A stretch of DNA of 64,000 nucleotides, taken from positions 32,001 through 96,000 of the IMG/VR virus record IMGVR_UViG_3300032305_003086; one strand, written 5' to 3'. The notes beneath the pieces are model-generated. The model was not told the origin of the DNA. It searched no databases and was given only the letters and a program-made list of their open reading frames with translations. Shown here one piece after another: positions 1-64,000 of the stretch. The translations under genes were made by a program, and so were the position numbers. This DNA comes from a virus. Lineage: Duplodnaviria > Caudoviricetes. How positions within the stretch are numbered: position 1 is the first letter of the stretch; every line of letters begins with the position of its first letter.

Positions 1-696
1 ATAGTCATTATACCAAAAGTCTCTTCCTCCTAATGATTTTGTAGAAACAACCGGTATGCCGCACAATAGATATTCACTTGAGGAAAAACAGGCTCCTTCC
101 ATAGCAGATAACATTAGTCCGCAATAAGATTGATTAATTTTTTTACAAACTTCTTCTATATTGAGTTGCCTGTCATTGTTGTAAATATGTGGCGGTAAAG
201 AATAAGATAAACTTGGGCCACAATGATTATTTCCACCCGCAACGATAGCCAGCTTATCCACCTTTCTTGCTAAGTAATGTCTTTTGAAATCTCTTTGTCT
301 GGAAACTAGTATGGCATCGTATTTTTTTTCTATAACTTCGGGCTTTATTATGTTTTCATCTATCCAAGCATTATGATTTATCAATTCTCCAAAAAATCCT
401 TTTTGTTCTAGAAAATTTTTCTCTTGAATAGAGTTGAACAGAAAGAAAAAATTGTTCTTATTCAGTTTTAGATACTCGAACATTTCATGGTAGTGCTTGG
501 CATGATGATTATCCATATACCAACCACAATAAACAAAGAAAAAATGACTATCGTTGATTTTATTTTTACATTCATCAAGCCAATTAAAATTATGAACTAT
601 ATTTTCAATAATAAAAATATTGAGTCTTTTATCTTGAAAGTAGTGTCTAAATGGAAAATAGACATTTGGCCAAACATAAAAGGGCTTGAATGTCAT
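1..696 (-). CDS. GT-B fold (GT4-like) glycosyltransferase, 3'-truncated by the window edge
   Basis: Not in the ORF track. Manual translation from ATG at 696 (AGGA upstream) is in frame with base 1 and ends ...MLSAMEGACFSSSEYLLCGIPVVSTKSLGGRDFW..., the EX7E / E-x-x-x-CGxPVV motif of GT-B enzymes. Confidence 0.75.
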   Translation of the reverse strand, partial: MTFKPFYVWPNVYFPFRHYFQDKRLNIFIIENIVHNFNWLDECKNKINDSHFFFVYCGWYMDNHHAKHYHEMFEYLKLNKNNFFFLFNSIQEKNFLEQKGFFGELINHNAWIDENIIKPEVIEKKYDAILVSRQRDFKRHYLARKVDKLAIVAGGNNHCGPSLSYSLPPHIYNNDRQLNIEEVCKKINQSYCGLMLSAMEGACFSSSEYLLCGIPVVSTKSLGGRDFWYNDY

Positions 697-710
697 TGGT
701 AAAATCCTAA

Positions 711-1727
711 TCATATTTCTAATTCCAGTTCAAGAGCATCTATATCTATGATTATATTAAAAGATTTATCCGCTTCTATTAATATATGTTTGTATTTTTC
801 CGCCATCTTGAATGCATTTCTAAAATTGTAACACACTCTGTTGTTTGGGCAAAACTCTATTATTTTAGCTTCAGGATTACAGAATATAGAATTTGCAAAC
901 ATAGATCCATGTGCTCCAATTATAATTTTTGCATTAGCGAAATATTCAACCACTAAATCAAGTGGTTCTTGCCCATTTAGAATAATAAATTCTTTTTTGG
1001 ACAGAGCATCAATAACTTCTTTTTCATTAATAACACCTCTATTCCCAACTTTAATATGGTTTCTGCTTAAATATAGGCTATATTTTGGCTCGATATTTTG
1101 TATGTTAAAGAGTGAAAAATACCTCTCTAAAATCCAACTGTAGGCGTCTCTGTCTATTTCTGTTGGTATTGTTGGGGATAATGAATATATTAAATTGCGT
1201 ATCTTTATGTTCAATTCATTTGCCACTATCAAGTCTTCTTTTCTTATGTCTCTTTCAGAAAACGCAGACAAGTGTTTTATAAAGTCTGTAATTCTGTCGT
1301 GTGTTGATACTATAAATTTAATATTTGGATCTTGTATTTGAGATTTTATAGGATAAAGTCTTTGAAGCGTATCAAATAAATGCCCAAAAGCATAATAACC
1401 AAAAGGATGTGTTAAGTCTACGCAATTCTCAACATCTATAAAATCAGAACATTTAAAAGCTTGTTCATGTTTATTCTTAATATCTTTTCTTCTAATTTGA
1501 ACATGTTCGTTCAATATGTTTTTGTCACGCATAAATCTAGAAATGCAAGACGGCTCCCAAAAAATACGCTCGTCTAAAGTTTCAGGTAAAACAACTCCAT
1601 CTTTATCAAATAAAATACCATTAGACATAATCACATTATGAAACTCATAAGATAATTTATCGTGACCAAAATAGTTATGATTTTTTGATTCTAAAAATTT
1701 GATTGTATTTCTTTTTGGCAATTTCAT
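711..1727 (-). CDS. Glycosyltransferase family 61 (DUF563)-like
   Basis: Motifs FGHLFD, LYLSR...NRGVINE and IIIGAHGSMFANSIFC...IIEF. Confidence 0.75.
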   Translation of the reverse strand: MKLPKRNTIKFLESKNHNYFGHDKLSYEFHNVIMSNGILFDKDGVVLPETLDERIFWEPSCISRFMRDKNILNEHVQIRRKDIKNKHEQAFKCSDFIDVENCVDLTHPFGYYAFGHLFDTLQRLYPIKSQIQDPNIKFIVSTHDRITDFIKHLSAFSERDIRKEDLIVANELNIKIRNLIYSLSPTIPTEIDRDAYSWILERYFSLFNIQNIEPKYSLYLSRNHIKVGNRGVINEKEVIDALSKKEFIILNGQEPLDLVVEYFANAKIIIGAHGSMFANSIFCNPEAKIIEFCPNNRVCYNFRNAFKMAEKYKHILIEADKSFNIIIDIDALELELEI

Positions 1728-2485
1728 TTGTAGGCAATCTTTACATCTTTATCGTAATAAAACCAATCCTTAGGAGATCTATAGTAATCTCCCTTACCAA
1801 GAATGTAAGCTAAATGACTGAATCCGCTTGGTGATCCAACGACTACATCTGCGTTTGCCATATGGTAAAACGCTTCAATATCTGTTTTGTGTGTTAGTAT
1901 TGTGGGATTGAATTCGTTAAATATACTTACATCCTCAAGATTTGGTTCGGATGTTATGTACAAGTTATATTCTCCATCGTTCTCAAAAATTTTCTTCACT
2001 AATCTGTGGAAGTAATCAACGCCTAAGATTCTTGATTCCATACCAACGGCATCACCTCTTCTTATGTGGACTATCAAATTATTGTTTTCTTTATATGGGT
2101 TTTTTTCGTAGTATTTGGAACCAAGTCTTTTTTTGTGTTGTTGGTAAAGCTTAAAAATCGAATCTTTTTTAGGCACAGGCTTCAACAACTGATTGAATAT
2201 GCTGCTGTTTTTTCCAAGATCAAGCCTATACAAAACGCCTTCGTTTTTTTGATTCAAAATGTCATCGGCACTATTTACATTGATGCTTGACTTTTCTTCA
2301 CAACTCAAAATATGCATGTCATTAAATGAAAGAACATGCTCAAAATGAGAAGAGTATCCCGAGAATGGATGATATACTGGGGTAAGGTTGTAGAAATTGC
2401 AAATAAGCAAAAAAGAAAAGTAGTTGTTAGTTTGATGCCCTATCCTGGCTCCTTTGTCGTGTTCAATACACAGATAGTTTGTCAT
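1724..2485 (-). CDS. Fucosyltransferase-like (GT11/GT23-type) glycosyltransferase
   Basis: RIGHQ at the N-terminus, VHIRRGD GDP-sugar-binding motif, D-x-F-x-x-M...SGFS. Confidence 0.7.
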   Translation of the reverse strand: MTNYLCIEHDKGARIGHQTNNYFSFLLICNFYNLTPVYHPFSGYSSHFEHVLSFNDMHILSCEEKSSINVNSADDILNQKNEGVLYRLDLGKNSSIFNQLLKPVPKKDSIFKLYQQHKKRLGSKYYEKNPYKENNNLIVHIRRGDAVGMESRILGVDYFHRLVKKIFENDGEYNLYITSEPNLEDVSIFNEFNPTILTHKTDIEAFYHMANADVVVGSPSGFSHLAYILGKGDYYRSPKDWFYYDKDVKIAYK

Positions 2486-3321
2486 TTTGGCCTCTTGTAA
2501 TCAATCAAATTATAATTGAATGCGTCAAGTTTATCTTGAGCACGTTTTATATCCTTCCACCCAGTCCAAGCAGGGTCTTTGTAAGAACGAACCCATTTTT
2601 CCATTCTTACTTTTCCTTCTTCGCTCCACCTAAAGTGATGAGTCTTTCCAGAATCACTTATTTTTATACCAAACTCGTCAATAAACTTTTTATCTATGTA
2701 ATGATGCCCACAGCCAACAAATTTATAGTACTCTTTTTTAATCAATGAAATTTTTGGAAATCCATATAGTTCATTGTTAAATTTAGGAAATTGATCAAAT
2801 ATATCTTTGTCTACTTCGATTTTTTTTGTAAAACCATCTTCTGATATTCTTTCTACTGTTGTTCCACACATCACATCACAACCATTTTTTTCTAGATCAT
2901 CTATTGCCAGCAGGACATTGTCCTTAATATACTCGTGGAATTCGTCAAGATCCGCCGGTATTACATAATCTATGTCGTTTTGGATTTCTAATAATTCTTT
3001 TGTTCTGTTTACACCAATTGAATCATTTAATACATGAGGCCCAATGTTGTATATAATTTCTGGGTATTTCTTTGTTGTCTTATTCACGAAATCTTTGAAA
3101 TTTTCCTCATCTTCTGGGAACCTGTAACTGAAGTTAGCAATAAAAATATTAGCTCCAACTTTTTTATAATAGCTTATAAAATGATCGATCAGGTAGTCAT
3201 CTTCGTGACAAGCACGAAATAAAATAGCAACTTTTTTAATAGGCGTTTCAGTTATTCTATCGAAAATATCCGCAGGCCCATCGACTGAAGACCCTAAATA
3301 TTTTTCTTCCATTTTATCCAT
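2482..3321 (-). CDS. GT-A fold glycosyltransferase (GT2-like)
   Basis: FISYYKKVG, PADLDEF (DxD), GHH and HHFRW motifs. Confidence 0.7.
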   Translation of the reverse strand: MDKMEEKYLGSSVDGPADIFDRITETPIKKVAILFRACHEDDYLIDHFISYYKKVGANIFIANFSYRFPEDEENFKDFVNKTTKKYPEIIYNIGPHVLNDSIGVNRTKELLEIQNDIDYVIPADLDEFHEYIKDNVLLAIDDLEKNGCDVMCGTTVERISEDGFTKKIEVDKDIFDQFPKFNNELYGFPKISLIKKEYYKFVGCGHHYIDKKFIDEFGIKISDSGKTHHFRWSEEGKVRMEKWVRSYKDPAWTGWKDIKRAQDKLDAFNYNLIDYKRPK

Positions 3322-3328
3322 AACGCTC

Positions 3329-4642
3329 CTAATTAGTAAAACAGTCCATTTGTCTAAAATATTTATAAGCGTTAATACAGTTTAATTTCATTTGTTCTAA
3401 CTCCTCTTCAGAGAAAGAGCGAAGTATGGAAATAGTATCTTTTAAGTCTGTTTTTTTGATAAAAACAGAAAAATCGCTCCACTCTAACCCTGTTATTTTA
3501 GGGGGCGTCCAATCATCTGAGAATATTACTGGAATCACACCTATTGCCATGCTTTCCCACAGTCTAATTGTATTAGGCCCAGTCCCCTCCGGACACAAAG
3601 AGAATATTGAGTCGCTGAGTATGTCGTTATATCTTTGAGTTTCTTTATCATAAGACTCCATGTACTCACTAGATAATTTCTCTTTTTTAACTTGATGATT
3701 AAAAACAATTTTTTCATAAAACCATTCATCTTTTAATTCATAGATTATTTGGTTTTCTTTTTCTAATATGTTTTTTAAATCTAATCTGATTGTGTTACGA
3801 TAATAGTTTGTATAAGCTCCAATAAAAGACGCTAAATATTTTTTGTTTTTATTTGTTTTGACTTTTAAGTCTCTTGACCTGTCTTTGTTTTCGTAATTAG
3901 CCGCAATCAAAGCCCATGAATGAAATTTTATCTTATCCGTATTATTTATATTTTTTTCATAATGAGATAAATGAACGTCTGTGATTCCGATCTCCTCCCA
4001 CAAATCAATTAACCAGCTCCACCGGATATGTTGACATACAGTATGCTTTTTACCATCTTTTGTAGATATAATATTTTTAATTTTTTGTATATTTTCATCG
4101 TTCAAAAACATACGCTTGTCTATGAAAGTTGCCCAAGGAAACGAAACATAATATTCTTTTATCTTTGAATTAACAAAAGCATGATTGTAAAAATAAAATT
4201 TTTCCGTACATGCTGGAAACTGCCAATTAATTTCGTTCGAGTTAATGCTAATGATAGAATCTTTAGCTTTTATATCTAATTGATTAATGGACATAAGTTG
4301 TTTTTTATTTGATGCATTCTTCAAAAAATAATGATGAAATAATCTTCTTCTCTCCGTCACGCTATTTTCACTAGCCCAGGGTTGATAATACCCTTCAATA
4401 TTTGGAATATTTTTTTCATAAGAAATTTCATCAAATTCAATAGGGATTTCAATGATCCAAGCTATTCTGTCTAAAACTTGATGTTCATAATTTTCATCAA
4501 TATTTATGTGTGCGAAAACGTTTTCGCCATCCATTATCAACACATGATCTGGGTGAACTTCGACATTAATGTTTTTATCAAAAAAAATATTATTTTTTTG
4601 TTGAAATCCAAGGCTTTTTAGAATGGAAAATAAACTAAACAT
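3329..4642 (-). CDS. Exostosin family (GT47) glycosyltransferase
   Basis: KYLASFIG and SIFSLCPEGTGPNTIRLWESMAIGVIPVIFSD...WSDFSV, the exostosin signature. Confidence 0.8.
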   Translation of the reverse strand: MFSLFSILKSLGFQQKNNIFFDKNINVEVHPDHVLIMDGENVFAHINIDENYEHQVLDRIAWIIEIPIEFDEISYEKNIPNIEGYYQPWASENSVTERRRLFHHYFLKNASNKKQLMSINQLDIKAKDSIISINSNEINWQFPACTEKFYFYNHAFVNSKIKEYYVSFPWATFIDKRMFLNDENIQKIKNIISTKDGKKHTVCQHIRWSWLIDLWEEIGITDVHLSHYEKNINNTDKIKFHSWALIAANYENKDRSRDLKVKTNKNKKYLASFIGAYTNYYRNTIRLDLKNILEKENQIIYELKDEWFYEKIVFNHQVKKEKLSSEYMESYDKETQRYNDILSDSIFSLCPEGTGPNTIRLWESMAIGVIPVIFSDDWTPPKITGLEWSDFSVFIKKTDLKDTISILRSFSEEELEQMKLNCINAYKYFRQMDCFTN

Positions 4643-4670
4643 ATTTTTTTTTGAGATCGATCCTTTTTAG

Positions 4671-5246
4671 CTAACATATATTAAAAAAAAAATCATCCTT
4701 TAATGACAATATATCTTTAAAGTTAAAAACTAACCAATCATTGTATTTCATAAAAAATTCAAAATCTTTATATAGATCTTTGCCTATATCATAATGCTTT
4801 ATAAAAGCCAATCTAGGCTTTCTATCTTTTTTCCATAAAAGCATTGGCTTTCTGCCAGTTCTTTTGGAATCTTCAGAAACTTGTTTTAAGAATTCGTCTA
4901 ATTCCTTTTGGCCTTTATCAAAAGCAGAACAAAGATCTATATCATTATAGCCACCTTTTGATTCTAAAACAAATTTAAAATTCTCAGGACAAACTAAATC
5001 TCCTGAAAAATTATTTATAGCATTTTTAGAAAGAAATACATTTTGCCCCCACCTGTTTCCACTGCCTATTGTTCTAGAAAACTTGCCCCAAGAAGGATTA
5101 GAGTTTAATATTTCATGAAACCTAGAATTAAGTTCTTTTACAACTTCTAATTCTACTCTTTTGCCTTTCTTACCAGATTTTATTTTTTTTGTTTTATTAG
5201 ATAGAACGTTCTCTATCTCTACTTCTATTTTTTCTTCTTCTTCCAT
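4671..5246 (-). CDS. Holliday junction resolvase-like PD-(D/E)xK nuclease
   Basis: SGKKGKRVELEV...SG...GDL...ESK...QVSED...KPMLLWKKDR, the pattern of phage Hjc-like resolvases. Confidence 0.7.
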   Translation of the reverse strand: MEEEEKIEVEIENVLSNKTKKIKSGKKGKRVELEVVKELNSRFHEILNSNPSWGKFSRTIGSGNRWGQNVFLSKNAINNFSGDLVCPENFKFVLESKGGYNDIDLCSAFDKGQKELDEFLKQVSEDSKRTGRKPMLLWKKDRKPRLAFIKHYDIGKDLYKDFEFFMKYNDWLVFNFKDILSLKDDFFFNIC

Positions 5247-5258
5247 GAACTAAAATAG

Positions 5259-6296
5259 TCAACTTTTATTTAAAATATTTAAAAATATTTTTTCTAACTC
5301 CTTGATGTTATCTATTAAAAAATCATAATCTGAGCTATTTTCGATAATTGATTCTAATTCATAAGAATAATTAATTATTTCTGCTACTTTATATTTTGCT
5401 AAATTATAATTTTCAAGAGAAAAATCTTCACATTGCTCTTCTAAATTTAAATTAGTATATATTTTATTAGTAAGCTTAGGTTTTTCAAAATTTAAAAAAT
5501 TGCCATCTTCGATCCAATTATCAATTTCTTCTGATATTATATCAAATTTATTAATTTTTAATTCTTCTGACAATTCAAATAGCCAAACTTCGTCGGTTGG
5601 TAACTGTGCCGCTTCGCAATCAAAATTGAATTCTCTTGTTGAATCGCTCCAAATTTCTGCGGTGGAGACAAAGAAAACTTGCCCTAGTAAATCCATCATG
5701 TCAACATAAAATAAAGAACGATGTTCATTTCTAAATAGCCACAATCTCTTTTCTTCTTTGCTCAATTCGCCAATAGCTACAGCCATATGCGACTCACAAG
5801 CCATTGACCATAGATTATTGATTCCCAATAATCTATTTTCTATTTTTTCTTCATTTTTATAAAATCCACTTTGAAATAATCTTAATAAAATTTCAGAATC
5901 GCATAATGTGTGAACTTCATATTTATTTTTCAAAAAATTATAAACATGATTTGGAACTCTGCCATTGTGAATTAAAGCGATAGATAAGTCTTCATTTACA
6001 AAAGGATGATTATTCTTATTATCTCTTGGAAGACCAGAGCCAGAAGAAGCCTCCCTAGCATGACATAAAAGCAAATTTGGATTTAGATCTTTGATATTTT
6101 TCCAAATATTTTTATTTACAAAATTGGAAGAACGAGTTGGTTCTTTATGATAAAGAATTTTATTATTTTTATTTGATCCCCAAAAACCAGACGCATCTTT
6201 GCCCCTAATTTCTAAATTATCAAATAAATTTGATATTATTCTAAAGCTAACATCAGGATCTTTTGAATTACCTATAAAACCTGCTATGCCACAAAT
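5259..6296 (-). CDS. Class II (Ntn) glutamine amidotransferase with an ATT start codon
   Basis: The frame extends 74 codons upstream of the track start: ATT-CGIAGFIG...RGKDASG...HAREAS...NNHPF...HNG...CDSE. GAGGTG Shine-Dalgarno at 6301-6306; in-frame TAG just upstream and no ATG. Confidence 0.85.
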   Translation of the reverse strand: MCGIAGFIGNSKDPDVSFRIISNLFDNLEIRGKDASGFWGSNKNNKILYHKEPTRSSNFVNKNIWKNIKDLNPNLLLCHAREASSGSGLPRDNKNNHPFVNEDLSIALIHNGRVPNHVYNFLKNKYEVHTLCDSEILLRLFQSGFYKNEEKIENRLLGINNLWSMACESHMAVAIGELSKEEKRLWLFRNEHRSLFYVDMMDLLGQVFFVSTAEIWSDSTREFNFDCEAAQLPTDEVWLFELSEELKINKFDIISEEIDNWIEDGNFLNFEKPKLTNKIYTNLNLEEQCEDFSLENYNLAKYKVAEIINYSYELESIIENSSDYDFLIDNIKELEKIFLNILNKS

Positions 6297-6309
6297 AAAA
6301 CACCTCTAT

Positions 6310-6669
6310 TCATTCCGGAGAACCTATATTATTTATAGGAGCGTCTAATTTAGAAGACATTTGCTTGAGAGTTGAGAGACAAGAAGATAAAACAGAATTT
6401 AAGTCTGGCCTGTTCTCTCTTTTTGGATCTAGACTCATAGAAATATTAGCGGCACAATTCTGAAGGGTCTTTAGATTTGCCCCTAATTTTGAATTCCACT
6501 TGGTTCTGAGCAGTCTTGCTCTTATTTGATTAACTATTTCTTTTGCTTTTTTATCTTTTCCGAGTGCAACGGGATCTTGAGTCAAATCTTGAATAGAGTT
6601 CATTATATCCCCAAGTCTTTGAGAAAATAAAACTTGGTTTTCAATTATTAAGTAATTTTTAAATTCCAT
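6310..6669 (-). CDS. Hypothetical protein with capsid-targeting-like N-terminus (MEFKNYLIIE)
   Basis: ORF track; N-terminal motif shared with other small proteins in the window. Confidence 0.6.
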   Translation of the reverse strand: MEFKNYLIIENQVLFSQRLGDIMNSIQDLTQDPVALGKDKKAKEIVNQIRARLLRTKWNSKLGANLKTLQNCAANISMSLDPKRENRPDLNSVLSSCLSTLKQMSSKLDAPINNIGSPE

Positions 6670-6670
6670 A

Positions 6671-7066
6671 TTAGTGATTGATATAACATTCGAGTTTAGG
6701 TTTAGTTTTATTTTTAATTTGCTTTTCTATTTGCAAATTTTTAACCGCTTTGTAAGATTTTGTTGCTTGATGAATATTTTCTGCTGATCCTTTGAGCAGC
6801 AAATCTTCAGGCTTATAGAGATTTTTATGACTATATTCTAAATCTATTTCTTCTTTTATATATCCATTTTCATCATATTTTTGATCGGATACTTTGGGAA
6901 CGCAATAACAAGTAAAACAAATTTTCGGATAAAGCCTATTGTCTACAAAAGGTTTATTTTTATGAGAAATTACACATAAGTCCATGTATTGGCCACATAT
7001 TGGGCAATTATCAGACTTTTTTTTATCTTTTTTCTCTGCTTTGAAATTTATTTTAATTTTCTTCAT
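6671..7066 (-). CDS. Hypothetical protein, possible Zn-binding (CPIC...CFTCYC)
   Basis: ORF track; Cys pairs; tight operon packing. Confidence 0.55.
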   Translation of the reverse strand: MKKIKINFKAEKKDKKKSDNCPICGQYMDLCVISHKNKPFVDNRLYPKICFTCYCVPKVSDQKYDENGYIKEEIDLEYSHKNLYKPEDLLLKGSAENIHQATKSYKAVKNLQIEKQIKNKTKPKLECYINH

Positions 7067-7069
7067 TAT

Positions 7070-7489
7070 TTAAGTTCCAGTAGAGCCAAAACCTCCTTCG
7101 CCTCTTTGAGTATACGAAAGATCTTCGACAATTTCAAACTCAAAATTAAAATGCTTTTCAATTATTAATTGTGCGATTCTATCACCAATATTAATTTTAA
7201 AATAATTTTCTTTGTCTGTATTGAATAAAATTACTTTAATTTCTCCTCTATAGGAACTATCTACAACTCCTGCCAGAACATCAATTCCATTCTTGTAAGC
7301 AAGTCCAGATCTTGGAGCTATTCTGCCGTAATGACCTTCTGGAATCTCTAATGAGATGCCTGTTGAAATTGCTTTTCTTTCAAGAGGATTTAAAATGAAA
7401 TCTTCAACAGAACAAAGATCCGCTCCCGCGTCTGACGGGTTTGCTCTCATTGGAATCTTTGCTTCTTTTGATAAAAATTTTATTTTCAT
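7070..7489 (-). CDS. dut: dUTPase (trimeric)
   Basis: AGADL, IAPRSGLA, GVVDSSYRGE, GDRIAQ and RGEGGFGSTG motifs. Confidence 0.97.
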   Translation of the reverse strand: MKIKFLSKEAKIPMRANPSDAGADLCSVEDFILNPLERKAISTGISLEIPEGHYGRIAPRSGLAYKNGIDVLAGVVDSSYRGEIKVILFNTDKENYFKINIGDRIAQLIIEKHFNFEFEIVEDLSYTQRGEGGFGSTGT

Positions 7490-7839
7490 ATATTAATTTC
7501 TTCTAAATTTATACCCTTATCTCTTTGAATGCTGTATGAGTAGGCAGTTATAGATCCATCCGGTTTCGTGTCATTTATTACAATTCTTGGACCTGTTGGC
7601 AGATTGCATATAATTAGATCATAACGAAGATTGAATTTTTTCATAAAACTTTCAATTCGATTTTTATGATTTGCTTCTTCTCTTCCTGTCGTAATGATTA
7701 CAAAATCGTCATTTTTTATTATTGTATTAAAGAAATCGATTGTGGTGGGTAAAATTTCATCTACATCTCCGTGGTAGCTTTTTTGAGCAACAAGGGTGCC
7801 GTCAAAGTCTAAGAACCAGGTTTTTCTATTGTCAACCAC
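7486..7839 (-). CDS. Small HAD-superfamily phosphatase
   Basis: DFDGTL motif I, TTGR motif II, IND. Confidence 0.75.
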   Translation of the reverse strand: MVDNRKTWFLDFDGTLVAQKSYHGDVDEILPTTIDFFNTIIKNDDFVIITTGREEANHKNRIESFMKKFNLRYDLIICNLPTGPRIVINDTKPDGSITAYSYSIQRDKGINLEEINI

Positions 7840-7841
7840 TT

Positions 7842-9491
7842 TTAGGCCTCACAAGAAGAGCAGGTGAGAATGGATCTAGCTAATTCTTGAGCAGGATTTG
7901 CACTTCTTTGATAGTAGAAAGTTTTAACACCCATTTCCCAACCTTCAATCAACAAAGAATTAACTTCTTTTGGAGATGTATTTGGAGGAATCATTAGATT
8001 TAGTGACTGAGATTGATCGATATGCTTCTGACGTTGGGCCGCTTGAATGACAATTTCTTTCTGGCTGATTTCTCCAAAAGTTTTAAAAACATTTTTCTCT
8101 TGTTCCGATAAGAAATCTAAGTGTTGGACCGACCCTCCCTTTACCAATATGCTTTTCCAAACTTCATCATTGTTTTTTTCATATTTTTTAAGAATTTCTT
8201 TAAGGAAGGGATTTTTATAAGTGAATTTGCCCTTGGCTAAATTTTTTACAAAATAATTAGAATTGAGCGGCTCTATAGAAGGGCTTACTTGACCTAAAAT
8301 AAAACTGCTTGAAGTTGTAGGGGCGACAGCCAAAGTGGTCACATTTCTTCTTCCATAGCCTTTTAGAAGTTCTGGCTCTCCGTACTCTTTCGCCAAAGAT
8401 TCGGTTGCATTATCAGCTCTCTCTCTGATTATCTTCCAAACATCAACATTCAAATACTTTGCTTCCATTGATTCAAATGCAATCATTTTAGATTGCAACA
8501 AAGAATGCCAACCCAAAACTCCCATTCCTAAAGCTCTTTGAGCTTTAGCAAAATTATGGGCGGCTTCCATGTACTTTACATTTTTTGTTTTATCAATAAA
8601 TTCTTCGTTAACAGCATCAAGAAAATAAACTAAAGTTTCTACAGCATCGGTGTCTTTGATCTCATCCCAATGAAGCAAATTAAGACTTGATAAAACACAT
8701 ACAAAAGAGTTTTTTTCATCAGAAAAAAGTTGAATTTCAGAACATAAATTTGAACTTTTTATTTTTAAATTTTTATCTTTATAAACTTGTGGAGCTTGTT
8801 TGTTAGTTGTATCAACAAACATTATATAAGGATAACCAGTTTCAAATCTTTTTTGAATTACCTTCGCCCATATTTTTCTTTTATCTTTATCTCCATTTAT
8901 TAGTCCCTCCATAAACTCATCAGTAACGGTAACTCCAATGCTCATATTTTGTATAGAATGCCCTTCAGATCTAATTTGAAGAAATTCTTCTATATCATTG
9001 TGCTCTATTGGCATGTAGGCAGCAAACGAGCCTCTTCTGGCGCTTCCTTGGCTAATTACATCTGCGACTTTGTCATAAATTTCCATAAAATGAACAGCAC
9101 CGCTACTTTCTCCACCAACACTAATCTTGGTTCCTCTTGGTCTCAAGGATCCAAAATAACCTGATGTCCCTCCGCCTAACTTGCTCATCATTCCAACTTC
9201 CGCAGCTTTAGTTAATATTTCTTCCATCTTATCTTGAATGAAGCTGCCGAAGCAACTAACCGGAAGCCCCCGATTATTGCCAAAATTAGTCCAAACAGGC
9301 GTAGCAAGGCTGTAAAAGCCCTTTGCCATATAATTTTGAAACTTATCAGAGAAACCTTTTAATTTAAGAATTTTCTCTGCATTATCTGCAATTTGTTTGA
9401 TTCTAGCCTCTGGCGTAACGCCCTCTTCTAGATATCCTCTTTCCAAAAAAAGGCGGCTGTGGCTGTTGAGCCAATAATATTCTTTGTTCAT
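7842..9491 (-). CDS. nrdA: Ribonucleoside-diphosphate reductase class Ia, alpha subunit
   Basis: PVSC, GGG, SNLCSE catalytic motif, VCVLSS, APTTSSS, GVKTFYY and C-terminal CSSC. Confidence 0.95.
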   Translation of the reverse strand: MNKEYYWLNSHSRLFLERGYLEEGVTPEARIKQIADNAEKILKLKGFSDKFQNYMAKGFYSLATPVWTNFGNNRGLPVSCFGSFIQDKMEEILTKAAEVGMMSKLGGGTSGYFGSLRPRGTKISVGGESSGAVHFMEIYDKVADVISQGSARRGSFAAYMPIEHNDIEEFLQIRSEGHSIQNMSIGVTVTDEFMEGLINGDKDKRKIWAKVIQKRFETGYPYIMFVDTTNKQAPQVYKDKNLKIKSSNLCSEIQLFSDEKNSFVCVLSSLNLLHWDEIKDTDAVETLVYFLDAVNEEFIDKTKNVKYMEAAHNFAKAQRALGMGVLGWHSLLQSKMIAFESMEAKYLNVDVWKIIRERADNATESLAKEYGEPELLKGYGRRNVTTLAVAPTTSSSFILGQVSPSIEPLNSNYFVKNLAKGKFTYKNPFLKEILKKYEKNNDEVWKSILVKGGSVQHLDFLSEQEKNVFKTFGEISQKEIVIQAAQRQKHIDQSQSLNLMIPPNTSPKEVNSLLIEGWEMGVKTFYYQRSANPAQELARSILTCSSCEA

Positions 9492-9561
9492 TTTTTACTT
9501 AATAAAATTGTTGATGAGAATAGGCATTATACACAAAAAAAACAGAAAAAACAGGCAACAA

Positions 9562-10533
9562 TCAAAATAAATCTTCTTCAGAAAAACTTTGAGATTTTTT
9601 GCTGTATTCGGTTGGACGAGAATGAAAGAAATCTGACATGTTGTTTCCTAAAACCTGCTCGTCAAACCAAACTGTTTTTGACAATAATTCTCTATTTACA
9701 TCGAAAATTTCATTATAGCCGATCTGCTTTAAAGATTCATTCATTCTATTTTTTATAAATTCTTTAAGTATCTCTGAACTAAGTTTTTCAGCTTTGTGTC
9801 CATTTACAATCCATTCTACTATTTTCATTTCATGACTAACTGCTTCTTTTGCTTCGCTAATTATTTTTTCTTCTAATTCTTTATCAAATAATTCTGGGTA
9901 TTCTTTTCTGATAACATTAATGATCTTCATCCCAATCATTGCGTGTAGATTTTCTTCTCTTGAAGTATATTCTACTTGTTTGTTTGTGTCTTTCAATAAA
10001 TTTCTGTACCTTCCAAACCAGCTTATTGTATAGAATTGCGAGAATAGAGCTATGTTCTCAACGAACAAAGTGAAAAGTATCAAGGAATAAATAAATTGCT
10101 TTTTATTATCTGTGTGGAATCTGCGCAGATGCTTTCTTAAGTAATTTACTCTTCCCTTAATAATATCTAGTTCCAATATATTATCAAAAGCATCATCTAT
10201 TCCAAGAACTTCAAGTAGACGTTCATAAGCGTCTCCGTGAATAACCTCGGTATTTGCCATAACGTAGCCCATGTCATTGATAGAAGGGTGCGGCAAATTA
10301 TCGCCAATTTTCGCCCAAAATTTCTTGACCGAAATTTCAAGTTGGCCAATAGTAGCAAGTGCTCTAGTAATTATTTCTCTCTCTTGATCTGTAAGAGAAA
10401 CTCTAAAGTCTTGAACGTCACTTTGAAAAGAAAATTCTTTATCTGTCCAAAATCCATTATGCATAGAAGAGATAAACTCTTGCGTCCATGGGTATTGGTC
10501 AGGCTTGCGACTAATTTGCTCATCAAAAATCAT
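9562..10533 (-). CDS. nrdB: Ribonucleoside-diphosphate reductase class I, beta subunit
   Basis: FWTDKE, EVIHGDAY, ENIALFSQF and EENLH di-iron ligands; DFF near the C-terminus. Confidence 0.95.
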   Translation of the reverse strand: MIFDEQISRKPDQYPWTQEFISSMHNGFWTDKEFSFQSDVQDFRVSLTDQEREIITRALATIGQLEISVKKFWAKIGDNLPHPSINDMGYVMANTEVIHGDAYERLLEVLGIDDAFDNILELDIIKGRVNYLRKHLRRFHTDNKKQFIYSLILFTLFVENIALFSQFYTISWFGRYRNLLKDTNKQVEYTSREENLHAMIGMKIINVIRKEYPELFDKELEEKIISEAKEAVSHEMKIVEWIVNGHKAEKLSSEILKEFIKNRMNESLKQIGYNEIFDVNRELLSKTVWFDEQVLGNNMSDFFHSRPTEYSKKSQSFSEEDLF

Positions 10534-10596
10534 AAAATCTCCTGGCTAGTTTAAAATATGTTTGTAGGTATATCTAAGTTTGATAAAAAAAATTTT

Positions 10597-12600
10597 TCAA
10601 ATTTTTTTTATTTTGGTAAAACCACCCTTTTTTTCTAATCTTATTAATTCACAACCCTCTAATAAATCTAATAAGTTTTGATCATGAGTAGTTATAAATA
10701 CTTTTCTGTCCTTGGATAATTCAGTAATCATATTATACACTCCATAAACTCCAATTGGATCTATATTGGTGGTGACTTCATCTAAAAAAACAATTGATGG
10801 ACAAACTCCTGAACTTAGAGACATAACATAGGCGAAAGCCTGGGAAACGGCAAGATTTAATCTTCTTCTTTCTCCTCCACTCATAGCATGATAAACAAAA
10901 GGATCTCCATCTGATGGGTTTCTTTCTATTTTTTCTTCTAGTTCATTATTGAATTCCAACTTGGTTTTTCCATCTATTAAAAATTGTAACCAATAAGCAA
11001 TTCTAGAATTTAGTGCTGGTATTACGCCATCTATTACAAATTTCCTTATTCCAGTATCTCCAAATGCAGTGACCCAAAAATCATAATAAGGCAAATCTTT
11101 TTCTAATTCTTCCAATTCTTTTTTCTTATTGAATAGAATGTTTCTATTTTCAATAAGATCTTCACTTATAGAATTAATTATTTTAATAAAAGGACTTTCA
11201 TTTAGTTCTTTATTCTTATTAATTATTTGATCTTCTAGATTATTAATTTTTTCTTCAATGATTTGATTAGAAACATTTTTATTTTGCGGCTTTTCAATCT
11301 TATTTAAATCTTGTAGTCTTTTTCTTTTTTTTGTTAATAAAGTATTATTATTATCTAAACTTAACTTTGCTGACTGTAGACCTTTATTTATTTTATTCAA
11401 CACCAACTCTACATCAGAAGACTCTGAAACAACGCGTTCTTTTTCACTATTTTTAGTTAATATTTCTGATTCTAGCTCCAGTATCTTTTTCCTAATCTCA
11501 GATACATATTTTTTATAATTATCTTCTGATACCTCTCCTAAGCAAAACTTACACTTTGAACCCTTATTTTCTTCAAATTTGTTTATTTCTTTTACACAAT
11601 CTTTTATGTTAGATTTTATTTTTTCTATAGAAGCGTCAACATTATCTATTTTAATTGTAAGGCTGTTAAAGTTTCTATTAGTTAGATTTATTTTATCTTT
11701 TGCTAAACTTATTATTTCTTCTAGTTCGCTTTGTTTTTCTTCTAACTCAGATAGGTTTTTATTTATAGAATCAATTTCTTTTTGTGATTCTAAGTATAAA
11801 GAAATTTCTTGACCCTCATCGGTTGAAGAAAGGCTTTCTTTTAATTCTTTTATCTTGTTTTCAAAATCTTTAATTTCTTTTTTCTTTTGAACATTCCATT
11901 CTTTTTCTTGATTTTTTGTTGTTTCTAATCTAGATTCTATCTGTTTTATCTGTGCGGATAGAGTTTCATGCTCATAAGAAACGCTTTTTATCGAGTCTTT
12001 TTTATCCTTCTTAATCTCTTTGGCTTTATCTGCAAAATTTCTATATTTATCTAAGGACAATAAGTTTTCTACTATTTGTCTCTTATCATTGGCATCACAT
12101 TCTAAAAAGCTGCCCGCATTATTATCAGTGAATATAAGAACATTTACAAAAGTTTCATAATTAAGTCCTATTTTTTCTTCTATTAACTTTTGGGTTGCAG
12201 GAATTCCTCCCAAAGTAATTTCAGTTTCGTCTTTCCACTCATGTTTTGTATCTTCCCAAATTCTAAGGCTATCCGGCTTTCTTGTTCTAATTACTCTAAG
12301 ATCTCCCCATCGAACTTCCGTTTTTAAATTTTTACCAATTTGATTATTAATTACATCTTTATGAGTTATTTTTTTAGGATGCTTTATAGTTTTACCAAAT
12401 AAGGCATAAACAATGATTTCAGGTATAGAACTTTTTCCAACGCCATTACTTGCAACCTTATCATCGATCTCTTTAATGTCTAAATTATTGCCTCTTATTA
12501 GAACAATATTAGAAAAATCTTCAAAATTAAATTCTATACCTTGGGGACCGAAGCACAAAAAGTTTTGTGCAGAAATGTATTTGAAATCTAAATTTTTCAT
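10597..12600 (-). CDS. sbcC: Recombination endonuclease ATPase subunit (T4 gp46 / SbcC / Rad50)
   Basis: NFLCFG, Walker A NGVGKS, coiled coil with CKFC zinc hook, MSGGE signature, Walker B FLDE, ITTH. Confidence 0.93.
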   Translation of the reverse strand: MKNLDFKYISAQNFLCFGPQGIEFNFEDFSNIVLIRGNNLDIKEIDDKVASNGVGKSSIPEIIVYALFGKTIKHPKKITHKDVINNQIGKNLKTEVRWGDLRVIRTRKPDSLRIWEDTKHEWKDETEITLGGIPATQKLIEEKIGLNYETFVNVLIFTDNNAGSFLECDANDKRQIVENLLSLDKYRNFADKAKEIKKDKKDSIKSVSYEHETLSAQIKQIESRLETTKNQEKEWNVQKKKEIKDFENKIKELKESLSSTDEGQEISLYLESQKEIDSINKNLSELEEKQSELEEIISLAKDKINLTNRNFNSLTIKIDNVDASIEKIKSNIKDCVKEINKFEENKGSKCKFCLGEVSEDNYKKYVSEIRKKILELESEILTKNSEKERVVSESSDVELVLNKINKGLQSAKLSLDNNNTLLTKKRKRLQDLNKIEKPQNKNVSNQIIEEKINNLEDQIINKNKELNESPFIKIINSISEDLIENRNILFNKKKELEELEKDLPYYDFWVTAFGDTGIRKFVIDGVIPALNSRIAYWLQFLIDGKTKLEFNNELEEKIERNPSDGDPFVYHAMSGGERRRLNLAVSQAFAYVMSLSSGVCPSIVFLDEVTTNIDPIGVYGVYNMITELSKDRKVFITTHDQNLLDLLEGCELIRLEKKGGFTKIKKI

Positions 12601-12726
12601 TTTCGATTAGCCAAACAAAAATTGCAATATTAATTCTAAATAGATTATAGATCAAAAATCTTTTAATTACAAGACAAAAGGCTTGTAGAAAAATTTTGAT
12701 CCAAACACTTAAAAAGGAGTTTAAAT

Positions 12727-13596
12727 ATGACACAAACAACAGAAGGAACAGGACCAGGATCGGTTGATAGAGTAAAATCTAGAATACTAAATGGAGATGT
12801 AAAAGATTCTAATCTTGAATTAGTAACAATTATAGATGGTGGCAGCGGAGACCTTGAAAATGTAGAACTTATCAAAGCACCAAACGGAACAGAAAGTTCC
12901 ATGGATGGTAGAGATCTAGTTATAAGAGGCGGAGAAGGTTATGCGACAGCAGGAGAAGAGGACGACGCAGACGGAGGCGATGTACTCATTTCCGGTGGTA
13001 TGCAACATGGAAATGGCGATAGTGGGGATGTAGAGATTAACGGCGGAGACAGTAGCACGGAATTTGATAACTCCGACGCAGGTGAGGTTACCCTCCGTGG
13101 CGGCGACGGACTCGGACCAGGCGACAGCGACGGCGGAGACGTGACGATCAGAGGCGGAGACTGCCAGGCCGAAGGAACCACAGGGGAGGCTGGTGACGTT
13201 ACTCTAAGAGGTGGAAGCTCTTATGGATCCTCTGGAGGAAACGTGCAGATTCTTGGTGGTGACTCGGGGTATTCAGAAGAAGAAGAAGAAGATGACAACG
13301 ACGGCGGAAGCGTAACGATCAGAGGAGGCTCTACGACCAGTAACACATCTCGCGGAGGAGATGTGAACATCGGAGCGGGCAGCGGTAACTACGGCTATGG
13401 CGTTGTTCGTATAGACAACCTACTCAGACTTCCAGTGTTAGCCACCACGGATGCGTTGGATAACTTGATTCCGGAAGGACAAGAAGAAAATGGCATGATA
13501 TGCTATGTGATTGAATTGAATGCATTTGTCGTTAGAGCGAACGGTGCTTGGGCGACACTGAACACCAGCCCTATGATTCCCGATCCAGCCCTATGA
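12727..13596 (+). CDS. Acidic Gly-rich repeat protein (GGDVxIxGG repeats), probable fibre/spike-like structural protein
   Basis: About 9 G(G/D)-V-x-(I/L)-x-GG repeats; C-terminal GMICY...NGAW tail typical of phage fibre proteins; AAGGAG SD. Confidence 0.55.
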   Translation: MTQTTEGTGPGSVDRVKSRILNGDVKDSNLELVTIIDGGSGDLENVELIKAPNGTESSMDGRDLVIRGGEGYATAGEEDDADGGDVLISGGMQHGNGDSGDVEINGGDSSTEFDNSDAGEVTLRGGDGLGPGDSDGGDVTIRGGDCQAEGTTGEAGDVTLRGGSSYGSSGGNVQILGGDSGYSEEEEEDDNDGGSVTIRGGSTTSNTSRGGDVNIGAGSGNYGYGVVRIDNLLRLPVLATTDALDNLIPEGQEENGMICYVIELNAFVVRANGAWATLNTSPMIPDPAL

Positions 13597-13604
13597 TTCC
13601 CGAT
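13565..13604 (+). repeat. Perfect 20-bp tandem duplication ccagccctatgattcccgat x2
   Basis: 13565-13584 is identical to 13585-13604; the second copy supplies the TGA stop. Confidence 0.95.
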
Positions 13605-13630
13605 TTGGCAGGCTGATTTAGTTTTAGTTC

Positions 13631-13668
13631 AGCCCCCTCCCTAAAAGCAGGGAGGGGGCTATTTTATT
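13631..13668 (+). terminator. Intrinsic terminator
   Basis: 12-bp stem agccccctccct / agggagggggct followed by attttatt. Confidence 0.85.
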
Positions 13669-13694
13669 AGTGTCACTATATGTAAAAATTTATC

Positions 13695-14771
13695 TTATTT
13701 TTCTAAAATCATTTTTCCAACTTTTATAAGTTTATTTTTATCTAAATTTTCATTAACTTGATCAACATATTTTTCGATCATTTCATCTTCTTTGAGTAAA
13801 ATTGCTTTTGCATCGGTTATGACATGTTCTTCTTTTTTTACAAACTGTTTAATTTCCATTGTTGCAACTTTTTTTTCTTCTAGTAAGTTTTTTCTAACTT
13901 CCAACATAGAAGAAGATGAAATATCTTTTACCTCTAGTCTTATAAAATTACCCTCTAAATTATAATTATCTAATTCATCTTCGTTTAGTATGTAATGTTT
14001 TGGACTAAATTCATTTTTAATGTAATCACATTTGTCATTTTCAAAATTATAAATTGCTATATGCTTTTCTTGAAAAGCCTCTCCAAAACTTAATTGAAGT
14101 GGAGAACCAATATATTCAACATTATCGGACAGTTTTTGTTGGGCGTGATAATGGCCTAAAAATACTTTACTCCATCCTTTAAATATATCTGGGCCTACTT
14201 TGATCATATCTCCATCATGTTCAATAGCAACCTCAGCATGAGTTCCATACTTTACATTCCAAGTCGCTCCATCAACGGCGATATGACCTCCCATTCTTTT
14301 AGGAGGATTTATATTTTTTTCTTTACAAATTATCTTCCACTCTTTTTCGACTTTTTTCAAATCTTCAATTGGGTTGTGAGTATAAGGTAAAAATCCAAAC
14401 AAATAATTTTTTGAAATCACTTTCACGCAAGGCTCATTTACAACTGTGACGCCAGGTAAATTTCTAAGAGGATTGACCGATGATATGTCGCATTTTTGGT
14501 TGTGCCAAAGATCGTGGTTACCAAGCAAAAGGTATGTGCTGAATTTATTTCTTAATAAATATTTTTCAAATACTTCAAAAGTTTTTTGATAAGTCAAAAC
14601 ATCAATTTTTTGTCTATCATGAAATAGATCTCCCAAAAAAATAATATTTTCTATATTATTTTCTTCAGCAGTTAGAAACACCCAATCCAAAGTTTTTATA
14701 CAATCCTCTAGCCTATCAATAGACTTCTTATGAGGATGAATATGGATGTCGCTAAAAATAAGTGCTTTCAT
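13695..14771 (-). CDS. sbcD: Recombination endonuclease nuclease subunit (T4 gp47 / SbcD / Mre11)
   Basis: SDIH, GDLFH, GNHD, LGHYH and YIGSP...FGE metallophosphoesterase motifs. Confidence 0.93.
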   Translation of the reverse strand: MKALIFSDIHIHPHKKSIDRLEDCIKTLDWVFLTAEENNIENIIFLGDLFHDRQKIDVLTYQKTFEVFEKYLLRNKFSTYLLLGNHDLWHNQKCDISSVNPLRNLPGVTVVNEPCVKVISKNYLFGFLPYTHNPIEDLKKVEKEWKIICKEKNINPPKRMGGHIAVDGATWNVKYGTHAEVAIEHDGDMIKVGPDIFKGWSKVFLGHYHAQQKLSDNVEYIGSPLQLSFGEAFQEKHIAIYNFENDKCDYIKNEFSPKHYILNEDELDNYNLEGNFIRLEVKDISSSSMLEVRKNLLEEKKVATMEIKQFVKKEEHVITDAKAILLKEDEMIEKYVDQVNENLDKNKLIKVGKMILEK

Positions 14772-14786
14772 GAATATATCTCAAAT

Positions 14787-15155
14787 CTAATTAGATTGAG
14801 ATTTTACCATTTTGTTTTTGCTTTGTCCATTGTTATTCTTAGCTACTTTTTCTAATGCGTCCCAAACAGTTAATGGCTTAGATTTTTGTATTTGAACAGG
14901 AGCGGAAGGAGCAGAAGGATCTCCTGGTGCTCCTCCCATCGATCCGCCTGATGGCATTCCGCCTCCTAGACCACCTCCTAGACCGCCGCCAATTCCGCCT
15001 CCTAGACCACCTCCTAGACCGCCTCCTAATCCTCCAGGTGCTCCTGGTGGCGCTCCAGGAGGAGCACCACCAGGTGGTGCGGCGGGCGGCTTGCCAGCAG
15101 GAGGTGCTGCCGGGGGTTGGGGGGCTTCTACCAAAAAATCATAGAACGTTTTCAT
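14787..15155 (-). CDS. Pro/Gly-rich small protein with capsid-targeting-like N-terminus (MKTFYDFLVE)
   Basis: ORF track; GGLG 12-bp repeats; N-terminus resembles T4 IPIII MKTYQEFIAE. Confidence 0.7.
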   Translation of the reverse strand: MKTFYDFLVEAPQPPAAPPAGKPPAAPPGGAPPGAPPGAPGGLGGGLGGGLGGGIGGGLGGGLGGGMPSGGSMGGAPGDPSAPSAPVQIQKSKPLTVWDALEKVAKNNNGQSKNKMVKSQSN

Positions 15156-15327
15156 AAAAATATATATTATCTAAAAGATAAATCTAAATTTCTAATATTT
15201 TTAGATTCAATTGATATATTTTTATTAAGACTCTCTACGTAAACTAAATACAAAGAGATATCTATTTTTTTAATTATATAACCAAAAGAATTTACATTAT
15301 CAAAATGAACAAAAACTCTTCTCATAT

Positions 15328-16086
15328 TTAATTTAACTCTGTTAGTATTTCGTACCCGGTTTCTGTGCAGAGGATCATATGCTCGTACTGAGCAGATAAT
15401 TTTTTATCTACAGTAATAGCAGTCCACTTGTCTTCAAGAATAAGACAATCAGCATCTCCTAGGTTTATCATTGGCTCTATAGTAAAAGTCATGCCAGGTT
15501 CAATCTTTTGTCCAAAATCTTTAAATTTCTTATCAACATAATGGCAGATTTTTGGGTCTTCGTGAAAACTAAGGCCACATCCATGACCAACAAATTTATC
15601 AACTATAGAGTATTTTGAATTAATTAAAAAATCAGTAATAGCCCAGCCTATATTATTAAATGCAACGCCAGGAGAAATAGATTCTATTCCTTTATACAGG
15701 CTTTCTTTAGTAATTTTCATTAATTCTTTGGCCTCTTCAGATACAATTCCAACAGCGTACATTTTGCTCGTATCACCATAATAGCCATCTAATATTGTTG
15801 TGACATCTATATTAAGTATATCACCTTCTAATAAAACTCGATCACTGGGTATCCCGTGGCAAACAACTTCATTGACTGAGATGCAAGTTTCTTTTGGAAA
15901 ACCATGATAATTCAAAGGAGCCGGAATTGCTCCGTTATCTCTTATAAATTCATTTATTTTTTGATTAAGTTGATCAGTTGTTACTCCTGGCAAGACGAAA
16001 GGATCGATGAATTCTAAAGACTTAGCCGCAAGCTTGCAGCTTTTTCTTATTCCTTCTATTTGCTCATTATTTTTTTTAATAATCAT
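15328..16086 (-). CDS. map: Methionine aminopeptidase type I
   Basis: ISVNEVVCHGIP, DILNIDV, GYYGDT, GHGCG...FHEDP, IEPMIN, AQYEH. Start moved to ATG 16086 (MIIKK...) to match the Map N-terminus. Confidence 0.95.
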   Translation of the reverse strand: MIIKKNNEQIEGIRKSCKLAAKSLEFIDPFVLPGVTTDQLNQKINEFIRDNGAIPAPLNYHGFPKETCISVNEVVCHGIPSDRVLLEGDILNIDVTTILDGYYGDTSKMYAVGIVSEEAKELMKITKESLYKGIESISPGVAFNNIGWAITDFLINSKYSIVDKFVGHGCGLSFHEDPKICHYVDKKFKDFGQKIEPGMTFTIEPMINLGDADCLILEDKWTAITVDKKLSAQYEHMILCTETGYEILTELN

Positions 16087-16130
16087 ATATAAATTTGTAA
16101 TGGTTTCAAGCCACAAACAAGGAGGTTTAT

Positions 16131-16310
16131 ATGGAAGATTTCGATGCACAAGACCTTTTAGTGCTTTTTTGCACTGTTATTTTACCACCTTTAGGTGTGT
16201 TTTTCAAGGTTGGATTTGCTGCTCACTTTTGGATCAACTTGCTATTAACTATTTTTGGATTTTATATAGCAGGAATTGTTCATGGTGTTTATGTAATACT
16301 TAAAAAATAA
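16131..16310 (+). CDS. YqaE/Pmp3 (UPF0057) small membrane protein
   Basis: Not in the track (59 aa). Manual translation MEDFDAQDLLVLFCTVILPPLGVFFKVGFAAHFWINLLLTIFGFYIAGIVHGVYVILKK; AGGAGG SD. Confidence 0.9.
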   Translation: MEDFDAQDLLVLFCTVILPPLGVFFKVGFAAHFWINLLLTIFGFYIAGIVHGVYVILKK

Positions 16311-16327
16311 TTTGCAAGGAGGCAAAG

Positions 16328-16825
16328 ATGAAAAATTTACAGATATTGTTTATTTTTTGTTTGTTTTTTTCTAGTTGTTTGAATGCAAAAAAAACAGAAG
16401 AAAATTATAAATTGAATGAACCAATAAAAAAAGAATTTAATCGACCAAATGAATTCAATGAATATGAAGTTGTTCTTTTAGATTTGCACAACAAAGAAAG
16501 AAAAAACAAAAAAATAAAAGAATTTAAATTAGATAAAAACTTGTGCTCTTACGCACAAAAACATGCAGAAAATATGGCAAACAAAAACTCCATGTATCAT
16601 TCTAAAATGAACGATCTAATGGAATTCAATAAAGGAAGTTTAGTTGGAGAAAATGTTGCTTGGAACCAAAAGACAGAACAAGAAGTTGTCTTTTCTTGGA
16701 TTTTGAGTCCAATGCACAGATATAACATTCTTAGCAAAAAGTACAAAACAGTTGGATTTGGAAAAGCAAGTAAAAATGGATCTATTTATTGGTGTGCAGT
16801 TTTTTCAGACAAGGAGGTTGAATAA
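16328..16825 (+). CDS. CAP/SCP-domain protein with lipoprotein-like signal
   Basis: HNKER, AQKHAENM, GENVA, W-x-x-SPMHRYNIL, YWC; hydrophobic N-terminus ending FSSC. Confidence 0.88.
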   Translation: MKNLQILFIFCLFFSSCLNAKKTEENYKLNEPIKKEFNRPNEFNEYEVVLLDLHNKERKNKKIKEFKLDKNLCSYAQKHAENMANKNSMYHSKMNDLMEFNKGSLVGENVAWNQKTEQEVVFSWILSPMHRYNILSKKYKTVGFGKASKNGSIYWCAVFSDKEVE

Positions 16826-17049
16826 TGGAATCTTTAGTTCTATTGGTTTCTTTTATTTTTTTATTAGTCTTATTGTCTGGGCCTTTGGCTCTTTTGTTTT
16901 GTTATCTAAATATGTTTTGGATAACTATGTTTTTTAGTTTGCTGTCGATGGCAATTGGAACGCATTGGTGCTGTCTAGCTCCTTTTCCAATTTCAATAAT
17001 CGGAGGAATAACGGCATTGTGCGGAGCGTATGCTTTTGCAAAAATTTAG
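16825..17049 (+). CDS. Small hydrophobic membrane protein
   Basis: Almost entirely hydrophobic 74 aa; GGAGG SD; TAATG overlap with the upstream gene. Confidence 0.6.
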   Translation: MESLVLLVSFIFLLVLLSGPLALLFCYLNMFWITMFFSLLSMAIGTHWCCLAPFPISIIGGITALCGAYAFAKI

Positions 17050-17056
17050 GCAATAA

Positions 17057-17647
17057 TTAAAAATTAGACAATTCTGGTATTCTTGATTTTATCATATTCC
17101 AATTTTGATTGGCCCATTGAACGAAACGATTCTCTGCGTTCTTTGGGCCAATTTCATTTGTTTTGCCAGTAGTCTGCATCTCTATTTCATGGGTAGATTC
17201 ATGAACTATTGTGCTTGCTATTTCTAAAATCGCCTCTTTACTATCACCTAATTCTGACACGATTTTTTGAACATTTACATGGATGGTGTCTGATGCTTGT
17301 AGTTCTTTTTCATCCAAATCGGGCACGTACTTTTTAATTACACTATTAGGTAAAGTTTGTAACTTTTGATTAAGCATCATGTCTTGAGGAAACAAAAGTT
17401 TAAGTCTATTAGCCAGTCTTTGACCTATTATTTTTTTATTTTCTCTAGACATGTATAGACCATAAACCCCGGAAGATAGAGGGGCTATGGTGCTTATATT
17501 AGTGAGTAATTTTTGATTAGTCATTTTGTCATACAATTGTACAATCTTCACAGAAATTTTGGCTTTTTTGTAAAGCGATTCTATCTTGGAAGAATCTACC
17601 AATTCAGTTCCAACTGTATTTTGTGCGATCCATTCTTTAAAATTCAT
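17057..17647 (-). CDS. Putative zincin metallopeptidase with capsid-targeting-like N-terminus
   Basis: TIVHESTH (HExxH) plus a downstream E; N-terminus MNFKEWIA. Confidence 0.55.
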   Translation of the reverse strand: MNFKEWIAQNTVGTELVDSSKIESLYKKAKISVKIVQLYDKMTNQKLLTNISTIAPLSSGVYGLYMSRENKKIIGQRLANRLKLLFPQDMMLNQKLQTLPNSVIKKYVPDLDEKELQASDTIHVNVQKIVSELGDSKEAILEIASTIVHESTHEIEMQTTGKTNEIGPKNAENRFVQWANQNWNMIKSRIPELSNF

Positions 17648-17658
17648 ATATAATATAT

Positions 17659-18915
17659 ATGAATAATTCTAAAAAAGTTTCAATAGCTGTTGCCGTTATG
17701 AATAGGACGGAACGAATAGTAAAGTGCTTATCTTCTTGGTCAAAATTCGAAATATTTGATGACATAGTTTTAGTAGATTGGTCAACAAATCCTCCAATAT
17801 TATCCAACCCATATGTAAAATCATTCGTTTTTGAAAATAAAATAAAAGTAATAAGAGTGGATAATGAAAAATATTTTAGTTTGCCTAAAGCATTTAATTT
17901 AGCAATTGATAATACAATAAACGAAAATATTCTAAAAATAGATATAGATTACATATTGATTAATAAAAATTTTATCAATCAAATTATAGAGTTTTCTGAT
18001 AGATTGGACAAAGAATTCTTCATATGTACAAATCCTAATTTAATAGATTTTTTCGGCATGGTATTGATGAAAAAACAAGCTTTTAATGATGCCGGGGGAT
18101 ATAATGAGCTTTTAGCTGGGTGGGGCTATGATGATATTGACTTGTACAATAGGCTCAAGAAAAACTTAAAAACCGGAAGTATCAATAATATTTTATCTTA
18201 TATATATCATAATCCTCATGACGATAACTTAAGAGTTGCTAATTACGAAATAAAAGATAAAAATATAAGTCATAAAATAAATATAAAAATATCAAATGAA
18301 AAAAAATTTGTAAGGAAAAAAATGAAACTTTATTCATTTTGCAATAGTGGTTATGAATCTTTAAAAGAAATATTTTTAAAATCTTGCAAAGACGATTACG
18401 AAATAATAATAGATAATATAGAGACCGATAATGTTTTTGGATCTAAATCAAATAAAATTTGGTGTTTTAAAACTAAAAAAATAATAGAACATATAGAAAA
18501 AAATTATGGTCAAAAAATAATATTTTGTGATATAGATATTCAATTTTTCAAACCAACAAGAGATGTGATAAACAGCTCTCCAGAAGTAGATATTTTATTT
18601 CAATTTGAAGATGAACAAATTTGCATAGGATTCATGGTAATAAAATGCAATCAAAATACTAAAGCTTTTTTTGAAGAAGTTCTTGAAAGATGTGAAAATA
18701 ACGAATGGGATCAAGATGTGATACGACAAAAAGTCAAAGAAGAAAAAATTTCTTGGGCACTTCTTTCAAAAAAAATATGGTGCTACACGCCAAGCGAAAA
18801 AGTTCCTCCATTAGATATTGTCTGCCACCATGCAACTTGGGCCTATTCTTTAGAGGAAAAACTATTGCAAATGAAAAGTGTAAAAAACCATATGTGCAAA
18901 AAGCGTATTTTTTAG
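17659..18915 (+). CDS. Two-domain glycosyltransferase: GT2/GT7C-like fused to nucleotide-diphospho-sugar transferase (GT77-like)
   Basis: N half: VDW, DID, GGYNE...GWGYDD. C half: CDIDI, CIGF, WDQ. Confidence 0.75.
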   Translation: MNNSKKVSIAVAVMNRTERIVKCLSSWSKFEIFDDIVLVDWSTNPPILSNPYVKSFVFENKIKVIRVDNEKYFSLPKAFNLAIDNTINENILKIDIDYILINKNFINQIIEFSDRLDKEFFICTNPNLIDFFGMVLMKKQAFNDAGGYNELLAGWGYDDIDLYNRLKKNLKTGSINNILSYIYHNPHDDNLRVANYEIKDKNISHKINIKISNEKKFVRKKMKLYSFCNSGYESLKEIFLKSCKDDYEIIIDNIETDNVFGSKSNKIWCFKTKKIIEHIEKNYGQKIIFCDIDIQFFKPTRDVINSSPEVDILFQFEDEQICIGFMVIKCNQNTKAFFEEVLERCENNEWDQDVIRQKVKEEKISWALLSKKIWCYTPSEKVPPLDIVCHHATWAYSLEEKLLQMKSVKNHMCKKRIF

Positions 18916-18932
18916 AAAATTAAGGATTATAG

Positions 18933-19634
18933 ATGAAAAGACAACTTGTTTCCGTGGTAGGAGTTGAAATTTTAGATGAAAATTTATTTCATCATTTTAT
19001 CAATCATTATGACGAACACGTTGATGAATTCTCTATTATTTTTAATTACGAAAATATAAATTTATTAGATTTATTTTATCAAATGGTTCCAAAAAATAAA
19101 AGAAATATTAAGTTTTGGAATGGAAAATATGATGAACATACGAAAACAAAGCACATTAACAATCTAATAGATTCAGAAGACAGATCAAGCATCATAGCAG
19201 ACCATGACGAATTTATTGAATTCAATGAAGATTTTTTCAAATGTCCCGTTAATAAATATAATATGGGCACTTTAGTTGAAAGATTCAAAGTTAAAAACAA
19301 TAAGATACTTTTATCTAAAGTAAAAAAAAACAAAAGCATATTTGAACAATTCAACGAATCAAACACTCTAAATATTTCCTCTGGGAGCTTCGGAGAATTC
19401 AGAGCATTATCAAAGGCTTGTTATGTTCACAACAACATGCATGTATTTTTAGGTCACCACCATCTATTAAATAAAGAAGTGAGAATTCACACTAAAGTAA
19501 TTGTGCATCATTTTAAGTATAATAGCTCTTTTAAAAAAGTTGTTAATAATGTAATGAATTTACAAATGGGCTTCAAACACGAAATAGAAAAATTAAATAA
19601 AATAATACTTGATAATTCATTGAAAATATATTAA
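18933..19634 (+). CDS. GT-A fold glycosyltransferase-like
   Basis: HFINHY, ADHDEF, GHH and HHFKY; resembles 2482..3321. Confidence 0.6.
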   Translation: MKRQLVSVVGVEILDENLFHHFINHYDEHVDEFSIIFNYENINLLDLFYQMVPKNKRNIKFWNGKYDEHTKTKHINNLIDSEDRSSIIADHDEFIEFNEDFFKCPVNKYNMGTLVERFKVKNNKILLSKVKKNKSIFEQFNESNTLNISSGSFGEFRALSKACYVHNNMHVFLGHHHLLNKEVRIHTKVIVHHFKYNSSFKKVVNNVMNLQMGFKHEIEKLNKIILDNSLKIY

Positions 19635-19635
19635 T

Positions 19636-20262
19636 ATGAAAAAAAAATGTTACACATATTATGAAGAAATAAAAACAATAGACGCATGTGCAAAAAGAAA
19701 ATGCACGCAAAAAGAACTCTTGGATCTATGTAAAATTTCTTGGGAAAAAAACGGATGGGATTTGATCATCCTAGATCATTCTACTGCTGCTAGTCATGAT
19801 TTTTTCCCGATTTATAGCAGAATAGTAAAAAAACTACCGTCAGTTAACCCAAAAAAATATGACTATCATTGTTTTATTAGATGGTTGGCAATGGCAGTGG
19901 TTGGGGGAGGATTGATGATAGATTACGATGTTGTGAACTTGGGTTTTGAAAATATAGAAGAATATAAAGAAAAAATTGCAATATACCAAGGGCATGTCCC
20001 CTGTGTGGTACAAGGAACCGAAGATCAGTATCTTGAAATGTGTATGAATTTTTGCAAACTAAAAGATTGCATATCAAAGATAAATAAAAAACCACACGTT
20101 TCAGACATGATAATGTTAGCAAGTGGAAAAATAGACTTCAAAAAATTTACAACTGTAGTAGACTACCCGAGTAGTGGAATTTTGGTACACTGCAGTCAAT
20201 GGCATTGTGAACAAAACAATAAAAATAAAGTTGATGCCATGAAAGAATTAATTCAATTGTAA
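19636..20262 (+). CDS. GT-A fold glycosyltransferase-like (DxD)
   Basis: SW-x-x-x-GW and RWLAM...GGGLMIDYD; lies in a GT cluster. Confidence 0.55.
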   Translation: MKKKCYTYYEEIKTIDACAKRKCTQKELLDLCKISWEKNGWDLIILDHSTAASHDFFPIYSRIVKKLPSVNPKKYDYHCFIRWLAMAVVGGGLMIDYDVVNLGFENIEEYKEKIAIYQGHVPCVVQGTEDQYLEMCMNFCKLKDCISKINKKPHVSDMIMLASGKIDFKKFTTVVDYPSSGILVHCSQWHCEQNNKNKVDAMKELIQL

Positions 20263-21048
20263 TTCTAAAATTTTATTTATATTTTTGACTATTTTTATAT
20301 ATTTTTTATAGTAATAATAAATACATTCATCTTGTTTATGAATAAAAGAAAAATGAAGAAAAATGCCTTTATATTTATTATTTATAATTATTTCTTTTCC
20401 AAACATCTCTCTTCTTAATTCTTTTATATTCCATAAAGCTAAATTGCAACCTAAATGTTTGCAATAATTAACATTTGGAAAATGAATATAAATAAAATCA
20501 AGATATTTTTGATCTACGAAAAGACCACTAACTTTTTTCATTTCGCATTTCCACAAACAAGCTTCTGACCACCACTTGATTGCCTCGGTCGATTTTCTAG
20601 AGCAACCGATAAATCCAGCATTAAACATCCCATCGGTAAAATTCAATAAAAATCCTGCGTCTTGTGTTGTGTATGGTCTCCAATGTCTGGTCAGTAAAAT
20701 GCCATCTATATCATCGAATAAAAAATCCCAATTATTTATAAAATACATATCAGGATCTACATATATCACTTTTTCATAAACATCCAGTAATTTTAAAATA
20801 AAAAAAGGCTTGAGGCTCCACCGCGTCTCATTAGAAATTATTCCATATTTTTTAGAAATATCTTCATATTCTTCAATAAAATTTAAGTCTAATATTTTTA
20901 TATTTTTAAAAGAACAATTAGGTAAATAATTATCCATATATAAAATACAAAAATCAACATTTTTATAAAATTTCCTCATTGAATGCAAAGTTGCCAAACC
21001 ATTTGCAAGAAAATCCGGGGTTACTATGGTACAAACGCAATTTTTCAT
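20248..21048 (-). CDS. GT8-like glycosyltransferase
   Basis: SLKP, YVDPD, FNAGF, DQKYLD, NLALWN, HFS; start set to ATG 21048 (MKNCVCTI). Confidence 0.75.
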   Translation of the reverse strand: MKNCVCTIVTPDFLANGLATLHSMRKFYKNVDFCILYMDNYLPNCSFKNIKILDLNFIEEYEDISKKYGIISNETRWSLKPFFILKLLDVYEKVIYVDPDMYFINNWDFLFDDIDGILLTRHWRPYTTQDAGFLLNFTDGMFNAGFIGCSRKSTEAIKWWSEACLWKCEMKKVSGLFVDQKYLDFIYIHFPNVNYCKHLGCNLALWNIKELRREMFGKEIIINNKYKGIFLHFSFIHKQDECIYYYYKKYIKIVKNINKILELQLN

Positions 21049-21194
21049 TAATATATGATAATTATAAAAACAATAAAATTCTAAAAAAATTATCAAAATT
21101 GGTAAAATTTTTTAAATGAATTGTACATATTAATAAACAACAACTCCAATGTCCAGATGCAAATTTTTAAAAATTCAATTAGATATATATATTT

Positions 21195-21653
21195 ATGACA
21201 ATTAAAACAAAAAATGGAAATGATATTGAATTATCCGGCGAGCTATCGATTGCGAATTCTACCAAAATTAATAGTAATGGAATTGAATTAAGCCCTGGGG
21301 TAAGCATTACTTTTGCAGATGGAAGTCAATTAGAAAATGCAATTGGAGTCTCAGATCGTTTACATTCAATCGGCAATTCAGAAACAACAAAAACATTATC
21401 ATTAGCAGATGGAAATGTTCAAACGTTAATATTAAATCAAAATTGTATTTTTACAATGCCTTCGGTAGTACAAGCTGGAAATTTAACTATGATAGTAAAT
21501 CAGACAGCATCATACACAGCGACATTTAATACTGTCAAATGGTCATCAGGAATTGCCCCTACTATAACCACCGGGGCTGGAAAAATTGACATTTTAAGCT
21601 TCATATCAGATGGGGTTAGTTGGTATGGAGGCGTCATACAAAACCTATCATGA
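21195..21653 (+). CDS. Putative virion structural (tail/fibre-associated) protein
   Basis: GNVQTLIL...W-x-x-G-x-APT...DILSF...DG-x-x-WYG module common in phage tail proteins. Confidence 0.6.
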   Translation: MTIKTKNGNDIELSGELSIANSTKINSNGIELSPGVSITFADGSQLENAIGVSDRLHSIGNSETTKTLSLADGNVQTLILNQNCIFTMPSVVQAGNLTMIVNQTASYTATFNTVKWSSGIAPTITTGAGKIDILSFISDGVSWYGGVIQNLS

Positions 21654-24115
21654 GACATTGGCATTTTTCTATTTTTAGACCAGTTTATATACCGACACCC
21701 GGCCCTACGCTAACTAGGCCTACACTAACCAATACACCTACACTAACCAATACACTTACACTAACCAATACACTTACACTAACCAATACGCCTACACTTA
21801 CACTAACCAATACGCCTACACTTACACTAACCAATACACTTACACTAACCAATACGCCTACACTAACCAATACGCCTACACTAACCAATACGCCTACACT
21901 AACCAATACGCCTACACTAACCAATACGCCTACACTTACACTAACCAATACGCCTACACTAACCAATACGCCTACATCAATTTATGTTTCTGCCGCAGTT
22001 CAAGGATCTACAATTTCAAATTTCAATTTGAAATTAATTAAAAATAATCAAATTATGGATTATTTTATTAATGTTTCTGGGACGTCATCTCAATTAGCCT
22101 ATTCAGATATAAATCAAATATTAAATCGTCAACCTGATGCTATGATAGCTGAGAGCAATGATAACACCATAGATCTAGACACCGGTTTGCATGTAGATTT
22201 CAAATTTTACTATCCATTCGATTTAATTAGTGGAAAACTTGTAATTGGAGGAAGTATAATATTCTCAATAGTTTCTTCTATTGTTTACTCTTTGGTTGAA
22301 AAAGGAAATAATATTACGAGCGCTATTTCTAAAGCAAATTCAAATTTAGGTGTAAATTTTTCTAATTACATAACAGAAAGTTATGATAATTATATGGAAG
22401 GTAACGAAAAAGAAGCATTAGATAGATTGCAAGTTGTTTCTGTTATTACTAAAAATACTATAGACAATTCTACTAACGAGCATTTATTCGATTCATTTGC
22501 AGATGTTATCGACTCCGGAGCCTCTTCTTCTGATCCAGACCAGTTTTTATCAGATAATTTTTCTTCTGTGGTGCAAAAGGTGCAAAAAAAATCTTTAGGA
22601 CTATCTGATAATCAAAGCCTTCCATTGTATGAAACTCTGATCACAGAAAATATAGCTCAAAATGCAAATCAAGCAGCACAAAAACATATAACAGATGCAA
22701 AAGACATTTCTTCTTTAGTTTATGCGAATAATTTAATTGAAAATTCAAATGTTAGATTTGATGATAATACTGGTGTGGTTTTTGATGAAATTAATTTTCA
22801 AAATAACGTCCTAGTTAATCAAATATTCCCAACACCTACTCCCACTCCAACAATAACACCAACCCAAACTGCTACTCCAACAATTACTCTCACAGCTACT
22901 GTTAGCTCTACTGTGACATTGACCAATACACAAACTAATTCTCCGACAATTACCTCTACAAATACTTCAACCACAACATCTACTCCAACTCCAACTGTAT
23001 CTTCCACATTGACCGCAACTCCAACAATTACACCAACAACAACATCAATAGCTGGATTTAATTCATCAATATTAATTACAGATGAAACCAACGGAAATAG
23101 CAGTTATGGAATAACACTTATTGGAAAATATGGATCTCAACTAATATTTAATAATATTGCGGACTATAATTCTCTACCAAATAGTATGCAAGTTTATATT
23201 AGTGGAGTTGCTGCTTTGGGCGTAACTTACTCTGATGTGTATGAGAATTCGGCTATAATTATAATATATGATAGTGTTGCATACAGTGCTAATTTAACTA
23301 ATGGAAGATTAGATCTTTATAAGAACACACCAACTCCAACGCCAACAAATACAATGACAAATACGCCGACCACAACATCAACCTCGACTACAACGCTTAC
23401 CCCTACAATAACAGCAACAAATACAAATACTACTTCTTTAAGTGCAACTCCAACATTAACTAGCACTCCAACAATTACATCTACAAGAACTCCTAGAGCA
23501 ACAAGAACAGCAACCCCAACATCAACACCAACAATTACAAAAACTTCGACATTAACATCAACCCCTACACCAACACCAACACTAACAAATACCATGACAT
23601 TAACAAATACCAATACCCCCGCTGCCACTGCAACACCTACGCCGACTTTAACAAACACACAAACATGCACGCCCACAATCACAGCAACAAAAACATTGAC
23701 TTCTACATCTACCGCAACTCCTACAAAAACAAGCACTCCAACAATTACTAGCACTCCAACTCAAACTCCAACAATTACTAGCACTACAACACTAACTCCA
23801 ACAAATACAACAACTCCAACATTAACTGCAACCACCACGCCAGAATTCGATACTACAATAGTTATTTCAGATTCGCCTTACGGCAGTTCATCAAAATCAG
23901 GAGTAACCATTTCTGCTCTTTATAATGCAACTTTAAGTTTTAATTCAATAAATACCACGCAATCACTACCAGCTTCTATGTCTGTTTTCATTGACGGAAC
24001 CCCAGTTGCAAATATAACATTCCCGAATGATTATGATTCTAAATCATTATCATTAATTATAAATAATTTGAAATACAGAACAACATTCCAGAAAAATACT
24101 AGGGTGGACTTATAA
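21650..24115 (+). CDS. Thr/Pro-rich mucin-like putative virion protein
   Basis: Three long T/P tracts and two internal ~90-aa repeats ending RLDL/RVDL; ATGA overlap with the upstream gene gives start 21650. Confidence 0.75.
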   Translation: MRHWHFSIFRPVYIPTPGPTLTRPTLTNTPTLTNTLTLTNTLTLTNTPTLTLTNTPTLTLTNTLTLTNTPTLTNTPTLTNTPTLTNTPTLTNTPTLTLTNTPTLTNTPTSIYVSAAVQGSTISNFNLKLIKNNQIMDYFINVSGTSSQLAYSDINQILNRQPDAMIAESNDNTIDLDTGLHVDFKFYYPFDLISGKLVIGGSIIFSIVSSIVYSLVEKGNNITSAISKANSNLGVNFSNYITESYDNYMEGNEKEALDRLQVVSVITKNTIDNSTNEHLFDSFADVIDSGASSSDPDQFLSDNFSSVVQKVQKKSLGLSDNQSLPLYETLITENIAQNANQAAQKHITDAKDISSLVYANNLIENSNVRFDDNTGVVFDEINFQNNVLVNQIFPTPTPTPTITPTQTATPTITLTATVSSTVTLTNTQTNSPTITSTNTSTTTSTPTPTVSSTLTATPTITPTTTSIAGFNSSILITDETNGNSSYGITLIGKYGSQLIFNNIADYNSLPNSMQVYISGVAALGVTYSDVYENSAIIIIYDSVAYSANLTNGRLDLYKNTPTPTPTNTMTNTPTTTSTSTTTLTPTITATNTNTTSLSATPTLTSTPTITSTRTPRATRTATPTSTPTITKTSTLTSTPTPTPTLTNTMTLTNTNTPAATATPTPTLTNTQTCTPTITATKTLTSTSTATPTKTSTPTITSTPTQTPTITSTTTLTPTNTTTPTLTATTTPEFDTTIVISDSPYGSSSKSGVTISALYNATLSFNSINTTQSLPASMSVFIDGTPVANITFPNDYDSKSLSLIINNLKYRTTFQKNTRVDL
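21722..21973 (+). repeat. Coding minisatellite: 13 x 18-bp acactaaccaatac(gcct/acct/actt) with three 6-bp acactt inserts
   Basis: Direct reading; encodes (TLTNTP/L)n. Confidence 0.9.
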
Positions 24116-27100
24116 TGTTGAATATAACTGAAAATTCTAAAATTATACAGTACCTTGGTCCACTAGTTGAAATTTCTAGTCTGCCGGGCAATATTTCTAC
24201 TATATTTGGGGTTATAAATGGAAATTATGTTTCTTATAGAAATGATGTTCCTTACAACTCGCTAAATAGTCTTGCTACAGGATCTAGTTATCTAATATTC
24301 AGTTCACAAACGCCTTACCAATTATATTCAGATCCAGATGCATCTGTCTCGGGACAGTCTGTTGTTTTTCAGTATCAATTCGTTTATTATGAAGGGCCTG
24401 ATTTAGATTTACAGACCAATTCATTCATAACAGACAAGGTAAACAAAATATATTCCTGGAAGAACGGAAGTCCAATAGGTTGGATAAATGGCGAATCTCT
24501 AAATTCTCTTAAAACTTTAGCAGGAGGAAATTCTTATCTTTTTATAAATAAAATAGAAAAATTACCATATTTGCTTTGGGGCCAAGTTTCCATTACTCCT
24601 ACTGTAACTAAAACTTTAACAGCAACTCCAACCTTAACATCAACCCCAACATTGACTCCTGTGGCTACTCAAACTAGCACCGTAACATTCACTCCTACTC
24701 AAACCACAACACCAACACTAACAAGCACATCAACAGTAACTCCCACATTAACTACTACAAAAACACAAAAGAGCACGCCTACTATAACTCCAACAAAAAC
24801 ATCCACAAATACACTTACAAACACTCCAACCCAAACAAACACAAACACTCCAACAATTGTTACACCTACACCTACTCAAACTCAAACGCAAACTCCTACA
24901 ATTACCTCTACCAACACGCAAACATCGACTCAAACTCTAACACCAACACAAACACCTACTCCAACATTAACTTCAACTCAAACTTTAACATCCACTCCAA
25001 CTAACACACAAACTTTAACCAGAACTCAAAATACCACCCCTACACTAACATCAACAAAAACTCTAACTCCTACCTACACATTAACACCAACAATAACGTC
25101 CACTACGACATCAACATCTACTCCCACTTTGACTTCCACTTTAACCGCTACTCCTACACTGACATCAACGACAACTTTAACATCTACTCAAACTTCAACT
25201 CCAACTACAACCGCAACAGCAACATTAACTCCAACAATTACCTCTACAAAAACTCAAACTTCTACACCCACACTAACAAGAACAATTACAAATACAAAAA
25301 CCACTACCTCTACACCGACCAATACACCAACAACAACTTCAACAAGTACAAACACTCCTACTATTACACCTACACTAACCAATACATTTACATACGCCGG
25401 TGAGAAATTCATATCTTTACAAAATTCAGATTCAAATTATGTGAATCTAAATGGTGCCGGTACTGATATGTTTCCTTACTCTGGCTTTGTTGGAGGAAAT
25501 AGGGAAGACGGAACAATAAGAAATGTGGTGTTTTTAGTTAATAAAAATGGAACTCTTAGATATAGCCTAACAGCTTCCAGCGAAAGAAATTATGATTTTG
25601 GCATCATCAAGAAAAACGGATCTCCTGTCGATTTGGTCACCGGAGACGACAACATATCAGGAAACATACAAGTAATTATTGGCGACACAATAGAAATATC
25701 ATACCAAAAAGATTCAAGTGATTATTCTGGGGATGACGGTGTTTATTTGGATTATATAGCAGTAAATTATCCAACACCAACCCCAACGCAAACGCTCACT
25801 GCGACTTTTACTTTAACAAGCACTCTCACACAAACCCAGACTCTTACTGCCACACAGACACTGACACCAACACAAACACTTACAAACACACCAACTCAAA
25901 CTGTTACATCTACGCCTACAAGTACAATTACAAGCACTCCTACTCAGACTTTTACTTCAACGCCAACTCAAACCATAACTTCAACACCAACTCAAACTGT
26001 TACATCTACTACTACAAGTACCGTTACAAGCACTCCTACTCAAACTTTAACACCTACTCAAACAACCACATCAACACCAACTTCAACAACAACTTCAACA
26101 GCAACACCAACTACAACTCCTACTATTACACCAACTATTACATTGACTTCAACAACAACAGCAACACAGACTCCGAATACCCAAAACACAATAGACCCTT
26201 CAATATTAGATTACTTTATATTTAATGAAAGCTTGAGAAATGATTATAATCATTATCAACTTTTATATTCAAACAATGATAATTTCAATGATTTTGGTTA
26301 TTTTGAAAAAGCTTTGAATTTAGAGTACTTACTTGTGGGCGGAGGTGGTGGTGGCGGTATGGATATGGGCGGAGGAGGTGGTGGCGGCGGAGTTTTAACC
26401 GGAACAATGACCTTAAATAATTCTATTACCACAACAATCACTGTAGGCTCTGGCGGATGGGGTGCTCCTTCAGGAAATGGTGGATACCGTGGCGATGGAG
26501 TTGGTCCCCAACGAAACACACATCAATTTACAATTGGGGCAACAAATGGAGCGAACTCTTTAGCTCTGGGACTCACCGCTTTTGGCGGAGGTGCTGGTGG
26601 CAGTTCTTATTATGATTATTCGCCCGGAGCCTCAGGATCTAACGGTGGATCAGGCGGTGGCTCCTCAGGTTATAGCAATGGAAGTACAAGAGCAGGCGGG
26701 TTAGGAACATTAGGACAAGGATTCAATGGAGGACAAGGCGGAGGTCAATATTATTCTGGTGGAGGTGGCGGAGCAGGAGGACCTGGTATTAATTCTCCAA
26801 GTAGACCTGATGGTGGACCAGGAAAATTGAGTAGTATTTTAGGATCTACTTTATATTGGGGAGGTGGCGGTGGTGGTTCTGCTTACACTGCTGGAACAGG
26901 AGGAAACGGAGGAATTGGTGGGGGCGGTGGTGGAGCAGTTGGTATTACAATAGGAGGAAATGGTTACAACAATGGCTCTGCTGGTGGTGGCGGAGCAAAT
27001 AATTCTCAAACTAACAAACCAGGAGGAAATGCAGGAGCAAATACTGGTGGTGGTGGGGGAGGTGGTAGTCACTATAATTTCACAAACGCAGGTGGCAATG

Positions 27101-28662
27101 GAGGAAGCGGAATAGTTGTATTATGCTACTATGGACCGCCACTATCTAATATAAGCGCAGGACTAACATATACACTCAATACTACATTTAGACCTGGTTT
27201 CAATTTGTATATTTTCACTTCAGGAACAGGCCAAATTACTTTAAATACTGAACAGCCTGTGATCAGACCAACACCAACGCCAACAGCTACGCCAACAGCT
27301 ACGCCAACAGCCACAGCTACGCCAACAGCCACAGCTACGCCAACAGCCACAGCTACGCCAACAGCCACAGCTACGCCAACAATAACACCAACACAGACGG
27401 TTACGCCAACACTCACCATAACTAATACCCCCATACCAGTTACGCCTACTCCATCAGCTAGTCCAGCAGCAGCTAACAATGGTATTATTATACAATCTAA
27501 TGTTTCTAACACTCCAAGAGCATTAGTTGGTGGTGGAGTAACTTATAACCCAACCTTTATCAATAACGATTATAGACAATATTATAGTCAAATAGTAGAT
27601 CGTTGGAATTATACAATGAGTAATGGAAGATTACCTTATGATAATATATGGAATAACTATTATTTGTTTAATGGCGGTGGAACATATTATTTTAACTTTA
27701 TGATTCCAACAGTACTTACAAAGTATAGATTATGGAATCCTTTCAAAGCAAATATGCCATGTCCCGGATTTGGTGGACCTTATGAAATAAGGTCATCTGT
27801 TACAGGTCTTGGATATAATAGATATTTAGACTTTGGTAATCAAACGCCTCAAGCTTGGAAGATACAAGGAAGTAATGATGATGTTAATTGGGTTGATGTT
27901 GATGTTAGAACAAGTCAAGCAAGATTGCCGTATGCAACTAGCGATATACCGGCTAATAGTGAATACGGAGAGTTTTCTATTTCTTCTCCAACAGCATACA
28001 AGTCGTACAGATTTGTTGTTACAGGAAGAGGAAGAGACGGGTATGGCTGTAGCAAGAGTGGATGTTACTACGATTGGGTATTAGGAGAAATGCAACTTTG
28101 GGGATATGAAAGTCCTTCTTCCACAAGCGCCATTCATGGATATTACTCATGTCTACCCACGGCAAAATATGTAAATGCATCGCAAGGATTTGACACCTCT
28201 TCTTTTAAGAATGCATTTTTCCAATCTGGTGGTTTAGGGGGAGATGATAGAAATAAATGGAATGTATTTGGACAAGGAACACCAAATAGAAGTTGGAATA
28301 ATTATTGGGAAATTCCATACAAAAATATTGGAACAACCGAAACAGGATATTTAGGCTTTGATTACGAAGTTGTAATCAATTCATATTCTCTAAAGTCAGT
28401 GATTGCCCAAGGTGGTGCATTAAATTATCTGTCTTCGTGGGAATTATATGGATCAAATAATTTTTCTTCTTGGAGTTTGTTAGACAGTAGATCTGGCGTT
28501 GGTTCAAATGTTATCTCCACAAATTATAGTTTTAGTAATTCTGTTGGCTACAAATACTATAAATTCATAGCAACAGATGGAACAAGGCGCTGCGATAAGG
28601 ATGGTTGTAGTTGGGGGAATGTAAGAATTTCTGACATACAACTCAAAGGCTATATAACATAA
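24115..28662 (+). CDS. 1515-aa mucin-like (Thr/Pro), Gly-rich, discoidin/F5-8C-like putative virion fibre protein
   Basis: Two very long T/P tracts, a poly-Gly domain (YLLVGGGGGGG...GGSGIVV) and two W-x-(I/L)-x-GSN...W...Y-x-x-Y-(R/K)-F domains. Confidence 0.75.
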   Translation: MLNITENSKIIQYLGPLVEISSLPGNISTIFGVINGNYVSYRNDVPYNSLNSLATGSSYLIFSSQTPYQLYSDPDASVSGQSVVFQYQFVYYEGPDLDLQTNSFITDKVNKIYSWKNGSPIGWINGESLNSLKTLAGGNSYLFINKIEKLPYLLWGQVSITPTVTKTLTATPTLTSTPTLTPVATQTSTVTFTPTQTTTPTLTSTSTVTPTLTTTKTQKSTPTITPTKTSTNTLTNTPTQTNTNTPTIVTPTPTQTQTQTPTITSTNTQTSTQTLTPTQTPTPTLTSTQTLTSTPTNTQTLTRTQNTTPTLTSTKTLTPTYTLTPTITSTTTSTSTPTLTSTLTATPTLTSTTTLTSTQTSTPTTTATATLTPTITSTKTQTSTPTLTRTITNTKTTTSTPTNTPTTTSTSTNTPTITPTLTNTFTYAGEKFISLQNSDSNYVNLNGAGTDMFPYSGFVGGNREDGTIRNVVFLVNKNGTLRYSLTASSERNYDFGIIKKNGSPVDLVTGDDNISGNIQVIIGDTIEISYQKDSSDYSGDDGVYLDYIAVNYPTPTPTQTLTATFTLTSTLTQTQTLTATQTLTPTQTLTNTPTQTVTSTPTSTITSTPTQTFTSTPTQTITSTPTQTVTSTTTSTVTSTPTQTLTPTQTTTSTPTSTTTSTATPTTTPTITPTITLTSTTTATQTPNTQNTIDPSILDYFIFNESLRNDYNHYQLLYSNNDNFNDFGYFEKALNLEYLLVGGGGGGGMDMGGGGGGGGVLTGTMTLNNSITTTITVGSGGWGAPSGNGGYRGDGVGPQRNTHQFTIGATNGANSLALGLTAFGGGAGGSSYYDYSPGASGSNGGSGGGSSGYSNGSTRAGGLGTLGQGFNGGQGGGQYYSGGGGGAGGPGINSPSRPDGGPGKLSSILGSTLYWGGGGGGSAYTAGTGGNGGIGGGGGGAVGITIGGNGYNNGSAGGGGANNSQTNKPGGNAGANTGGGGGGGSHYNFTNAGGNGGSGIVVLCYYGPPLSNISAGLTYTLNTTFRPGFNLYIFTSGTGQITLNTEQPVIRPTPTPTATPTATPTATATPTATATPTATATPTATATPTITPTQTVTPTLTITNTPIPVTPTPSASPAAANNGIIIQSNVSNTPRALVGGGVTYNPTFINNDYRQYYSQIVDRWNYTMSNGRLPYDNIWNNYYLFNGGGTYYFNFMIPTVLTKYRLWNPFKANMPCPGFGGPYEIRSSVTGLGYNRYLDFGNQTPQAWKIQGSNDDVNWVDVDVRTSQARLPYATSDIPANSEYGEFSISSPTAYKSYRFVVTGRGRDGYGCSKSGCYYDWVLGEMQLWGYESPSSTSAIHGYYSCLPTAKYVNASQGFDTSSFKNAFFQSGGLGGDDRNKWNVFGQGTPNRSWNNYWEIPYKNIGTTETGYLGFDYEVVINSYSLKSVIAQGGALNYLSSWELYGSNNFSSWSLLDSRSGVGSNVISTNYSFSNSVGYKYYKFIATDGTRRCDKDGCSWGNVRISDIQLKGYIT
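27283..27378 (+). repeat. Coding tandem repeat: 2 x 12-bp acagctacgcca plus 4 x 18-bp acagccacagctacgcca
   Basis: Direct reading; encodes (TATP)2(TATATP)4. Confidence 0.9.
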
Positions 28663-28672
28663 AAGGTAAATT

Positions 28673-30022
28673 ATGCCAAGTGAAAGAATATTAATAGGTG
28701 GAGGAACAGGGTACGACAACAGTTCTGTTGAATCTAAATATCGTTCTTATTATCAGTTTAGAACTTATGATATTTATGAGATTGTTGGAAATCCACAGGT
28801 GAGAAATGGAAGTTTACTTGCAACTTATTACAACTCGGACGATACAAGAATAAGCAATACATACACAATACTAACAAATAGACTTTTTACTGGAGTTTTG
28901 CCATATACTGACCCTTATGATAAAAACTATTATTGTCAAACATTAAACTTACCTCCTTTAGTACCCAATTACCTACCTGCTTTATCAACATATAATGCGG
29001 CTAATGAAATATTTTTTACATTTGGACTTCCTGTAACTTTAACAAAATACAGAATATGGAACGGTTTTGCAAACGGAACAAGTGGACAAACTAGTGCTAA
29101 TATGGGATTGGATACTCCAAGATCCTGGGTCTTATATGGAAGTAATGATTATATTAACTGGACGGAAGTAGATTCCAGATCAAATCAGTCACCACTGTCA
29201 TATGCCACTGGCAAACTTTGTAAAGATAGTCCATACTCAGAATACTCAATAACAGCGCCTTCTGCTTACAAAATATATAAACTTTCAGTTACTGTCGGAG
29301 CGTCTAATTCCTCTCTTGCCTTCAATTGTAATAAAAGTGGTTGTAATTATTTTTACGGATGGCAAATAGGAGAATTACAGCTGTGGGGATATGAAAGTCC
29401 AATGTCTTCTTGTAGCTTGCATGGATATGATACTCTGCTTCCTGGAACAAGTGGTTCTATGAGCAAACTATTTGGATTAAAAAACGCCTGTAAAGAAGTG
29501 GGCATCAACGAAGGTTTCTCGGCAGCACCAAATAATGATAATTTTGGTTATTTATCTCGTTCTTGGGAATATTTTAGTGACTGGACTTATTCAAATATTT
29601 ATTACTCTATATTGGATCAAACTAGAGCATTTAGAGCAAATTACTATGGTCCCAATCCAAATGTCGTTATCATTTCATCATCTATTGATATGGGTCAAGC
29701 ATTAACTATCACATCATACAATATGTTGGGAGCATATCTTGATACCGATGGTTGGTATAGAAAAGGAGATGGTTCTCCTAAAAATTGGACGCTCTATGGA
29801 TCAAACAACAACTCAACATGGACAACTATTGACTCAATAACTAATGCTAGTTTGACCTATACAGCTTATTCAAACTATAGCATAGGTTCTCCGGCGTCAT
29901 ATAGATATTACAAGCTAGAAGTCAAAGGAGGAGGGGGCGTACAAACTGGTAATTGCGACAAAGGAGGATGTTGGTATGCCTTGGGACTAAACGACCTTCA
30001 ATTTATAGGAGCCATATCATGA
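28673..30022 (+). CDS. Protein with two discoidin/F5-8 type C-like carbohydrate-binding domains
   Basis: Two P-x-x-W-x-LYGSN...W...Y-x-x-YKL...(E/D)LQ repeats, paralogous to the C-terminus of 24115..28662. Confidence 0.7.
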   Translation: MPSERILIGGGTGYDNSSVESKYRSYYQFRTYDIYEIVGNPQVRNGSLLATYYNSDDTRISNTYTILTNRLFTGVLPYTDPYDKNYYCQTLNLPPLVPNYLPALSTYNAANEIFFTFGLPVTLTKYRIWNGFANGTSGQTSANMGLDTPRSWVLYGSNDYINWTEVDSRSNQSPLSYATGKLCKDSPYSEYSITAPSAYKIYKLSVTVGASNSSLAFNCNKSGCNYFYGWQIGELQLWGYESPMSSCSLHGYDTLLPGTSGSMSKLFGLKNACKEVGINEGFSAAPNNDNFGYLSRSWEYFSDWTYSNIYYSILDQTRAFRANYYGPNPNVVIISSSIDMGQALTITSYNMLGAYLDTDGWYRKGDGSPKNWTLYGSNNNSTWTTIDSITNASLTYTAYSNYSIGSPASYRYYKLEVKGGGGVQTGNCDKGGCWYALGLNDLQFIGAIS

Positions 30023-30558
30023 AAGGTGTCTGTGCTTTATTTAATGGAAAGGCTTTGGCTCTTGTGACAAGAAGCGGCAGTCATGCTTTAATGAATCTTA
30101 TGCTTCCAAAAGATCATGTAAAAAGTCAGCCCGAACATCTGAAAGCACAAAGATGGCACCCTATAATGAATCTTCAGGGTCATGATCTAAGACTAGGTTT
30201 GCCGGAATGTGAAGTTTATTGTATGGTTCGGGACCCTATTGAAAGATTCAAAAGTGCTTGTGCAAGAAGAAATAAGACCGTTGAAGAAGGATTATTAGAG
30301 GATGAAGTTCACTTTTGGAGTATAGAAAGCATGGGGCTTTTAAACGATAGTATTAAATACTTCTTATTTCCAGAACAAATAGATGAATGTGCAGATTGGC
30401 TAGGATTACCAACTCCAGTACCAAGAGTAAACGAAGAAAAAGATGAGAAAAAGCCAGTTTTAACCGAAGAACAGCTTGAATTAGTAACCAAACAGTATTA
30501 TAATGATAATGAACTATATAAAAAATTAAAGGAGAATTATTATGGCAAACAATTTTGA
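30019..30558 (+). CDS. Sulfotransferase family 2-like protein
   Basis: TRSGSHA (5'-PSB-like), VRDPIERFKS (3'-PB) and Y-x-x-D-x-x-LY; start set to ATG 30019 (ATGA overlap). Confidence 0.65.
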   Translation: MKGVCALFNGKALALVTRSGSHALMNLMLPKDHVKSQPEHLKAQRWHPIMNLQGHDLRLGLPECEVYCMVRDPIERFKSACARRNKTVEEGLLEDEVHFWSIESMGLLNDSIKYFLFPEQIDECADWLGLPTPVPRVNEEKDEKKPVLTEEQLELVTKQYYNDNELYKKLKENYYGKQF

Positions 30559-31126
30559 TGGTCAGGTGTTATTAGTCCCTAATTTTATAACAGCAGAAGA
30601 GGTACAAGTTCTTAAAGATTGGGCTAATCAAGCTGTAATTGATGGGCAATTTGTTGATGGAGTTACTGGAAACTGGGACACTAAAGAATTCAGCAGAACT
30701 AAGAAAAGACTCACTAATCGTATGAGTCAAAATATTAATTATCCTGAGCTAGTTAAGACTTTGCAAGACCGAATTCGTCAAAGTATTCCGCTAACAACAG
30801 AAGCTCCGGTTATTGAGAACCATGGCAAAGACGGAGTTGTTGTGAGCGTAACCTATAATGATGGAGACGTTTATAAGCACAAAGATCCAGGTGTGGGCGA
30901 AGGCGTGGTCGGTCTAAGGTGTAATATTCTTGCTAGCAAAGCACAAAGCGGTGGTACGGTTCATGTTGAAGATAAAACCTATGATCTAAACGAAGGAGAT
31001 ATGATGTGTTATTTAGTAACAGAACTTTATCATAGTGTTGATGTTTGTCATGGAGATAATCCACGAACGCTATTTATGTTCGGGTTTGTTGTGGATGAGA
31101 ATAGTTGGAAAGATAGCCTTAAATAA
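30542..31126 (+). CDS. 2OG-Fe(II) oxygenase (prolyl-4-hydroxylase-like)
   Basis: Y-x-x-G-x-x-x-x-HKD...GG...H-x-V-x-x-x-x-G-x-x-x-R facial triad. Confidence 0.8.
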   Translation: MANNFDGQVLLVPNFITAEEVQVLKDWANQAVIDGQFVDGVTGNWDTKEFSRTKKRLTNRMSQNINYPELVKTLQDRIRQSIPLTTEAPVIENHGKDGVVVSVTYNDGDVYKHKDPGVGEGVVGLRCNILASKAQSGGTVHVEDKTYDLNEGDMMCYLVTELYHSVDVCHGDNPRTLFMFGFVVDENSWKDSLK

Positions 31127-31241
31127 TTATGAACTACTTATATGTCAATATATTTAAATAACAAAGACGCATATAAATATTTAAAACCCTTACTCATTTC
31201 TAACAAATTATAAATTTAACCTTTTAATACTATTATATTAT

Positions 31242-31598
31242 ATGGCAAATCCAGATTTAAGCAAAATATCTAGCGTGTATGGAAAAACTAGTGGAGTTTT
31301 GGCAAATGGAATTACCACGGTATTGAGCAATGATTCAAACAGTAACCAAATTTATAAGGTCAACGCATTGGTTGTTGCTGGTGATTCTGCGGATGCTTTG
31401 GGTTGCACAATAGATGTGTTTGATGGTGCAAGTGCAAAAACTTACGCAAAAGATATAGTAGTGCCATCAAAAAGCATAGTAGACTTTATTGTAAATAAGC
31501 CAATTTATATTGAAGAAGGAAAATCATTGAGGATAACGCCTCAAACAAACAATAAACTGAATGTGACAGTAAGTTACGAAATTATCATGTCAAATTAA
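31242..31598 (+). CDS. Small putative virion protein (paralog 1)
   Basis: Near-colinear with the next ORF (DFIVNKP-x-Y-x-EEGKSLR...VSYE). Confidence 0.7.
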   Translation: MANPDLSKISSVYGKTSGVLANGITTVLSNDSNSNQIYKVNALVVAGDSADALGCTIDVFDGASAKTYAKDIVVPSKSIVDFIVNKPIYIEEGKSLRITPQTNNKLNVTVSYEIIMSN

Positions 31599-31606
31599 AG
31601 GAAAAA

Positions 31607-31957
31607 ATGACAGCACCAAATTTAAGAAATATAAGCAATATTGTTGGTAAAACAGCACAGATAACAATTGGTTCAACGCCAACAGTTATTTTAAGTAATT
31701 CAGCAGACAGCAACAAAGTTTTTAAAATAAATACTTTGTTGGTAAATGGTCATTCTGTCAATGCCGTTGACGTAACTGTTGATATTTATGACGGAGCAAC
31801 GTCGAGACCTTACGGAACTACCACTATACCTGCTATTGCTGTGGTAGATTTTATAGTGAATAAGCCACTTTATCTTGAAGAAGGAAAAAGTCTAAGATTA
31901 TTAGGAAGCGTAAACAATTTAACAACTGCAACAGTTAGTTACGAGGAAATCAGCTAA
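31607..31957 (+). CDS. Small putative virion protein (paralog 2)
   Basis: Tandem paralog of 31242..31598. Confidence 0.7.
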   Translation: MTAPNLRNISNIVGKTAQITIGSTPTVILSNSADSNKVFKINTLLVNGHSVNAVDVTVDIYDGATSRPYGTTTIPAIAVVDFIVNKPLYLEEGKSLRLLGSVNNLTTATVSYEEIS

Positions 31958-32871
31958 TGCCAGCGGCTAGTGGTTCCAACAGTGAGGCTGGTGGGGTTTG
32001 GCGTCTAGATGATGCTGAAGCTCTGAATAGGGCAGGCAGGTGGCCAATTAATTCTTCTTTATTAAGAAATATAACATATTTGGTAGTCGGAGGAGGAGGC
32101 GGTGGTGGAGGAAGTGGTTCGAACGGCGGTGGTGGAGGTGGTGGTGGTGGTTTTATCACAGGAAGCTTTGAAAAGTCACCAGGAGTAATACTATCAATCT
32201 CTATAGGAACAGGAGGTGGTGGGTCTGCTAGTAGTGGATATGGGGCCAACGGAATCAACTCTTCTTTAGATAATATCACAGCAATTGGTGGGGGTGGAGG
32301 GGGTACTTATCTAACAAGTGGTTTAAACGGTAGTAGTGGCGGTGGAGGAGGAAGAGACGGTTCCGGAGGAGGATCTGGTATCTCAGGTCAAGGCTTCTCA
32401 GGAGAAGGCACTGATGCTAGCGGTTGGCGTTCTGGTGGGGGCGGAGGCGGCGCTGGCGGGTCAGGTCTAAGAGGATCTTATGATCAAATAAACTACTCTG
32501 GCACAGGTTCCCAGGGTGGAATAGGTTCAATTTCTTCAATAACAGGATCTGATCAATATTATGGTGGTGGCGGCGCAGGTTCATGGTGGGTAGGTTCTAC
32601 AAAGCCTCAAGGTGGACTTGGCGGTGGTGGAGGCGGTGGCGGTGGTGGGGGAGGAAACAGCTCAGGAAGTCCTGGAACCCCGAATACTGGCGGTGGAGGT
32701 GGAGGTGGGGTAATAGGAGGAAGTGGCGGAAGTGGCATAATTATTTTAGCATATCAAGGCCTTGCACTATCTAGTATAGGCGCTGGACTAGTATACACTT
32801 TGGATACAACATCAAGAAATGGTTTTAATGTTTACAGATTCACATCAGGTAGTGGGAGTATAACAATATAA
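31957..32871 (+). CDS. Gly-rich domain putative virion protein
   Basis: YLVVGGGGGGG...GGSGIII domain, paralogous to the Gly-rich domain of 24115..28662. Confidence 0.75.
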   Translation: MPAASGSNSEAGGVWRLDDAEALNRAGRWPINSSLLRNITYLVVGGGGGGGGSGSNGGGGGGGGGFITGSFEKSPGVILSISIGTGGGGSASSGYGANGINSSLDNITAIGGGGGGTYLTSGLNGSSGGGGGRDGSGGGSGISGQGFSGEGTDASGWRSGGGGGGAGGSGLRGSYDQINYSGTGSQGGIGSISSITGSDQYYGGGGAGSWWVGSTKPQGGLGGGGGGGGGGGGNSSGSPGTPNTGGGGGGGVIGGSGGSGIIILAYQGLALSSIGAGLVYTLDTTSRNGFNVYRFTSGSGSITI

Positions 32872-33701
32872 TGTCAAATGGAATCTGGACAATCCGAGAT
32901 GCGGAAAGATTAATTAGAGATAACCTTTGGCCGAGTATTCCCAAAGCTCCTTCCAATGTTGTTTTAGCTTCTAAAGTTGGTAAAATTTCAATTTCTTGGG
33001 TTATAAACAATGGAGCGAGTCCTGTAACCAACCACATAATAGAGTATACTGCGGCTGGGGGTTCTGCTCAAACAATATTGACCAACAATTCAAGCAACTC
33101 ATATGATTTACAAGGATTGACCAACGGAACCACATACTCCATTAGAGTTGCTACTATAAATGAAATTGGCACCGGACCTTGGAGTTCGTATAACACAGAA
33201 AGTCCAAGAGTAGGAATTCAGGGACATTTATATGGCAAATTCAAAAGGGGTGAACGTCCAAGTGATGCTCAAATGTTATCTGGGGATGTTTTACCAACAC
33301 CTCTTTCTTCTCCATCGCTTTACTCAAGCATAAATTACGGGGAAAATGATGATAATTACGGATTTATAGCGATTGGTTACTTTGTTCCTCCAACAACCGG
33401 AACGTACACTTTTTATACAAGTAGTGACGACGGAAGTGCAGTATGGATCGGGAGTATAGCAGAAGCCAGCACAGGAAGATCATCCAACAACATGGTTGTA
33501 AACAACAATGTTACGGGATATCAGGGAGATACAGAAAGAAGTGGCTCTATTAATTTGAATGCTGGGCAAGTCTATGCCATAAGGATAATTCATAGAGAAG
33601 GCGACGGGGGTGATAATTTGACGTTTAGTTGGGCCGGTCCTGGCATAGGTAAGACAATCAGTTTATCAACATATTTTTATGCGAATAATTTCAACTCTTG
33701 A
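32871..33701 (+). CDS. Fibronectin type III plus PA14 domain protein
   Basis: AP...W...GLTNGTTYSIRVATIN-x-x-G-x-GPWS (FN3); GYFVPPTTGTYTFYTSSDDGS (PA14). Confidence 0.85.
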   Translation: MSNGIWTIRDAERLIRDNLWPSIPKAPSNVVLASKVGKISISWVINNGASPVTNHIIEYTAAGGSAQTILTNNSSNSYDLQGLTNGTTYSIRVATINEIGTGPWSSYNTESPRVGIQGHLYGKFKRGERPSDAQMLSGDVLPTPLSSPSLYSSINYGENDDNYGFIAIGYFVPPTTGTYTFYTSSDDGSAVWIGSIAEASTGRSSNNMVVNNNVTGYQGDTERSGSINLNAGQVYAIRIIHREGDGGDNLTFSWAGPGIGKTISLSTYFYANNFNS

Positions 33702-33715
33702 TAAAAGGAAATAAA

Positions 33716-33985
33716 ATGGCAGCACCATCATCACCAAACAGCGAAGCAAAAGGAAGATGGACGCTCAGATTTGCTGAGCGACAAAGAAGATGTAACCGAT
33801 GGCCTGTCGGAATAAATAATAATATTAATATAGGATCAGCTTGGTTAAACTATACTAAAAATATACCATTAAGCACAATTTATCTTGGAGCTTCTTGGTT
33901 AGACTATATGATAGTTAATGACTTACCGATCAGAAGATTTGGAATAGGATCAATATATTTAAATTACACTGTAGAACAAATATGA
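33716..33985 (+). CDS. Small putative virion protein
   Basis: ATG after an AAAGGA SD; shares the NSEA-x-G-x-W...AE...RWP N-terminal motif with 31957. Confidence 0.6.
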   Translation: MAAPSSPNSEAKGRWTLRFAERQRRCNRWPVGINNNINIGSAWLNYTKNIPLSTIYLGASWLDYMIVNDLPIRRFGIGSIYLNYTVEQI

Positions 33986-33991
33986 GGATTT

Positions 33992-35350
33992 ATGAGTTTA
34001 CTTAGACTAGAAGGTTTTGAAAAATATAGTAGTTTAAATGATATTAAAAATTATTTAAATTATGAAACATACCAAGTTCCGACAATAATAAGTGCAAGCG
34101 ATGGAATAGTAACTCCCAGAAACAGCTTGAGTTCTTTAAAGTTGTTAAGTACAATAGGTTCGGGGAGTTATGGATATCCTGTTTATTATCCTAAATTTGG
34201 AATTAAAAATTTAACAAACCATACAAATGGAATAGTTGGTTTTGCATATTACGCTTACGCTCCTAGCGGAGGGAGTTATTCACCAACAACACCTATAGCG
34301 GCAATATGTGACCCAACAGGTAAACCTCACTTTTTCATATGCATAAACGGAAGTATGCAAGTGGAAATAAGAAGATGGAATTCCGGTGCTAGTTTAGGGT
34401 CAAGCAACACTATTACAGGAGCGACTTACACATGGAATGCAGATTTGACAGGAACTTCTATTGCATACGATAATAATTATTGCCTACAAGCAACGGGATA
34501 CAATCATCATCTTTCGACACCGACAACAGTTGGACAAAGTTGTCTAACAAAAAACGTTAGCTACTGGTCTATGGGCATTAACACAACGGCTTTACCAGTA
34601 ATTTTTACAGTATCCGGGGCGAATGTTCTTGAAATTAATGCTTGGAACTATATCGAAGTAGAATATAATGTAAGCTCTACTGCAACAGGTGGCTTTAATA
34701 TTAGAATTAACAGAAATTCTAATAGCAACGTTATAGATGGAACGGTTTCAAATTTACAAACCACCACTCAACCAACTAATAATGTTGGACAAGTAGCATT
34801 CGGGGCTTTTTGGGCACACAATACGGCAGGCAATGCTTTTGGATCAACAACCAACACTGCTGGATGGCCTTCATATTTTGATGATATATACATACTTAAC
34901 AAAGATGCGATTGCTCCTAATGACTTCTTAGGTAGCATCAGTTGCAGAAAAGGTGATTTCGATACTCAAGTAAGCAATACAGCAGCCGAAGGAAATTTAG
35001 CAAGTATAAATGATGCCGTTTTCTCCGGGGTTGCCAACTTATCTAATAAAATAAAACTAAGTTTAGCAACTCAACAAATAACTGTAAAGGCTGCGGGACT
35101 AGCGGTAACCGACACGGATGTAATTCGTCTGGTGCAGCCGGTTGTTTATGGATACAATACCATTGTAGGAGTCCCTTTAAATTTTAAATCAATACTTAGT
35201 GGAACTGAGTCAGTAAATAACGAGATGTTTTTAAGTAATGATAGTATAACAGGTGGTGGCACGTTTGGTCCTGTGCTAACCACAGACCCTAGTGGCAACA
35301 ATTGGACAGCAACAAACTTGAAGAACACAGATTTTAGATTTGGAGCATAA
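33992..35350 (+). CDS. Putative virion protein, beta-sandwich/lectin-like
   Basis: L-x-x-EGFE N-terminus, WNYIEV, YFDDIY and DPSG-x-x-WT motifs; structural gene context. Confidence 0.55.
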   Translation: MSLLRLEGFEKYSSLNDIKNYLNYETYQVPTIISASDGIVTPRNSLSSLKLLSTIGSGSYGYPVYYPKFGIKNLTNHTNGIVGFAYYAYAPSGGSYSPTTPIAAICDPTGKPHFFICINGSMQVEIRRWNSGASLGSSNTITGATYTWNADLTGTSIAYDNNYCLQATGYNHHLSTPTTVGQSCLTKNVSYWSMGINTTALPVIFTVSGANVLEINAWNYIEVEYNVSSTATGGFNIRINRNSNSNVIDGTVSNLQTTTQPTNNVGQVAFGAFWAHNTAGNAFGSTTNTAGWPSYFDDIYILNKDAIAPNDFLGSISCRKGDFDTQVSNTAAEGNLASINDAVFSGVANLSNKIKLSLATQQITVKAAGLAVTDTDVIRLVQPVVYGYNTIVGVPLNFKSILSGTESVNNEMFLSNDSITGGGTFGPVLTTDPSGNNWTATNLKNTDFRFGA

Positions 35351-35351
35351 C

Positions 35352-36092
35352 ATGATATATTTTATTTTAGGTCTTGATGGTCCTCACATTAATGTCGTTT
35401 CTCACATTTTAAAAAAGTGTGGACTAAATTTTAATGATAATAATGAAGAAACAAATTTAAAAGATTATACAAAAAACACTGTTTTGGAACCCTATAGAAG
35501 ACATTTAAACGAAAATCAAAGTGAGTTAGATCAAAATTATATAAATGAACTTTATGGATTTATAAGAAATGAATTAGAATTAAATCAAATGACTCTAGCG
35601 ACCAAAGAGTTCAGAGATTATATTTGTATTCAATACTTACTGCAATCTCCTGCGTTTGGTAAAATAATATATGTTGATTATAAATACGAAGATATCAATG
35701 AAGAATTTCTAAATTCTGTTGATGAGTCAAGATACAAGAAAAACTTGCCACAAGTAGAATCATTTTTAGAGCTTGCAAAACAATCGCACTGGGTTGCTTT
35801 GACGATTGATTATAAGTTATTTATCAATGACCCAGTCTATAGAAAAGAAATTTTACTTCAAATCGTAGAATCTGAGTCTGATATTGATAGTGTTTTAGAA
35901 ACTCTTTATTCCATAAAGACAACACAAGATCCTGATGATATCGAAGATACTCAATTTAACTATCTTGTTTCTCAGTATAATGATGATTTTGCATCGACCT
36001 TGCTTTCAAATATTATAGAGGAAATTCCTCCTCAAGACATATCAACACAAGAACTAAAAAGTTATGTTGAAAATCAAAATTCAAAAACTTGA
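35352..36092 (+). CDS. Hypothetical protein, possibly degenerate sulfotransferase-like
   Basis: ORF track (start set to ATG 35352); IYFILG...L-x-x-CG and IDY-x-x-F-x-x-DP pattern. Confidence 0.45.
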   Translation: MIYFILGLDGPHINVVSHILKKCGLNFNDNNEETNLKDYTKNTVLEPYRRHLNENQSELDQNYINELYGFIRNELELNQMTLATKEFRDYICIQYLLQSPAFGKIIYVDYKYEDINEEFLNSVDESRYKKNLPQVESFLELAKQSHWVALTIDYKLFINDPVYRKEILLQIVESESDIDSVLETLYSIKTTQDPDDIEDTQFNYLVSQYNDDFASTLLSNIIEEIPPQDISTQELKSYVENQNSKT

Positions 36093-36864
36093 GTATCATC
36101 TTACTAACTCTTGCAATCTTTCTTGTAGCGGATGTAGTCATTATTCTAATTTAATAAAAGGCAACACCCAAAACACAGAAGACTTTTTTGAAAATTTAAA
36201 TTCTTGGTCAAAGTATTTAGAGATCGATAGGTTTAACTTTCTTGGTGGAGAGCCGTTTATAAACAAAAAAATTCTTCAATTTTGTGACATAGCTAGAGAA
36301 CTTCTTAAAGATTCTGAAATTTCAATTTTTACAAATGGACTACTTCTAGAAAAAATAAATGCAAAAGAATATGCAGAAAACTTCAGAAGAAATAAGATAC
36401 AGATACAAATGACCTATCATAGTTTTGATAAAGAATATAAAGAAAAAATAAAATATAATATAGGCATATTAAAAGCATGGTCTGAAGAATATGGCATAAA
36501 AGTTACTTATAAGGATGGAGTAAACAACTGGACAAAGCGATATATTCAAAATCAAGATGGAACCATATCGCCTTTTAACGACAATAATCCTTCGAAAAGT
36601 TGGGACATATGCTCATGTAAATATGCAACAACCATGGTGGCTGATCGGATATACAAATGTGCTCCGATAGCTTATTTATCCTATGTCAAGGATGTGGGTA
36701 AACTATCGCCTGATTTTGATAAGTACCTAGATAGTTATGAACCGATATCACACAAAGACTCAGAAGAAAAAATAAAGGCTTTTTTTGATGAAAACTTCAA
36801 GCCTGAGTTTATTTGTGGAATGTGTCCTGCCAAATCAATAAAATTTAAAAACAAGACAATATGA
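36064..36864 (+). CDS. Radical SAM protein
   Basis: CNLSCSGC, LGGEP, TNG; C-terminal Cys cluster (CGMCP). Confidence 0.88.
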   Translation: MLKIKIQKLEYHLTNSCNLSCSGCSHYSNLIKGNTQNTEDFFENLNSWSKYLEIDRFNFLGGEPFINKKILQFCDIARELLKDSEISIFTNGLLLEKINAKEYAENFRRNKIQIQMTYHSFDKEYKEKIKYNIGILKAWSEEYGIKVTYKDGVNNWTKRYIQNQDGTISPFNDNNPSKSWDICSCKYATTMVADRIYKCAPIAYLSYVKDVGKLSPDFDKYLDSYEPISHKDSEEKIKAFFDENFKPEFICGMCPAKSIKFKNKTI

Positions 36865-37673
36865 TTACTTTAGGGCTTGTTGCTAGGGATGAAGGAAAGT
36901 ATCTCCAAGAGTGGATCGCCTATCACCATGTTATTGGCATCAATAAATTTATAGTTTATTTACACAATTGCAAAGACGAATCAGAGCAAAATCTAAGAAG
37001 GCTTAGTATTCCTGTTGATATAAGAAAAAAAGAAAGCGAAGAACTTGGTTGGGATGTTAAGAATGAAATGTATCTTGACATAATACGATCATCAGAAACA
37101 GATTACGTTTGTTGCCTAGACATAGATGAATTTCTACACCTTCCAGGTGGAGGAGATATTAAAGAGTTTTTGTGTAAGTTTAATAATATAGGAGGAATAG
37201 CTCTCTATCAAAATGTTTTTGGTGCAAGTGGACACATCAATTCTCCAGACGGTCTTGTGATAGAAAATTATGTAAAAAGAAACCCTGACGATGTAGATTT
37301 TCCTAAAAAATTTCCTAAATTTGATAAACCTTTTGATATTTTTAAAAATGTAAAAGTAATTATAAATAGATCATCTTTAAAGAAGATAAACAGCAGCCAT
37401 GATTATGTTTGCAACAAACCTATAGTTAATGAAAACAGTAAGGTGTTTCAAAAATACAAGTGCGACAGAAAGCTTTCAAAGATAAGGCTTAATCATTATT
37501 ATACAAAAAGTTTGGAGGACTGGATCTTTAAAACAAGCAGGGAGAGGTTTAGTAAGTCTTTCAAGTATCCAAATTCATGGTTCAAATATTTTAATGATTT
37601 TGACTATGTTGATGAAGAATTAAAAAATAGATACTCGGAAAAAACAAAGGAAGTTTTAAATGCAACTATTTAA
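36861..37673 (+). CDS. GT-A glycosyltransferase (GT2/GT92-like)
   Basis: RDEG-x-YL-x-EWIAYH, DIDEF, HYYTKS. Confidence 0.8.
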   Translation: MITLGLVARDEGKYLQEWIAYHHVIGINKFIVYLHNCKDESEQNLRRLSIPVDIRKKESEELGWDVKNEMYLDIIRSSETDYVCCLDIDEFLHLPGGGDIKEFLCKFNNIGGIALYQNVFGASGHINSPDGLVIENYVKRNPDDVDFPKKFPKFDKPFDIFKNVKVIINRSSLKKINSSHDYVCNKPIVNENSKVFQKYKCDRKLSKIRLNHYYTKSLEDWIFKTSRERFSKSFKYPNSWFKYFNDFDYVDEELKNRYSEKTKEVLNATI

Positions 37674-38436
37674 AATACTAAACTTAGAAACTATTAACAT
37701 ATGCAATAGATCTTGCTTCTTTTGTAAGTTTGGAAATAGAAAGTTTTTGGAAGAAAAGTCTACAATGTCTATTGAAGTTATTGAAAAAATACTAAAAGAA
37801 CTATTAAGCTTAAATTACGAAGGATCAATAAGATTACATCATGTTAATGAGCCTATGATGGATAAAAGAATATATGATATCATCATGTTAATTAAAAAAT
37901 ATTCTAGTTCAATTATCACAGAAATGACCACCAATGGCGACTTGATCAACGAGGTCTCAATTAAAAGGCTTTATGAGTCTGGATTGGATAGGCTCAATAT
38001 TAGTGCTTATGAAGATAAGTCTATGGAAAAGTTTATCTCCCTTCAAAAAAAATGGAATTTTAAAATAAACGATATGCGAGAAGGAGTTGATCTTTATGAT
38101 AAGCTGACTAATCAGGGCGGTTCGATTGATCTTGATGAGAAATTCACAAGCTTAAAGTTAAGAAAAGTTATCAATAATTCATGTCTATTGCCTTTTGAGC
38201 AAATGGTAATAGGAGCAAATGGCGAAGTGGCACTATGCTGCGAAGATATGTACAAAATGCAGAACATTGGAAATGTGAAAGATAAAAGCTTGCATGAAAT
38301 ATGGTTTGGAGAAAAGTTTGAGCACTATAGAAAAAAGCTAAAAGAAAGAAAAAGAAAAGAACTCGATCTATGCTCTAGTTGTATCTTTAGTGGAAAAAGT
38401 AAAAAATATTATCCTGTAGTGCTTGGTCCAATATGA
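37660..38436 (+). CDS. Radical SAM / SPASM(Twitch) protein
   Basis: CNRSCFFC, NEP, TTNGD; C-x-x-P...G-x-V-x-LCC-x-D...GN...W...CSSC. Confidence 0.88.
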   Translation: MQLFKILNLETINICNRSCFFCKFGNRKFLEEKSTMSIEVIEKILKELLSLNYEGSIRLHHVNEPMMDKRIYDIIMLIKKYSSSIITEMTTNGDLINEVSIKRLYESGLDRLNISAYEDKSMEKFISLQKKWNFKINDMREGVDLYDKLTNQGGSIDLDEKFTSLKLRKVINNSCLLPFEQMVIGANGEVALCCEDMYKMQNIGNVKDKSLHEIWFGEKFEHYRKKLKERKRKELDLCSSCIFSGKSKKYYPVVLGPI

Positions 38437-39221
38437 CTGAACTTTTTGAAGTAATAAATATAGAAACTCATAATATCTGCAACAGGAAGTGTTCTTTTTG
38501 CAAATTCGGACAGCCAGAATATAAGATTAGTCCAAATTATCTTTCAATTAATGTAATTAAAAAAATATCAAATGAACTAGAAAGTTTTAACTTTGAAGGA
38601 AGAGTCCACTTCACCGGAATAAATGAGCCTTTAATTGATAAGAGAATATTCGAAATAGTGTCAATTTTTAGCAATATAAAAGCTCAAAAAAGCATTACTA
38701 CAAATGGAGACTATTTAAATAATGAATTTTTATTGAAGCTGAAGGAAGCAGGAGTTACGCACTTAAATATTAGCATTTACTCAGATGATCATCTTGAAAA
38801 GATAAATGAAACTTGTAAAGGGTGGAACTACGGAGTGGTCGATATGCGTCCACATCAACAAAGATTATACCAGATCATTAGTAATAGAGCGGGTTCTTTA
38901 GACTTAACTAAAATGTTTGATAAAGAGATTGTTCAAATAAGAGATAAGTTATCAAAAGACAGAGGGTGTTCTAGACCATTTCAATATATTACCGTCATCC
39001 ATACTGGTGAGGTGATACTGTGTCCTGAGGATATGAGTGCATCATGCATTATGGGAGATTTAAAAAATAACTCTATATTAGAAATATGGAATAATCATAA
39101 ATTTTCTCTTTATAGAGAGACCTTAAAAAAAGAAGGTAGAAAAAATTTGTTTCCTTGTCAAAGCTGTAACTTTAATGGAAAAAAAACTAAAGAAAAAGGC
39201 AAAGAACTGTTTCAATTATGA
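38433..39221 (+). CDS. Radical SAM / SPASM(Twitch) protein, paralog of 37660..38436
   Basis: CNRKCSFC, NEP, TTNGD; CSRP...LCPED...CQSC. Confidence 0.88.
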   Translation: MTELFEVINIETHNICNRKCSFCKFGQPEYKISPNYLSINVIKKISNELESFNFEGRVHFTGINEPLIDKRIFEIVSIFSNIKAQKSITTNGDYLNNEFLLKLKEAGVTHLNISIYSDDHLEKINETCKGWNYGVVDMRPHQQRLYQIISNRAGSLDLTKMFDKEIVQIRDKLSKDRGCSRPFQYITVIHTGEVILCPEDMSASCIMGDLKNNSILEIWNNHKFSLYRETLKKEGRKNLFPCQSCNFNGKKTKEKGKELFQL

Positions 39222-40312
39222 TAATATTTAATGACACTGCTTCTCAATGGAAAGAAATAAGAAAAGATTGTCTTCTAGAAATAGATGAACTTCTGTCCTC
39301 TGAATCTGAATTAATACTGGGTAGCTCTGTCGAGGAATTTGAAAAAAAGTTTGCAAGTTGGAATAAAAACAAATACGGCGTAGGCGTATCTAGCGGCACA
39401 GACGCAATAAAAATAGCTTTAAAAGCTCTTAATTCAAACGGAGTGATAATTCAAGCAAATACTTGGATGTCAACCCTAACAGCAGTAATTGATGCTGGGC
39501 AAAGATTTAGCATAGTTGATTGCGATGAATATCATCAAATGAATATGGTTTTGTTAGAGAAAGAATTGTCAAAAGGACTATTTGACACTGTGGTAGTCGC
39601 TCACATGTTTGGACATTCGTGTGATATGAAGCAAATGATGATATTAAAAGAACGATATAAATTCAAGCTTTTAGAAGATTGCTCTCAATCTTGTGGTACC
39701 CTTTGCTTTGAAGGAAAAAAAACAGGAACTTTTGGGGATGCGGCGGTTTTTTCATTACACCCCAGAAAAAACCTAGGAGCTTGTGGAGATGCAGGGGCAA
39801 TACTTTCAAACAACCCTATAATCTACCAAAAATGTAAACTTTTGCGAAACTTAGGATCTTCTGGCAAAAATAAACACGCTATGTTTGGATGGAACAACAG
39901 GCTAGACTCTATTCAAGCAATCATATTGCTTCATAAGATACCATATATTGAAAAATGGAATTCTAGAAAAATTGAAATATCAAAAACTTATTCAAAAGAA
40001 ATAAAGAACGATAGAATAGAGACTCCAAAGACAGCAGGATATTGTGAACTTAATTCTCATTATGCTTATCCTCTAATTGTAAGGAAAAGAAATGAGTTTT
40101 TAAGGCACATGCAAAGCTGTGGAATATCAACAAGAGTGCAGTATTCTACTTCTATTGAAAAATTAAAATGCTTCGAGTATCTTAAAATCCCAGAAACAAG
40201 CACAATGACCAACTACATTTTTGAACATACCTGTAGCATACCATTACATGCTTTTTTAAAATCAGAAGAAATAAATCACATAATATCTTCAATAAACAAA
40301 TTTAATAATTAA
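39218..40312 (+). CDS. DegT/DnrJ/EryC1/StrS PLP-dependent sugar aminotransferase
   Basis: SSGTDA, EDCSQ, FSLHPRKNLGACGDAG (PLP lysine), NNRLDSIQA. Confidence 0.92.
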   Translation: MIIFNDTASQWKEIRKDCLLEIDELLSSESELILGSSVEEFEKKFASWNKNKYGVGVSSGTDAIKIALKALNSNGVIIQANTWMSTLTAVIDAGQRFSIVDCDEYHQMNMVLLEKELSKGLFDTVVVAHMFGHSCDMKQMMILKERYKFKLLEDCSQSCGTLCFEGKKTGTFGDAAVFSLHPRKNLGACGDAGAILSNNPIIYQKCKLLRNLGSSGKNKHAMFGWNNRLDSIQAIILLHKIPYIEKWNSRKIEISKTYSKEIKNDRIETPKTAGYCELNSHYAYPLIVRKRNEFLRHMQSCGISTRVQYSTSIEKLKCFEYLKIPETSTMTNYIFEHTCSIPLHAFLKSEEINHIISSINKFNN

Positions 40313-40313
40313 A

Positions 40314-40973
40314 ATGATCATAACTGCATACTGTGGGAAAAACTTTAGAAAATGCTTAGAGCTAACTTCAAATAGTTGGGGCTTTTGTCGCAATTTAATA
40401 TTCACAGACACAAATGATTTTGGGATTCAATTGTTTGATTGCGAAACAGCAGATTTCAAAGAAAGCTGTAAAAGAAGAATATTTTGTCTTCAAAAAACTT
40501 TAAAAGAAAATATTGGAGAAGATATCCTTCTTTTAGATGTTGACATAATGATTATTTCAAGTCCTATAGAAGTATTCCAAAATCCATTTGATCTCGCTCT
40601 CACAAGAGTAATAAATAGAAAAAATAGTATATATGAGGATGCAAATATAGGTGTTGTTTTTTGTAAATCAAACAATAAAACAATTGAAATGTGCGAAAGA
40701 TGGATTGATACGACTGATAAATACGCACAAAATGAAAACTTAGGCAACCCTGACCAAACCGCATTAACTGACTTGGCATTATTGGGATATGACGGATTGA
40801 TAGATCTAAAAGTGACTAACTTTTCTGAAAATATCTATAACTTTGAAAGAAACGACATAAAGAGTTGGACAAACGGAATAATCAAATATAAGCCAAAAAT
40901 AATACACCTTAAAAATGGAATGTGGAAAAATGAATATTGTATAAATTGGATTAAAAATTATGTTGAAAAATAA
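40314..40973 (+). CDS. Nucleotide-diphospho-sugar transferase (GT-A)
   Basis: LLDVD, NIGV, PDQ, IIHLK. Confidence 0.7.
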   Translation: MIITAYCGKNFRKCLELTSNSWGFCRNLIFTDTNDFGIQLFDCETADFKESCKRRIFCLQKTLKENIGEDILLLDVDIMIISSPIEVFQNPFDLALTRVINRKNSIYEDANIGVVFCKSNNKTIEMCERWIDTTDKYAQNENLGNPDQTALTDLALLGYDGLIDLKVTNFSENIYNFERNDIKSWTNGIIKYKPKIIHLKNGMWKNEYCINWIKNYVEK

Positions 40974-42345
40974 GAGTTTATTTTATATTGATCCAAAATT
41001 AATATTAAATAAATTTTTCCCATTAATTGGGATTTTTTTTCTATTTAACGATCAAAAAATAAATCTATTTTTATCAATTATCAATCTATTTTTTATATTG
41101 ATCCCCATAACCCGAAGGCCCGATATTGAATCAAATAAAAAATTAATTGGGGAGAGACTAGAGGTTTTGAATTTGGCTATTTTAAATTTTATTTTGCCAA
41201 TTTTCATCCCTTTGTGCTTAAAAAAAATATCAATATTTCCTCCTGAAGATTTCGCTGATTCTTATTCTTTCACCAATAAAAAATTTTTATTTAATCACGG
41301 TAGGCTTTCTTTCAATATTCTTTTTTACTCATGTTTTTTTAGCATTTTTTCTTTGTTCGGACAACAAGTAATTTGTAGTTTAATACTAGCCCTAAGTCTT
41401 AACGAATACATTGTGCCGGGATTAAAAAAAATATCATTGGGTAAAAATTGGCACGATTGGTTGATTAATGAAAAAATAGGTTTTTTACATTATTGGTCAA
41501 GAAAATACGGATGGGCAAATTTCATATCAGAAAAAAAATCTAATCTTATATGTTTTTTATTAAACAACAATAATTTTATCTTAAATTTATCTTGTTTGAT
41601 TTTTGAATTAATGGGTCCAATTTTCATTTTGACAAATTTTTCAAAAAATTTTTGGTGTTACGGAACAGTTTTGTTCCACGCAATCGTGTTCCTGTCTGCG
41701 GGAATATTGTTTTGGCAGAATATAATTTTAGTTTATATGTTAACCTTATTGGACTCTTACAACATATTTTTAGTTTGGTTTTTATGTATTTTATTTATAG
41801 ACAAAACAAAAACAAGACCATTAGGATGGATATCTACAAGATTGTGTGAAAAAATAGAAATTATTGGAGTATTAGAGGATGATAGTGAAAAAATTTTAGC
41901 AAACAATATTTTTGGAACAAGAGAAAGAACAATCGGCATCAGATACGGAAGAACACTGTTAGATGGAAATTATAGAACATTTCACATAGGAGAAACTTCT
42001 TTAGAACAAGCAAATAAAATAGAAGAATCGACCATAGAAGAACTAAAAAATTATCACTACAAGTTTAAGCCGAATATGAAATGGTTAAGATACTTCAAAA
42101 AATTTATAGAATATTCAAAAAAGCCTGAAAGTTGGATATGGGAAAAAATCGTTCCTGAAGGTCAAATTTTTTACACTCAGAAAGACAAATATCATTTCGA
42201 AAAACCACTTAAAAGTATTAAATTTGTTCTTAAAATTTGGTATTTAGATAAAAATTACAAAGAGCATTTACTGGAAGAAAAAGTCTTAAAAACTATAAAA
42301 TCAAATGAGACCAAACTTGTTGAAGAAGCAAGGAAAATAAATTAA
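40960..42345 (+). CDS. Polytopic membrane protein (HTTM-like)
   Basis: Several hydrophobic segments; Y-x-x-PG-x-x-K...W and FEL...FH-x-x-x-x-x-x-x-GILFW pattern. Confidence 0.5.
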   Translation: MLKNKSLFYIDPKLILNKFFPLIGIFFLFNDQKINLFLSIINLFFILIPITRRPDIESNKKLIGERLEVLNLAILNFILPIFIPLCLKKISIFPPEDFADSYSFTNKKFLFNHGRLSFNILFYSCFFSIFSLFGQQVICSLILALSLNEYIVPGLKKISLGKNWHDWLINEKIGFLHYWSRKYGWANFISEKKSNLICFLLNNNNFILNLSCLIFELMGPIFILTNFSKNFWCYGTVLFHAIVFLSAGILFWQNIILVYMLTLLDSYNIFLVWFLCILFIDKTKTRPLGWISTRLCEKIEIIGVLEDDSEKILANNIFGTRERTIGIRYGRTLLDGNYRTFHIGETSLEQANKIEESTIEELKNYHYKFKPNMKWLRYFKKFIEYSKKPESWIWEKIVPEGQIFYTQKDKYHFEKPLKSIKFVLKIWYLDKNYKEHLLEEKVLKTIKSNETKLVEEARKIN

Positions 42346-42356
42346 ATAAATTTGTA

Positions 42357-42384
42357 TTGATTTTCACAATGAAATCAATACAAT
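42357..42384 (+). promoter_or_regulatory. Sigma70-type promoter, probably leaderless, for uvsW
   Basis: TTGATT-16 bp-TACAAT, with ATG 7 nt downstream of the -10 box. Confidence 0.55.
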
Positions 42385-42391
42385 ATGTGCT

Positions 42392-43798
42392 ATGTCTACC
42401 ACTTTAAAAATAGAAAATTGCTATAGTCAGTTGCTATCCGATAATATGGATATGCTATGTGTGTTATACAATAATATGAGATTTAGAGAAAGAAACTACT
42501 TCCATAGCAGATTGTACAAACAAAAATTATGGGATGGATATACCGATTTTTTTAGCAAAAAAACAGGCAAGTTTCTAACGGGATTATTGCCCGAAGTCCA
42601 AGCTGCTTTGGATCACTTAAATGAAAAATACGAAGTGGTAGATAACAGACAACTAGTCAACTTCACAGTTGATCAAATAGATGAAAATTTTCTTGATGGA
42701 TTTGAATTATACGACTATCAAGTAGATCTAGCCAATGCATTAATCAAACATAAAAGAGGAGTAATATGTGCTCCAACGGCTGCGGGAAAGACGGCTATTA
42801 TGTTGTCTATTCTAAAAGCTCTACCTAAAAACTGCCCTACTTTGATTCTTGCAAATAAAAAAAGCTTAGTAGAACAAAATTATGAAGAAATGGTAAAAGC
42901 TGGCTTTGATAGTGTTGGAAGATTATACGCAAATCATAACGAACCAAATGTACTAACATGTGCAACTGTTCAATCTTTGCACAAAATGGAACCTTTATTA
43001 GATAAAATAAAAGCCGTTGTAGTGGATGAAATACATGAAAACATGAGCAAAGAACCCAAAAAATTTCTAAATAAAATGAAAAGTTGCTCTGTTCGTGTAG
43101 CAGTTAGTGCAACTCCATTTAAATTTGGGGGAAAAGATCTTTGTCAAAAGTGGCTAGTAAAAGGCTATTTCGGACCAATATTAAAATCAAAAAGTGCAGG
43201 TGGTGTTCTCAGTACAAAACATTTGCAGGAAAGAGGAATGCTAGCCAAGTCAAGATGTACTTTTTATCCAGTACGAGAACCAGAACTAAAATATGAAATT
43301 TATTTAGACGCAGTAACCCGTGGAATAGCAGAGAATTGGGGATTTCATGATTTGGTGAAAAAATTATCAAATAAGCTTGAGGGAAGAACTCTTATTTTAG
43401 TTGATAGAATAGCTCATGGAGATGCTTTATTTTCTATGATGCCACATTCTTTATGGGTTCAAGGAAAAGATGATCTTGAAACAAGAAAAATGGTAATTGA
43501 GAAGCTTAAATACAGCAAAGAAAAAACCATAGCAATTGCGACTCAACAAATTTTTAACGCGGGCATTAATGTTAAGACTCATAATGTCATTAACGCAGCA
43601 GGTGGTCAGGCCGATCATCATATAATTCAAAGAGTTGGAAGAGGACTTAGAACAGCAGAGGATAAAGATATATTGAACTATTATGATTTTATTTTTCATA
43701 ATAATCAATATCTTTTAAATCACAGTAGAAAAAGAATAAAAATTTTACAGAAAGAAGGACATGAAATAATAATTAAGGAAAACACTAATGATATTTGA
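42392..43798 (+). CDS. uvsW: SF2 DNA helicase (T4 UvsW-like)
   Basis: WDG N-domain, YDYQ, APTAAGKT, DEIH, SATP, QRVGRGLR. Confidence 0.9.
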   Translation: MSTTLKIENCYSQLLSDNMDMLCVLYNNMRFRERNYFHSRLYKQKLWDGYTDFFSKKTGKFLTGLLPEVQAALDHLNEKYEVVDNRQLVNFTVDQIDENFLDGFELYDYQVDLANALIKHKRGVICAPTAAGKTAIMLSILKALPKNCPTLILANKKSLVEQNYEEMVKAGFDSVGRLYANHNEPNVLTCATVQSLHKMEPLLDKIKAVVVDEIHENMSKEPKKFLNKMKSCSVRVAVSATPFKFGGKDLCQKWLVKGYFGPILKSKSAGGVLSTKHLQERGMLAKSRCTFYPVREPELKYEIYLDAVTRGIAENWGFHDLVKKLSNKLEGRTLILVDRIAHGDALFSMMPHSLWVQGKDDLETRKMVIEKLKYSKEKTIAIATQQIFNAGINVKTHNVINAAGGQADHHIIQRVGRGLRTAEDKDILNYYDFIFHNNQYLLNHSRKRIKILQKEGHEIIIKENTNDI

Positions 43799-45320
43799 AG
43801 AAAATTTTGAAAATAAAAAAGCAACAAAAAAAATAAAAATCAAATGTGATTTCTGTGGTGATTTATTTGAAAGAACCAAATTTGAAATACTAAGAGGTAG
43901 AAAAATAATACAAAAAGATTCTTGTTCTAATAAAAAATGCGTGTCTGAGAAGCGACAACAATCTAATATAATAAAATACGGATTCCCAAATCCATCTCAA
44001 AATAAAAATATTAGAAAAAAACAAGAAGAAACCTTGTATAAGAAATATGGAGTAAAAACCCCAGCCAAAAGCGAAATTATAAAAAGCAAAATGGCTCAAA
44101 CAAATTTAATAAAATACGGAAATAAATGCTCCCTACATTCAGAAGAAAATAAAATAAAAACAAAAAATACATGGAAAAAAAAATATGGTTTTGAACATCC
44201 ATTTGCTTCTCCTATAGTCCGAAAAAAAATATATCAGACAATGGATGAAAAGTATGGAAAACACTTTACTAAAACCGAAAATTTTATTGAAAAAACAAAA
44301 AAAACTTGCATAATAAAATATGGATTCGAACATCATTCTCAAAATGAATCAACAAAGAAAAAAAGAAAACAAACAAACAAAATAAAATATGGCTGTGAAT
44401 ATCCTTCTCAAAATCAAGAAATATTAAAAAAAATATTTTTATTGGGAAATCAATTTAAAAATTATGGAAAAACACAAAAAGAAATAAAAAATTACCTAGA
44501 GGCTGTGAGCAATCTAAAATTCGAATCAATCAGAATTGAAAACAAAGAAATAGACATTTTCAATGAGAAAAAAAACATAGGAATAGAATATTGCGGACTA
44601 TTTTGGCACAACGAAGATTCGCCAGATCCAAGAGATAGAAATTATCATTTTAAAAAATATCAATTATGCAAATCCAAAGAAATCAGATTAATTACAATAT
44701 TTGAGGATGAATGGATCAATAAAAAAGATCAATGCAAAAATTATATTAAATCAGTTTTTGGAATATTTGAAAATAAAATATTTGCTAGAAAATGCATAAT
44801 AAAATCATTAGATAAAAAAATATCTAATGATTTTTATAACAAACATCACATTCAAGGAAAGCCAAGCAATACTAAAATTTCTTTTGGCATCTACTACAAA
44901 GAAGAATTGCTTGGTGTGATGAGTTTGGGGAATCATCATAGAAAATGCAATAATATCGTTTTAAATAGATTGTGTTTTAAAGAAAACTATCAAATAATAG
45001 GCGGAGCCAGCAAATTACTTAGTGAATGTATAAATTGGTGCAAAAAAAATAAGATAAATAAAATAACAACATGGAGTGACAACAGATGGTCGCAAGGAAA
45101 AGTATATGAAAAGATGAATTTTTATTTAGAAAAGGAATTAAAACCAGATTATAGCTATGTAAACTTAAATAAAAAATATTGCAGACTATCTAAACAATCT
45201 CAAAAAAAATCATCCACAAAGTGTCCAGCTAATACAACAGAAAAAGAATTTGCAAATAAAAATAATTTGTCAAGAATATGGGATTGTGGAAAAAAAAGAT
45301 GGATCTATAATATTTTTTAA
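43788..45320 (+). CDS. Free-standing homing-endonuclease-like protein (KYG repeats plus PD-(D/E)xK domain)
   Basis: About 6 T-x-x-x-KYG-x-x-x-x repeats, EIDIF...IEYCGLFWH, IFEDEW, ARKC, RIWDCG. Confidence 0.75.
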   Translation: MIFEENFENKKATKKIKIKCDFCGDLFERTKFEILRGRKIIQKDSCSNKKCVSEKRQQSNIIKYGFPNPSQNKNIRKKQEETLYKKYGVKTPAKSEIIKSKMAQTNLIKYGNKCSLHSEENKIKTKNTWKKKYGFEHPFASPIVRKKIYQTMDEKYGKHFTKTENFIEKTKKTCIIKYGFEHHSQNESTKKKRKQTNKIKYGCEYPSQNQEILKKIFLLGNQFKNYGKTQKEIKNYLEAVSNLKFESIRIENKEIDIFNEKKNIGIEYCGLFWHNEDSPDPRDRNYHFKKYQLCKSKEIRLITIFEDEWINKKDQCKNYIKSVFGIFENKIFARKCIIKSLDKKISNDFYNKHHIQGKPSNTKISFGIYYKEELLGVMSLGNHHRKCNNIVLNRLCFKENYQIIGGASKLLSECINWCKKNKINKITTWSDNRWSQGKVYEKMNFYLEKELKPDYSYVNLNKKYCRLSKQSQKKSSTKCPANTTEKEFANKNNLSRIWDCGKKRWIYNIF

Positions 45321-45375
45321 TAACTACGGCTTTACTTGACCGCCAGAAAATCTTCGCTAAATAAAAATAAGCATT

Positions 45376-45888
45376 TCATATAACCACTGATCTAGGCTTG
45401 CTTGAACTCAAAATATTTTGAATGGCGGTCATTTTGCTTTGTAAGGTATCATTTACCAATTTTTGTGCAAATCCTGAGCTTATAGATCCGTTATTAATTG
45501 CTTGAATTATAGAATTTACAATAAGTTGACGCTCTTGATCATTCAATAACGCTTGTGATTCTTCACTGGCACTAACATAAGAATTTATGATTTTGTCAAT
45601 ATTTCCAGGTCTATTTTGTGCTTTATTACTAATTCTTGACCTAATTATTTCCGTAGCTTTCATAATAGCCGCATCATCTTGTATTTTTTTAACAACATTT
45701 CTTCTTTGACCCAAAGCAGCATCAAATATGTTTTTTGCCAAACCAAGTCCAGTAGCATCAATTACAGCACTTGTTGCTACTTTTTTTACACTGTTAAGTG
45801 TATCCCCGGCTATTTGCATATTCGTTATATCGCCCACAAGCCGTTTGTTGTCTTCTAAAAGTTCTAAAAATTCTTTAAATGTTTTCAC
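45376..45888 (-). CDS. Hypothetical protein, capsid-targeting-like N-terminus (MKTFKEFLE)
   Basis: ORF track; shared motif. Confidence 0.7.
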   Translation of the reverse strand: MKTFKEFLELLEDNKRLVGDITNMQIAGDTLNSVKKVATSAVIDATGLGLAKNIFDAALGQRRNVVKKIQDDAAIMKATEIIRSRISNKAQNRPGNIDKIINSYVSASEESQALLNDQERQLIVNSIIQAINNGSISSGFAQKLVNDTLQSKMTAIQNILSSSKPRSVVI

Positions 45889-46193
45889 TGTATCCTCGCA
45901 TTAGGAGCTAAATTTTCACCTTTTAATTTTTCTATTAGATCTTGAATTAATAATCCTCTTTTTACCATTGTTTTAATATAAATTAGCTTATTTGGATTTG
46001 ATTCGAAAATATTTTTAATTAAACCTAAATTTAAAAAATCATCTATTATTTTATTGCTAAATTCATTAGTGCTTCTTCTAAGAATTTCTTTTTTGCCTTG
46101 GTCGGATAAAACCTCAGATCCGCCAAAAATGCCTATAACAGCATCAGAAATATAATCGTCCTTTTCTTCTAACCAAATGGAGAACTTTTTCAT
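45885..46193 (-). CDS. Hypothetical protein, capsid-targeting-like N-terminus (MKKFSIWLEE)
   Basis: ORF track; shared motif. Confidence 0.7.
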   Translation of the reverse strand: MKKFSIWLEEKDDYISDAVIGIFGGSEVLSDQGKKEILRRSTNEFSNKIIDDFLNLGLIKNIFESNPNKLIYIKTMVKRGLLIQDLIEKLKGENLAPNARIQ

Positions 46194-46214
46194 AGTAATA
46201 TATATATTACTATG
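46191..46214. promoter_or_regulatory. Perfect 24-bp palindrome joining two divergent start codons; candidate bidirectional late promoter
   Basis: catagtaatatatatattactatg is its own reverse complement. Confidence 0.7.
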
Positions 46215-47012
46215 AGAATATCATTTAAAAACTGGCTAATGAGGGAAGCTAATGACATATTTGGCTTTCAAAAAACAGATAATAAAAAAGTAGAAGTCCA
46301 GAATGACAAGCCCGTAAAGCGAATAAATATAGAATTAATGATGAGCGAATTATTAAAAATGCCGCTAAATGGGATAATGCCATTTAGTAAATTTTTAAAT
46401 CAAATTCAATGGGGAGAAAATAACGGAGCAATTCAAATGGTAATAAGCCCATTAGGATCTTTCAAAAGCATTATAAGGGGAATGCAAGTAGATTTAGAAG
46501 GAAATCAAGCCTGGATATGTAAAGGTATTATTCCTTACCTAGACACAAACAATACTGAATTTCAAATTGATGAGGATATGGCTCATATGCTATTTGAAAA
46601 AATAGAACAAACCAATCAAAAACAATTAGAATCTGCAATCGGCAATTACTCTAACTTAGAAAATTTAGTAGTAAAGCTAGCAAATGAAACTCAAAGGAAA
46701 AAATTTCTGCCAGAAATATTCATTTTCAGAGGCGTAAAGGAAATCAAGCATAATGAGCATTATATTATACAGTTTGAATGCAGAGGACAAGGAGTAGAAG
46801 CTCCAGGAGGAGCCAGATTACAAATGTTCGCCATAGAAATGACATATAATACAAAAAATGGACTTATTAGATCTTTTGGACATGATATTCAATCTCCTAA
46901 AAAAGGACACGTTTGGAGTCTGCAGCCATCAGAATGGGATGAATACTTCTCACCGGCACAACCGCCATCGGAAATAGTAGATTGCATTTGCAGTGCTCTA
47001 AGCACTTATTAA
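46212..47012 (+). CDS. Hypothetical protein, capsid-targeting-like N-terminus (MRISFKNWLMRE)
   Basis: ORF track; shared motif. Confidence 0.7.
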   Translation: MRISFKNWLMREANDIFGFQKTDNKKVEVQNDKPVKRINIELMMSELLKMPLNGIMPFSKFLNQIQWGENNGAIQMVISPLGSFKSIIRGMQVDLEGNQAWICKGIIPYLDTNNTEFQIDEDMAHMLFEKIEQTNQKQLESAIGNYSNLENLVVKLANETQRKKFLPEIFIFRGVKEIKHNEHYIIQFECRGQGVEAPGGARLQMFAIEMTYNTKNGLIRSFGHDIQSPKKGHVWSLQPSEWDEYFSPAQPPSEIVDCICSALSTY

Positions 47013-47017
47013 AAATT

Positions 47018-47476
47018 ATGAAATTTTCAGAATTTATAAAATTAAAAGAAATGATGGGTTCGGTAGGATCAATTGTATCCTGTAAAGACTTGAATAATCC
47101 CAATTTTCAAGTTCAAGGGGCAGTTTCTAACCTAAGATGCAAAAAGAAAAAAGATAAAATATTGAAAATGAAATTCAATACAAATGAAAGCATTTCAATA
47201 ACACTATCAGAAAAAGCCGAAATTAAGACTAATTTTCCAGAAGCTGACTTTTGGATAATAAGAAAAGGAACTGAGGACAAGGTTGGAAGTCCCACAAAAG
47301 AGTTCAGCCCAGAGCACATAGGAATAAAAGTCATTTCTGATGATCTACTGCCAGATTATTTATATTACGCCATGCAATATATACATTCTACTGGTTATTA
47401 TCGTCCTTTAGCTCATGGAACACTGAAGCTAAAAAACATTAAGGTATCAGATGTTTCTAATATTAAATTAGGATAA
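47018..47476 (+). CDS. Hypothetical protein (MKFSEFIKLKE) with a C-terminal segment resembling a type I R-M HsdS TRD
   Basis: Start set to ATG 47018; LLPDYLYYAM...GT-x-x-x-KNI-x-x-SD-x-x-NIKL. Confidence 0.55.
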   Translation: MKFSEFIKLKEMMGSVGSIVSCKDLNNPNFQVQGAVSNLRCKKKKDKILKMKFNTNESISITLSEKAEIKTNFPEADFWIIRKGTEDKVGSPTKEFSPEHIGIKVISDDLLPDYLYYAMQYIHSTGYYRPLAHGTLKLKNIKVSDVSNIKLG

Positions 47477-47478
47477 TT

Positions 47479-47937
47479 ATGAATAAAAACGACACAAATA
47501 TTAAAAATGCAATTGTAGACATAGCTAAAAGTTTAGAAACAGTATTTAAAAAATATTCTAAAAGCACAAGAGAAAAAGCCTGGGACAAAATAACAAGCAA
47601 AGATGGCGAAAAAGAAATAAAAAAAATAATTGTTGACCCCAATAGACCAATAAATACATTTCAGAAATTAGCAACACAAAAAGATGAGTCTTGCAAATTT
47701 TCAAAATGGCTAGAACTAAGAGAAGATTCAGAAGATTCGGAAGAATTAAAACACTACATGTTTTTTTCAAATCTCAAAGCAATAAAAGAAAAAGCAGATA
47801 AATTATTGCAAATGGATCCTAAAAAATTAGACAAAATGATTGAAGATGGACACGATTGGGCATCAGATCATATATCGTCATCAAGAGATGATATAGAAGA
47901 AGTATACAACTGGATATCGGGGGAGGTTGAGCAATGA
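47479..47937 (+). CDS. Hypothetical protein (internal KFSKWLELRE; YMFFSNL...HDWASDHI domain)
   Basis: ORF track. Confidence 0.65.
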   Translation: MNKNDTNIKNAIVDIAKSLETVFKKYSKSTREKAWDKITSKDGEKEIKKIIVDPNRPINTFQKLATQKDESCKFSKWLELREDSEDSEELKHYMFFSNLKAIKEKADKLLQMDPKKLDKMIEDGHDWASDHISSSRDDIEEVYNWISGEVEQ

Positions 47938-48341
47938 AATTTAGTGAATGGTTAGAAATAAGAGAAGAAAAAGATGCTTGTTATTATAAAGTAAAAGCTA
48001 GTGCATCTGTTTGGCCCTCTGCCTATGCTAGCGGAAGGCTTGTGCAATGCAGGAAAAAAGGAGCTAAGAATTATGGAAAAAAAAGAGAACAAGTAGAAAT
48101 AAATGAGTCTAAGTTCAAACTGGAAAAGGAAAGAGGCCTAAAAGGTTGGTTTGATAGAAACAATGGCAAGGGATGGATAGATTGCAAAGCAAGCAAAAAA
48201 GGAAATTTGGTACCTTGTGGAAGAAAAAAAACAGGCAAAGGAGCAGAAAGAGAATATCCAGCGTGCAGACCAACTTTATCAGCGTGCAATAAAAAAGGTA
48301 AAAAAAGAAAAAAGAGCAGCAAAAGAATAAGTTGGGAATAA
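47934..48341 (+). CDS. Basic Cys-rich phage protein, capsid-targeting-like N-terminus (MKFSEWLEIRE)
   Basis: DACYYKVK...WPSAYASG-x-LVQCRK and PCGR...YPACRP modules, seen in T4-like aquatic phages. Confidence 0.7.
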   Translation: MKFSEWLEIREEKDACYYKVKASASVWPSAYASGRLVQCRKKGAKNYGKKREQVEINESKFKLEKERGLKGWFDRNNGKGWIDCKASKKGNLVPCGRKKTGKGAEREYPACRPTLSACNKKGKKRKKSSKRISWE

Positions 48342-49324
48342 TGAAAACTTTTTATCAATTTTTAGAAAATATAAATTCTAATTTAGTTAAAATTGAATTG
48401 GAAAATTTAAAAAAATTATTAACAAAAAAACTTGAAGATTTTTTCACAGACCATGAAGACACAACAGAAGAATTGAAAAATTTCAAATTAGATTTGAACT
48501 ATGTGAAAAAAGAGCTAAAAAATTATCCTAAATTAAATGAACTTATAAATCATTTATCTATTAATAAAAATGATAATAGCTGGTACGATGGACTGCGTAT
48601 TTGGCAAAAGTCTCTACCTTCAGAAGAAGGATATAAGGTTTTCGATGTGATAAGATATCTAATGAAATATCAAGATTCACTAGAAGAAAGAAAAATTGAT
48701 AAAAATGAATATTATAAATATTTGAATGAAGTTTTAGAAAAAACCCAATCAAACATGATGGTAATTAAATCTGATATTGAAAGCTCAATTTATAAAGTGG
48801 ATTGGAATGGATCCATTGTAACAATTTTCCCATTACACCATCAAACTGATGAGGATTTCTTATCTCCTTCAATAAGTGCAGAAATTAAAGTTGGGAATAA
48901 ACAAGGAGATTTTCAATATTGGAAAGAAGGAGGAAAATTCATAATAGAAGACATTCTAGAGTCAGATGAAGAAGAATCAAAATATTTTTTCACAAACGAA
49001 CAAGAAAAACAAGATTATTTCAATCTGATTTCTCAACTTCAAAATCCAAATAAAAAAGATCAAATACTAACACTATACACAGCAAGACCAGCTAAAGATA
49101 GAGATTTTTATAGCAAAACAGATTACTTGCCAGCTAATATATTTTTATCAAATAGTTTTAGTCATGTGGATGGACTTGCTGGAGATCTACAAGGAATGGA
49201 AGAAAGAAGAGATATTTACAAAGTAAAAATAAACAGCAAATATCTAATAAAGACACTAGACGGCCCAGTCAAATATTATCAAGTAATAAAAGACTCACCA
49301 GTAGAATACATTGGATTATATTAA
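48341..49324 (+). CDS. Hypothetical protein, capsid-targeting-like N-terminus (MKTFYQFLE)
   Basis: Start set to ATG 48341 (TAATG overlap). Confidence 0.7.
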   Translation: MKTFYQFLENINSNLVKIELENLKKLLTKKLEDFFTDHEDTTEELKNFKLDLNYVKKELKNYPKLNELINHLSINKNDNSWYDGLRIWQKSLPSEEGYKVFDVIRYLMKYQDSLEERKIDKNEYYKYLNEVLEKTQSNMMVIKSDIESSIYKVDWNGSIVTIFPLHHQTDEDFLSPSISAEIKVGNKQGDFQYWKEGGKFIIEDILESDEEESKYFFTNEQEKQDYFNLISQLQNPNKKDQILTLYTARPAKDRDFYSKTDYLPANIFLSNSFSHVDGLAGDLQGMEERRDIYKVKINSKYLIKTLDGPVKYYQVIKDSPVEYIGLY

Positions 49325-50220
49325 TCTGAGATTCTCGAACTGATGTAGTCGGCTCGACACAGTATTTTTGCTTCCATAGTTTGAGGAACTACGACAGCTC
49401 CCCATTCTATTTTTTCATGATGAGATAAAATACAATGAGAAACTTTATTTATAAAGTCTTCATCTAATTTGTTTCTAATTGCCGCTTCTCTAAAAATAAA
49501 ATTAGAAATAGTAGCATGTCCAATCAAATTTTCTTTTTCTGAATTTATTTTAGGACAGTCTCCATCCATAAAATAAGTTTCTATTTTTCCTAAATCATGA
49601 AGCCATGCACTTAAATATAAAACATCGGTATTTACATTCTCAGAATAAAAATTTTTATTACAAGATGCATTTGCAATTGCAAGGCAATTACTAAAAACTT
49701 CACTAGTGTGAATAAAAAGACCACCCTTGTAATTATGATGATGAGCAATTGCTGCTGGTGCGGTGGTGAATTTATCTAGATTTGGTTTTAACAAATCAGT
49801 TAAAAACTTATGATTATTTTTATCCATCCAACAAGAAGAATCACTTAATAATTCGGCAGCAAAAGATAATTGTTTGCTTCTATCTTTGAATATTATTTTT
49901 AAAAAATCTTCGGGCACATCTTCTTGATTTATGTAAATGTGCTCACAATAAAAAGGTTTGTTTTTAGAAGTGGAGTCTAAAGACAAAGTTTTATACATAT
50001 TCAGTTCATTTTCAGCCTCCGCTAAATCTAAAACTTTTATTTTTATAAAATCTCCAGCTTTTGGAAATTCTTTTTTATTTTTTAAATTCCAGAACTTAAA
50101 AGATAATTTTCCATTTTGAGTACTTGTGTTTATTACATGCGTTATGAAAGAGCCTTTTTCTTGATCTTCAGCACTTTCTACATAAGCATATAAAAATTGG
50201 GCTAATTCTACTTTTTTCAT
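49321..50220 (-). CDS. OB-fold plus HD-domain 3'-5' exonuclease (YhaM/CBF-like)
   Basis: APAA-x-x-HHHNY-x-GGL-x-x-HT, LHDLGK, LIGH, ILSHH...EWG, ADYIS. Confidence 0.85.
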   Translation of the reverse strand: MKKVELAQFLYAYVESAEDQEKGSFITHVINTSTQNGKLSFKFWNLKNKKEFPKAGDFIKIKVLDLAEAENELNMYKTLSLDSTSKNKPFYCEHIYINQEDVPEDFLKIIFKDRSKQLSFAAELLSDSSCWMDKNNHKFLTDLLKPNLDKFTTAPAAIAHHHNYKGGLFIHTSEVFSNCLAIANASCNKNFYSENVNTDVLYLSAWLHDLGKIETYFMDGDCPKINSEKENLIGHATISNFIFREAAIRNKLDEDFINKVSHCILSHHEKIEWGAVVVPQTMEAKILCRADYISSRISD

Positions 50221-50726
50221 AATATTTGATAAATCTCTGATAAATTTCTGCCTAGACCATTATAGTCTAATCCATAACCAATTACAAATTTATTGGAAAT
50301 GTTAAACCCAACATAATCTAGTTCAATAGAATGAACATCAGGTTTCGAGAGAAGGGTAGCTATTTTTATTGATTTACATTTTATTTTTTTCAACAAATAA
50401 TTGATTGTTTTTCCTGTGTCCACAATATCCTCTACTATTATTATATTTTTTTTTCTTAGATCATCTGTGTTTATTCCGATTATATCTTTTATGCTTTTAG
50501 ATTTAGTCCCTTCATATGACTTCACCTTTATAAATGATATTTCAGATTCTAGATTTATTTTTTTATAAAGTTCAGAAGCAAACATAAAAGATCCGTCTAG
50601 AACGCACAAAAATAAGACTTTCTGATTTTTGTAGTCTTTATTTATTTTTCTTGCGATTTGGGAAATTCTTGTTTGAATTTTATTTTTAGAGATAAACTTT
50701 TTGAATTTTTTACTATTGATAATCAT
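50217..50726 (-). CDS. hpt: Hypoxanthine phosphoribosyltransferase
   Basis: VLDGSFMF, VEDIVDTGKT, FVIGYGLDY. Confidence 0.95.
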   Translation of the reverse strand: MIINSKKFKKFISKNKIQTRISQIARKINKDYKNQKVLFLCVLDGSFMFASELYKKINLESEISFIKVKSYEGTKSKSIKDIIGINTDDLRKKNIIIVEDIVDTGKTINYLLKKIKCKSIKIATLLSKPDVHSIELDYVGFNISNKFVIGYGLDYNGLGRNLSEIYQIL

Positions 50727-50773
50727 TTTAATACTTAATATAATCTCGTTATGGTTACTAACAAGATTATAAC

Positions 50774-51157
50774 ATGGGCAAAACTAGTAAAGAAATATTA
50801 AATTACAGACATGAATGTGTAGATATCTATAAAATGTCCAAAGGTTGCGAAGAATGTGGATATAATACTCATCCTTACAACTTATGTTTTGACCACCTAC
50901 CCGGTGAAGAAAAGTCAGAACATGTAAAAAATGGATATTCAAAAAGATCAAGTGCAGGCGGAATGTATAGACTTTATGCAAAATCACACTCCATAGAAGA
51001 TTTAGTTGGAGAAATGAAAAAGTGTCGAGTTTTATGCAATCATTGCCATATGAAGCATACTCATGGAATCAATAATAAAAGATGCATAAATAATATTTCT
51101 AAAAAAATATCTTCTATAGAAGATTTAGAAAAAATACTTAGAGAATATGAAAATTAA
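50774..51157 (+). CDS. HNH-like Zn-finger endonuclease
   Basis: CEECG, FDH, KCRVLCNHCH. Confidence 0.75.
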   Translation: MGKTSKEILNYRHECVDIYKMSKGCEECGYNTHPYNLCFDHLPGEEKSEHVKNGYSKRSSAGGMYRLYAKSHSIEDLVGEMKKCRVLCNHCHMKHTHGINNKRCINNISKKISSIEDLEKILREYEN

Positions 51158-51591
51158 TTTACGTCTAATTTTAGATATATGATTTTAGGCGGATTATCGT
51201 AATAAATATTTAGGTAATTGCAAGCCCAAATTTTTTGTCCCGCCTCTGTTTTTATATTTTCAGAAAAAGCATCATATATCCATCCATCAAAAAAATTATT
51301 TTTAAGTTCAAGTCTAATGTCGCAATCTAAAAATTGTTCTTCTGAAAAGTAAAGATAAAGACCGTCTTTTGAATCTAAATTTTTAGACTTACAACCAAAT
51401 TGTATGGCCTTATCCGCTCCAGCAACTAAAGGAGATAAGGAAAATTCTGTTAGTGTAGCAGGTGCTAAAATATATTTTCCCTTGTCATTTTGAAAATACC
51501 AATTTCCTTTTTGGTCTTTATTTATAAAAACTTTGTTGATATCGTTGTTTTCTTTTTTTTCTCCAAATATTGTGTGATTTTTATAACTCAT
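51154..51591 (-). CDS. Hypothetical protein (DUF6717-like)
   Basis: PLVAGAD...L-x-FS...GW-x-Y...WAC-x-x-L-x-x-YY-x-x-PPK-x-IY; start set to ATG 51591. Confidence 0.5.
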   Translation of the reverse strand: MSYKNHTIFGEKKENNDINKVFINKDQKGNWYFQNDKGKYILAPATLTEFSLSPLVAGADKAIQFGCKSKNLDSKDGLYLYFSEEQFLDCDIRLELKNNFFDGWIYDAFSENIKTEAGQKIWACNYLNIYYDNPPKIIYLKLDVN

Positions 51592-52231
51592 CCTTAAATT
51601 CCTTTTTATAAAATTCTTCAACATCAGGAGTTATTGATGGTCTATATAAATCAAAATTAAAATTTGAAATATTCTTTTTTGCAAAATCAGATAAAACTAC
51701 ATAATAAGGAGATATTAATTTATTTGAAACCCATCTTTCAAAATCTTCTTTTTTTATAGAAGATTTATCTTTATTTTTCAAAAATTCTTGAGTCTTTTTT
51801 AATTCAATTTTAATTAATCTTGGACTAGTAACAAGGCCCAAATCAGAAGAGGTTTTTATTTCATTTAATTTTTTATCAAATTTTCTTTTCCATAATTTCC
51901 ATCTTTTCCAAGCTTTATCACCAGTAAGTATTTGAGGTTCAATTAGAGCATGGACTTTTTCATGTTTCATTAATTTTAGCATTTGCAATTGAGCGACAAT
52001 ATAAATATAATATTCTTTATCACTATCTAGTAAGCCTTTTGTTTCTCTGACTAATTTATAGCAATATTTAAAAAGAGTAGTTTTCCTAGGGTCTTTGCTT
52101 TTACTAATTTTAATATGTCTTTCATTTGGAAATTCTTTTTTACATAAATCTTGCCACATTAAACAGATTTTAAAAGCTTTTGCTTCTAAATCTGTCATGT
52201 TATACTTCAAAATTAATTCTAGCTCATTCAT
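51581..52231 (-). CDS. Hypothetical phage protein
   Basis: 216-aa ORF, divergent from the structured intergenic region. Confidence 0.7.
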   Translation of the reverse strand: MNELELILKYNMTDLEAKAFKICLMWQDLCKKEFPNERHIKISKSKDPRKTTLFKYCYKLVRETKGLLDSDKEYYIYIVAQLQMLKLMKHEKVHALIEPQILTGDKAWKRWKLWKRKFDKKLNEIKTSSDLGLVTSPRLIKIELKKTQEFLKNKDKSSIKKEDFERWVSNKLISPYYVVLSDFAKKNISNFNFDLYRPSITPDVEEFYKKEFKDEL

Positions 52232-52329
52232 TGGTGTTGACTATTCTATTCGAAACGATAGAATTAAGCAAACGAAACAACTTTCAAGATACTATTATAT
52301 TTTAACTTTCTAAAACTTTCTAAACGAGT

Positions 52330-52790
52330 AATTTTGATCTCCGTTGTGTTTTCCTGCACCTTGCACGGGCTAATTTATTAGCATAAAATCTCGAAAGAGA
52401 AAAAGGAACAGGATGCGTTTGGCAAACCATAGGGTTAAAAACTCCCCTAGTGTTTCTAAGCAGTAATTAATGAAAGTTAATTACATACCTTTGACGAGGT
52501 ATATCAGGTGCTGTATTACTTTAAACCAAATGAATATTTTCCCGAAAGGGTTTTCCATGTAACCAGACAGTAGTTGATCTGTCATGGGGCGTAGGGTCAT
52601 GGTCAAAACGGAAATAACGTTGAAAAAATATTCAGTATTAAGTTAAAGTGAAGAAACTGAAAAGGTAGAAAAAGATCAAACAAATAGAATTGTCCCTAGA
52701 AGTTCTCTATAAGTGCGGTTCCAATATCTAACTTAAAAAGAATATTTCCTCAGGGATACGCCCCAAGTGCGCCAATAACGTTAATATTAA
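52330..52790 (+). ncRNA. Candidate large structured non-coding RNA, family unrecognised
   Basis: No long ORF. GAAA tetraloop hairpins at 52389-52400, 52463-52484 and 52541-52550; nested long-range helices; 9-bp pairing 52585-52593 with 52757-52765. GNRA loops and G-U pairs favour the + strand. Boundaries are approximate. Confidence 0.65.
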
Positions 52791-52796
52791 TTAATC

Positions 52797-53078
52797 ATGA
52801 AAGAACATAGAAGAAACCTAAAAAGATTAGCTAAAAGATTTTCTATTTCGATTGATGAAGCAATTCAAAAATTTTATAATACACAAACAACAAATAAAAA
52901 TATTATTTATTCTATAAAGAAAAAAAGAAATAAGGGAATTAATTCTGGTTTGGTCAAAAATAAATTAAATAAAGAAGAACTAGAAAAACTCAAAGAAAAG
53001 AAATTAAAATTTATTAGAGATTCGAAGAGAGAATCCAGATTGAAAAATATTGTAAAGCCGAAGACAAAAGTAGATTAA
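52797..53078 (+). CDS. Small Lys/Arg-rich hypothetical protein
   Basis: 93 aa, strongly basic. Confidence 0.55.
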   Translation: MKEHRRNLKRLAKRFSISIDEAIQKFYNTQTTNKNIIYSIKKKRNKGINSGLVKNKLNKEELEKLKEKKLKFIRDSKRESRLKNIVKPKTKVD

Positions 53079-53105
53079 TGTGAGAGTTAAGATTATAATG
53101 CCCGA

Positions 53106-54404
53106 ATGTCAGAAATTGCTGAAATATTAGATTCGATACAGAACTCTGACGTATTTTTTCATTTTGAATCTGATTTTGTAGATTGGACTGACGATTCTTC
53201 TGTAGATTTCGCTATTCAATCCAAAGGCCAGAAATCAATAATTTCATTATGTGAGCCAAAACATATTGAAAGTTTGGCAGCAAGTTTATATTTTTATACA
53301 AAAAATTCCAATTTGCTTACTTGGAATCTAAAAAATATCTTATCTTTTTTTAGAAAAAAATCGCAGATCAATGTAAATTTTAGCAATAAAGTTTACGACT
53401 TGAGTGTTCTTTGTTCTTACTTTTCTTTGCCCAAAAAGAAACCTACGACTTCCAAGGAAGCCTTTTTTCTTTTTAATCACATTCGTAAGACTGATAGTTG
53501 GAAGTCTTTTGAAAAGTTTTATGATAAAGTCTATTACCCACTAATATCAAATGTAATTCCTAGCATAGAAACTAATCCATTAGTTGATTTGGCCGAGAAG
53601 AAATTTGTTTATTCTTATTACGAGATTGAAGGACAATCTAATGGTAGAATGAAGAATTTAAAAGTATTAAAAGACTGTTATCTTCCTCATTCAATGGGAG
53701 AAAAGCAAAAGAATATTTTAAGACTGCCAAGTGATGATAGTGTTTTTATGTATTATGATTTCAAACACATGGAAGTTAGTGTTTTAGAATGGATAACTAA
53801 AGATGCAAATTTATCTAAAATACTTGATTCAAATGTAGATTTATATAGGTCTATCTGGCAATCACTAACAAAATCTGAGGCCACTAAAGAGCAAAGAAAA
53901 ATTTGTAAAAACATATTTTTGCCTGTTATTTTCGGTCAAGGTTCAAATTCTTTATCTAAGAGGTTGGGTATAAATGAAAAATTTGCTGAGAAACTAATAT
54001 ATAAATTAGAACAAACCTTTCCTGTTGCTTTTGATTGGGTAAAATCCCAAACAGTCGATAGCAACAATTACGCGACGGACATATTCGGTAGAAGAAGAAA
54101 ATTCCAAAAAGAAGAGTTGTATAAAATTAGAAATTTTTGTATACAATCTCCATCAAATATGATTTGTTTAAGAAAACTTGTAAAACTACATGAATCCATA
54201 AACAATAAAGCAAAAATATTTTTTCATATACACGATGGCTATGCTATTGCTTGTAAAAGAAAAGATTTAAAATTGGTATTTGAACTTGGAAAAAAAGCTT
54301 TAGAAGAAGATGACGATCTGTTTCCAAATCTTAAGCTAAAGACTTCTTGTCATTTCGGTGAACATTTGAATAATTTAAAAAATATTAAAGAGGTTATAAA
54401 ATGA
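53106..54404 (+). CDS. Minimal family A DNA polymerase-like protein
   Basis: NGR, motif A YDFKHMEV, motif B RKICKNIFLPVIFG, FGRRR, NFCIQS, motif C HIHDG; only 432 aa. Confidence 0.85.
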   Translation: MSEIAEILDSIQNSDVFFHFESDFVDWTDDSSVDFAIQSKGQKSIISLCEPKHIESLAASLYFYTKNSNLLTWNLKNILSFFRKKSQINVNFSNKVYDLSVLCSYFSLPKKKPTTSKEAFFLFNHIRKTDSWKSFEKFYDKVYYPLISNVIPSIETNPLVDLAEKKFVYSYYEIEGQSNGRMKNLKVLKDCYLPHSMGEKQKNILRLPSDDSVFMYYDFKHMEVSVLEWITKDANLSKILDSNVDLYRSIWQSLTKSEATKEQRKICKNIFLPVIFGQGSNSLSKRLGINEKFAEKLIYKLEQTFPVAFDWVKSQTVDSNNYATDIFGRRRKFQKEELYKIRNFCIQSPSNMICLRKLVKLHESINNKAKIFFHIHDGYAIACKRKDLKLVFELGKKALEEDDDLFPNLKLKTSCHFGEHLNNLKNIKEVIK

Positions 54405-54967
54405 AAGCTATACAGAACTCGTTTCCAGTTACAGAAGAAGAGTATCTTATTTTAGATAGTAAATTTGGCGAATTGTGTGAGTATCAAGCCTGGCAATTAT
54501 TGAAAAAAAATACAAGGAATAATCATACTGATAGTCAAGAAGATATAGCTCAAGATATGAGAATGGCTTTGCTTAGAGCCGCATCTTATTATAAAAGACA
54601 ATGCTATATCGAAAATGCTTTAGAACTTTGTAGAAAATATGCTAAAGATGAATTTATAAAATCCGTAGTTAAACAGTTATCTAATTTATGGAAAAACAAA
54701 ACTCGTCATGGAGCTAATCGTCAAAAATTTGGGCTGTATCAAGAAAAAATGCTGGACAAACTCATTAAATGTTTAGTTCCTATAAAAGAAAGACCTCATA
54801 AAAAAGCTTCTTTGGTCATGGATACTAAATTTATAACTTATTGTAAAGCTATAACTTGGAATGCTCAAAAAAGCCTTGGCAAGAGAATAACAAGAGAAAA
54901 ATCGATTAGAACAGGAATGGTCTCAATATCAGAATTTGATTATCTAGGCGGTCAAAAAGAACAATGA
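54401..54967 (+). CDS. Phage sigma factor (region 2 only, gp55-like)
   Basis: EDIAQDMRMALLRAA resembles region 2.2; KFITYCKAITWNA resembles region 2.3. Confidence 0.55.
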   Translation: MKAIQNSFPVTEEEYLILDSKFGELCEYQAWQLLKKNTRNNHTDSQEDIAQDMRMALLRAASYYKRQCYIENALELCRKYAKDEFIKSVVKQLSNLWKNKTRHGANRQKFGLYQEKMLDKLIKCLVPIKERPHKKASLVMDTKFITYCKAITWNAQKSLGKRITREKSIRTGMVSISEFDYLGGQKEQ

Positions 54968-55128
54968 AAATAGATCAAAATTGCTACTTGATTGCTTATG
55001 AAAAAGACAATGATCTTACAATAGGTTCTGCCTACATTGGAGAAACAATAGTTTCTTTAGAGCTTTGTTATAATCAAAATGAAAAATATATAAAAATTAC
55101 AACACATCCAATTGATTATGATATTTAA
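54964..55128 (+). CDS. Small hypothetical protein (54 aa)
   Basis: Not in the track. ATGA overlap with the sigma gene; MKIDQNCYLIAYEKDND...PIDYDI; fills the intergenic gap. Confidence 0.5.
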   Translation: MKIDQNCYLIAYEKDNDLTIGSAYIGETIVSLELCYNQNEKYIKITTHPIDYDI

Positions 55129-55403
55129 TCCCAAAATTCATTTCCTGTTTCATCAAAATAATGAAGAACCCATCCTTTGGTAGATGGATATTTTCTGTCA
55201 ATTTTAATTTTTCCATCATGTATTTTTCTATGGCAACAAGAACAACATGTCACTGTATTGCTAGAGGTGTATTCTCCTCCTTCGCAACCTGGAATTATTC
55301 TATGTACGTCTAACGTACAATATTCTTTATTATCACAAAAGAAACATTTTTTGTCTGTTTTTTTCTTATGGACTTTATTGATTAATTTCTTTTTTCTTCC
55401 CAT
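55125..55403 (-). CDS. HNH endonuclease
   Basis: CFFC...LDVHRI-x-PG-x-EGG-x-Y-x-x-x-N-x-VTCC-x-x-CH. Confidence 0.8.
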   Translation of the reverse strand: MGRKKKLINKVHKKKTDKKCFFCDNKEYCTLDVHRIIPGCEGGEYTSSNTVTCCSCCHRKIHDGKIKIDRKYPSTKGWVLHYFDETGNEFWD

Positions 55404-55421
55404 GAGCTAGTTTTTCTAATA

Positions 55422-55449
55422 TTGACATTGCAATTGCATCTTATAAAAT
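55422..55449 (+). promoter_or_regulatory. Sigma70-type promoter upstream of the guaC-helicase operon
   Basis: TTGACA-16 bp-TAAAAT. Confidence 0.6.
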
Positions 55450-55476
55450 ATAGCGTCAACAACTAGGAAATAAATT

Positions 55477-56514
55477 ATGAGAATAGAAAACGAAATCAAG
55501 CTAGACTTTTCAGATGTTTTAATTCGTCCGAAAAGATCAGAATCTCCTAGCCGTAAAAATGTTGATTTGAATAGAAAATTTAAATTTTTAAATTCTAAAG
55601 CAACTTGGGAGGGAGTTCCTATATTTGCTGCAAACATGAGCACTACTGGCACATTTGCGATGTTCAATGCTTTTGCAAAGCACAGCATGAACGTTTGCTT
55701 GCATAAATATTACACAGTAAATCAATTGGTTGATTTCTTTAGAAGTAATCAAGCTTTCTATACTCTAGGAATTAAAGAAGAAGAATTTGAAAAATTAAAT
55801 AGTTTTGTGAAAGCTTTTGGTTCTGCTCCAAAATATATTTGTCTCGATGTTGCGAATGGTTATACTAAATTTTTTGAAGAAAAATGTAAAATAATAAGAG
55901 AAAAATTTAAAGATTCCGTTTTAATGGCTGGTAATATTTGCACTCCTGAAATGGTTCAAGAATTATTATTAAATGGTGGAGTTGATATAGTCAAAGTTGG
56001 GATCGGAGGAGGCAGTGCATGTACAACCAGAATTGTAACTGGAGTTGGGTATCCTCAACTAAGTTGCATCGCAGAGTGTGCGGATGCGGCTCACGGCTTG
56101 CGTGGTCACATAGTTGCTGATGGAGGATGCACATCTTCTGGAGACATAGCCAAAGCATTTGGTGCTGGGGCTGATTTTGTCATGCTTGGTGGCCTCCTAA
56201 GCGGCCATGACGAATGCGAGGGTGATTGGCATTATGACGACGATGGCAACAAGCAATATTTGAATTTTTATGGAATGAGTAGCAAAGAGGCCATGGATAA
56301 ATTTAATGGCGGACAATGCAACTATAGAGCCTCAGAGGGCAGATCCGTAAAGGTGCCTTATAAAGGCAAGGTTGATGATACTATTATAGAAATACTAGGG
56401 GGAATTCGAAGTGCTTGCACATATGTTGGCACTGAGATGTTGAAAGATTTTAGCAAATGTTGTACATTTGTAAGAGTAAACAACACGCACAACAGAATTT
56501 TTGAGAAAAATTAA
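55477..56514 (+). CDS. guaC: GMP reductase
   Basis: LDFSDVLIRPKRS, DVANGY, KVGIGGGSACTTR, ECADAAHG, FYGMSS, YRASEG. Confidence 0.95.
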   Translation: MRIENEIKLDFSDVLIRPKRSESPSRKNVDLNRKFKFLNSKATWEGVPIFAANMSTTGTFAMFNAFAKHSMNVCLHKYYTVNQLVDFFRSNQAFYTLGIKEEEFEKLNSFVKAFGSAPKYICLDVANGYTKFFEEKCKIIREKFKDSVLMAGNICTPEMVQELLLNGGVDIVKVGIGGGSACTTRIVTGVGYPQLSCIAECADAAHGLRGHIVADGGCTSSGDIAKAFGAGADFVMLGGLLSGHDECEGDWHYDDDGNKQYLNFYGMSSKEAMDKFNGGQCNYRASEGRSVKVPYKGKVDDTIIEILGGIRSACTYVGTEMLKDFSKCCTFVRVNNTHNRIFEKN

Positions 56515-58185
56515 ATGCCAGATCAAGATTTTGATTTTGATGACGGAGAATTGACCGAAGAAGAAACATTTAAATTAAGTAGAAATACAAATCCTGACGA
56601 TGATCAAACCATAAAATATAATTGGACAGAAGAATTTCAAAGAAATATAATAGCTTTATTACTTAATGATCGTTGGTTCACTGTTCAGTGTAGAGATTTG
56701 ATAAATCCTAATTATTTTGTAGAGGAAGTTCATCAGCTACTCTGTAGAAATTTATTTTCCCATCTTGATAAGTGGAATATTTTACCACAGAAGTCTTTTG
56801 TTATAGAAGAAGTTCAGAGTTCAGTCGGCAACAAAGATGTAGAAATTAAGCAAAGATATATTTCTGAAACTGAAGCTCTTTACGCAAAATACGTTCCTAA
56901 TTTAGAGTCTAGGGAATATCTTTTAGAGAAAATTCTTAATTTTGCTAAATTGATGAGTTTGAAAAATGCGTTTGATACCTCTCTTCAATTGATGAAAAAA
57001 GACCCGGAAGAAGAATCCACTTGGGTCAAAATTCAGTCAGCTTTAAAAGAAGCTTTGCTTGTTGATAGAAATTTCAACGAAGGATTGAACTATTTTGAAA
57101 CATTTGAAGAGAGATTTCAAAGAATTACTAAAGATGAAGAGGCTCAAGAAAGATTCACAAGTGGATTTAAGAGTATTGATGACGCTTTATTGGGCGGCGG
57201 TCCTCATAGAGGTGAGATTTATTCTTGGATTGGTTTGAGTGGAACCGGAAAAAGCTTGGCTCTGGTTAGCGCTTCACTAAGAAATGTTCAACTGGGCAAA
57301 AAAGTTCTATATGTTTCTCTTGAAATGGACGAAGACAAAATTGCAGAACGATTTGACGCTCAAATAGCAAATATAAATATAAATGAAATTAAAGATAAGT
57401 CTGACGTGGTTATGAACGCTTTGTCTGAAAAAGTTCAAGATAAAGAAGATAAAAGACTTTTGGTCATTAAGCAGTTCCCGGCGGGCAGTATGACGGTCAA
57501 TACTTTGCGAGCATACATGCAGCAACTCTATATGATAGGGTTCACGCCAGATTTAGTAATTATTGATTACATCGGAGAAATGAAAGATTTTCCTGGGATG
57601 CCAACTTGGGAATCTAGATATAGAATTGTTAGAGATTTAAGAGGTTTGGCAACAGAAGAAGATATTTGCATATTTACGGCCATGCAGCCTAATAAAAGTG
57701 CAAGAGATGCCCAGAATAAAGAAGGCCTAGGACCCGGTGTTATTGACGACACCAATTTGGCAGATAGTTATGGTCAAATTAGACCTTTGGATGGTTGCTG
57801 GTCAATTAATCAAATGCATCAAGAAAAAGAAGCCGGAGTAGCCAGAATATTTGTAATTAAGCACAGGCATGGTAAAAGTAGGTTTACTTTTCATGTTGAA
57901 TATGATGCTAAACTTAATGATAAAGATGATAAGCACGTAGGCACTTTGGCTATGAATGAAATCTCTGCCGCTGAATACGACAGGATTTGGAAGATACACC
58001 AGATGAATACTGTGACCAAAGTTTCTGACGAAAATAGCCAAGAGAAAAAAGTTTGGAATAAAATGAAGGGCAAGGACAAGAATAAGAATAAGTTTTCAAA
58101 CGATGCTGGTTATAATAATCAAGACTTAGATGAATCAGATAACTTAGATCAACCTGACAATTTACAAGGAGAAAATCATGAGTGA
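56515..58185 (+). CDS. Replicative DnaB-like helicase (T4 gp41-like)
   Basis: GLSGTGKS, YVSLEM, IIDY, TAMQ, LADS, K-x-RHG. Confidence 0.92.
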   Translation: MPDQDFDFDDGELTEEETFKLSRNTNPDDDQTIKYNWTEEFQRNIIALLLNDRWFTVQCRDLINPNYFVEEVHQLLCRNLFSHLDKWNILPQKSFVIEEVQSSVGNKDVEIKQRYISETEALYAKYVPNLESREYLLEKILNFAKLMSLKNAFDTSLQLMKKDPEEESTWVKIQSALKEALLVDRNFNEGLNYFETFEERFQRITKDEEAQERFTSGFKSIDDALLGGGPHRGEIYSWIGLSGTGKSLALVSASLRNVQLGKKVLYVSLEMDEDKIAERFDAQIANININEIKDKSDVVMNALSEKVQDKEDKRLLVIKQFPAGSMTVNTLRAYMQQLYMIGFTPDLVIIDYIGEMKDFPGMPTWESRYRIVRDLRGLATEEDICIFTAMQPNKSARDAQNKEGLGPGVIDDTNLADSYGQIRPLDGCWSINQMHQEKEAGVARIFVIKHRHGKSRFTFHVEYDAKLNDKDDKHVGTLAMNEISAAEYDRIWKIHQMNTVTKVSDENSQEKKVWNKMKGKDKNKNKFSNDAGYNNQDLDESDNLDQPDNLQGENHE

Positions 58186-58684
58186 ATTAGATTATTTTAA
58201 AGAAGCTCCAATAGCGAAATCTACAATTAAAATTGGAGATCAAGAAATCGTATTGGACAATACAAGATTAGCATTTAATGAAATTACCTTAAATTCTTTT
58301 ATGGAGAATTTAGGTCTTTGGTATGATTATTTTTCACAAAAGCTAGCAGAAGCAGAGGCTTTATTAGCCTACAAAGAATACGAACATGAGCTTGCTTTTT
58401 CCTCAGCTTACGAGAAATTTAAGGAAGAAGGATGCACAGATAAATTAGCTGAAGCAAACGCCAGAAAACAATCAGATGTTTCTGATTATAAAAAAGATAC
58501 TATTTCGGCTAAACATAAGGTCATTTTATTAAAGCAGCACTTAAGATCTTGGGATAAGGCTCATGAAAACGCCCAAAGTAGAGGTCATATGATTAGAAAA
58601 GAAATGGATAAATTAAGTTCTGATATTGTGATGAAGAGAGAAATGACCGACGAAGTTGAAAGCATAGTTAGAAAAAGTAGGTGA
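58178..58684 (+). CDS. Recombination mediator UvsY-like protein
   Basis: Helical 168-aa protein (TDKLAEA) directly downstream of the helicase; pattern and context only. Confidence 0.5.
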   Translation: MSELDYFKEAPIAKSTIKIGDQEIVLDNTRLAFNEITLNSFMENLGLWYDYFSQKLAEAEALLAYKEYEHELAFSSAYEKFKEEGCTDKLAEANARKQSDVSDYKKDTISAKHKVILLKQHLRSWDKAHENAQSRGHMIRKEMDKLSSDIVMKREMTDEVESIVRKSR

Positions 58685-59439
58685 TTATGTTTTGGAAAAA
58701 ACATTTAATTTTTATATTTAAATTTGATTGTAATTATGATAATTGGATTACTTATGATAATCCCAATTATGATATTGTTCTTGTAGATGCCCAATCTAAA
58801 AATAGATGGGAAAACATAGCTTTATTATATGATAAATATAGATTTAAGACATATTTTTATAAAACAATATCTTTCATAGATTCTGATATTAAAATATCAC
58901 AACAAAAAATTAGTGATTATTTTAATATTTTTTTAAAATATAATTTGAATTTCGCTTCTCCTTCTTACAATGATCACGAATTTTTTTCGCATAAAAAATG
59001 TTTTTTAAGATATGTGAACTGTTTGCCAAGAAAGTTTTTGACATTCAATAAGTCTTCTCTTAAGAAAGCTAGAAATTATTTTTTAATAAATAAATCTGGC
59101 TCTGGTATTGAATGGGTCTTGCCAAAAATATTTGATTATAAGGGCGTTTCAATAATTGACGAAATAAATGTTGATAATAAATACAAAGAAAAAAAACAGA
59201 AGGTAGTTATAAAAGATTTAGTTTCAATTTATAATAAGTTTAATTTAGAAAGCCTGTATAATATTGAGTTTTCTAGAATAGAACATGATGAAGAAAAATG
59301 TTGGCATTGTTATCTTGATTTGTCTACAATTGAAAAAGCAAAATTTAGTCGTCCAAGTAGAAGATCCAACAATTGTTGCAAAGCAGGCTCTTCTTTGAGT
59401 AACAGGCTTATGAACTCCACTTCAGAGAACATGAGATGA
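58681..59439 (+). CDS. GT-A-like protein (DUF707-like)
   Basis: FIDSDI, ASPS, SGSGIEW, IID. Confidence 0.45.
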   Translation: MIMFWKKHLIFIFKFDCNYDNWITYDNPNYDIVLVDAQSKNRWENIALLYDKYRFKTYFYKTISFIDSDIKISQQKISDYFNIFLKYNLNFASPSYNDHEFFSHKKCFLRYVNCLPRKFLTFNKSSLKKARNYFLINKSGSGIEWVLPKIFDYKGVSIIDEINVDNKYKEKKQKVVIKDLVSIYNKFNLESLYNIEFSRIEHDEEKCWHCYLDLSTIEKAKFSRPSRRSNNCCKAGSSLSNRLMNSTSENMR

Positions 59440-60014
59440 TCGACCCAGTTAATATAACCAAATTCGATAATACAAAAGAGCAACTAGAAGAAGTTTTGCT
59501 TTTTTGGGTTTTGGCCGCTGGTAAAAATGCCATCACAGCAAGCAGATGCTTAGAGAATTTTTTAATTTTTATTCATAATAAATTTTCTATTAAACATTTT
59601 CAACCATTCGATTGTATTAAGAAAATACAAAAAGAAGATCTTCCTATTTTGATGAAAAATTATGGAATTGGTTGTTACAATAATAAAGCAAAAACATTTT
59701 GGCAATTAGCTAATTCTAATTTAGATTTAAGAAAATGTTTGGCTGATGATTTAGAAAAAATTCATGGAATTGGAATGAAAACTAGTAGGTGTTTTATAAT
59801 TCATAGTCGAAAAGATGCTAATTGCGCCGGTCTTGATGTTCATATATTGCATTTTCTAAGAGACAAAGGTTATAATGTTCCAAAACAAACGCCAATTAAG
59901 AAAAGTTATTTAGAAATAGAGAAATTATTTCTGAATATAGTGAAACAGTCAGGACTATCAGTTGCCGAATATGATCTGATGATTTGGAGAGAATACAGTG
60001 GAAGGTCAAAATGA
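59436..60014 (+). CDS. HhH-family DNA glycosylase/AP lyase (Ogg-like)
   Basis: LEKIHGIGMKTS (HhH with catalytic Lys), LDVHIL (catalytic Asp), Y-x-EIE, DLMIW. Confidence 0.8.
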   Translation: MIDPVNITKFDNTKEQLEEVLLFWVLAAGKNAITASRCLENFLIFIHNKFSIKHFQPFDCIKKIQKEDLPILMKNYGIGCYNNKAKTFWQLANSNLDLRKCLADDLEKIHGIGMKTSRCFIIHSRKDANCAGLDVHILHFLRDKGYNVPKQTPIKKSYLEIEKLFLNIVKQSGLSVAEYDLMIWREYSGRSK

Positions 60015-60262
60015 GATATAATACAATAATAGAAATTGTAAAAAACCACAATTCTGAAGCTGTTATTATCGATGGATTCGACCAGGCGATTATAGGATAC
60101 ACTCAAAGCAATCCTTCTTTTTGTATTGTATATGATATCGAAAAATGCATATCAATATTAGTTGAATTTGGCATGTCTTTAGAAGATGCCGTTGAATATT
60201 TCGACTCGAATTTTTTAGGGGCCTATATTGGTGAAAATAATCCAATATTTGTTTCTTTATGA
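60011..60262 (+). CDS. Conserved small phage protein
   Basis: DGFDQAIIG...VYD...GMS-x-EDA-x-EYF-x-x-N-x-x-GAY-x-GE-x-x-PIF; start ATG 60011. Confidence 0.7.
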   Translation: MRYNTIIEIVKNHNSEAVIIDGFDQAIIGYTQSNPSFCIVYDIEKCISILVEFGMSLEDAVEYFDSNFLGAYIGENNPIFVSL

Positions 60263-60873
60263 GTTTATCATTTGAAAATGAATTAAATAAAAAAATAAAA
60301 AGTCAGCTTATATCTCCTAAGGTTTTATTAGATAAACTAAGACTATTTGACGAAGAGTCTAGAAAGAGCAGTCAGTATCAAGACCCAACTTATTTGCCTT
60401 TTTATTTTTATTTAAGTAGATTTTTATTTCCTAAATCCATTCTACAAATTGGTCTTAATTTAGGTTTGGAGATTTGTTGTTTTTTGTATGGCAATAAAGA
60501 TGTTGAAAGTTTTTTTGGATTTCAGAGTTCGAATGATAATTTTTACTCAGAGAGATTAGCATTCTCCAATATAAAAGATATAACAAAAAAAATAAAAACA
60601 GATTATTATTATGGCAAAATATATGACAATCTGTTTTTACAAAAAGCTAAAAGTTTCGATCTTATTTTATTAACTGAGAAATCTAACTTTGATCAAATAA
60701 AAGAATCCGTTGAGATTTGCTGGGAAAAACTAAATATGGACGGTTATTTAGTAATGGATTATTTAAATTATGATAAAAAAATAAATAAAATTTTTATGGA
60801 TTTTTGCAAGTCCAAAAATAGAGAGGGATTTGTGTTTAAAACTAGGTATGGAACTGGAATTTTAAGAAAGTAA
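60259..60873 (+). CDS. Degenerate class I methyltransferase-like protein
   Basis: ILQIG-x-x-x-G, FDLI, L-x-x-x-GYLVMD, RYGTG. Confidence 0.5.
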   Translation: MSLSFENELNKKIKSQLISPKVLLDKLRLFDEESRKSSQYQDPTYLPFYFYLSRFLFPKSILQIGLNLGLEICCFLYGNKDVESFFGFQSSNDNFYSERLAFSNIKDITKKIKTDYYYGKIYDNLFLQKAKSFDLILLTEKSNFDQIKESVEICWEKLNMDGYLVMDYLNYDKKINKIFMDFCKSKNREGFVFKTRYGTGILRK

Positions 60874-60885
60874 CTAATTTATTAT

Positions 60886-61629
60886 ATGGGATTTGAAATT
60901 ACATATTTTTATAAAGAGGCAGGAGATTCTCCTGGCACATACAATGAAGAAGTTTTGTCTAAAACTACAAAAATTGGAAAGTTTGAAGAAGAAATTTCTT
61001 TAGATTTTTTGGCAGGCAAGATTATATCTCAACTGGCAAGAAGAAACATACTTATAGTTGATATCGAAATATTTGAATTTACAAAGAAAAAAGTTGGCTA
61101 CAAAGAAACTCCAACTGGAATATTTATAAAAAATAAAAAATTTAGTTTTGATAGCGGAGCTTTAGTTTCTTCTGAAGTGGTTGAAGATGAAGATCTAAAT
61201 GAAATATTACAAAATCAAGATTTATTAGAAAAATTAAAAAAAACTCTAAATATAGATTCTAATTCACAAAATTTTAAAAATATTTGTCCTCCTAGAAACA
61301 ACACCGATAATAAAAAATTTTTGAGACAAGAAGTTTATGATCCTGAAATAACAACAAAAGTAAAAGTTGAACAAAGAGGATATAAATTTACCGTTGGAAA
61401 AAGATACCCGATATACTCAGAAAAATCATCTGCCGGAATGCTAAAATATTTGACAAAAGATGACTCTGGACGAGAGGTTGAAGTTGGCTCTGAGTGTTTT
61501 GTCGTTCCTTCCGCTGGACTTTCGTTTGACGACGAAGGCCCCAAGTATCACGGAGCCGCAGTCGATGAAGTTGATTTATGGAAAAATGTTCCAATAGATC
61601 AGAGTATCCCAGACATAAGGAGAAGATAA
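60886..61629 (+). CDS. Hypothetical protein
   Basis: 247-aa ORF. Confidence 0.7.
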   Translation: MGFEITYFYKEAGDSPGTYNEEVLSKTTKIGKFEEEISLDFLAGKIISQLARRNILIVDIEIFEFTKKKVGYKETPTGIFIKNKKFSFDSGALVSSEVVEDEDLNEILQNQDLLEKLKKTLNIDSNSQNFKNICPPRNNTDNKKFLRQEVYDPEITTKVKVEQRGYKFTVGKRYPIYSEKSSAGMLKYLTKDDSGREVEVGSECFVVPSAGLSFDDEGPKYHGAAVDEVDLWKNVPIDQSIPDIRRR

Positions 61630-62057
61630 TGTCTAAAAAGCAGCAAGAAAGAAAAAAGAAAAAAAGAGAAGAAATAGCTAAAAAAAGAGTGCTGTCTAGA
61701 AGAGGTGCTCTTAGGAAGCAGTCTAGCGATAATTTAAAGTCTGCTAGATTAGATAGAAAATTTAGAGAAAAAATGGATCCTTTCGTTAAAGATGAAGAAA
61801 AAAGGAAAACAATGGAAAAATATAAGAATGAAATAATATTATCTAAGTTGGAAAAAAATGCAGAAATATTAAGAGCTTTAGAAGATGAATATTTGAGAGA
61901 AATCAATCAAAAGAAGCTAATTAATGACCAATTGGAGTCTGAGGGTCATGTGACCTTAAAAGATAAAATGGATGCATTAGAAAGCAAAATAAAAGAACAT
62001 ATGACAGAGGAACAGAAAGAAACAGGCATTATAGATTTTTCAGAAAAAAAAGACTAA
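61629..62057 (+). CDS. Hypothetical charged helical protein
   Basis: Start set to ATG 61629 (TAATG overlap; MSKKQQERKK). Confidence 0.65.
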   Translation: MSKKQQERKKKKREEIAKKRVLSRRGALRKQSSDNLKSARLDRKFREKMDPFVKDEEKRKTMEKYKNEIILSKLEKNAEILRALEDEYLREINQKKLINDQLESEGHVTLKDKMDALESKIKEHMTEEQKETGIIDFSEKKD

Positions 62058-62063
62058 AGTCTA

Positions 62064-62092
62064 TTGACTTTGCCTTCGATATTACTTATAAC
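62064..62092 (+). promoter_or_regulatory. Sigma70-type promoter of the SSB gene
   Basis: TTGACT-17 bp-TATAAC. Confidence 0.7.
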
Positions 62093-62164
62093 TTAAAAAG
62101 ATGAACGCGAAAAAGTTAGTAGCGTTTATTAACTTTCAGCAACTTTTATTAACTGGAGAAAACA

Positions 62165-63160
62165 ATGGGATTAAATATCAATGCTTTAAGTAGCGAATAT
62201 AAAGACATAAAATCTAATGAAAACTCTGCATCTGTCGGATCATTCTTAGAAAATTTTGTAAGAATGCCGGATGGGAAAGGCAGCGTTGTTCTTAGAATTC
62301 TTCCCCCCGCCCACGATGGAATGTTTGGTAGAGATGACAATCCATTTTTTCAGACAACAAGAATTCACAAGGTGAATGGAAAAAGTCTTCATGATCCTCG
62401 TGAAAAAGTAAATGGCAAATGGGTTGGAGAAAATCCGATAGGTGACTATTTGAGATGGCTCTGGAAAGAGTCGGAACAATCCTCTCCCGACGAGCGTGAC
62501 AGAATGCAGGCTCTATATAGAGAGCTAAAGCCAATTGATAGATATTATTATAATGTTATTGTCAGAGCCGAGACAGATGAAAATGGCAACGTAAAGAAAG
62601 ATGTTGGCCCTAAGATTTTGTCTGTTGGAAAAACTGTTCACGAGGCCATCCTCAGAGGAATCCTTGGCGATAAAGAAATGAATCAGCCAAAGCTTGGAGA
62701 TGTTACAGACTTCAAGACTGGTCGAGATTTCAAGTTAGTGAAAACTATTCGTAAGTCTGGAGAAAATACCTATCCAAATTATGAAAGTTCTCATTTCTTG
62801 GACGAATCTCCAGCTGGAGATCCTGAACAGTGCAAGCAATGGATGGAAAATTTACACGATCTAAAGTCTTTAAGAGTTCTAAAGCCTGCGGAAGAATTAG
62901 AGAATGAATTGATGGTCCATCTTGGATTGAAACAGGAAACAAGCTCTAGTTTTGATCCGTCCAAGTATCAGTCTAAGTCTTCTGTCGCTTCTTCTCCTGC
63001 CCCTGCCCCCAAAGTAAAGCAGGTTGTAGAAGATGATGGAGTTGAAGTCGCCTCAGTTGCCGCAACTGTTTCCAAAAAAGCAGTGAAAGAAGAATCGGAT
63101 GATGCCGATGACGAAGTGGCAGATAAAGATTTTCTAGAAGAGTTAAGAAAATTAACTTGA
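62165..63160 (+). CDS. Single-stranded DNA-binding protein (T4 gp32-like)
   Basis: LRILPP, RYYYNV, D-x-x-TGRDF, YPNYESS and an acidic C-terminal tail; GGAG SD. Confidence 0.85.
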   Translation: MGLNINALSSEYKDIKSNENSASVGSFLENFVRMPDGKGSVVLRILPPAHDGMFGRDDNPFFQTTRIHKVNGKSLHDPREKVNGKWVGENPIGDYLRWLWKESEQSSPDERDRMQALYRELKPIDRYYYNVIVRAETDENGNVKKDVGPKILSVGKTVHEAILRGILGDKEMNQPKLGDVTDFKTGRDFKLVKTIRKSGENTYPNYESSHFLDESPAGDPEQCKQWMENLHDLKSLRVLKPAEELENELMVHLGLKQETSSSFDPSKYQSKSSVASSPAPAPKVKQVVEDDGVEVASVAATVSKKAVKEESDDADDEVADKDFLEELRKLT

Positions 63161-63182
63161 TCTTTTCTTAGGTGTGGTGTGT

Positions 63183-63228
63183 GCCTCCTGCCTAGCTTTT
63201 GGTGTAGGCTAGGCAGGAGGCTTTTTTT
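63183..63228 (+). terminator. Intrinsic terminator after the SSB gene
   Basis: 14-bp stem gcctcctgcctagc / gctaggcaggaggc followed by T7. Confidence 0.9.
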
Positions 63229-63251
63229 ACAAAATACAGGAGTTAATTAAA

Positions 63252-64000
63252 TGGCTAAATCTAAAAAAAATAATGATGCAGAAATTCTTGCTGGTATATT
63301 AAATGAAACTGGCGGCGAAACTTTACGTGATGCCGGTCAAGTTCCTTACTATGTTGATACTGGCAATTTAGCTGTAAATTATGCATGTAGCGGCAAGTTT
63401 ATAAATGGAGGTTTTCCGGGTGGTAGAATTATCGAGGCTTTCGGCCCTGAAGCCTCTGGAAAATCTTTTTTGGGTTACTGCTTTATGCATTCTGTTCAAA
63501 AAATGAATGGGATTGCAATTTTATTGGATTGTGAGAGATCCAGCGGAGCCGAATTCGCAGAAAGATGTGGTCACGTCGATCCGGATTCGTTAGTTGTGTA
63601 TGATCCTGTTTCTCTTGAACAAGTTGAAAGAAAAATAACAACCGTTGTCAATAAAATAAGGGCAGCTTTCCCAGACAAGCCTATAGGAATTGTTTGGGAT
63701 TCAATAGGCGTTAATCCGACTGATAGAGAGTGGGGTTCCATAGACCTTCCAGAAAATCCAACGCAGCAACAAATTTCTGCCGCTGGCGGAAATGAGCGAC
63801 CCGGCGAACGTGCCAAAGCTGCAAATAAAGTTTTGAGAAGTTTGAATCCATTCCTAAATAATAATAACGCTACTCTTTATGTGATTAATCAAGTTAGGAA
63901 AAAAATTGGAGTTATTTATGGAAATGACGAAACAACTTCTGGTGGTGGCGAGGCTCTGAAATTTTATGCCTCTTTAAGACTTCGCTGTGGTGCTCCAAAG
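63252..64000 (+). CDS. uvsX: RecA/UvsX recombinase, 3'-truncated by the window edge
   Basis: Not in the track. MAKSKK...DTG...GGFPGGRIIEAFGPEASGKS...DCE...VWDS...INQVR...TSGGG-x-ALKFYASLR; AGGAG SD. Confidence 0.93.

Follow-up and report, generated by a model that had tools for sequence, protein, structure and literature searches.

The plus strand of the window (the whole 64-kb stretch of phage DNA that was analysed) almost certainly carries, at positions 52333–52765, the gene for a pseudoknotted RNA of ~430 nt that belongs to a previously uncatalogued family. This gene forms part of a fixed gene order in which it is followed by genes for a small basic protein and a minimal family-A DNA polymerase (PolA). 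Judging from the sequences, our best guess, to which we would give a probability of roughly 40%, is that the RNA is the ribonucleoprotein (RNP) partner of these two proteins.

A large non-coding gap

The window comes from an IMG/VR virus record of 126.6 kb with a CheckV completeness of 25%, which implies that the record is a fragment of the genome of a very large phage. An initial inspection of the letters and open reading frames of the window (the sequence-only reading) had singled out a large non-coding gap, and this description was borne out. The gap measures 565 nt between the start of a minus-strand gene (51581–52231) and the ATG at 52797, and it contains no credible ORF of at least 30 aa under genetic code table 11, with TAG read as Gln (Q), or under table 4. 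A hidden gene under an alternative code can therefore be discounted, and the ORFs that are called within the gap of some relatives were also rejected, as they are not conserved between relatives. The G+C content is 0.355–0.385 at 52300–52599, compared with roughly 0.20–0.30 in the flanks and about 0.29–0.32 for the genome. The plus strand of the gap folds at −118 kcal/mol, against −102.1 ± 5.5 kcal/mol for dinucleotide shuffles (z −2.88), with none of 100 shuffles as good; this was one of the checks that had been proposed at the outset, and the fold passes it. The fold of the minus strand is less clearly separated from its dinucleotide shuffles (z −1.99).

Relatives of the RNA

The 432-aa family-A polymerase encoded beyond the gap has 107 homologues in metagenomes. 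Contigs with homologues of 42–81% identity all have the same layout, with a gap of 420–670 nt at the corresponding place, and these gaps can be aligned, showing long near-invariant blocks between variable stretches. The element is thus kept upstream of homologous short PolA genes, which is where the sequence-only reading had advised looking for it. Iterated nhmmer searches, two covariance models and pattern scans together yielded ~20 distinct relatives of the RNA, on contigs of up to 634 kb and of 29–61% G+C. For the IMG/VR loci, a search with a single protein found nothing and an alignment-based search succeeded.

A degenerate pattern of the RNA core gave one match per known member and nothing else in the collected loci, and it matched 13 IMG/VR stretches or contigs, all of them containing this RNA family. 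The conserved core pattern was absent from 185,579 prokaryote species genomes (one genome each). The ~20 relatives, the 13 IMG/VR contigs and the absence from the species genomes together indicate a family that is real but rare, and limited to huge phages of aquatic metagenomes. Four further candidates (L012, L013, L017 and L018), picked up as exact 19-mer and gapped pattern matches, lie in coding or high-GC sequence and were rejected as chance matches rather than members.

Among PolA loci below ~40% identity, the covariance models R1 and R2 recovered no member except one, L107, and this remained so with the search filters off. When five near-complete relatives were scanned with R1 there was a match in G001 only, the genome that holds L107, and a search for relatives of L107 returned L107 itself and nothing else. 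This locus, in a complete 527-kb genome, keeps every helix of the RNA. It has an opposite-strand gene between the RNA and PolA, and its basic ORF is reduced to a remnant, MRRNK-stop.

The distant PolA homologues without the RNA often have a 300–900-nt ORF-free gap of their own directly upstream. A candidate second conserved element of ~480–600 nt, which cannot be aligned with the RNA described here, is common to L062–65, L067/L071 and L091 (31–54% G+C). Of its 78 predicted pairs, 23 show compensatory changes in a set of just three sequences, and Rfam contains no match to it.

Architecture of the RNA

The RNA is bounded by the 5′ strand of helix H1 and the pseudoknot's 3′ strand, an extent defined by the nhmmer and covariance-model matches in the relatives and by covariation; all of its parts are given here on the plus strand. 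H1 (5′ strand 52333–52340, partner 52673–52680) closes a multi-branch core. It is followed by a clade-specific 5′ subdomain (52342–52427), which includes hairpins at 52369–82 and 52389–400 and is found in the closest relatives only; one member (L009) has no such subdomain, and there H1 is joined straight to the next hairpin. Hairpin Pa (UAGGG/CCCUA, 52430–52449) presents a near-invariant 10-nt loop, UUAAAAACUC. A long coaxial stack is then formed by Pb (5′ strand 52452–52457, partner 52652–52657), Pd (5′ strand 52517–52524, partner 52643–52650) and Pe (5′ strand 52531–52540, partner 52625–52634), and leads to a junction of the helices Pg, Ph and Pi. Pc (AGCA/UGCU, 52459–52512), which encloses variable hairpins at 52463–84 and 52485–502, is a branch off this stack.

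Inside the stack lie Pf and the helices Pg and Ph, which together enclose Pi and the strand 52586–93. Pf (52541–52550) is a hairpin with a GAAA cap in the window; the members keep a hairpin here, though of varying length. The sequence-only reading had drawn attention to three GAAA loops; the one at 52544–47, in Pf, does mark a position at which a stable tetraloop is widespread, most members having GNRA and some UNCG, and the other loops are not widely features of the family. The pseudoknotted junction (52555–52602) contains the most conserved blocks of the RNA family and is built from Pg (52555–59/52598–602), Ph (52563–64/52595–96), Pi (52566–70/52579–83) and the 5′ strand of the pseudoknot (52586–93). 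A small hairpin, Pj (AACG/CGUU, 52607–52621), appears in the single-sequence fold, and an equivalent small hairpin can be made out by eye in the relatives.

Beyond H1 there is a variable 3′ domain (52681–52746), in which the clades differ in both length and sequence; ~95 nt of the tail is tandemly duplicated in the RNA of L008. The RNA ends with a segment (52747–52764) made up of a small hairpin, Pk (52747–49/52754–56), and the 3′ strand of the pseudoknot, UACGCCCC (52757–64). The pseudoknot joins an 8-nt internal-loop strand of the junction to this 3′ tail, ~170 nt away and past the variable 3′ domain. Sterically, the nested helices can coexist with the pseudoknot, and since covariation is seen in both there is no need to invoke mutually exclusive folds.

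Covariation of the fold

Several helices are out of register in MAFFT alignments, and we therefore relied on tests of cognate versus non-cognate duplexes and on a covariance-model alignment instead. In the cognate test the 5′ strand of each sequence is paired with its own 3′ strand and the result is compared with the 3′ strands of the other members, over 5000 permutations. Cognate pairing exceeded non-cognate pairing in nine helices (Pa, Pb, Pc, Pd, Pe, Pg, Pi, the pseudoknot and H1), with 0–1 of the 5000 permutations as good. For H1 the cognate mean was −16.4 kcal/mol against −13.9 kcal/mol when permuted (1/5000 as good), and the versions of this helix found in members include UUUGAUCU/AGAUCAAA, UGUUUGGC/GCCAGACA and CCAAGG/CCUUGG. 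Pa shows a compensatory change from UAGGG/CCCUA to UGGGG/CCCCA (0/5000). Across the members the GUUUCU/AGAAAC of Pb is replaced by CGUCCU/AGGACG, AGUCCU/GGGACU or GUUCC/GGAAC (1/5000), and Pc occurs as AGCA/UGCU, AGCC/GGCU, AGCU/AGCU and AACG/CGUU (0/5000). Both sides have changed in all 7 of the 7 pairs of Pd, for which the cognate energy is −8.4 versus −3.7 kcal/mol; the corresponding values for Pe are −7.4 and −3.3 kcal/mol (0/5000).

The helices of the junction vary in the same manner, with CCAUG/CAUGG in Pg changing to CCGUG/CACGG, CCACG/CGUGG or CCAAC/GUUGG, and GACAG/CUGUC in Pi changing to GAUAC/GUAUC or GACGC/GCGUC. Pairing across the junction (52555–52602) is 100% among 19 sequences. 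The pseudoknot is found as GGGGCGUA/UACGCCCC, GGGCCGUA/UACGGCCC, AGGGUGUA/UACACCCU, GGGGUAUA/UAUACCCC, GGGGCC/GGCCCC and CCGGGCC/GGCCCGG, and its cognate energy is −14.6 versus −10.9 kcal/mol (0/5000).

The covariance-model alignment covers a 143-position core with 21 pairs in 19 distinct sequences. Standard pairs fill 97.7% of its cells; the figure is 75.1% for shuffles and does not exceed 43% with slid partners. Of the 21 core pairs, 16 have changed on both sides. The covariation score of the core is 0.642 versus 0.203, and none of 500 shuffles scored as high. RNAalifold, applied to 13 full-length sequences, returned the same helices independently, with 17 of 40 pairs compensatory. The fold is preserved over genomes of 29–61% G+C.

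These results bear directly on the pairings that had been proposed from the single sequence, for which covariation in relatives had been put forward as a check; the covariation is strong. The six long-range pairings (52333–40/52673–80, 52452–57/52652–57, 52517–24/52643–50, 52531–40/52625–34, 52555–59/52598–602 and the pseudoknot 52586–93/52757–64) are all found where they had been placed and are kept with compensatory changes. The proposed local hairpins fared unevenly. Those at 52430–49, 52541–50 and 52566–83 are conserved, whereas those at 52369–82, 52389–400, 52463–84 and 52485–502 are real in the window but belong to clade-specific or variable insertions.

Promoters and the transcribed strand

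A consensus scan identified a putative rightward promoter of the sigma-70 type, TTGACT-16-TAGAAT, at 52237–52264 on the plus strand, from which a transcript is predicted to start near 52271. An element of the form TTGnnn-16/17-TA(t/c)(g/a)AT occupies the equivalent position in every clade, adjoining the start of the leftward gene; the L107 promoter is a perfect 12/12 TTGACA-16-TATAAT, and H1 begins there a few bases past the −10 box. This being a host-type (sigma-70) promoter, the RNA is predicted to be transcribed early. Facing it is a leftward promoter-like element, TAGAAA-17-TATAAT (52294–52322, minus strand), which would drive the gp59-like gene described below; an equivalent leftward TTGAAA-17-TATGAT is retained in the GC-richer clades. 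The window has no intrinsic terminator after the RNA and before the basic ORF.

Since covariation alone cannot separate an RNA from single-stranded DNA of the same strand, the pairings might in principle form in DNA, as at a single-strand origin, or the element might consist of protein-binding sites in a divergent promoter region, lying as it does between divergent genes. We find a DNA-level element of either sort scarcely credible. The conserved promoter directly upstream is correctly oriented to transcribe the RNA. G-U pairs are in excess on the transcribed strand (68 on the plus strand versus 31 on the minus), the wobble-bearing helices are more stable on the plus strand, and it is on the plus strand that the GNRA and UNCG tetraloops read correctly. 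Binding sites, for their part, would not give compensatory changes in nine helices, and the T4-like replisome context offers no hint of single-stranded DNA replication.

Comparison with catalogued RNAs

None of the 4227 models of Rfam 15, which include GOLLD, ROOL, HEARO, OLE, raiA, RNase P, tmRNA, SRP, 6S, the group I and II introns and the riboswitches, matched anywhere in the 64-kb window at the gathering threshold. At the relaxed cutoff of E ≤ 10, the region 52150–52900 gave only three chance matches on the minus strand, scoring 15–18 bits against thresholds of 50–88. The element in eight diverse members likewise had no Rfam match, so that the Rfam comparison recommended in the sequence-only reading assigns the RNA to no known family. 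ARAGORN found neither a tRNA nor a tmRNA in the window. A 'distant' blastn search against 50,697 phage records found no similar cultured-phage DNA, and a full-text literature search found no published description of the RNA. The lack of an ORF, of a tRNA or tmRNA, of an Rfam match and of a published account points to a new RNA family. The original view that the RNA is not a tRNA, tmRNA, RNase P or intron agrees with the ARAGORN result and with the Rfam result even at E ≤ 10, and the proposal of a hitherto undescribed class of large, structured non-coding RNA in phages is supported by the failure to match Rfam, the conservation beside short PolA genes, the covariation and a fold better than that of shuffled sequences.

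A group I intron was considered and rejected, as the element is preceded by a divergent promoter region and followed by the start codon of a small, complete ORF, and its upstream neighbour is on the opposite strand. The model of the group I P3–P9 core (Intron_gpI) gave no match at E ≤ 10. The topology of Pg and the pseudoknot loosely recalls group I P3/P7; Pg is, however, enclosed by three further long-range helices, which makes the arrangement unlike the group I core.

In its size, invariant junction and pseudoknot the RNA resembles ribozymes and ornate RNAs. It might accordingly have a role in trans unrelated to PolA, for instance as a ribozyme, as a self-assembling RNA like GOLLD or ROOL, or as a decoy that draws off some host factor or a defence system, in which case its position would be a historical accident. 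The L107 copy, which stands alone, and the host-type promoter, with the presumably early expression that it brings, would both suit such a role. We nevertheless regard it as unlikely, because the basic ORF and PolA stay in very tight synteny with the RNA over genomes of 29–61% G+C, there is no match to catalogued ribozymes or ornate RNAs, and no tRNA cluster lies nearby.

Neighbouring genes

The order of genes at the locus is fixed: a gp59-like gene pointing leftward, the rightward promoter, the RNA, the small basic protein, the short family-A polymerase and a gp55-like gene. In the basic protein (93 aa, 52797–53078, plus strand) a Lys/Arg tail comes after a conserved core of ~50 aa. Its gene comes directly after the RNA in all RNA-bearing loci but L107, and it is present in none of ~45 PolA loci that have no RNA. 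An AF2 model of the protein is helical (pLDDT 79.7); with Foldseek, no PDB match to this model improved on E 3.5, and no RNA-binding match was obtained. In one genome (L026) the basic protein is fused to the N-terminus of PolA.

The polymerase itself (432 aa, 53106–54404, plus strand) matches Pfam DNA_pol_A at 7.4e-26, over profile positions 133–378 of 381 only, and it aligns to Klentaq only from just past the thumb region. It is always followed by a gene for a 188-aa protein (54401–54967, plus strand), possibly a gp55-like sigma factor, the sole lead for which is an atlas match to sigma-70 region 2 clusters. The conserved divergent neighbour on the other side of the RNA (216 aa, 51581–52231, minus strand) is possibly a gp59-like helicase loader, from a weak atlas lead to T4 gp59 (0.83). 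The RNA stands at the head of a T4-like replication cluster that comprises the short PolA, a DnaB-type helicase, gp32-like, RecA/UvsX-like and SbcC/Rad50-like genes, and ribonucleotide reductase.

Each of five near-complete relatives (381–572 kb) has exactly one short PolA, and a split Pol III alpha is present in all but one of them; neither a family-B polymerase nor a reverse transcriptase was found in these five genomes. This combination suggests that the short PolA is probably an accessory enzyme and not the bulk replicase, which is probably the phage's own split Pol III alpha.

With Pol III alpha available for bulk synthesis in complete relatives, the short PolA could be an initiator polymerase, and the RNA could correspondingly be an origin transcript like ColE1 RNA II or the T4 ori transcripts. 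The 3′ end of its R-loop would be extended by the adjacent Pol I-like enzyme, after which the helicase loader and DnaB would be brought in. At the ColE1, T7 and mitochondrial origins it is a family-A polymerase that extends a transcript primer. The RNA is promoter-driven, has a size close to that of RNA II and heads a cluster containing gp59-like, PolA, DnaB, gp32-like and RecA/UvsX-like genes, all of which would fit. On balance we think an origin transcript decidedly unlikely. In the complete 527-kb relative cumulative GC skew reaches no extremum at the locus, and in the window's record it shows only a small local dip at the RNA, although skew follows gene orientation in these genomes and is thus a weak test for an origin. 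There are no iterons, notable direct repeats or AT-rich unwinding element, and the region is enriched in G+C. The invariant loops and the pseudoknotted junction exceed the needs of a primer, and RNA II is not homologous to the RNA (no Rfam or sequence match).

Possible roles of the RNA

The sequence-only reading had put forward, as conjectures, a ribozyme, an RNP scaffold and a primer RNA. In ~19 of 20 distinct loci the RNA is co-oriented with the basic ORF and PolA and immediately precedes them. Large structured RNAs that lie immediately upstream of co-oriented nucleic-acid enzyme genes have repeatedly proved to be cofactors of those enzymes, as in the pairings of HEARO/omega RNA with IscB, the retron msr-msd with its reverse transcriptase (RT), and the bridge RNA with the IS110 recombinase. 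The same features are seen here, in that the RNA has a fixed upstream position, is co-oriented and co-occurs with its neighbours, as judged from the synteny and from the finding of the basic ORF only in RNA-bearing loci. We suggest that the RNA is made early from the conserved sigma-70-type promoter and would then serve as the RNA partner of the products of the next two genes, namely the small, helical basic protein and the minimal family-A polymerase. The fusion of these proteins in one genome suggests that they work as one unit, and together with the RNA they may form an RNP that recruits, primes or regulates the accessory polymerase. It is the synteny, the co-occurrence, the L026 fusion and the precedent of omega RNA, retrons and bridge RNA that lead us to favour an RNP partner.

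The adjacency of the RNA to the basic ORF and PolA fits an operon leader equally. The RNA would then be a cis-acting 5′ leader (operator), co-transcribed with the basic-protein/PolA operon and controlling its translation or read-through. The basic protein or the polymerase might, for instance, bind the leader of its own message, as T4 gp43, gp32 and RegA do when they regulate their own mRNAs. A leader agrees with the position of the RNA on the same strand directly upstream of the genes, with no terminator in the window, and with the 3′ strand of the pseudoknot, which ends 11–53 nt before the start codon in all members. In GC-richer members a U run follows this 3′ strand and a local GGGG(U) pairing is possible, which by eye gives a terminator-like alternative; this U run is, however, absent from the window and its close relatives. 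Other PolA clades have different conserved non-coding elements at the same place, much as ribosomal-protein leaders vary between phyla.

Several observations nonetheless make a leader somewhat unlikely in our judgement. At ~430 nt, with at least 10 helices and a long-range pseudoknot, the RNA is far beyond known phage translational operators. The 5′-UTR placement holds in ~19 of 20 loci, and in the exception, L107, the whole fold is kept despite its separation from PolA and the loss of all but MRRNK-stop from the basic ORF. Furthermore, cognate-specific pairing between the body of the RNA and the translation-initiation region is not significant, with 411 of 5000 permutations as good.

The proposed RNP has bounds of its own. 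Many distant PolA homologues have no RNA, and some of them have almost no upstream gap, which indicates that the polymerase in general does not need the RNA. The co-occurrence of the RNA with the basic ORF could reflect shared descent in one clade. A more elaborate scheme would make the RNA and the thumb-poor PolA an RNA-dependent DNA-synthesis module, in which the basic domain tethers PolA and the folded RNA serves as primer and/or template. Such a module would be retron- or telomerase-like but built on a Pol I scaffold rather than a reverse transcriptase, with different clades carrying different RNAs for the same enzyme; we rate it as highly improbable.

Whatever its role, the RNA offers a well-supported secondary structure with a long-range pseudoknot and a small, extremely conserved junction that resembles an active or binding site. 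Its fixed genetic partners are a small basic protein and a minimal DNA polymerase that are fused in one genome, and its natural variants, drawn from genomes of 29–61% G+C, are suited to structural work. The locus poses the testable question of why phages of half a megabase keep a large RNA together with an accessory Pol I-like enzyme. At least one other clade of the same polymerase has a different conserved structured element at the same place, which may hint at a broader link between large RNAs and the replication genes of giant phages.

Relationship to known systems

The operators of the T4 family (the targets of gp43, gp32 and RegA) are RNA structures in the leaders of replication genes of T4-like phages, and they are bound by the encoded protein; the RNA described here is comparable in lying ahead of such genes. 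The operators are, however, hairpins or small pseudoknots of 20–40 nt, whereas the present RNA is about tenfold that size and, in L107, survives apart from the genes. ColE1 RNA II is closer in scale, a promoter-driven folded RNA of ~0.5 kb whose partner at the start of replication is a Pol I-type polymerase. The RNA described here differs from it in having a conserved pseudoknotted junction and invariant loops, and neither an antisense element like RNA I nor an origin signature was found.

The HEARO/omega RNAs, the retron msr-msd and the IS110 bridge RNA share with the present RNA a position just 5′ of a co-oriented enzyme gene behind a single upstream promoter, and in all of them the sequence diverges fast while the fold stays. 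The present RNA has no sequence or Rfam similarity to them, and the partnership that we propose for it draws only on synteny, co-occurrence and one fusion. The enzyme is also of another kind, a family-A DNA polymerase with a small basic protein in place of IscB, a reverse transcriptase or a recombinase.

To our knowledge, few classes of bacterial or phage RNA above 300 nt remain without a known function, the main ones being OLE, GOLLD, ROOL and raiA, and all of these have opened up new biochemistry or are expected to do so. GOLLD and ROOL are phage-borne RNAs of several hundred nt with many helices and pseudoknots, of unknown function, and were found by comparative genomics (PMC12286853, PMC5737381). 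The RNA described here is like them in all these structural respects, being phage-borne, several hundred nt long, rich in helices and pseudoknotted, and it too was found by comparative genomics. Its architecture differs from theirs, and their covariance models do not match it at E ≤ 10. Where GOLLD and ROOL are usually sited near tRNA clusters and are elements of Lactobacillales or the rumen, the present RNA adjoins a polymerase gene and is found in huge aquatic phages.

Promoters and 3′ end of the RNA

Two predicted promoters stand face to face at the 5′ end of the RNA, at window positions 52237-52264 (+) and 52294-52322 (-), and every clade retains this arrangement. Of the two, the rightward promoter (TTGnnn-16/17-TAtgAT) adjoins the start of the leftward gene, and the leftward promoter-like element, of the TTGAAA-17-TATGAT type, lies inside the 5′ leader of the RNA. 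Transcripts from the two promoters would overlap at their 5′ ends, and this predicted overlap suggests transcriptional interference.

The RNA can also stand alone. In the metagenomic locus L107, which belongs to the complete 527-kb phage genome G001, the RNA (L107:1165-1545, equivalent to G001:C1 ~289 kb) is preceded by a perfect TTGACA-16-TATAAT promoter and is separated from PolA by a 292-aa gene on the opposite strand. The pseudoknot is followed immediately by MRRNK-stop, a 5-codon remnant that resembles the start of the small basic ORF.

The 3′ end is variable. At locus L008 (3560-3740), a tandem duplication of ~95 nt from the 3′ tail provides two copies of both the small hairpin and the 3′ strand of the pseudoknot. 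GC-richer members (L025:3715-3760; also L040, L037, L009 and L008) have a U run after this strand, GGCCCC, which can alternatively pair with a nearby GGGG(U), located 15-20 nt upstream, to form a terminator-like hairpin that would compete with the pseudoknot. The U run and the terminator-like alternative pairing are absent from the window and its closest relatives.

A second element upstream of distant PolA homologues

A second conserved non-coding element of ~480-600 nt, which cannot be aligned with the RNA, lies directly upstream of short PolA homologues that are only distantly related (30-40% identity) to that of the window (L062:1934-2416, L067:1631-2227 and L091:205-687; also L063-65 and L071). 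The genomes carrying it range from 31 to 54% G+C. RNAalifold predicts 78 pairs from three sequences, 23 of them compensatory. The element has no match in Rfam, and the small basic ORF is absent at these loci. Further conserved gaps upstream of PolA are seen in other clades (L027/L061; L070/L074/L081/L099; L079/L089).

The short PolA and its gene neighborhood

At locus L026 (4001-5524) a single reading frame of 507 aa encodes the small basic protein as an N-terminal fusion to the short PolA, which indicates that the two proteins act as one unit. In the window, a stand-alone HNH endonuclease gene (50774-51157) sits between genes of the replication cluster; the HNH genes of related loci occupy different positions, and so these genes look like mobile insertions.

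The relatives G001, G002, G004 and G005, whose genomes are complete or near-complete (381-572 kb), each encode one short PolA, together with a Pol III alpha that is divided between two genes (~470 aa and ~830-980 aa); neither a family-B polymerase nor an RT was found in these four genomes. The 432-aa PolA of the window (53106-54404) matches the C-terminal two-thirds only of the Pfam model, and its alignment to Klentaq begins only just after the thumb.

Follow-up and report, generated by a model that had tools for sequence, protein, structure and literature searches.

The gap ahead of a family A DNA polymerase gene in a huge phage contains a real structured RNA, a member of a family absent from Rfam 15, and the polymerase itself (PolA) represents a subfamily widespread among huge phages, which has no thumb and possesses a detachable basic N-terminal module instead. 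Both observations come from the analysis of a 64,000-nt stretch of phage DNA (referred to as the window throughout), which is part of a 126.6 kb huge-phage fragment. We propose tentatively, as a reading that we consider slightly short of probable, that the RNA is a new cis-acting leader, which controls the operon of a two-part accessory polymerase.

Gene organization and replication context

The original prediction described a structured region followed co-directionally by a small basic ORF, PolA and a third gene, here referred to as the 188-aa gene, with a 216-aa gene diverging on the other side. The ORF list places all four ORFs at exactly the predicted coordinates, and this layout stands (Table 1). 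The DnaB-type helicase gene, located ~2 kb downstream of the PolA module in the window, is syntenic in most relatives. The α subunit of DNA polymerase III is encoded on the same contig as PolA, and also in a 595 kb relative, while a DnaG-type primase is encoded in one relative; profiles of PolB, Prim-Pol, β-clamp and FEN matched neither the contig nor LR756511.1, and a tRNA/tmRNA scan of the window found none. The earlier suspicion that PolA is not the replicase is borne out to the extent that it is not the sole and probably not the main polymerase; since the phage also encodes Pol III α, PolA can be regarded as an accessory enzyme. A GC-skew origin is not indicated at this locus, as the cumulative minimum of the contig lies ~27 kb away, which is weak evidence because the contig comprises only ~25% of the genome. 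No AT-rich unwinding element or iteron array was found at the locus.

Table 1. Features of the polymerase locus and its surroundings (coordinates of the window)
Feature	Coordinates	Strand	Basis or remark
Divergent 216-aa gene	51581..52231	-	ORF; family without match
Gene-free gap, 565 nt	52232-52796		Between the 216-aa gene and the basic ORF
Promoter-like site for the RNA, -35/-10, 16-nt spacer	52237..52264	+	10/12 matches
Promoter-like site for the 216-aa gene, on the opposite strand within the 5' end of the RNA region	52294..52322	-	
Structured RNA, ~440 nt	52335..52772	+	Fold, conservation; without Rfam 15 family
5'-domain hairpin, 5-bp covarying stem, conserved 10-nt A-rich loop	52429..52448	+	Alignments
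Core four-way junction, 171 nt	52504..52673	+	Covariance model R1
Pseudoknot 5' strand, G-rich internal loop of the long arm	52585..52593	+	Pairs with 52757-52765
Pseudoknot 3' strand, C-rich	52757..52765	+	~30 nt ahead of the basic-protein start codon
Small basic protein, 93 aa, Lys/Arg-rich	52797..53078	+	ORF; polymerase-linked module
-10-like hexamer	53094..53099	+	Candidate internal promoter of leaderless type, 6 nt ahead of the PolA start
Thumbless family A DNA polymerase (PolA), 432 aa	53106..54404	+	Pfam DNA_pol_A
All-helical 188-aa protein	54401..54967	+	Four-base overlap with the PolA stop
DnaB-type replicative helicase	56515..58185	+	Pfam DnaB_C, E 1e-15

Architecture and conservation of the structured RNA

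The gap folds better than its shuffled versions (z -2.77), and the RNA was assigned to the plus strand because the covarying helices contain G-U pairs. The core is built of two stacked outer helices closing three arms, the longest of which is capped (52566-52583) by a conserved 8-nt loop on a 5-bp stem. In the 5'-domain hairpin, three compensating versions of the stem occur across the alignments with the loop unchanged. The pseudoknot comprises nine contiguous Watson-Crick pairs in the window, and its pairing is maintained by different sequences in other lineages; in a comparison of homologous sites, on which its support rests because an unconstrained search allowing G-U pairs was too noisy, the number of contiguous pairs averaged 6.5 for strands of the same lineage vs 4.6 for strands combined across lineages. 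Between 10 and 58 nt separate the pseudoknot from the first start codon in the various lineages. The core is also flanked by a direct repeat, in which a word of 5-8 nt that immediately precedes the core is repeated immediately ahead of the pseudoknot 3' strand; the repeat is lineage-specific, and its two copies change together between lineages (0/20000 random pairings were as good).

The claim that the region upstream of PolA contains a genuine structured RNA is firmly supported by comparative analysis. Among the core cells of the alignment, 95.6% are paired, vs 35-50% in slid controls, and changes on both sides were observed in 18 of the 27 core pairs, with none of 500 shuffles as good. The covariance model R1 scores 134.5 bits in the window and finds the core in all 19 true relatives (84-162 bits). 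The RNA is more conserved than the flanking proteins. In its alignment, 29 columns, many of them in joining regions, are invariant, while the PolA sequences of the same phages are only 42-58% identical, a pattern that resembles aptamers or operators.

Nothing similar was found among known families. Rfam 15 gave no match for the window at the gathering threshold or, at E<=1, for this RNA in five further members, and only two chance snoRNA matches, both outside the RNA, for positions 51900-53300 at E<=10; a blastn search of the RNA against GenBank phages also found no match. A scan of IMG/VR with a 14-mer returned nearly exclusively chance matches and one real locus, while a pattern scan of metagenomes recovered 13 real copies; four further GC-rich matches of the latter scan were dismissed as chance, for they are accompanied by no gene of the module and are rejected by the covariance model. 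The RNA is single-copy in the contig.

Conserved gene order and relatives without the RNA

All 19 core-bearing loci of sufficient length exhibit the same order, namely the divergent 216-aa gene, the RNA, the basic protein, a PolA of ~430 aa and a helical protein of ~188 aa, and the copies from the pattern scan that are long enough show it as well. The RNA is co-oriented with the operon and directly 5' of its first gene, in 18 loci the basic ORF. A TnpB insertion has come between the basic ORF and PolA in L142, leaving the RNA and the basic ORF adjacent, while in L150 a diverged copy of the RNA (homologous as judged by eye only) lies directly 5' of PolA, without the basic ORF.

With filters switched off, R1 did not detect the core in L150, L151, L153 or L125. 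Two other loci retain the same PolA, 216-aa and 188-aa genes: L152 has a gap of 62 nt with no room for the RNA, and L144 has a protein gene instead of it. Other distant relatives of PolA are without the core and possess different non-coding blocks, and a search of viral contigs for PolA-related loci found nothing. The RNA and the basic ORF tend to co-occur, with 18 loci containing the two together and L144, L152, L125, L153 and L151 yielding neither. The expectation that a short PolA is always preceded by a covarying RNA thus holds in all 19 core loci and fails in the distant relatives and in L152 and L144; as the latter two have no such gap and the others no core, the RNA is not obligatory for this polymerase type.

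The polymerase and its basic module

PolA matches the Pfam family DNA_pol_A (PF00476) with 91.4 bits (cut-off 34.3, E 7e-26), and a search across the genome gave the same result; the match covers only residues 193-420, corresponding to profile positions 133-378 of 381. No reverse transcriptase domain was found, and DNA_pol_A is the only polymerase domain detected. The catalytic residues are intact: Asp218, Glu223, Arg264, Lys268 and Asp377, which comprise the carboxylates of motifs A and C and the Arg/Lys of motif B, are invariant in 67 sequences and align to the KlenTaq motifs, while the Glu of motif C is replaced by Gly378 and the Phe/Tyr position of motif B is occupied by Leu. An AF2 model (pLDDT 95) comprises an RNase H-like N-domain (residues 1-127), a helix (132-155) and then the palm and fingers; its Foldseek matches are KlenTaq, Bst and the apicoplast polymerase (TM 0.7-0.78).

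The prediction that PolA has lost both its thumb and its proofreading centre agrees with all these data. Helix 132-155 between the N-domain and the palm is all that stands for the thumb (helices H-I) in the model, ~100 residues fewer than in KlenTaq precede the conserved Gly-Arg-Leu motif, and the HMM alignment with KlenTaq begins at profile position 178 vs chain residue 277, again indicating that ~100 residues are missing; membership in family A does not depend on this structural trait. The exonuclease fold is present and degenerate: PF01612 has no match, and the invariant N-terminal residues do not form the three Exo motifs of a 3'-5' exonuclease (DEDD) site. The comparison of a 387-aa protein of LR756511.1 with the PolA profile by hhalign was not significant.

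The small basic protein consists of a conserved core of ~45 residues followed by a variable Lys/Arg tail. It has no family match, its only Pfam matches being at E>0.03, one of them to the T4 gp33 co-activator family, which we did not use as evidence. In three lineages (P0027, P0049 and P0066) the basic protein and PolA form an in-frame fusion with the former at the N-terminus, from which we conclude that it is a module of the polymerase, an assignment that we prefer to the earlier suggestion of an RNA chaperone.

The 188-aa and 216-aa proteins

The 188-aa protein is the most conserved of the module (56-90% identity where PolA shows 31-81%) and has 85 representatives in metagenomes, while tblastn against GenBank phages found it in LR756511.1 only. 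Its proposed sigma-like nature is hinted at by weak structural and embedding similarities, i.e. VIA Z scores of 3.8-4.3 to sigma-2 domains and a cluster at Atlas rank 19, in which 34% of the members carry Sigma70_r2, and by a sub-threshold Sigma70_r2 match of one distant family member. Other comparisons returned no sigma match: hhalign found no significant match to T4 gp55 (probability 0.1), Pfam and PHROG yielded no sigma match, the profile matched nothing in PDB, and Foldseek with the model found nothing in PDB under E 0.5. A complex prediction for PolA with the 188-aa protein scored 0.00 and gave no verdict.

According to tblastn, the 216-aa gene adjoins the RNA or PolA in every locus of sufficient length, including L125, L144 and L150-L153. 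The protein has no match in Pfam, PHROG or PDB, profile searches included; Atlas gave a sub-threshold lead to the T4 gp59 helicase loader, below the noise level of the tool.

Transcription signals

The promoter-like site adjoining the start of the divergent gene predicts that the RNA begins near 52271, and a similarly placed pair of hexamers can be read from the alignments in other lineages. It replaces a -10 box near 52333, which we had considered earlier by alignment to other lineages. The conserved short words in the 5' region are best explained as DNA promoter elements because they coincide with the minus-strand -35/-10 boxes of the 216-aa gene, an equivalent of which is found in L126; their interpretation as RNA repeats, iterons or a template was therefore abandoned, the word being also not enriched in the contig. 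The -10-like site before PolA recurs 6-7 nt from the start codon in L126 and L004, i.e. in three lineages in all, which makes the predicted promoter of its own possible.

No intrinsic terminator was called between the RNA and the basic ORF in the window or in L004, and the sole call in L126 falls inside the core. Terminator-like hairpins competing with the pseudoknot were seen by eye only, in one lineage and without a call in the scan. The Shine-Dalgarno sequence is missing in many members, hence sequestration of the ribosome-binding site cannot be argued.

Possible functions of the RNA

If the cis-acting leader is the correct reading, the region would be the head of a conserved accessory-polymerase operon in a clade of huge phages. 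The promoter beside the divergent 216-aa gene would drive a leader of ~525 nt, of which the last ~440 nt would fold into a 5' domain, the four-way-junction core, a 3' domain and the pseudoknot tying the internal loop of the core to the C-rich strand. We infer that such a leader serves in cis as a sensor or operator setting the expression of the downstream genes, and it may bind either a small ligand or the product of one of its own genes, comparable to the binding of T4 DNA polymerase to the operator in its mRNA. The genes under control would be those of the basic module and PolA, together forming the two-part polymerase, and that of the tightly coupled 188-aa helical protein. PolA, in which the steric-gate Glu and the catalytic Asp residues are intact but neither the thumb nor an exonuclease active site is left, would act as an auxiliary polymerase, probably of a distributive kind, in gap filling or initiation, as suggested by Pol III α and DnaB in the phage and the DnaG-type primase in a relative, and the basic module would probably supply the grip on nucleic acid that is normally given by the thumb.

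This reading is supported by the position of a covarying, same-strand structure in the 5' untranslated region of the operon, with the pseudoknot approaching the first start codon and no terminator between them, by the TnpB insertion that spares the junction of the RNA with the basic ORF, by the diverged copy placed directly before PolA in L150, and by the aptamer- or operator-like pattern of invariant columns. The stem and loop at the tip of the long arm have the format of the T4 gene 43 operator, by analogy only, and a regulator agrees with PolA functioning without the RNA in L152 and L144. Some observations fit it less well. An expression platform is putative, given competing hairpins seen by eye in one lineage and a frequently missing Shine-Dalgarno sequence, the spacing between the pseudoknot and the start codon is variable, ~440 nt is far above the size of known riboswitches or protein operators, the conserved -10-like site suggests that PolA can be transcribed without the leader, and simple cis regulation does not explain the lineage-specific direct repeat around the core.

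The original prediction envisaged a more intimate relationship, an RNP or the extension of an origin primer RNA. In terms of the present data, the thumbless two-part PolA would work together with the RNA, be it as an origin pre-primer, as a scaffold substituting for the thumb, or as a template with a jump between the repeats; on the whole we regard this idea as unlikely. In one form of it, the RNA would be a stable trans-acting scaffold in an RNP, either taking the place of the missing thumb or recruiting the polymerase, and the basic module would be the subunit that binds the RNA. It is suggested by the co-occurrence of the RNA with the basic ORF, which in turn is tied to PolA by the three fusions, by conservation of loops and junctions at the level of ribozymes or RNPs, and by the absence of the normal duplex grip from PolA. 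However, L150 apparently keeps a diverged RNA without the basic ORF, some relatives carry the same thumbless PolA and no RNA whatsoever, a discrete transcript is not delimited by any terminator, and binding of RNA rather than DNA by the basic protein is only putative, which makes this form doubtful. An R-loop origin of the ColE1 or T4 type, in which the RNA would be a pre-primer forming a persistent hybrid, to be extended by PolA until DnaB and Pol III assume replication, the 216-aa protein being a possible helicase loader, appears less likely still. The divergent promoter region amid PolA, DnaB and the Pol III α of the same contig, the Pol I-like accessory status of PolA, and the pairing of a G-rich internal segment with a C-rich segment near the 3' end, loosely recalling ColE1 RNA II, would agree with it. 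Strict conservation of loops is not expected in a primer, however, the 5' words belong to the promoter of the divergent gene, unwinding element and iterons are missing, the GC-skew minimum of the contig is distant, relatives with the same gene set do without the RNA, and the gp59 lead lies below the noise, with profile searches empty.

We attach very little probability to the RNA being a template copied into DNA by PolA, as in retrons or DRT systems, with the direct repeat providing homology for a template jump. Some family A polymerases do copy RNA, the order of ncRNA, small protein and polymerase resembles that of retron and DRT loci, and the two copies of the repeat evolve in concert; yet PolA is not a reverse transcriptase, the covariation of the repeat could equally result from two strands competing for one partner, and the module, which in relatives can be without the RNA, is situated among replication genes and not defence genes. 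The RNA might also be an independent ncRNA, involved e.g. in host manipulation or serving as a decoy, and be neighbour to PolA merely because the intergenic niche is stable. Large ornate phage RNAs of obscure role, such as GOLLD and ROOL, do exist, PolA may have its own promoter, and the RNA has been lost in some relatives that keep the neighbouring genes. We find this improbable, given that synteny and orientation are invariant in every copy, including the 13 retrieved by a scan for the RNA only, that the RNA is single-copy in the contig, and that its fold ends a few tens of nucleotides before the next start codon with no terminator.

Comparison with known systems

The translational operator of the T4/RB69 DNA polymerase is an RNA element of ~36 nt located before the polymerase gene. 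The RNA described here likewise lies ahead of a polymerase gene and displays a 5-bp stem with a conserved 8-nt loop, but it extends over ~440 nt and includes both a four-way junction and a pseudoknot, and binding of a product is putative. In ColE1 RNA II, an interaction of G-rich and C-rich segments sets the formation of the hybrid, and Pol I extends the primer. A structured transcript of ~500 nt beside a Pol I-type function and a long-range pairing of G-rich with C-rich sequence are shared features, whereas here there is no origin signature, no antisense regulator was identified, the loops are strictly conserved, and the RNA is missing in relatives with the same genes.

With GOLLD, ROOL, SAM-I and cobalamin RNAs the new family shares the size class, GNRA-type tetraloops, a multi-helix junction and long-range tertiary pairing, but no Rfam model matched the window RNA at E<=10, and the gene association is different and invariant. 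This family of ~440 nt joins the short list of ornate phage RNAs, and unlike GOLLD and ROOL it has an invariant gene context, which makes its function directly testable. Retrons and DRT systems are similar in the order of structured ncRNA, accessory protein and polymerase, and in the flanking repeat, but here the enzyme is of family A with a steric gate for dNTPs and no RT, the context is replication and not defence, and the repeat is direct and not inverted. If the RNA proved to be a primer, scaffold or template, the locus would represent a new RNA-dependent family A polymerase system.

Among polymerases, the closest parallels are auxiliary enzymes. The 'broken thumb' groups APEX and CHEAP, defined in the 2023 reclassification of PolA, in which the present clade is not described, serve as auxiliary PolAs and leave the main replicase in place (PMC10201439). 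They resemble our family in the altered thumb, the exonuclease pocket inactive in some members and Leu at the third conserved position of motif B (PMC10201439), but they are cellular and keep a bent thumb, while the enzymes described here are phage-borne, ~430 aa long, with a one-helix thumb and Gly for the motif C Glu. The CcPol-MP-Cch2 primase-polymerase modules of SCCmec and other Bacillota mobile elements contain a truncated family A polymerase, auxiliary and distinct from the host-type replicase, with a small partner, the OB-fold protein MP, encoded beside it and a helicase gene adjacent (PMC7581432; PMC10061031; PMC10201439). The present locus may be comparable, with a truncated auxiliary PolA, a small partner encoded beside it and a DnaB gene ~2 kb downstream. 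The differences are that the exonuclease fold is complete but degenerate here and nearly the whole thumb is gone, that the partner is a basic protein encoded upstream and sometimes fused to the N-terminus of PolA, and that a relative encodes a DnaG-type primase, while no structured RNA has been reported for CcPol loci. A thumbless PolA with a detachable basic module constitutes a new minimal design, which bears on the evolution and engineering of polymerases, and these phages combine a bacterial-type replisome (Pol III α, DnaB and DnaG-type primase) with a specialised auxiliary polymerase.

Gene organization and setting of the PolA module

The original prediction grouped a structured RNA, a basic protein, a short family A polymerase (PolA) and a sigma-like gene into one co-directional block, with a 216-aa gene diverging on its other side; all these elements, including the gene-free gap and the -10-like hexamer, were found where it had placed them (see the table below). 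HNH endonuclease-like genes lie on both sides of the module (50774-51157 and 55125-55403), the latter being syntenic in several relatives. The 126.6 kb IMG/VR contig, of which the window covers bases 32001-96000, is estimated by CheckV to be ~25% complete, and hence it is a fragment of a roughly half-megabase phage. The closest GenBank relative, as judged by the polymerase, is the uncultured phage LR756511.1 (595 kb), and metagenomic PolA homologues are borne by contigs of up to 633 kb.

Features of the PolA module (window coordinates)
Feature	Position	Strand	Basis or remark
216-aa gene	51581-52231	-	ORF call
Gene-free gap	565 nt		between 216-aa gene and basic ORF
Promoter-like site for the RNA	52237-52264	+	predicted start near 52271
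Covarying hairpin, A-rich loop kept	52429-52448	+	5' of core
Core four-way junction	52504-52673	+	covariance model
Long-range pseudoknot	52585-52593 (internal loop of long arm) with 52757-52765	+	nine Watson-Crick pairs
Basic Lys/Arg-rich ORF, 93 aa	52797-53078	+	ORF call
-10-like hexamer	six bases 5' of PolA start		
PolA ORF, 432 aa	53106-54404	+	Pfam DNA_pol_A match, C-terminal two thirds of profile only
188-aa ORF	54401-54967	+	four-base overlap with PolA stop

Structure of the RNA

The gap holds a real structured RNA: its fold is more stable than that of shuffled sequences (z -2.77) and, more tellingly, it is better conserved than the proteins on either side. A covariance model built on the 171-nt core recovered 19 of 19 true loci with 84-162 bits and rejected four GC-rich chance matches from a pattern scan. 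In the core alignment 95.6% of the cells assigned to pairs are paired, compared to 35-50% when the partners are slid, 18 of the 27 pairs have changes on both sides, and none of 500 shuffles reached these values; the pair counts are inflated by the fitting of the alignment to the model, though the margin is large. G-U pairs are frequent in the core, which identifies the plus strand as the transcribed one. Rfam 15 was searched with the window RNA and five other members, and no family match was found.

The core comprises two stacked outer helices that enclose three arms. Two of these are hairpins, one short and GNRA-capped and the other variable; the third is a long arm, whose tip is a 5-bp stem bearing a conserved loop of 8 nt. 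The internal loop of the long arm engages in a long-range pseudoknot, the sites of which also pair in other lineages despite differing sequences, and which carries the fold to within 10-58 nt (range across lineages) of the first start codon. In L004, one of the related loci compared, a ~100-nt block with the 3' strand of the pseudoknot is tandemly duplicated (L004:3520-3760), while its close relatives L136 and L143 are without the duplication.

A direct repeat of 5-8 nt is present on both sides of the core (52504-52508 and 52750-52754 in the window, with equivalents in loci L002-L143). It varies from lineage to lineage, with both copies changing in concert (self mean 6.5 vs cross-lineage 4.2, matched by 0 of 20000 random pairings); a common complementary partner was looked for and none was found. 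Recurrent short words in the 5' part of the gap were considered as RNA repeats or iterons and dropped, as, on the opposite strand, they are the promoter elements (-35 and -10) of the divergent gene, arranged identically in the related locus L126; they are not enriched in the contig.

Phylogenetic distribution of the RNA

Wherever PolA is 42-81% identical to that of the window, the locus has the RNA and an identical gene order. In the reverse direction, a scan of metagenomes with a degenerate RNA pattern retrieved 13 real loci, with identical neighbours wherever the locus was long enough to show them. The contig itself contains a single copy. The relation asked about originally, a covarying RNA always upstream of the short PolA, holds within this identity range and fails for distant relatives: even with filters off, the core model found no match in L150, L125, L153, L151, L152 or LR756511.1. 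An apparent diverged copy, judged by eye, lies directly 5' of PolA in L150 (PolA 40% identical), where the basic ORF is absent. A different non-coding block is conserved between L125 and L153 (31-32%). The gap measures 500 nt in L151 and only 62 nt in L152 (35%). In LR756511.1 the RNA is absent and a gene for a 387-aa protein occupies its place. Invariant in the module are PolA and the genes for the 216-aa and 188-aa proteins; the RNA and the basic ORF characterize a large subclade.

Several of these loci display peculiarities of their own. The L125 and L153 sequences (L125:3563-3920 and L153:2993-3382, in gene-free gaps upstream of PolA) comprise two blocks 80-85% identical, and probably represent either an additional structured RNA or the window RNA in a strongly diverged version. 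The 387-aa protein that replaces both the RNA and the basic ORF in LR756511.1 (L144:2784-3947) has no Pfam match; strings resembling motifs A, B and C of a family A or T7 RNAP-type polymerase can be discerned by eye, with Ser following Asp in the motif C-like string, and its hhalign comparison with the PolA profile was not significant. The 188-aa homologue of L152 (4817-5363) is covered by two tblastn pieces in different frames (1-115 and 114-183), possibly owing to a frameshift or a split gene. Mobile elements also visit the PolA module: L142:402-1520 is a TnpB-like gene (RuvC and zinc-ribbon) that has entered, in opposite orientation, between the basic ORF and PolA, and a Cas12f1-like TNB fragment lies near the module in L124.

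The thumbless PolA and the basic protein

An AlphaFold2 model of PolA (67 sequences, pLDDT 95) matches Klenow-type large fragments over the whole length (TM 0.7-0.78). In the model, residues 1-127 adopt an RNase H-like exonuclease fold, followed by one helix (132-155) and then directly by the palm. The alignment to KlenTaq starts with profile position 178 against chain residue 277, which indicates that ~100 residues, corresponding to the thumb, are missing. An exonuclease profile search gave no match and no DEDD motifs are recognizable in the N-terminal region. The anatomy proposed originally, a PolA that has lost its thumb and proofreading centre, is thus supported. No variation is seen at the catalytic residues Asp218 and Asp377, at the steric gate (Glu223) or at Arg264 and Lys268 of motif B, and hence PolA should be an active dNTP-using polymerase. 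Motif C carries Gly in place of Glu, and Leu occupies the Phe/Tyr position of motif B.

The basic protein consists of a conserved core of ~45 residues and a variable Lys/Arg tail. Its in-frame fusion to the PolA N-terminus in three separate lineages (homologues P0027, P0049 and P0066) strongly indicates that the two proteins act together. In Klenow-type enzymes the N-terminal exonuclease-like domain lies beside the exiting duplex, so the basic module probably provides nucleic-acid binding, substituting for the thumb. PolA may also be transcribed independently, as already suggested, since a -10-like site recurs 6-7 nt 5' of its start in three lineages.

Other replication proteins and the 188-aa protein

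The original prediction doubted that PolA is the replicase and called for a search for a separate polymerase and primase; the former was found on the contig and both were found in LR756511.1. A Pol III alpha (DnaE-type) gene lies outside the window, at 125256-126598 of the contig, cut by the contig end; LR756511.1 encodes a full-length Pol III alpha (1183 aa, at 336-340 kb) and a DnaG-type primase, and no family B polymerase was found in either. With a DnaB gene ~2 kb downstream of the module, the phage possesses a bacterial-type replisome; PolA is not its sole polymerase and is most probably an auxiliary enzyme. The suggested origin at this locus gains no support from the GC skew of the contig. 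The cumulative-skew minimum is produced by a pair of very large genes on the plus strand (831 and 1515 aa, window 21620-28662), whose GC skew is strongly negative, and it probably reflects base composition and not an origin.

The 188-aa protein is the best conserved protein of the module, with relatives in metagenomes falling into 85 representatives, and its model is all-helical. Its sigma-like label retains weak leads toward sigma region 2, but neither profile searches nor alignment to T4 gp55 gave a significant match.

Possible functions of the RNA

We tentatively favour a cis-acting leader, with slightly less than even confidence. The RNA invariably forms the 5' UTR of the operon's first gene, no intrinsic terminator was found between it and the basic ORF in the window or in L004, the pseudoknot ends just 5' of the start codon, conservation is concentrated in the junctions, and relatives possess the same polymerase without the RNA. 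On the other hand, the size of the RNA counts against a leader, no expression platform has been demonstrated, PolA may have an internal promoter, and a leader does not account for the co-varying direct repeat.

The mechanisms proposed originally are minority readings. An RNP in which the RNA is a partner of the polymerase is unlikely, albeit the best placed of the alternatives to a leader; a primer of the ColE1 or T4 kind acting at an origin, to which the GC skew lends nothing, is less probable still. An independent ncRNA would be a somewhat longer shot than the primer, and least probable of all is a template along which copying would jump from one direct repeat to the other.

Both the RNA family and the thumbless, two-part polymerase are new, though of types of element already known, and they lend themselves to direct experiments. 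Published surveys of auxiliary and truncated PolAs, in which the clade of the window's PolA is not described, include 'broken thumb' auxiliary PolAs (PMC10201439) and CcPol, a truncated enzyme whose thumb is shortened (PMC7581432; PMC10061031; PMC10201439), and according to the same literature thumb truncation in E. coli Pol I leaves the enzyme active at the cost of processivity and fidelity.

Follow-up and report, generated by a model that had tools for sequence, protein, structure and literature searches.

In the right-hand architecture of polymerases, the thumb is considered a constitutive element. In the work of Minnick et al. from 1996, a Klenow fragment deprived of the thumb tip is said to polymerise still, with lower DNA affinity, processivity and frameshift fidelity; that mutant is an engineered 24-residue deletion, whereas the enzymes described here form a natural, conserved family without the whole subdomain. 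The 2023 reclassification of PolA enzymes comprises 19 clusters and CCPol, none of them without a thumb (PMC10201439), and our literature searches for a thumbless PolA returned only the study of Yutin et al. (PMC11348598). Two of the enzymes in that study are relevant here: (i) divPolA1, which has a truncated thumb and a dead exonuclease, heads a replication module and occurs in phages of 155-190 kb that encode a regular polymerase too (PMC11348598); (ii) divPolA2 of barbaviruses, again a phage enzyme additional to a regular polymerase, in which neither a thumb nor exonuclease activity is recognisable; it has a globular domain of a novel kind at its N-terminus, its gene neighbourhood varies, and its structural matches are of the RNA polymerase type (PMC11348598). 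In contrast to divPolA2, the enzyme analysed here resembles Pol I along its whole length, and its steric-gate Glu is retained.

A further comparison is offered by CCPol-MP-Cch2 of the staphylococcal SCC, in which a truncated family A polymerase acts together with a small partner protein and is encoded next to a helicase (PMC10201439). What CCPol lacks is most of the exonuclease domain, while the thumb is present; the beta-barrel protein MP, its partner, sits on the exonuclease remnant, and the helicase is not of the DnaB type (PMC10201439). Conversely, the present enzyme keeps the exonuclease-like fold fully. Priming by CCPol has been demonstrated (PMC10201439), whereas nothing comparable is known for the present enzyme.

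Excision of the thumb in a large polymerase family

The window, i.e., the whole stretch of 64,000 nucleotides that was analysed, has a G+C content of about 30% and corresponds to bases 32001-96000 of a 126.6-kb IMG/VR viral record. Given that CheckV completeness of this record is 25%, the phage genome is expected to be roughly half a megabase. The polymerase gene, its landmarks and its neighbours are listed in Table 1.

Table 1. Positions of the polymerase gene, its landmarks and neighbouring features in the window
Feature	Positions	Strand	Description
Conserved non-coding stretch ahead of p93	52330..52790	+	nhmmer; found at this place in 10 related loci, lowest E 6e-46
p93, small basic protein, 93 aa	52797..53078	+	32% K+R; separated from the polymerase by 27 nt
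Thumbless family A DNA polymerase gene, 432 aa	53106..54404	+	ORF; Pfam PF00476; AF2 model; KlenTaq superposition
Vestigial 3'-5' exonuclease-like domain, aa 1-128	53106..53489	+	Fold kept, catalytic carboxylates lost
Thumb excision scar	53556..53648	+	Pre-thumb strand, 5-residue linker, post-thumb hairpin with TGR-type motif ending in R181
Motif A, D218 metal ligand and E223 steric gate	53751..53786	+	Invariant in 73 sequences; equivalent to D705/E710
Motif B/O-helix, R264 K268 L272 F276 G277	53892..53942	+	Equivalent to R754/K758/F762/Y766/G767
Motif 6, N343 Q347	54126..54155	+	N in 72/73, Q in 73/73
Motif C, H376 D377 G378	54219..54248	+	HDG instead of HDE; equivalent to H881/D882/E883
p188, downstream partner gene, 188 aa	54401..54967	+	Start overlaps the polymerase stop (ATGA)
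DnaB-like replicative helicase	56515..58185	+	Pfam DnaB_C, PHROG 19; in 73/80 loci
gp32-like single-strand DNA-binding protein, same module	62165..63160	+	Pfam gp32, PHROG 1192
RecA/UvsX-like recombinase	63251..64000	+	Pfam RecA, E 2e-34; continues to 64438 past the window

The state of the thumb was examined by three lines of evidence, namely the sequence profile, the predicted structure and the spacing of conserved residues. The DNA_pol_A profile of Pfam (PF00476) matches aa 193-420 of the 432-aa protein with E of 7e-26 and 91.4 bits, against a cut-off of 34.3. This match covers profile positions 133-378 of 381, leaving positions 1-132 unmatched; because it starts at position 133, the thumb part of the profile has no counterpart in the protein. 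The AlphaFold2 model, for which the input alignment consisted of 73 relatives at 28-81% identity, has a pLDDT of 95.0 and a pTM of 0.93, and Foldseek aligned it globally to Pol I large fragments. When superposed by VIA-align on the KlenTaq chain (residues 295-832), aa 3-426 of the model gave a Z of 32.0 and an rmsd of 2.9 Å over 394 aligned residues. Since the KlenTaq chain comprises 538 residues, approximately 144 of them are without a partner in the model. Palm and fingers are complete in this superposition, and the profile score together with the Z of 32 to KlenTaq identifies the Klenow-type palm and fingers fold of the PF00476 family.

The junction itself is short. The pre-thumb strand IPSIETNPLVD (aa 151-161) is followed by a linker of five residues, LAEKK, and by the post-thumb hairpin FVYSYYEIEGQSNGR (aa 167-181), which ends in G180-R181 of the TGR-type motif. 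The spacing between E155 and R181 is 25 residues in 72 of the 73 aligned relatives, compared to 126 for the E. coli Pol I counterpart, E541-R668. Thus, by spacing, superposition and profile, the thumb subdomain (helices H-I) that is expected between the N-terminal palm and the TGR motif is absent; approximately 100 residues, that is, the whole subdomain, are missing, and no family member among the 73 aligned relatives retains them. The polymerase is a Pol I-type family A enzyme that consists of a vestigial exonuclease-like domain, palm and fingers, with the ~100-residue thumb cleanly excised and a five-residue linker in its place. The initial annotation, which was made from the sequence, had proposed a deleted thumb on the grounds that IPSIETNPLVD lies only a few residues from the TGR-like motif, and both statements agree with the model, in which there is no intact thumb. 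A split gene with the thumb encoded elsewhere was considered as well and rejected, given the single PF00476 match per large record and the tight five-residue junction in a confident model.

The family is large, its members are of uniform length, and it is subject to purifying selection. When 1.84 billion representatives were searched with the profile, 262 clusters (50% identity) were obtained at E<=1e-30, and among the 150 of these clusters listed, nearly all have 400-460 aa and match from end to end. A dedicated search for longer or fused relatives of >756 aa found none, which is weak evidence. Some other polymerases of the family carry an unrelated N-terminal extension of 85-110 aa, possibly a small beta-barrel by a weak match. 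In IMG/VR, 169 polymerase loci were found on contigs of up to 572 kb; among GenBank phage records, the gene occurs only in LR756511.1, a 595-kb uncultured phage. Five related records of large size (436-595 kb), of which three are 91-100% complete, contain exactly one PF00476 match each, the polymerase itself. The Nei-Gojobori dN/dS values, calculated for polymerase pairs with unsaturated dS of 0.09-0.85, are 0.06-0.22. Taken as a whole, this is a conserved replication gene of huge aquatic phages.

The large fragment of bacterial Pol I, represented by KlenTaq, is the best match in both structure and sequence, sharing the exonuclease-like domain, palm, fingers and catalytic motifs. The nearest solved relatives by profile are bacterial Pol I (Taq, E 4e-28; Bst, E 3e-27), Pol nu and Pol theta. 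Compared to bacterial Pol I, the present enzyme has neither the thumb nor the 5'-3' nuclease domain, and it differs by Leu for Phe at position 762 and HDG for HDE. The NCBIfam equivalog of bacterial Pol I (TIGR00593) scores 60.6 bits against a cut-off of 600 bits, over aa 208-420 only.

Exonuclease remnant and active site

The KlenTaq alignment begins at KlenTaq residue 295, in the vestigial exonuclease domain of that enzyme. In the window protein, the corresponding domain retains the remnant motifs WN.K (aa 73-76) and YDL..SY (aa 97-105). E. coli residue numbers were assigned from the hhalign alignment to Klenow (probability 98.7%, E 2e-16) and from motif positions. In this numbering, WNLKNI (aa 73-78) is aligned with N420-L-K422-Y-D424; the Asn and Lys are kept, with K76 invariant in the family, and position 78, the equivalent of D424, is I, L or F across the family and never Asp. 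Column counts likewise show no conserved DxE in the Exo I region, and the invariant D98 belongs to a structural FDTML-type motif and not to Exo III. Therefore, none of the sites that define a proofreading PolA (Exo I DxE, Exo II Asp, Exo III YxxxD) has conserved carboxylates in this family, in keeping with the earlier description of WNLKNI as an Exo II-like stretch without the Asp in a degenerate exonuclease.

Conversely, the polymerase site is well preserved. D218, E223, R264, K268, L272, G277, Q347 and D377 are invariant in the 73 sequences, down to 28% identity, so that the family A signature of motif A Asp with steric-gate Glu, motif B Arg and Lys, and motif C Asp is present. Conservation extends to the minor-groove readers R181, N343, Q347 and H376, of which R181, like Q347, is invariant in the 73 aligned relatives. 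At position 276, the equivalent of Y766, F occurs in 46 and Y in 27 of the 73 sequences. In motif C, the counts are 71/73 for H376, 73/73 for D377 and 69/73 for G378, i.e., the second carboxylate of HDE is replaced by Gly in 69 sequences; catalysis may be slower for want of this E883-equivalent carboxylate. As for position 762, Leu is known there, and common, in several PolA subfamilies (PMC10201439). The initial annotation had read these same features correctly, both the retained motif A Asp and Glu and motif C Asp and the substitutions Leu at 762, Phe for Y766 and HDG for HDE, which are borne out by the hhalign numbering and the alignment.

Judging from its active site, steric gate and minor-groove readers, the protein is likely to be an active DNA polymerase that uses dNTPs and is directed by a template, the invariance of E223 being an argument for both of the latter properties. 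The catalytic competence that had been predicted for the protein is supported by the conserved metal ligands, steric gate, O-helix Arg and Lys and minor-groove readers, and by the low dN/dS, and the catalytic Asps show no decay among relatives. Two other identities were rejected: that of an RNA polymerase, because the steric-gate Glu is invariant, and that of a pseudo-enzyme, because the catalytic residues are invariant and dN/dS is low.

Replisome module and the neighbouring gene p188

The polymerase is the head of a huge-phage replisome gene module. Gene order is strongly conserved: polymerase, p188, DnaB, the unannotated genes p168, p204, p247 and p159, the gp32-like SSB and the RecA-like recombinase. 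No match in Pfam, PHROGs or NCBIfam was found for p168, p204, p247, p159, p216, p266 or p93. It should be noted that three points are absent from the initial annotation: the conservation of this replisome context, DnaE as a second polymerase, and divPolA1 as published in 2024 (PMC11348598).

The p188 gene is located immediately 3' of the polymerase in most loci. Its HMM found it downstream in 80 of 81 related loci, the missing one being cut off at the polymerase end, and with 50-88% identity it is more conserved than the polymerase. The AlphaFold2 model of p188 is all-helical (pLDDT 87). About 20 of the best 50 VIA-wide matches are sigma region 2 domains, with Z of only 5.7-7.4; sub-threshold Pfam matches to Sigma70_r2 occur in 6 of 40 members, and Atlas gives a supporting lead to sigma-70 region 2. 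Foldseek and a PDB profile search found nothing for p188. Judging from these matches, p188 is probably a gp55-like sigma factor and not a polymerase subunit. By eye, a stretch F-x-T-Y ... W-x-x-Q resembles region 2.3, and D-I-x-Q-D...L-L-R-A resembles regions 2.1-2.2. The possibility that p188 supplies the thumb in trans, or is otherwise a subunit of the polymerase, was set aside, as the PDB profile and Foldseek searches were empty and the VIA-wide search led to sigma region 2.

Function of the thumbless polymerase

Our preferred reading, which we hold tentatively, is that of a distributive, template-directed replication-fork polymerase without proofreading, working beside a processive replicase. 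The low processivity is deduced from the missing thumb, without which little processivity of its own is expected, as the initial annotation had also supposed; distributive, unedited synthesis is suggested by the missing thumb and the missing proofreading site together. The chemistry would be ordinary two-metal nucleotidyl transfer via D218 and D377, dNTPs would be selected by the E223 steric gate and by R264 and K268 of the O-helix, and the primer-template would be read through R181, N343, Q347 and H376. As both the thumb and the proofreading site are missing, the enzyme is expected to hold the upstream duplex only weakly and to incorporate no more than a few nucleotides each time it binds. 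It might therefore extend 3' ends for short stretches, at RNA primers, recombination intermediates or short gaps, and leave the bulk of synthesis to a processive replicase, which would be the DnaE-type polymerase of the phage in most genomes, or that of the host. Short-patch extension of 3' ends followed by hand-off is suggested because the polymerase heads a replisome module and has a second polymerase beside it in most genomes. The analogous divPolA1 was assigned a replication role on similar grounds of context (Yutin et al. 2024, PMC11348598). Among the specialised roles that the initial annotation had listed, gap filling or short-patch synthesis remains plausible, whereas primer synthesis and template-independent synthesis are unsupported, as discussed below.

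The second polymerase was traced in related genomes. In the genome of the window, a gene near the contig end encodes the N-terminal portion of a Pol III alpha of the DnaE type. Of 15 large related records, 11 contain DnaE, among them most of the records that are at least half complete. Usually DnaE is divided between two genes, with the break at one and the same profile position and a distance of 4.5-21 kb between them, and it lies tens of kilobases from the polymerase module. PolB was not found. One apparently complete genome of 533 kb has none of the DnaE markers searched and no PolB; hence, the thumbless polymerase is not always accompanied by a second polymerase, which is a point against the preferred reading. 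By Pfam, there is no FEN-type 5'-3' exonuclease (no PF02739 match in the genome) and no beta-clamp, so that a complete phage-encoded machinery for Okazaki maturation or hand-off is not demonstrable, although many module genes are unannotatable. With no FEN domain, and RNase H in only 2 of 8, a role in Okazaki maturation is at most a possibility.

The same observations bear on the possibility, in our view rather unlikely, that the polymerase is the main replicase and derives processivity and fidelity from module partners (p168, p204, p247, p159, DnaB or p93). Its position at the head of a conserved replisome operon, the single match in all five large records and a DnaE that is distant, split in most genomes and undetectable in the complete 533-kb genome are compatible with such a role, and the same possibility was raised for divPolA1 by Yutin et al. 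(PMC11348598). However, a main replicase with no proofreading site and no thumb would have to copy genomes of ~500 kb, DnaE is present in most of the more complete records, and neither a clamp nor a separate proofreading subunit was identified.

The two elements upstream of the polymerase raise a different possibility. Homologs of p93 were found directly 5' of the polymerase in 12 loci (jackhmmer), and p93-like sequence forms the N-terminus of the polymerase itself in relatives P0066 (37% identity over 76 aa, E 8e-11) and P0027 (70% identity over 44 aa). The fusion of p93 to the polymerase in two lineages argues that both proteins act together, and for this reason p93 probably adds nucleic-acid binding in one subclade, which includes the window. 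It is conceivable, if improbable, that the polymerase with p93 binds a putative RNA from the conserved non-coding stretch, and either extends an RNA primer at an origin or copies an RNA template. Pol I extends an RNA primer at the ColE1 origin, and the order of non-coding stretch, p93 and polymerase is conserved in the subclade of the window. On the other hand, sequence searches detected p93 (12 loci) and the non-coding stretch (10 loci) only in the subclade with polymerase identity of at least 42%, whereas the pair of polymerase and p188 is present throughout the family; moreover, no feature of the active site indicates RNA templates, and the putative RNA may be a mere leader or regulator of the operon. 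We give little credence to the specific form of this idea, in which the thumbless polymerase would be the catalytic subunit of a ribonucleoprotein, tethered by p93 to the putative upstream RNA; the part played by that RNA would be that of a primer or origin element, of a scaffold replacing the thumb, or of a template. If true, this would be an RNA-dependent mode of DNA synthesis by a family A polymerase, and to our knowledge RNA-dependent synthesis of such a kind has no precedent in that family.

It is also quite doubtful that the enzyme is a divergent member of the published divPolA1 and hence nothing new. The comparison covers one branch of divPolA1, the member encoded by gene 1 of Flavobacterium phage vB_FspM_immuto (441 aa) together with its family; other published representatives are CAB4155247 and QDP51333, and LR796625, MK892584 and MK892766 carry other members. 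The likeness is substantial: both are family A polymerases of about 440 aa (441 and 432 aa, respectively) with a reduced thumb, an inactivated exonuclease and conserved catalytic residues in the palm, and both are the first gene of a replication module with SSB, RecA and DnaB in large phages that also encode another, regular polymerase. Yet there is no specific sequence kinship to the immuto branch. BLASTP found no similarity to the immuto protein, and the profile-profile match between the families has a probability of only 44% (E 2e-4), while each of them matches Klenow better (98.7%, E 2e-16 for the present family; 80%, E 1e-5 for the immuto family). The excision boundaries differ, with 25 residues here and ~40 in the immuto consensus, the thumb being truncated in divPolA1 and fully excised in the present family. 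The immuto protein lacks the Glu at the steric gate in motif A, which the present family keeps as E223; its motif B has Phe and Tyr at positions 762 and 766, compared to Leu and Phe in the present protein, and its motif C is YDA, compared to HDG. Only DnaB and SSB are detectably homologous between the two modules, the sigma-like p188 has no detectable counterpart in the immuto module, and the phages of divPolA1 have 155-190 kb, compared to huge phages of up to 595 kb here. We conclude that the design logic of divPolA1 recurs here in a separate family, which is much larger and fully thumbless and is set apart from divPolA1 by comparison with the immuto member.

Finally, we consider it highly improbable that the enzyme is a primase or a template-independent nucleotidyltransferase in which thumb loss removes the need for a pre-formed primer, as in PrimPol, CCPol-MP and Abi reverse transcriptases: there is a priming precedent in CCPol-MP (cited in PMC10201439), thumb-lacking Abi reverse transcriptases exist (PMC11077055) and small partner genes lie beside the helicase gene, but 4 of 5 large related genomes have a conventional Toprim primase gene and one has a Prim-Pol, the exonuclease-like domain is intact, unlike that of CCPol, the contacts to minor groove and primer terminus (R181, Q347, H376) that read the primer-template duplex are invariant or nearly so, and the invariant E223 points to template-directed use of dNTPs.

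In this large natural family, the thumb is exactly removed while the catalytic residues are intact, and no other gene of the PolA type was found in the five phage records, with genomes of about half a megabase. The thumb is thus dispensable for some replication task, and enzymology and engineering gain a minimal scaffold of ~430 aa that occurs in nature. The family also raises the question of how labour is divided in huge phages between the thumbless polymerase and the usually split DnaE. Together with the 2024 reports of divPolA1 and divPolA2 (PMC11348598), these results suggest repeated loss of the thumb in phage PolAs, which has probably occurred more than once.

DnaE in related huge phages

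In the virus record to which the window belongs (G000) and in the related large records G001, G003-G009 and G012, a Pol III alpha polymerase of the DnaE type is divided between two genes, 4.5-21 kb apart, and the break falls at a single conserved site (~98/100 in Pfam PF07733). DnaE is in one piece in the 595-kb uncultured phage LR756511.1 and in one IMG/VR record. The IMG/VR record of another related locus, L061, is apparently a complete genome (532,729 bases; CheckV 100%), and it encodes both a Toprim primase and a Prim-Pol besides the thumbless PolA; neither the DnaE markers (PF07733, PF17657 and PHP) nor PolB was detected in this genome. G000 also carries genes for a PrkA AAA serine kinase and a SpoVR-like protein, with an unannotated ORF of 395 aa between them.

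Features in the window and in G000
Feature	Location	Strand	Remark
HD phosphohydrolase, hypoxanthine phosphoribosyltransferase-like ORF, GMP reductase	window 49321-50726 and 55477-56514		
Small ORF with Cys/His motifs	window 50774-51157	+	by eye
p93, small basic protein	window 52797-53078		separate gene in window
p188 gene, 188 aa	window 54401-54967		follows polymerase
Small ORF with Cys/His motifs	window 55125-55403	-	by eye
PrkA AAA serine kinase and SpoVR-like genes	G000:C1:111167-116088		outside window
DnaE-type Pol III alpha	G000:C1:124503-125633		outside window

N-terminal additions to the polymerase

The small basic protein p93, which is found together with a conserved non-coding stretch (52330-52790), is joined to the N-terminus of the polymerase in two relatives, P0066 and P0027. 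A different N-terminal extension, of 85-110 aa and with a shared pattern LPRYK...W.GK.K, is present in some family members: the relatives P0243, P0245, P0262 and P0304 and locus L025. Structural comparison of this extension with signal-peptidase-like barrels (TM 0.53-0.59, Atlas) suggests that it is possibly a small beta-barrel.

Genes flanking the polymerase

The p188 gene was found downstream of the polymerase in 80 of 81 loci, and identity among its homologues (50-88%) exceeds the conservation of the polymerase. The product looks like a sigma-70 factor of the T4 gp55 kind, reduced to region 2 and carrying an insertion of ~75 residues. Both small ORFs look, by eye, like putative HNH endonucleases; the minus-strand one is an insertion between the p188 and GMP reductase genes, and 13 related loci have a homologue at this position. 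Purine-salvage and pool-shaping genes lie on both sides of the polymerase, the putative name of the hypoxanthine phosphoribosyltransferase-like ORF having been assigned by visual inspection of the sequence. Such genes fit a genome of 30% G+C.
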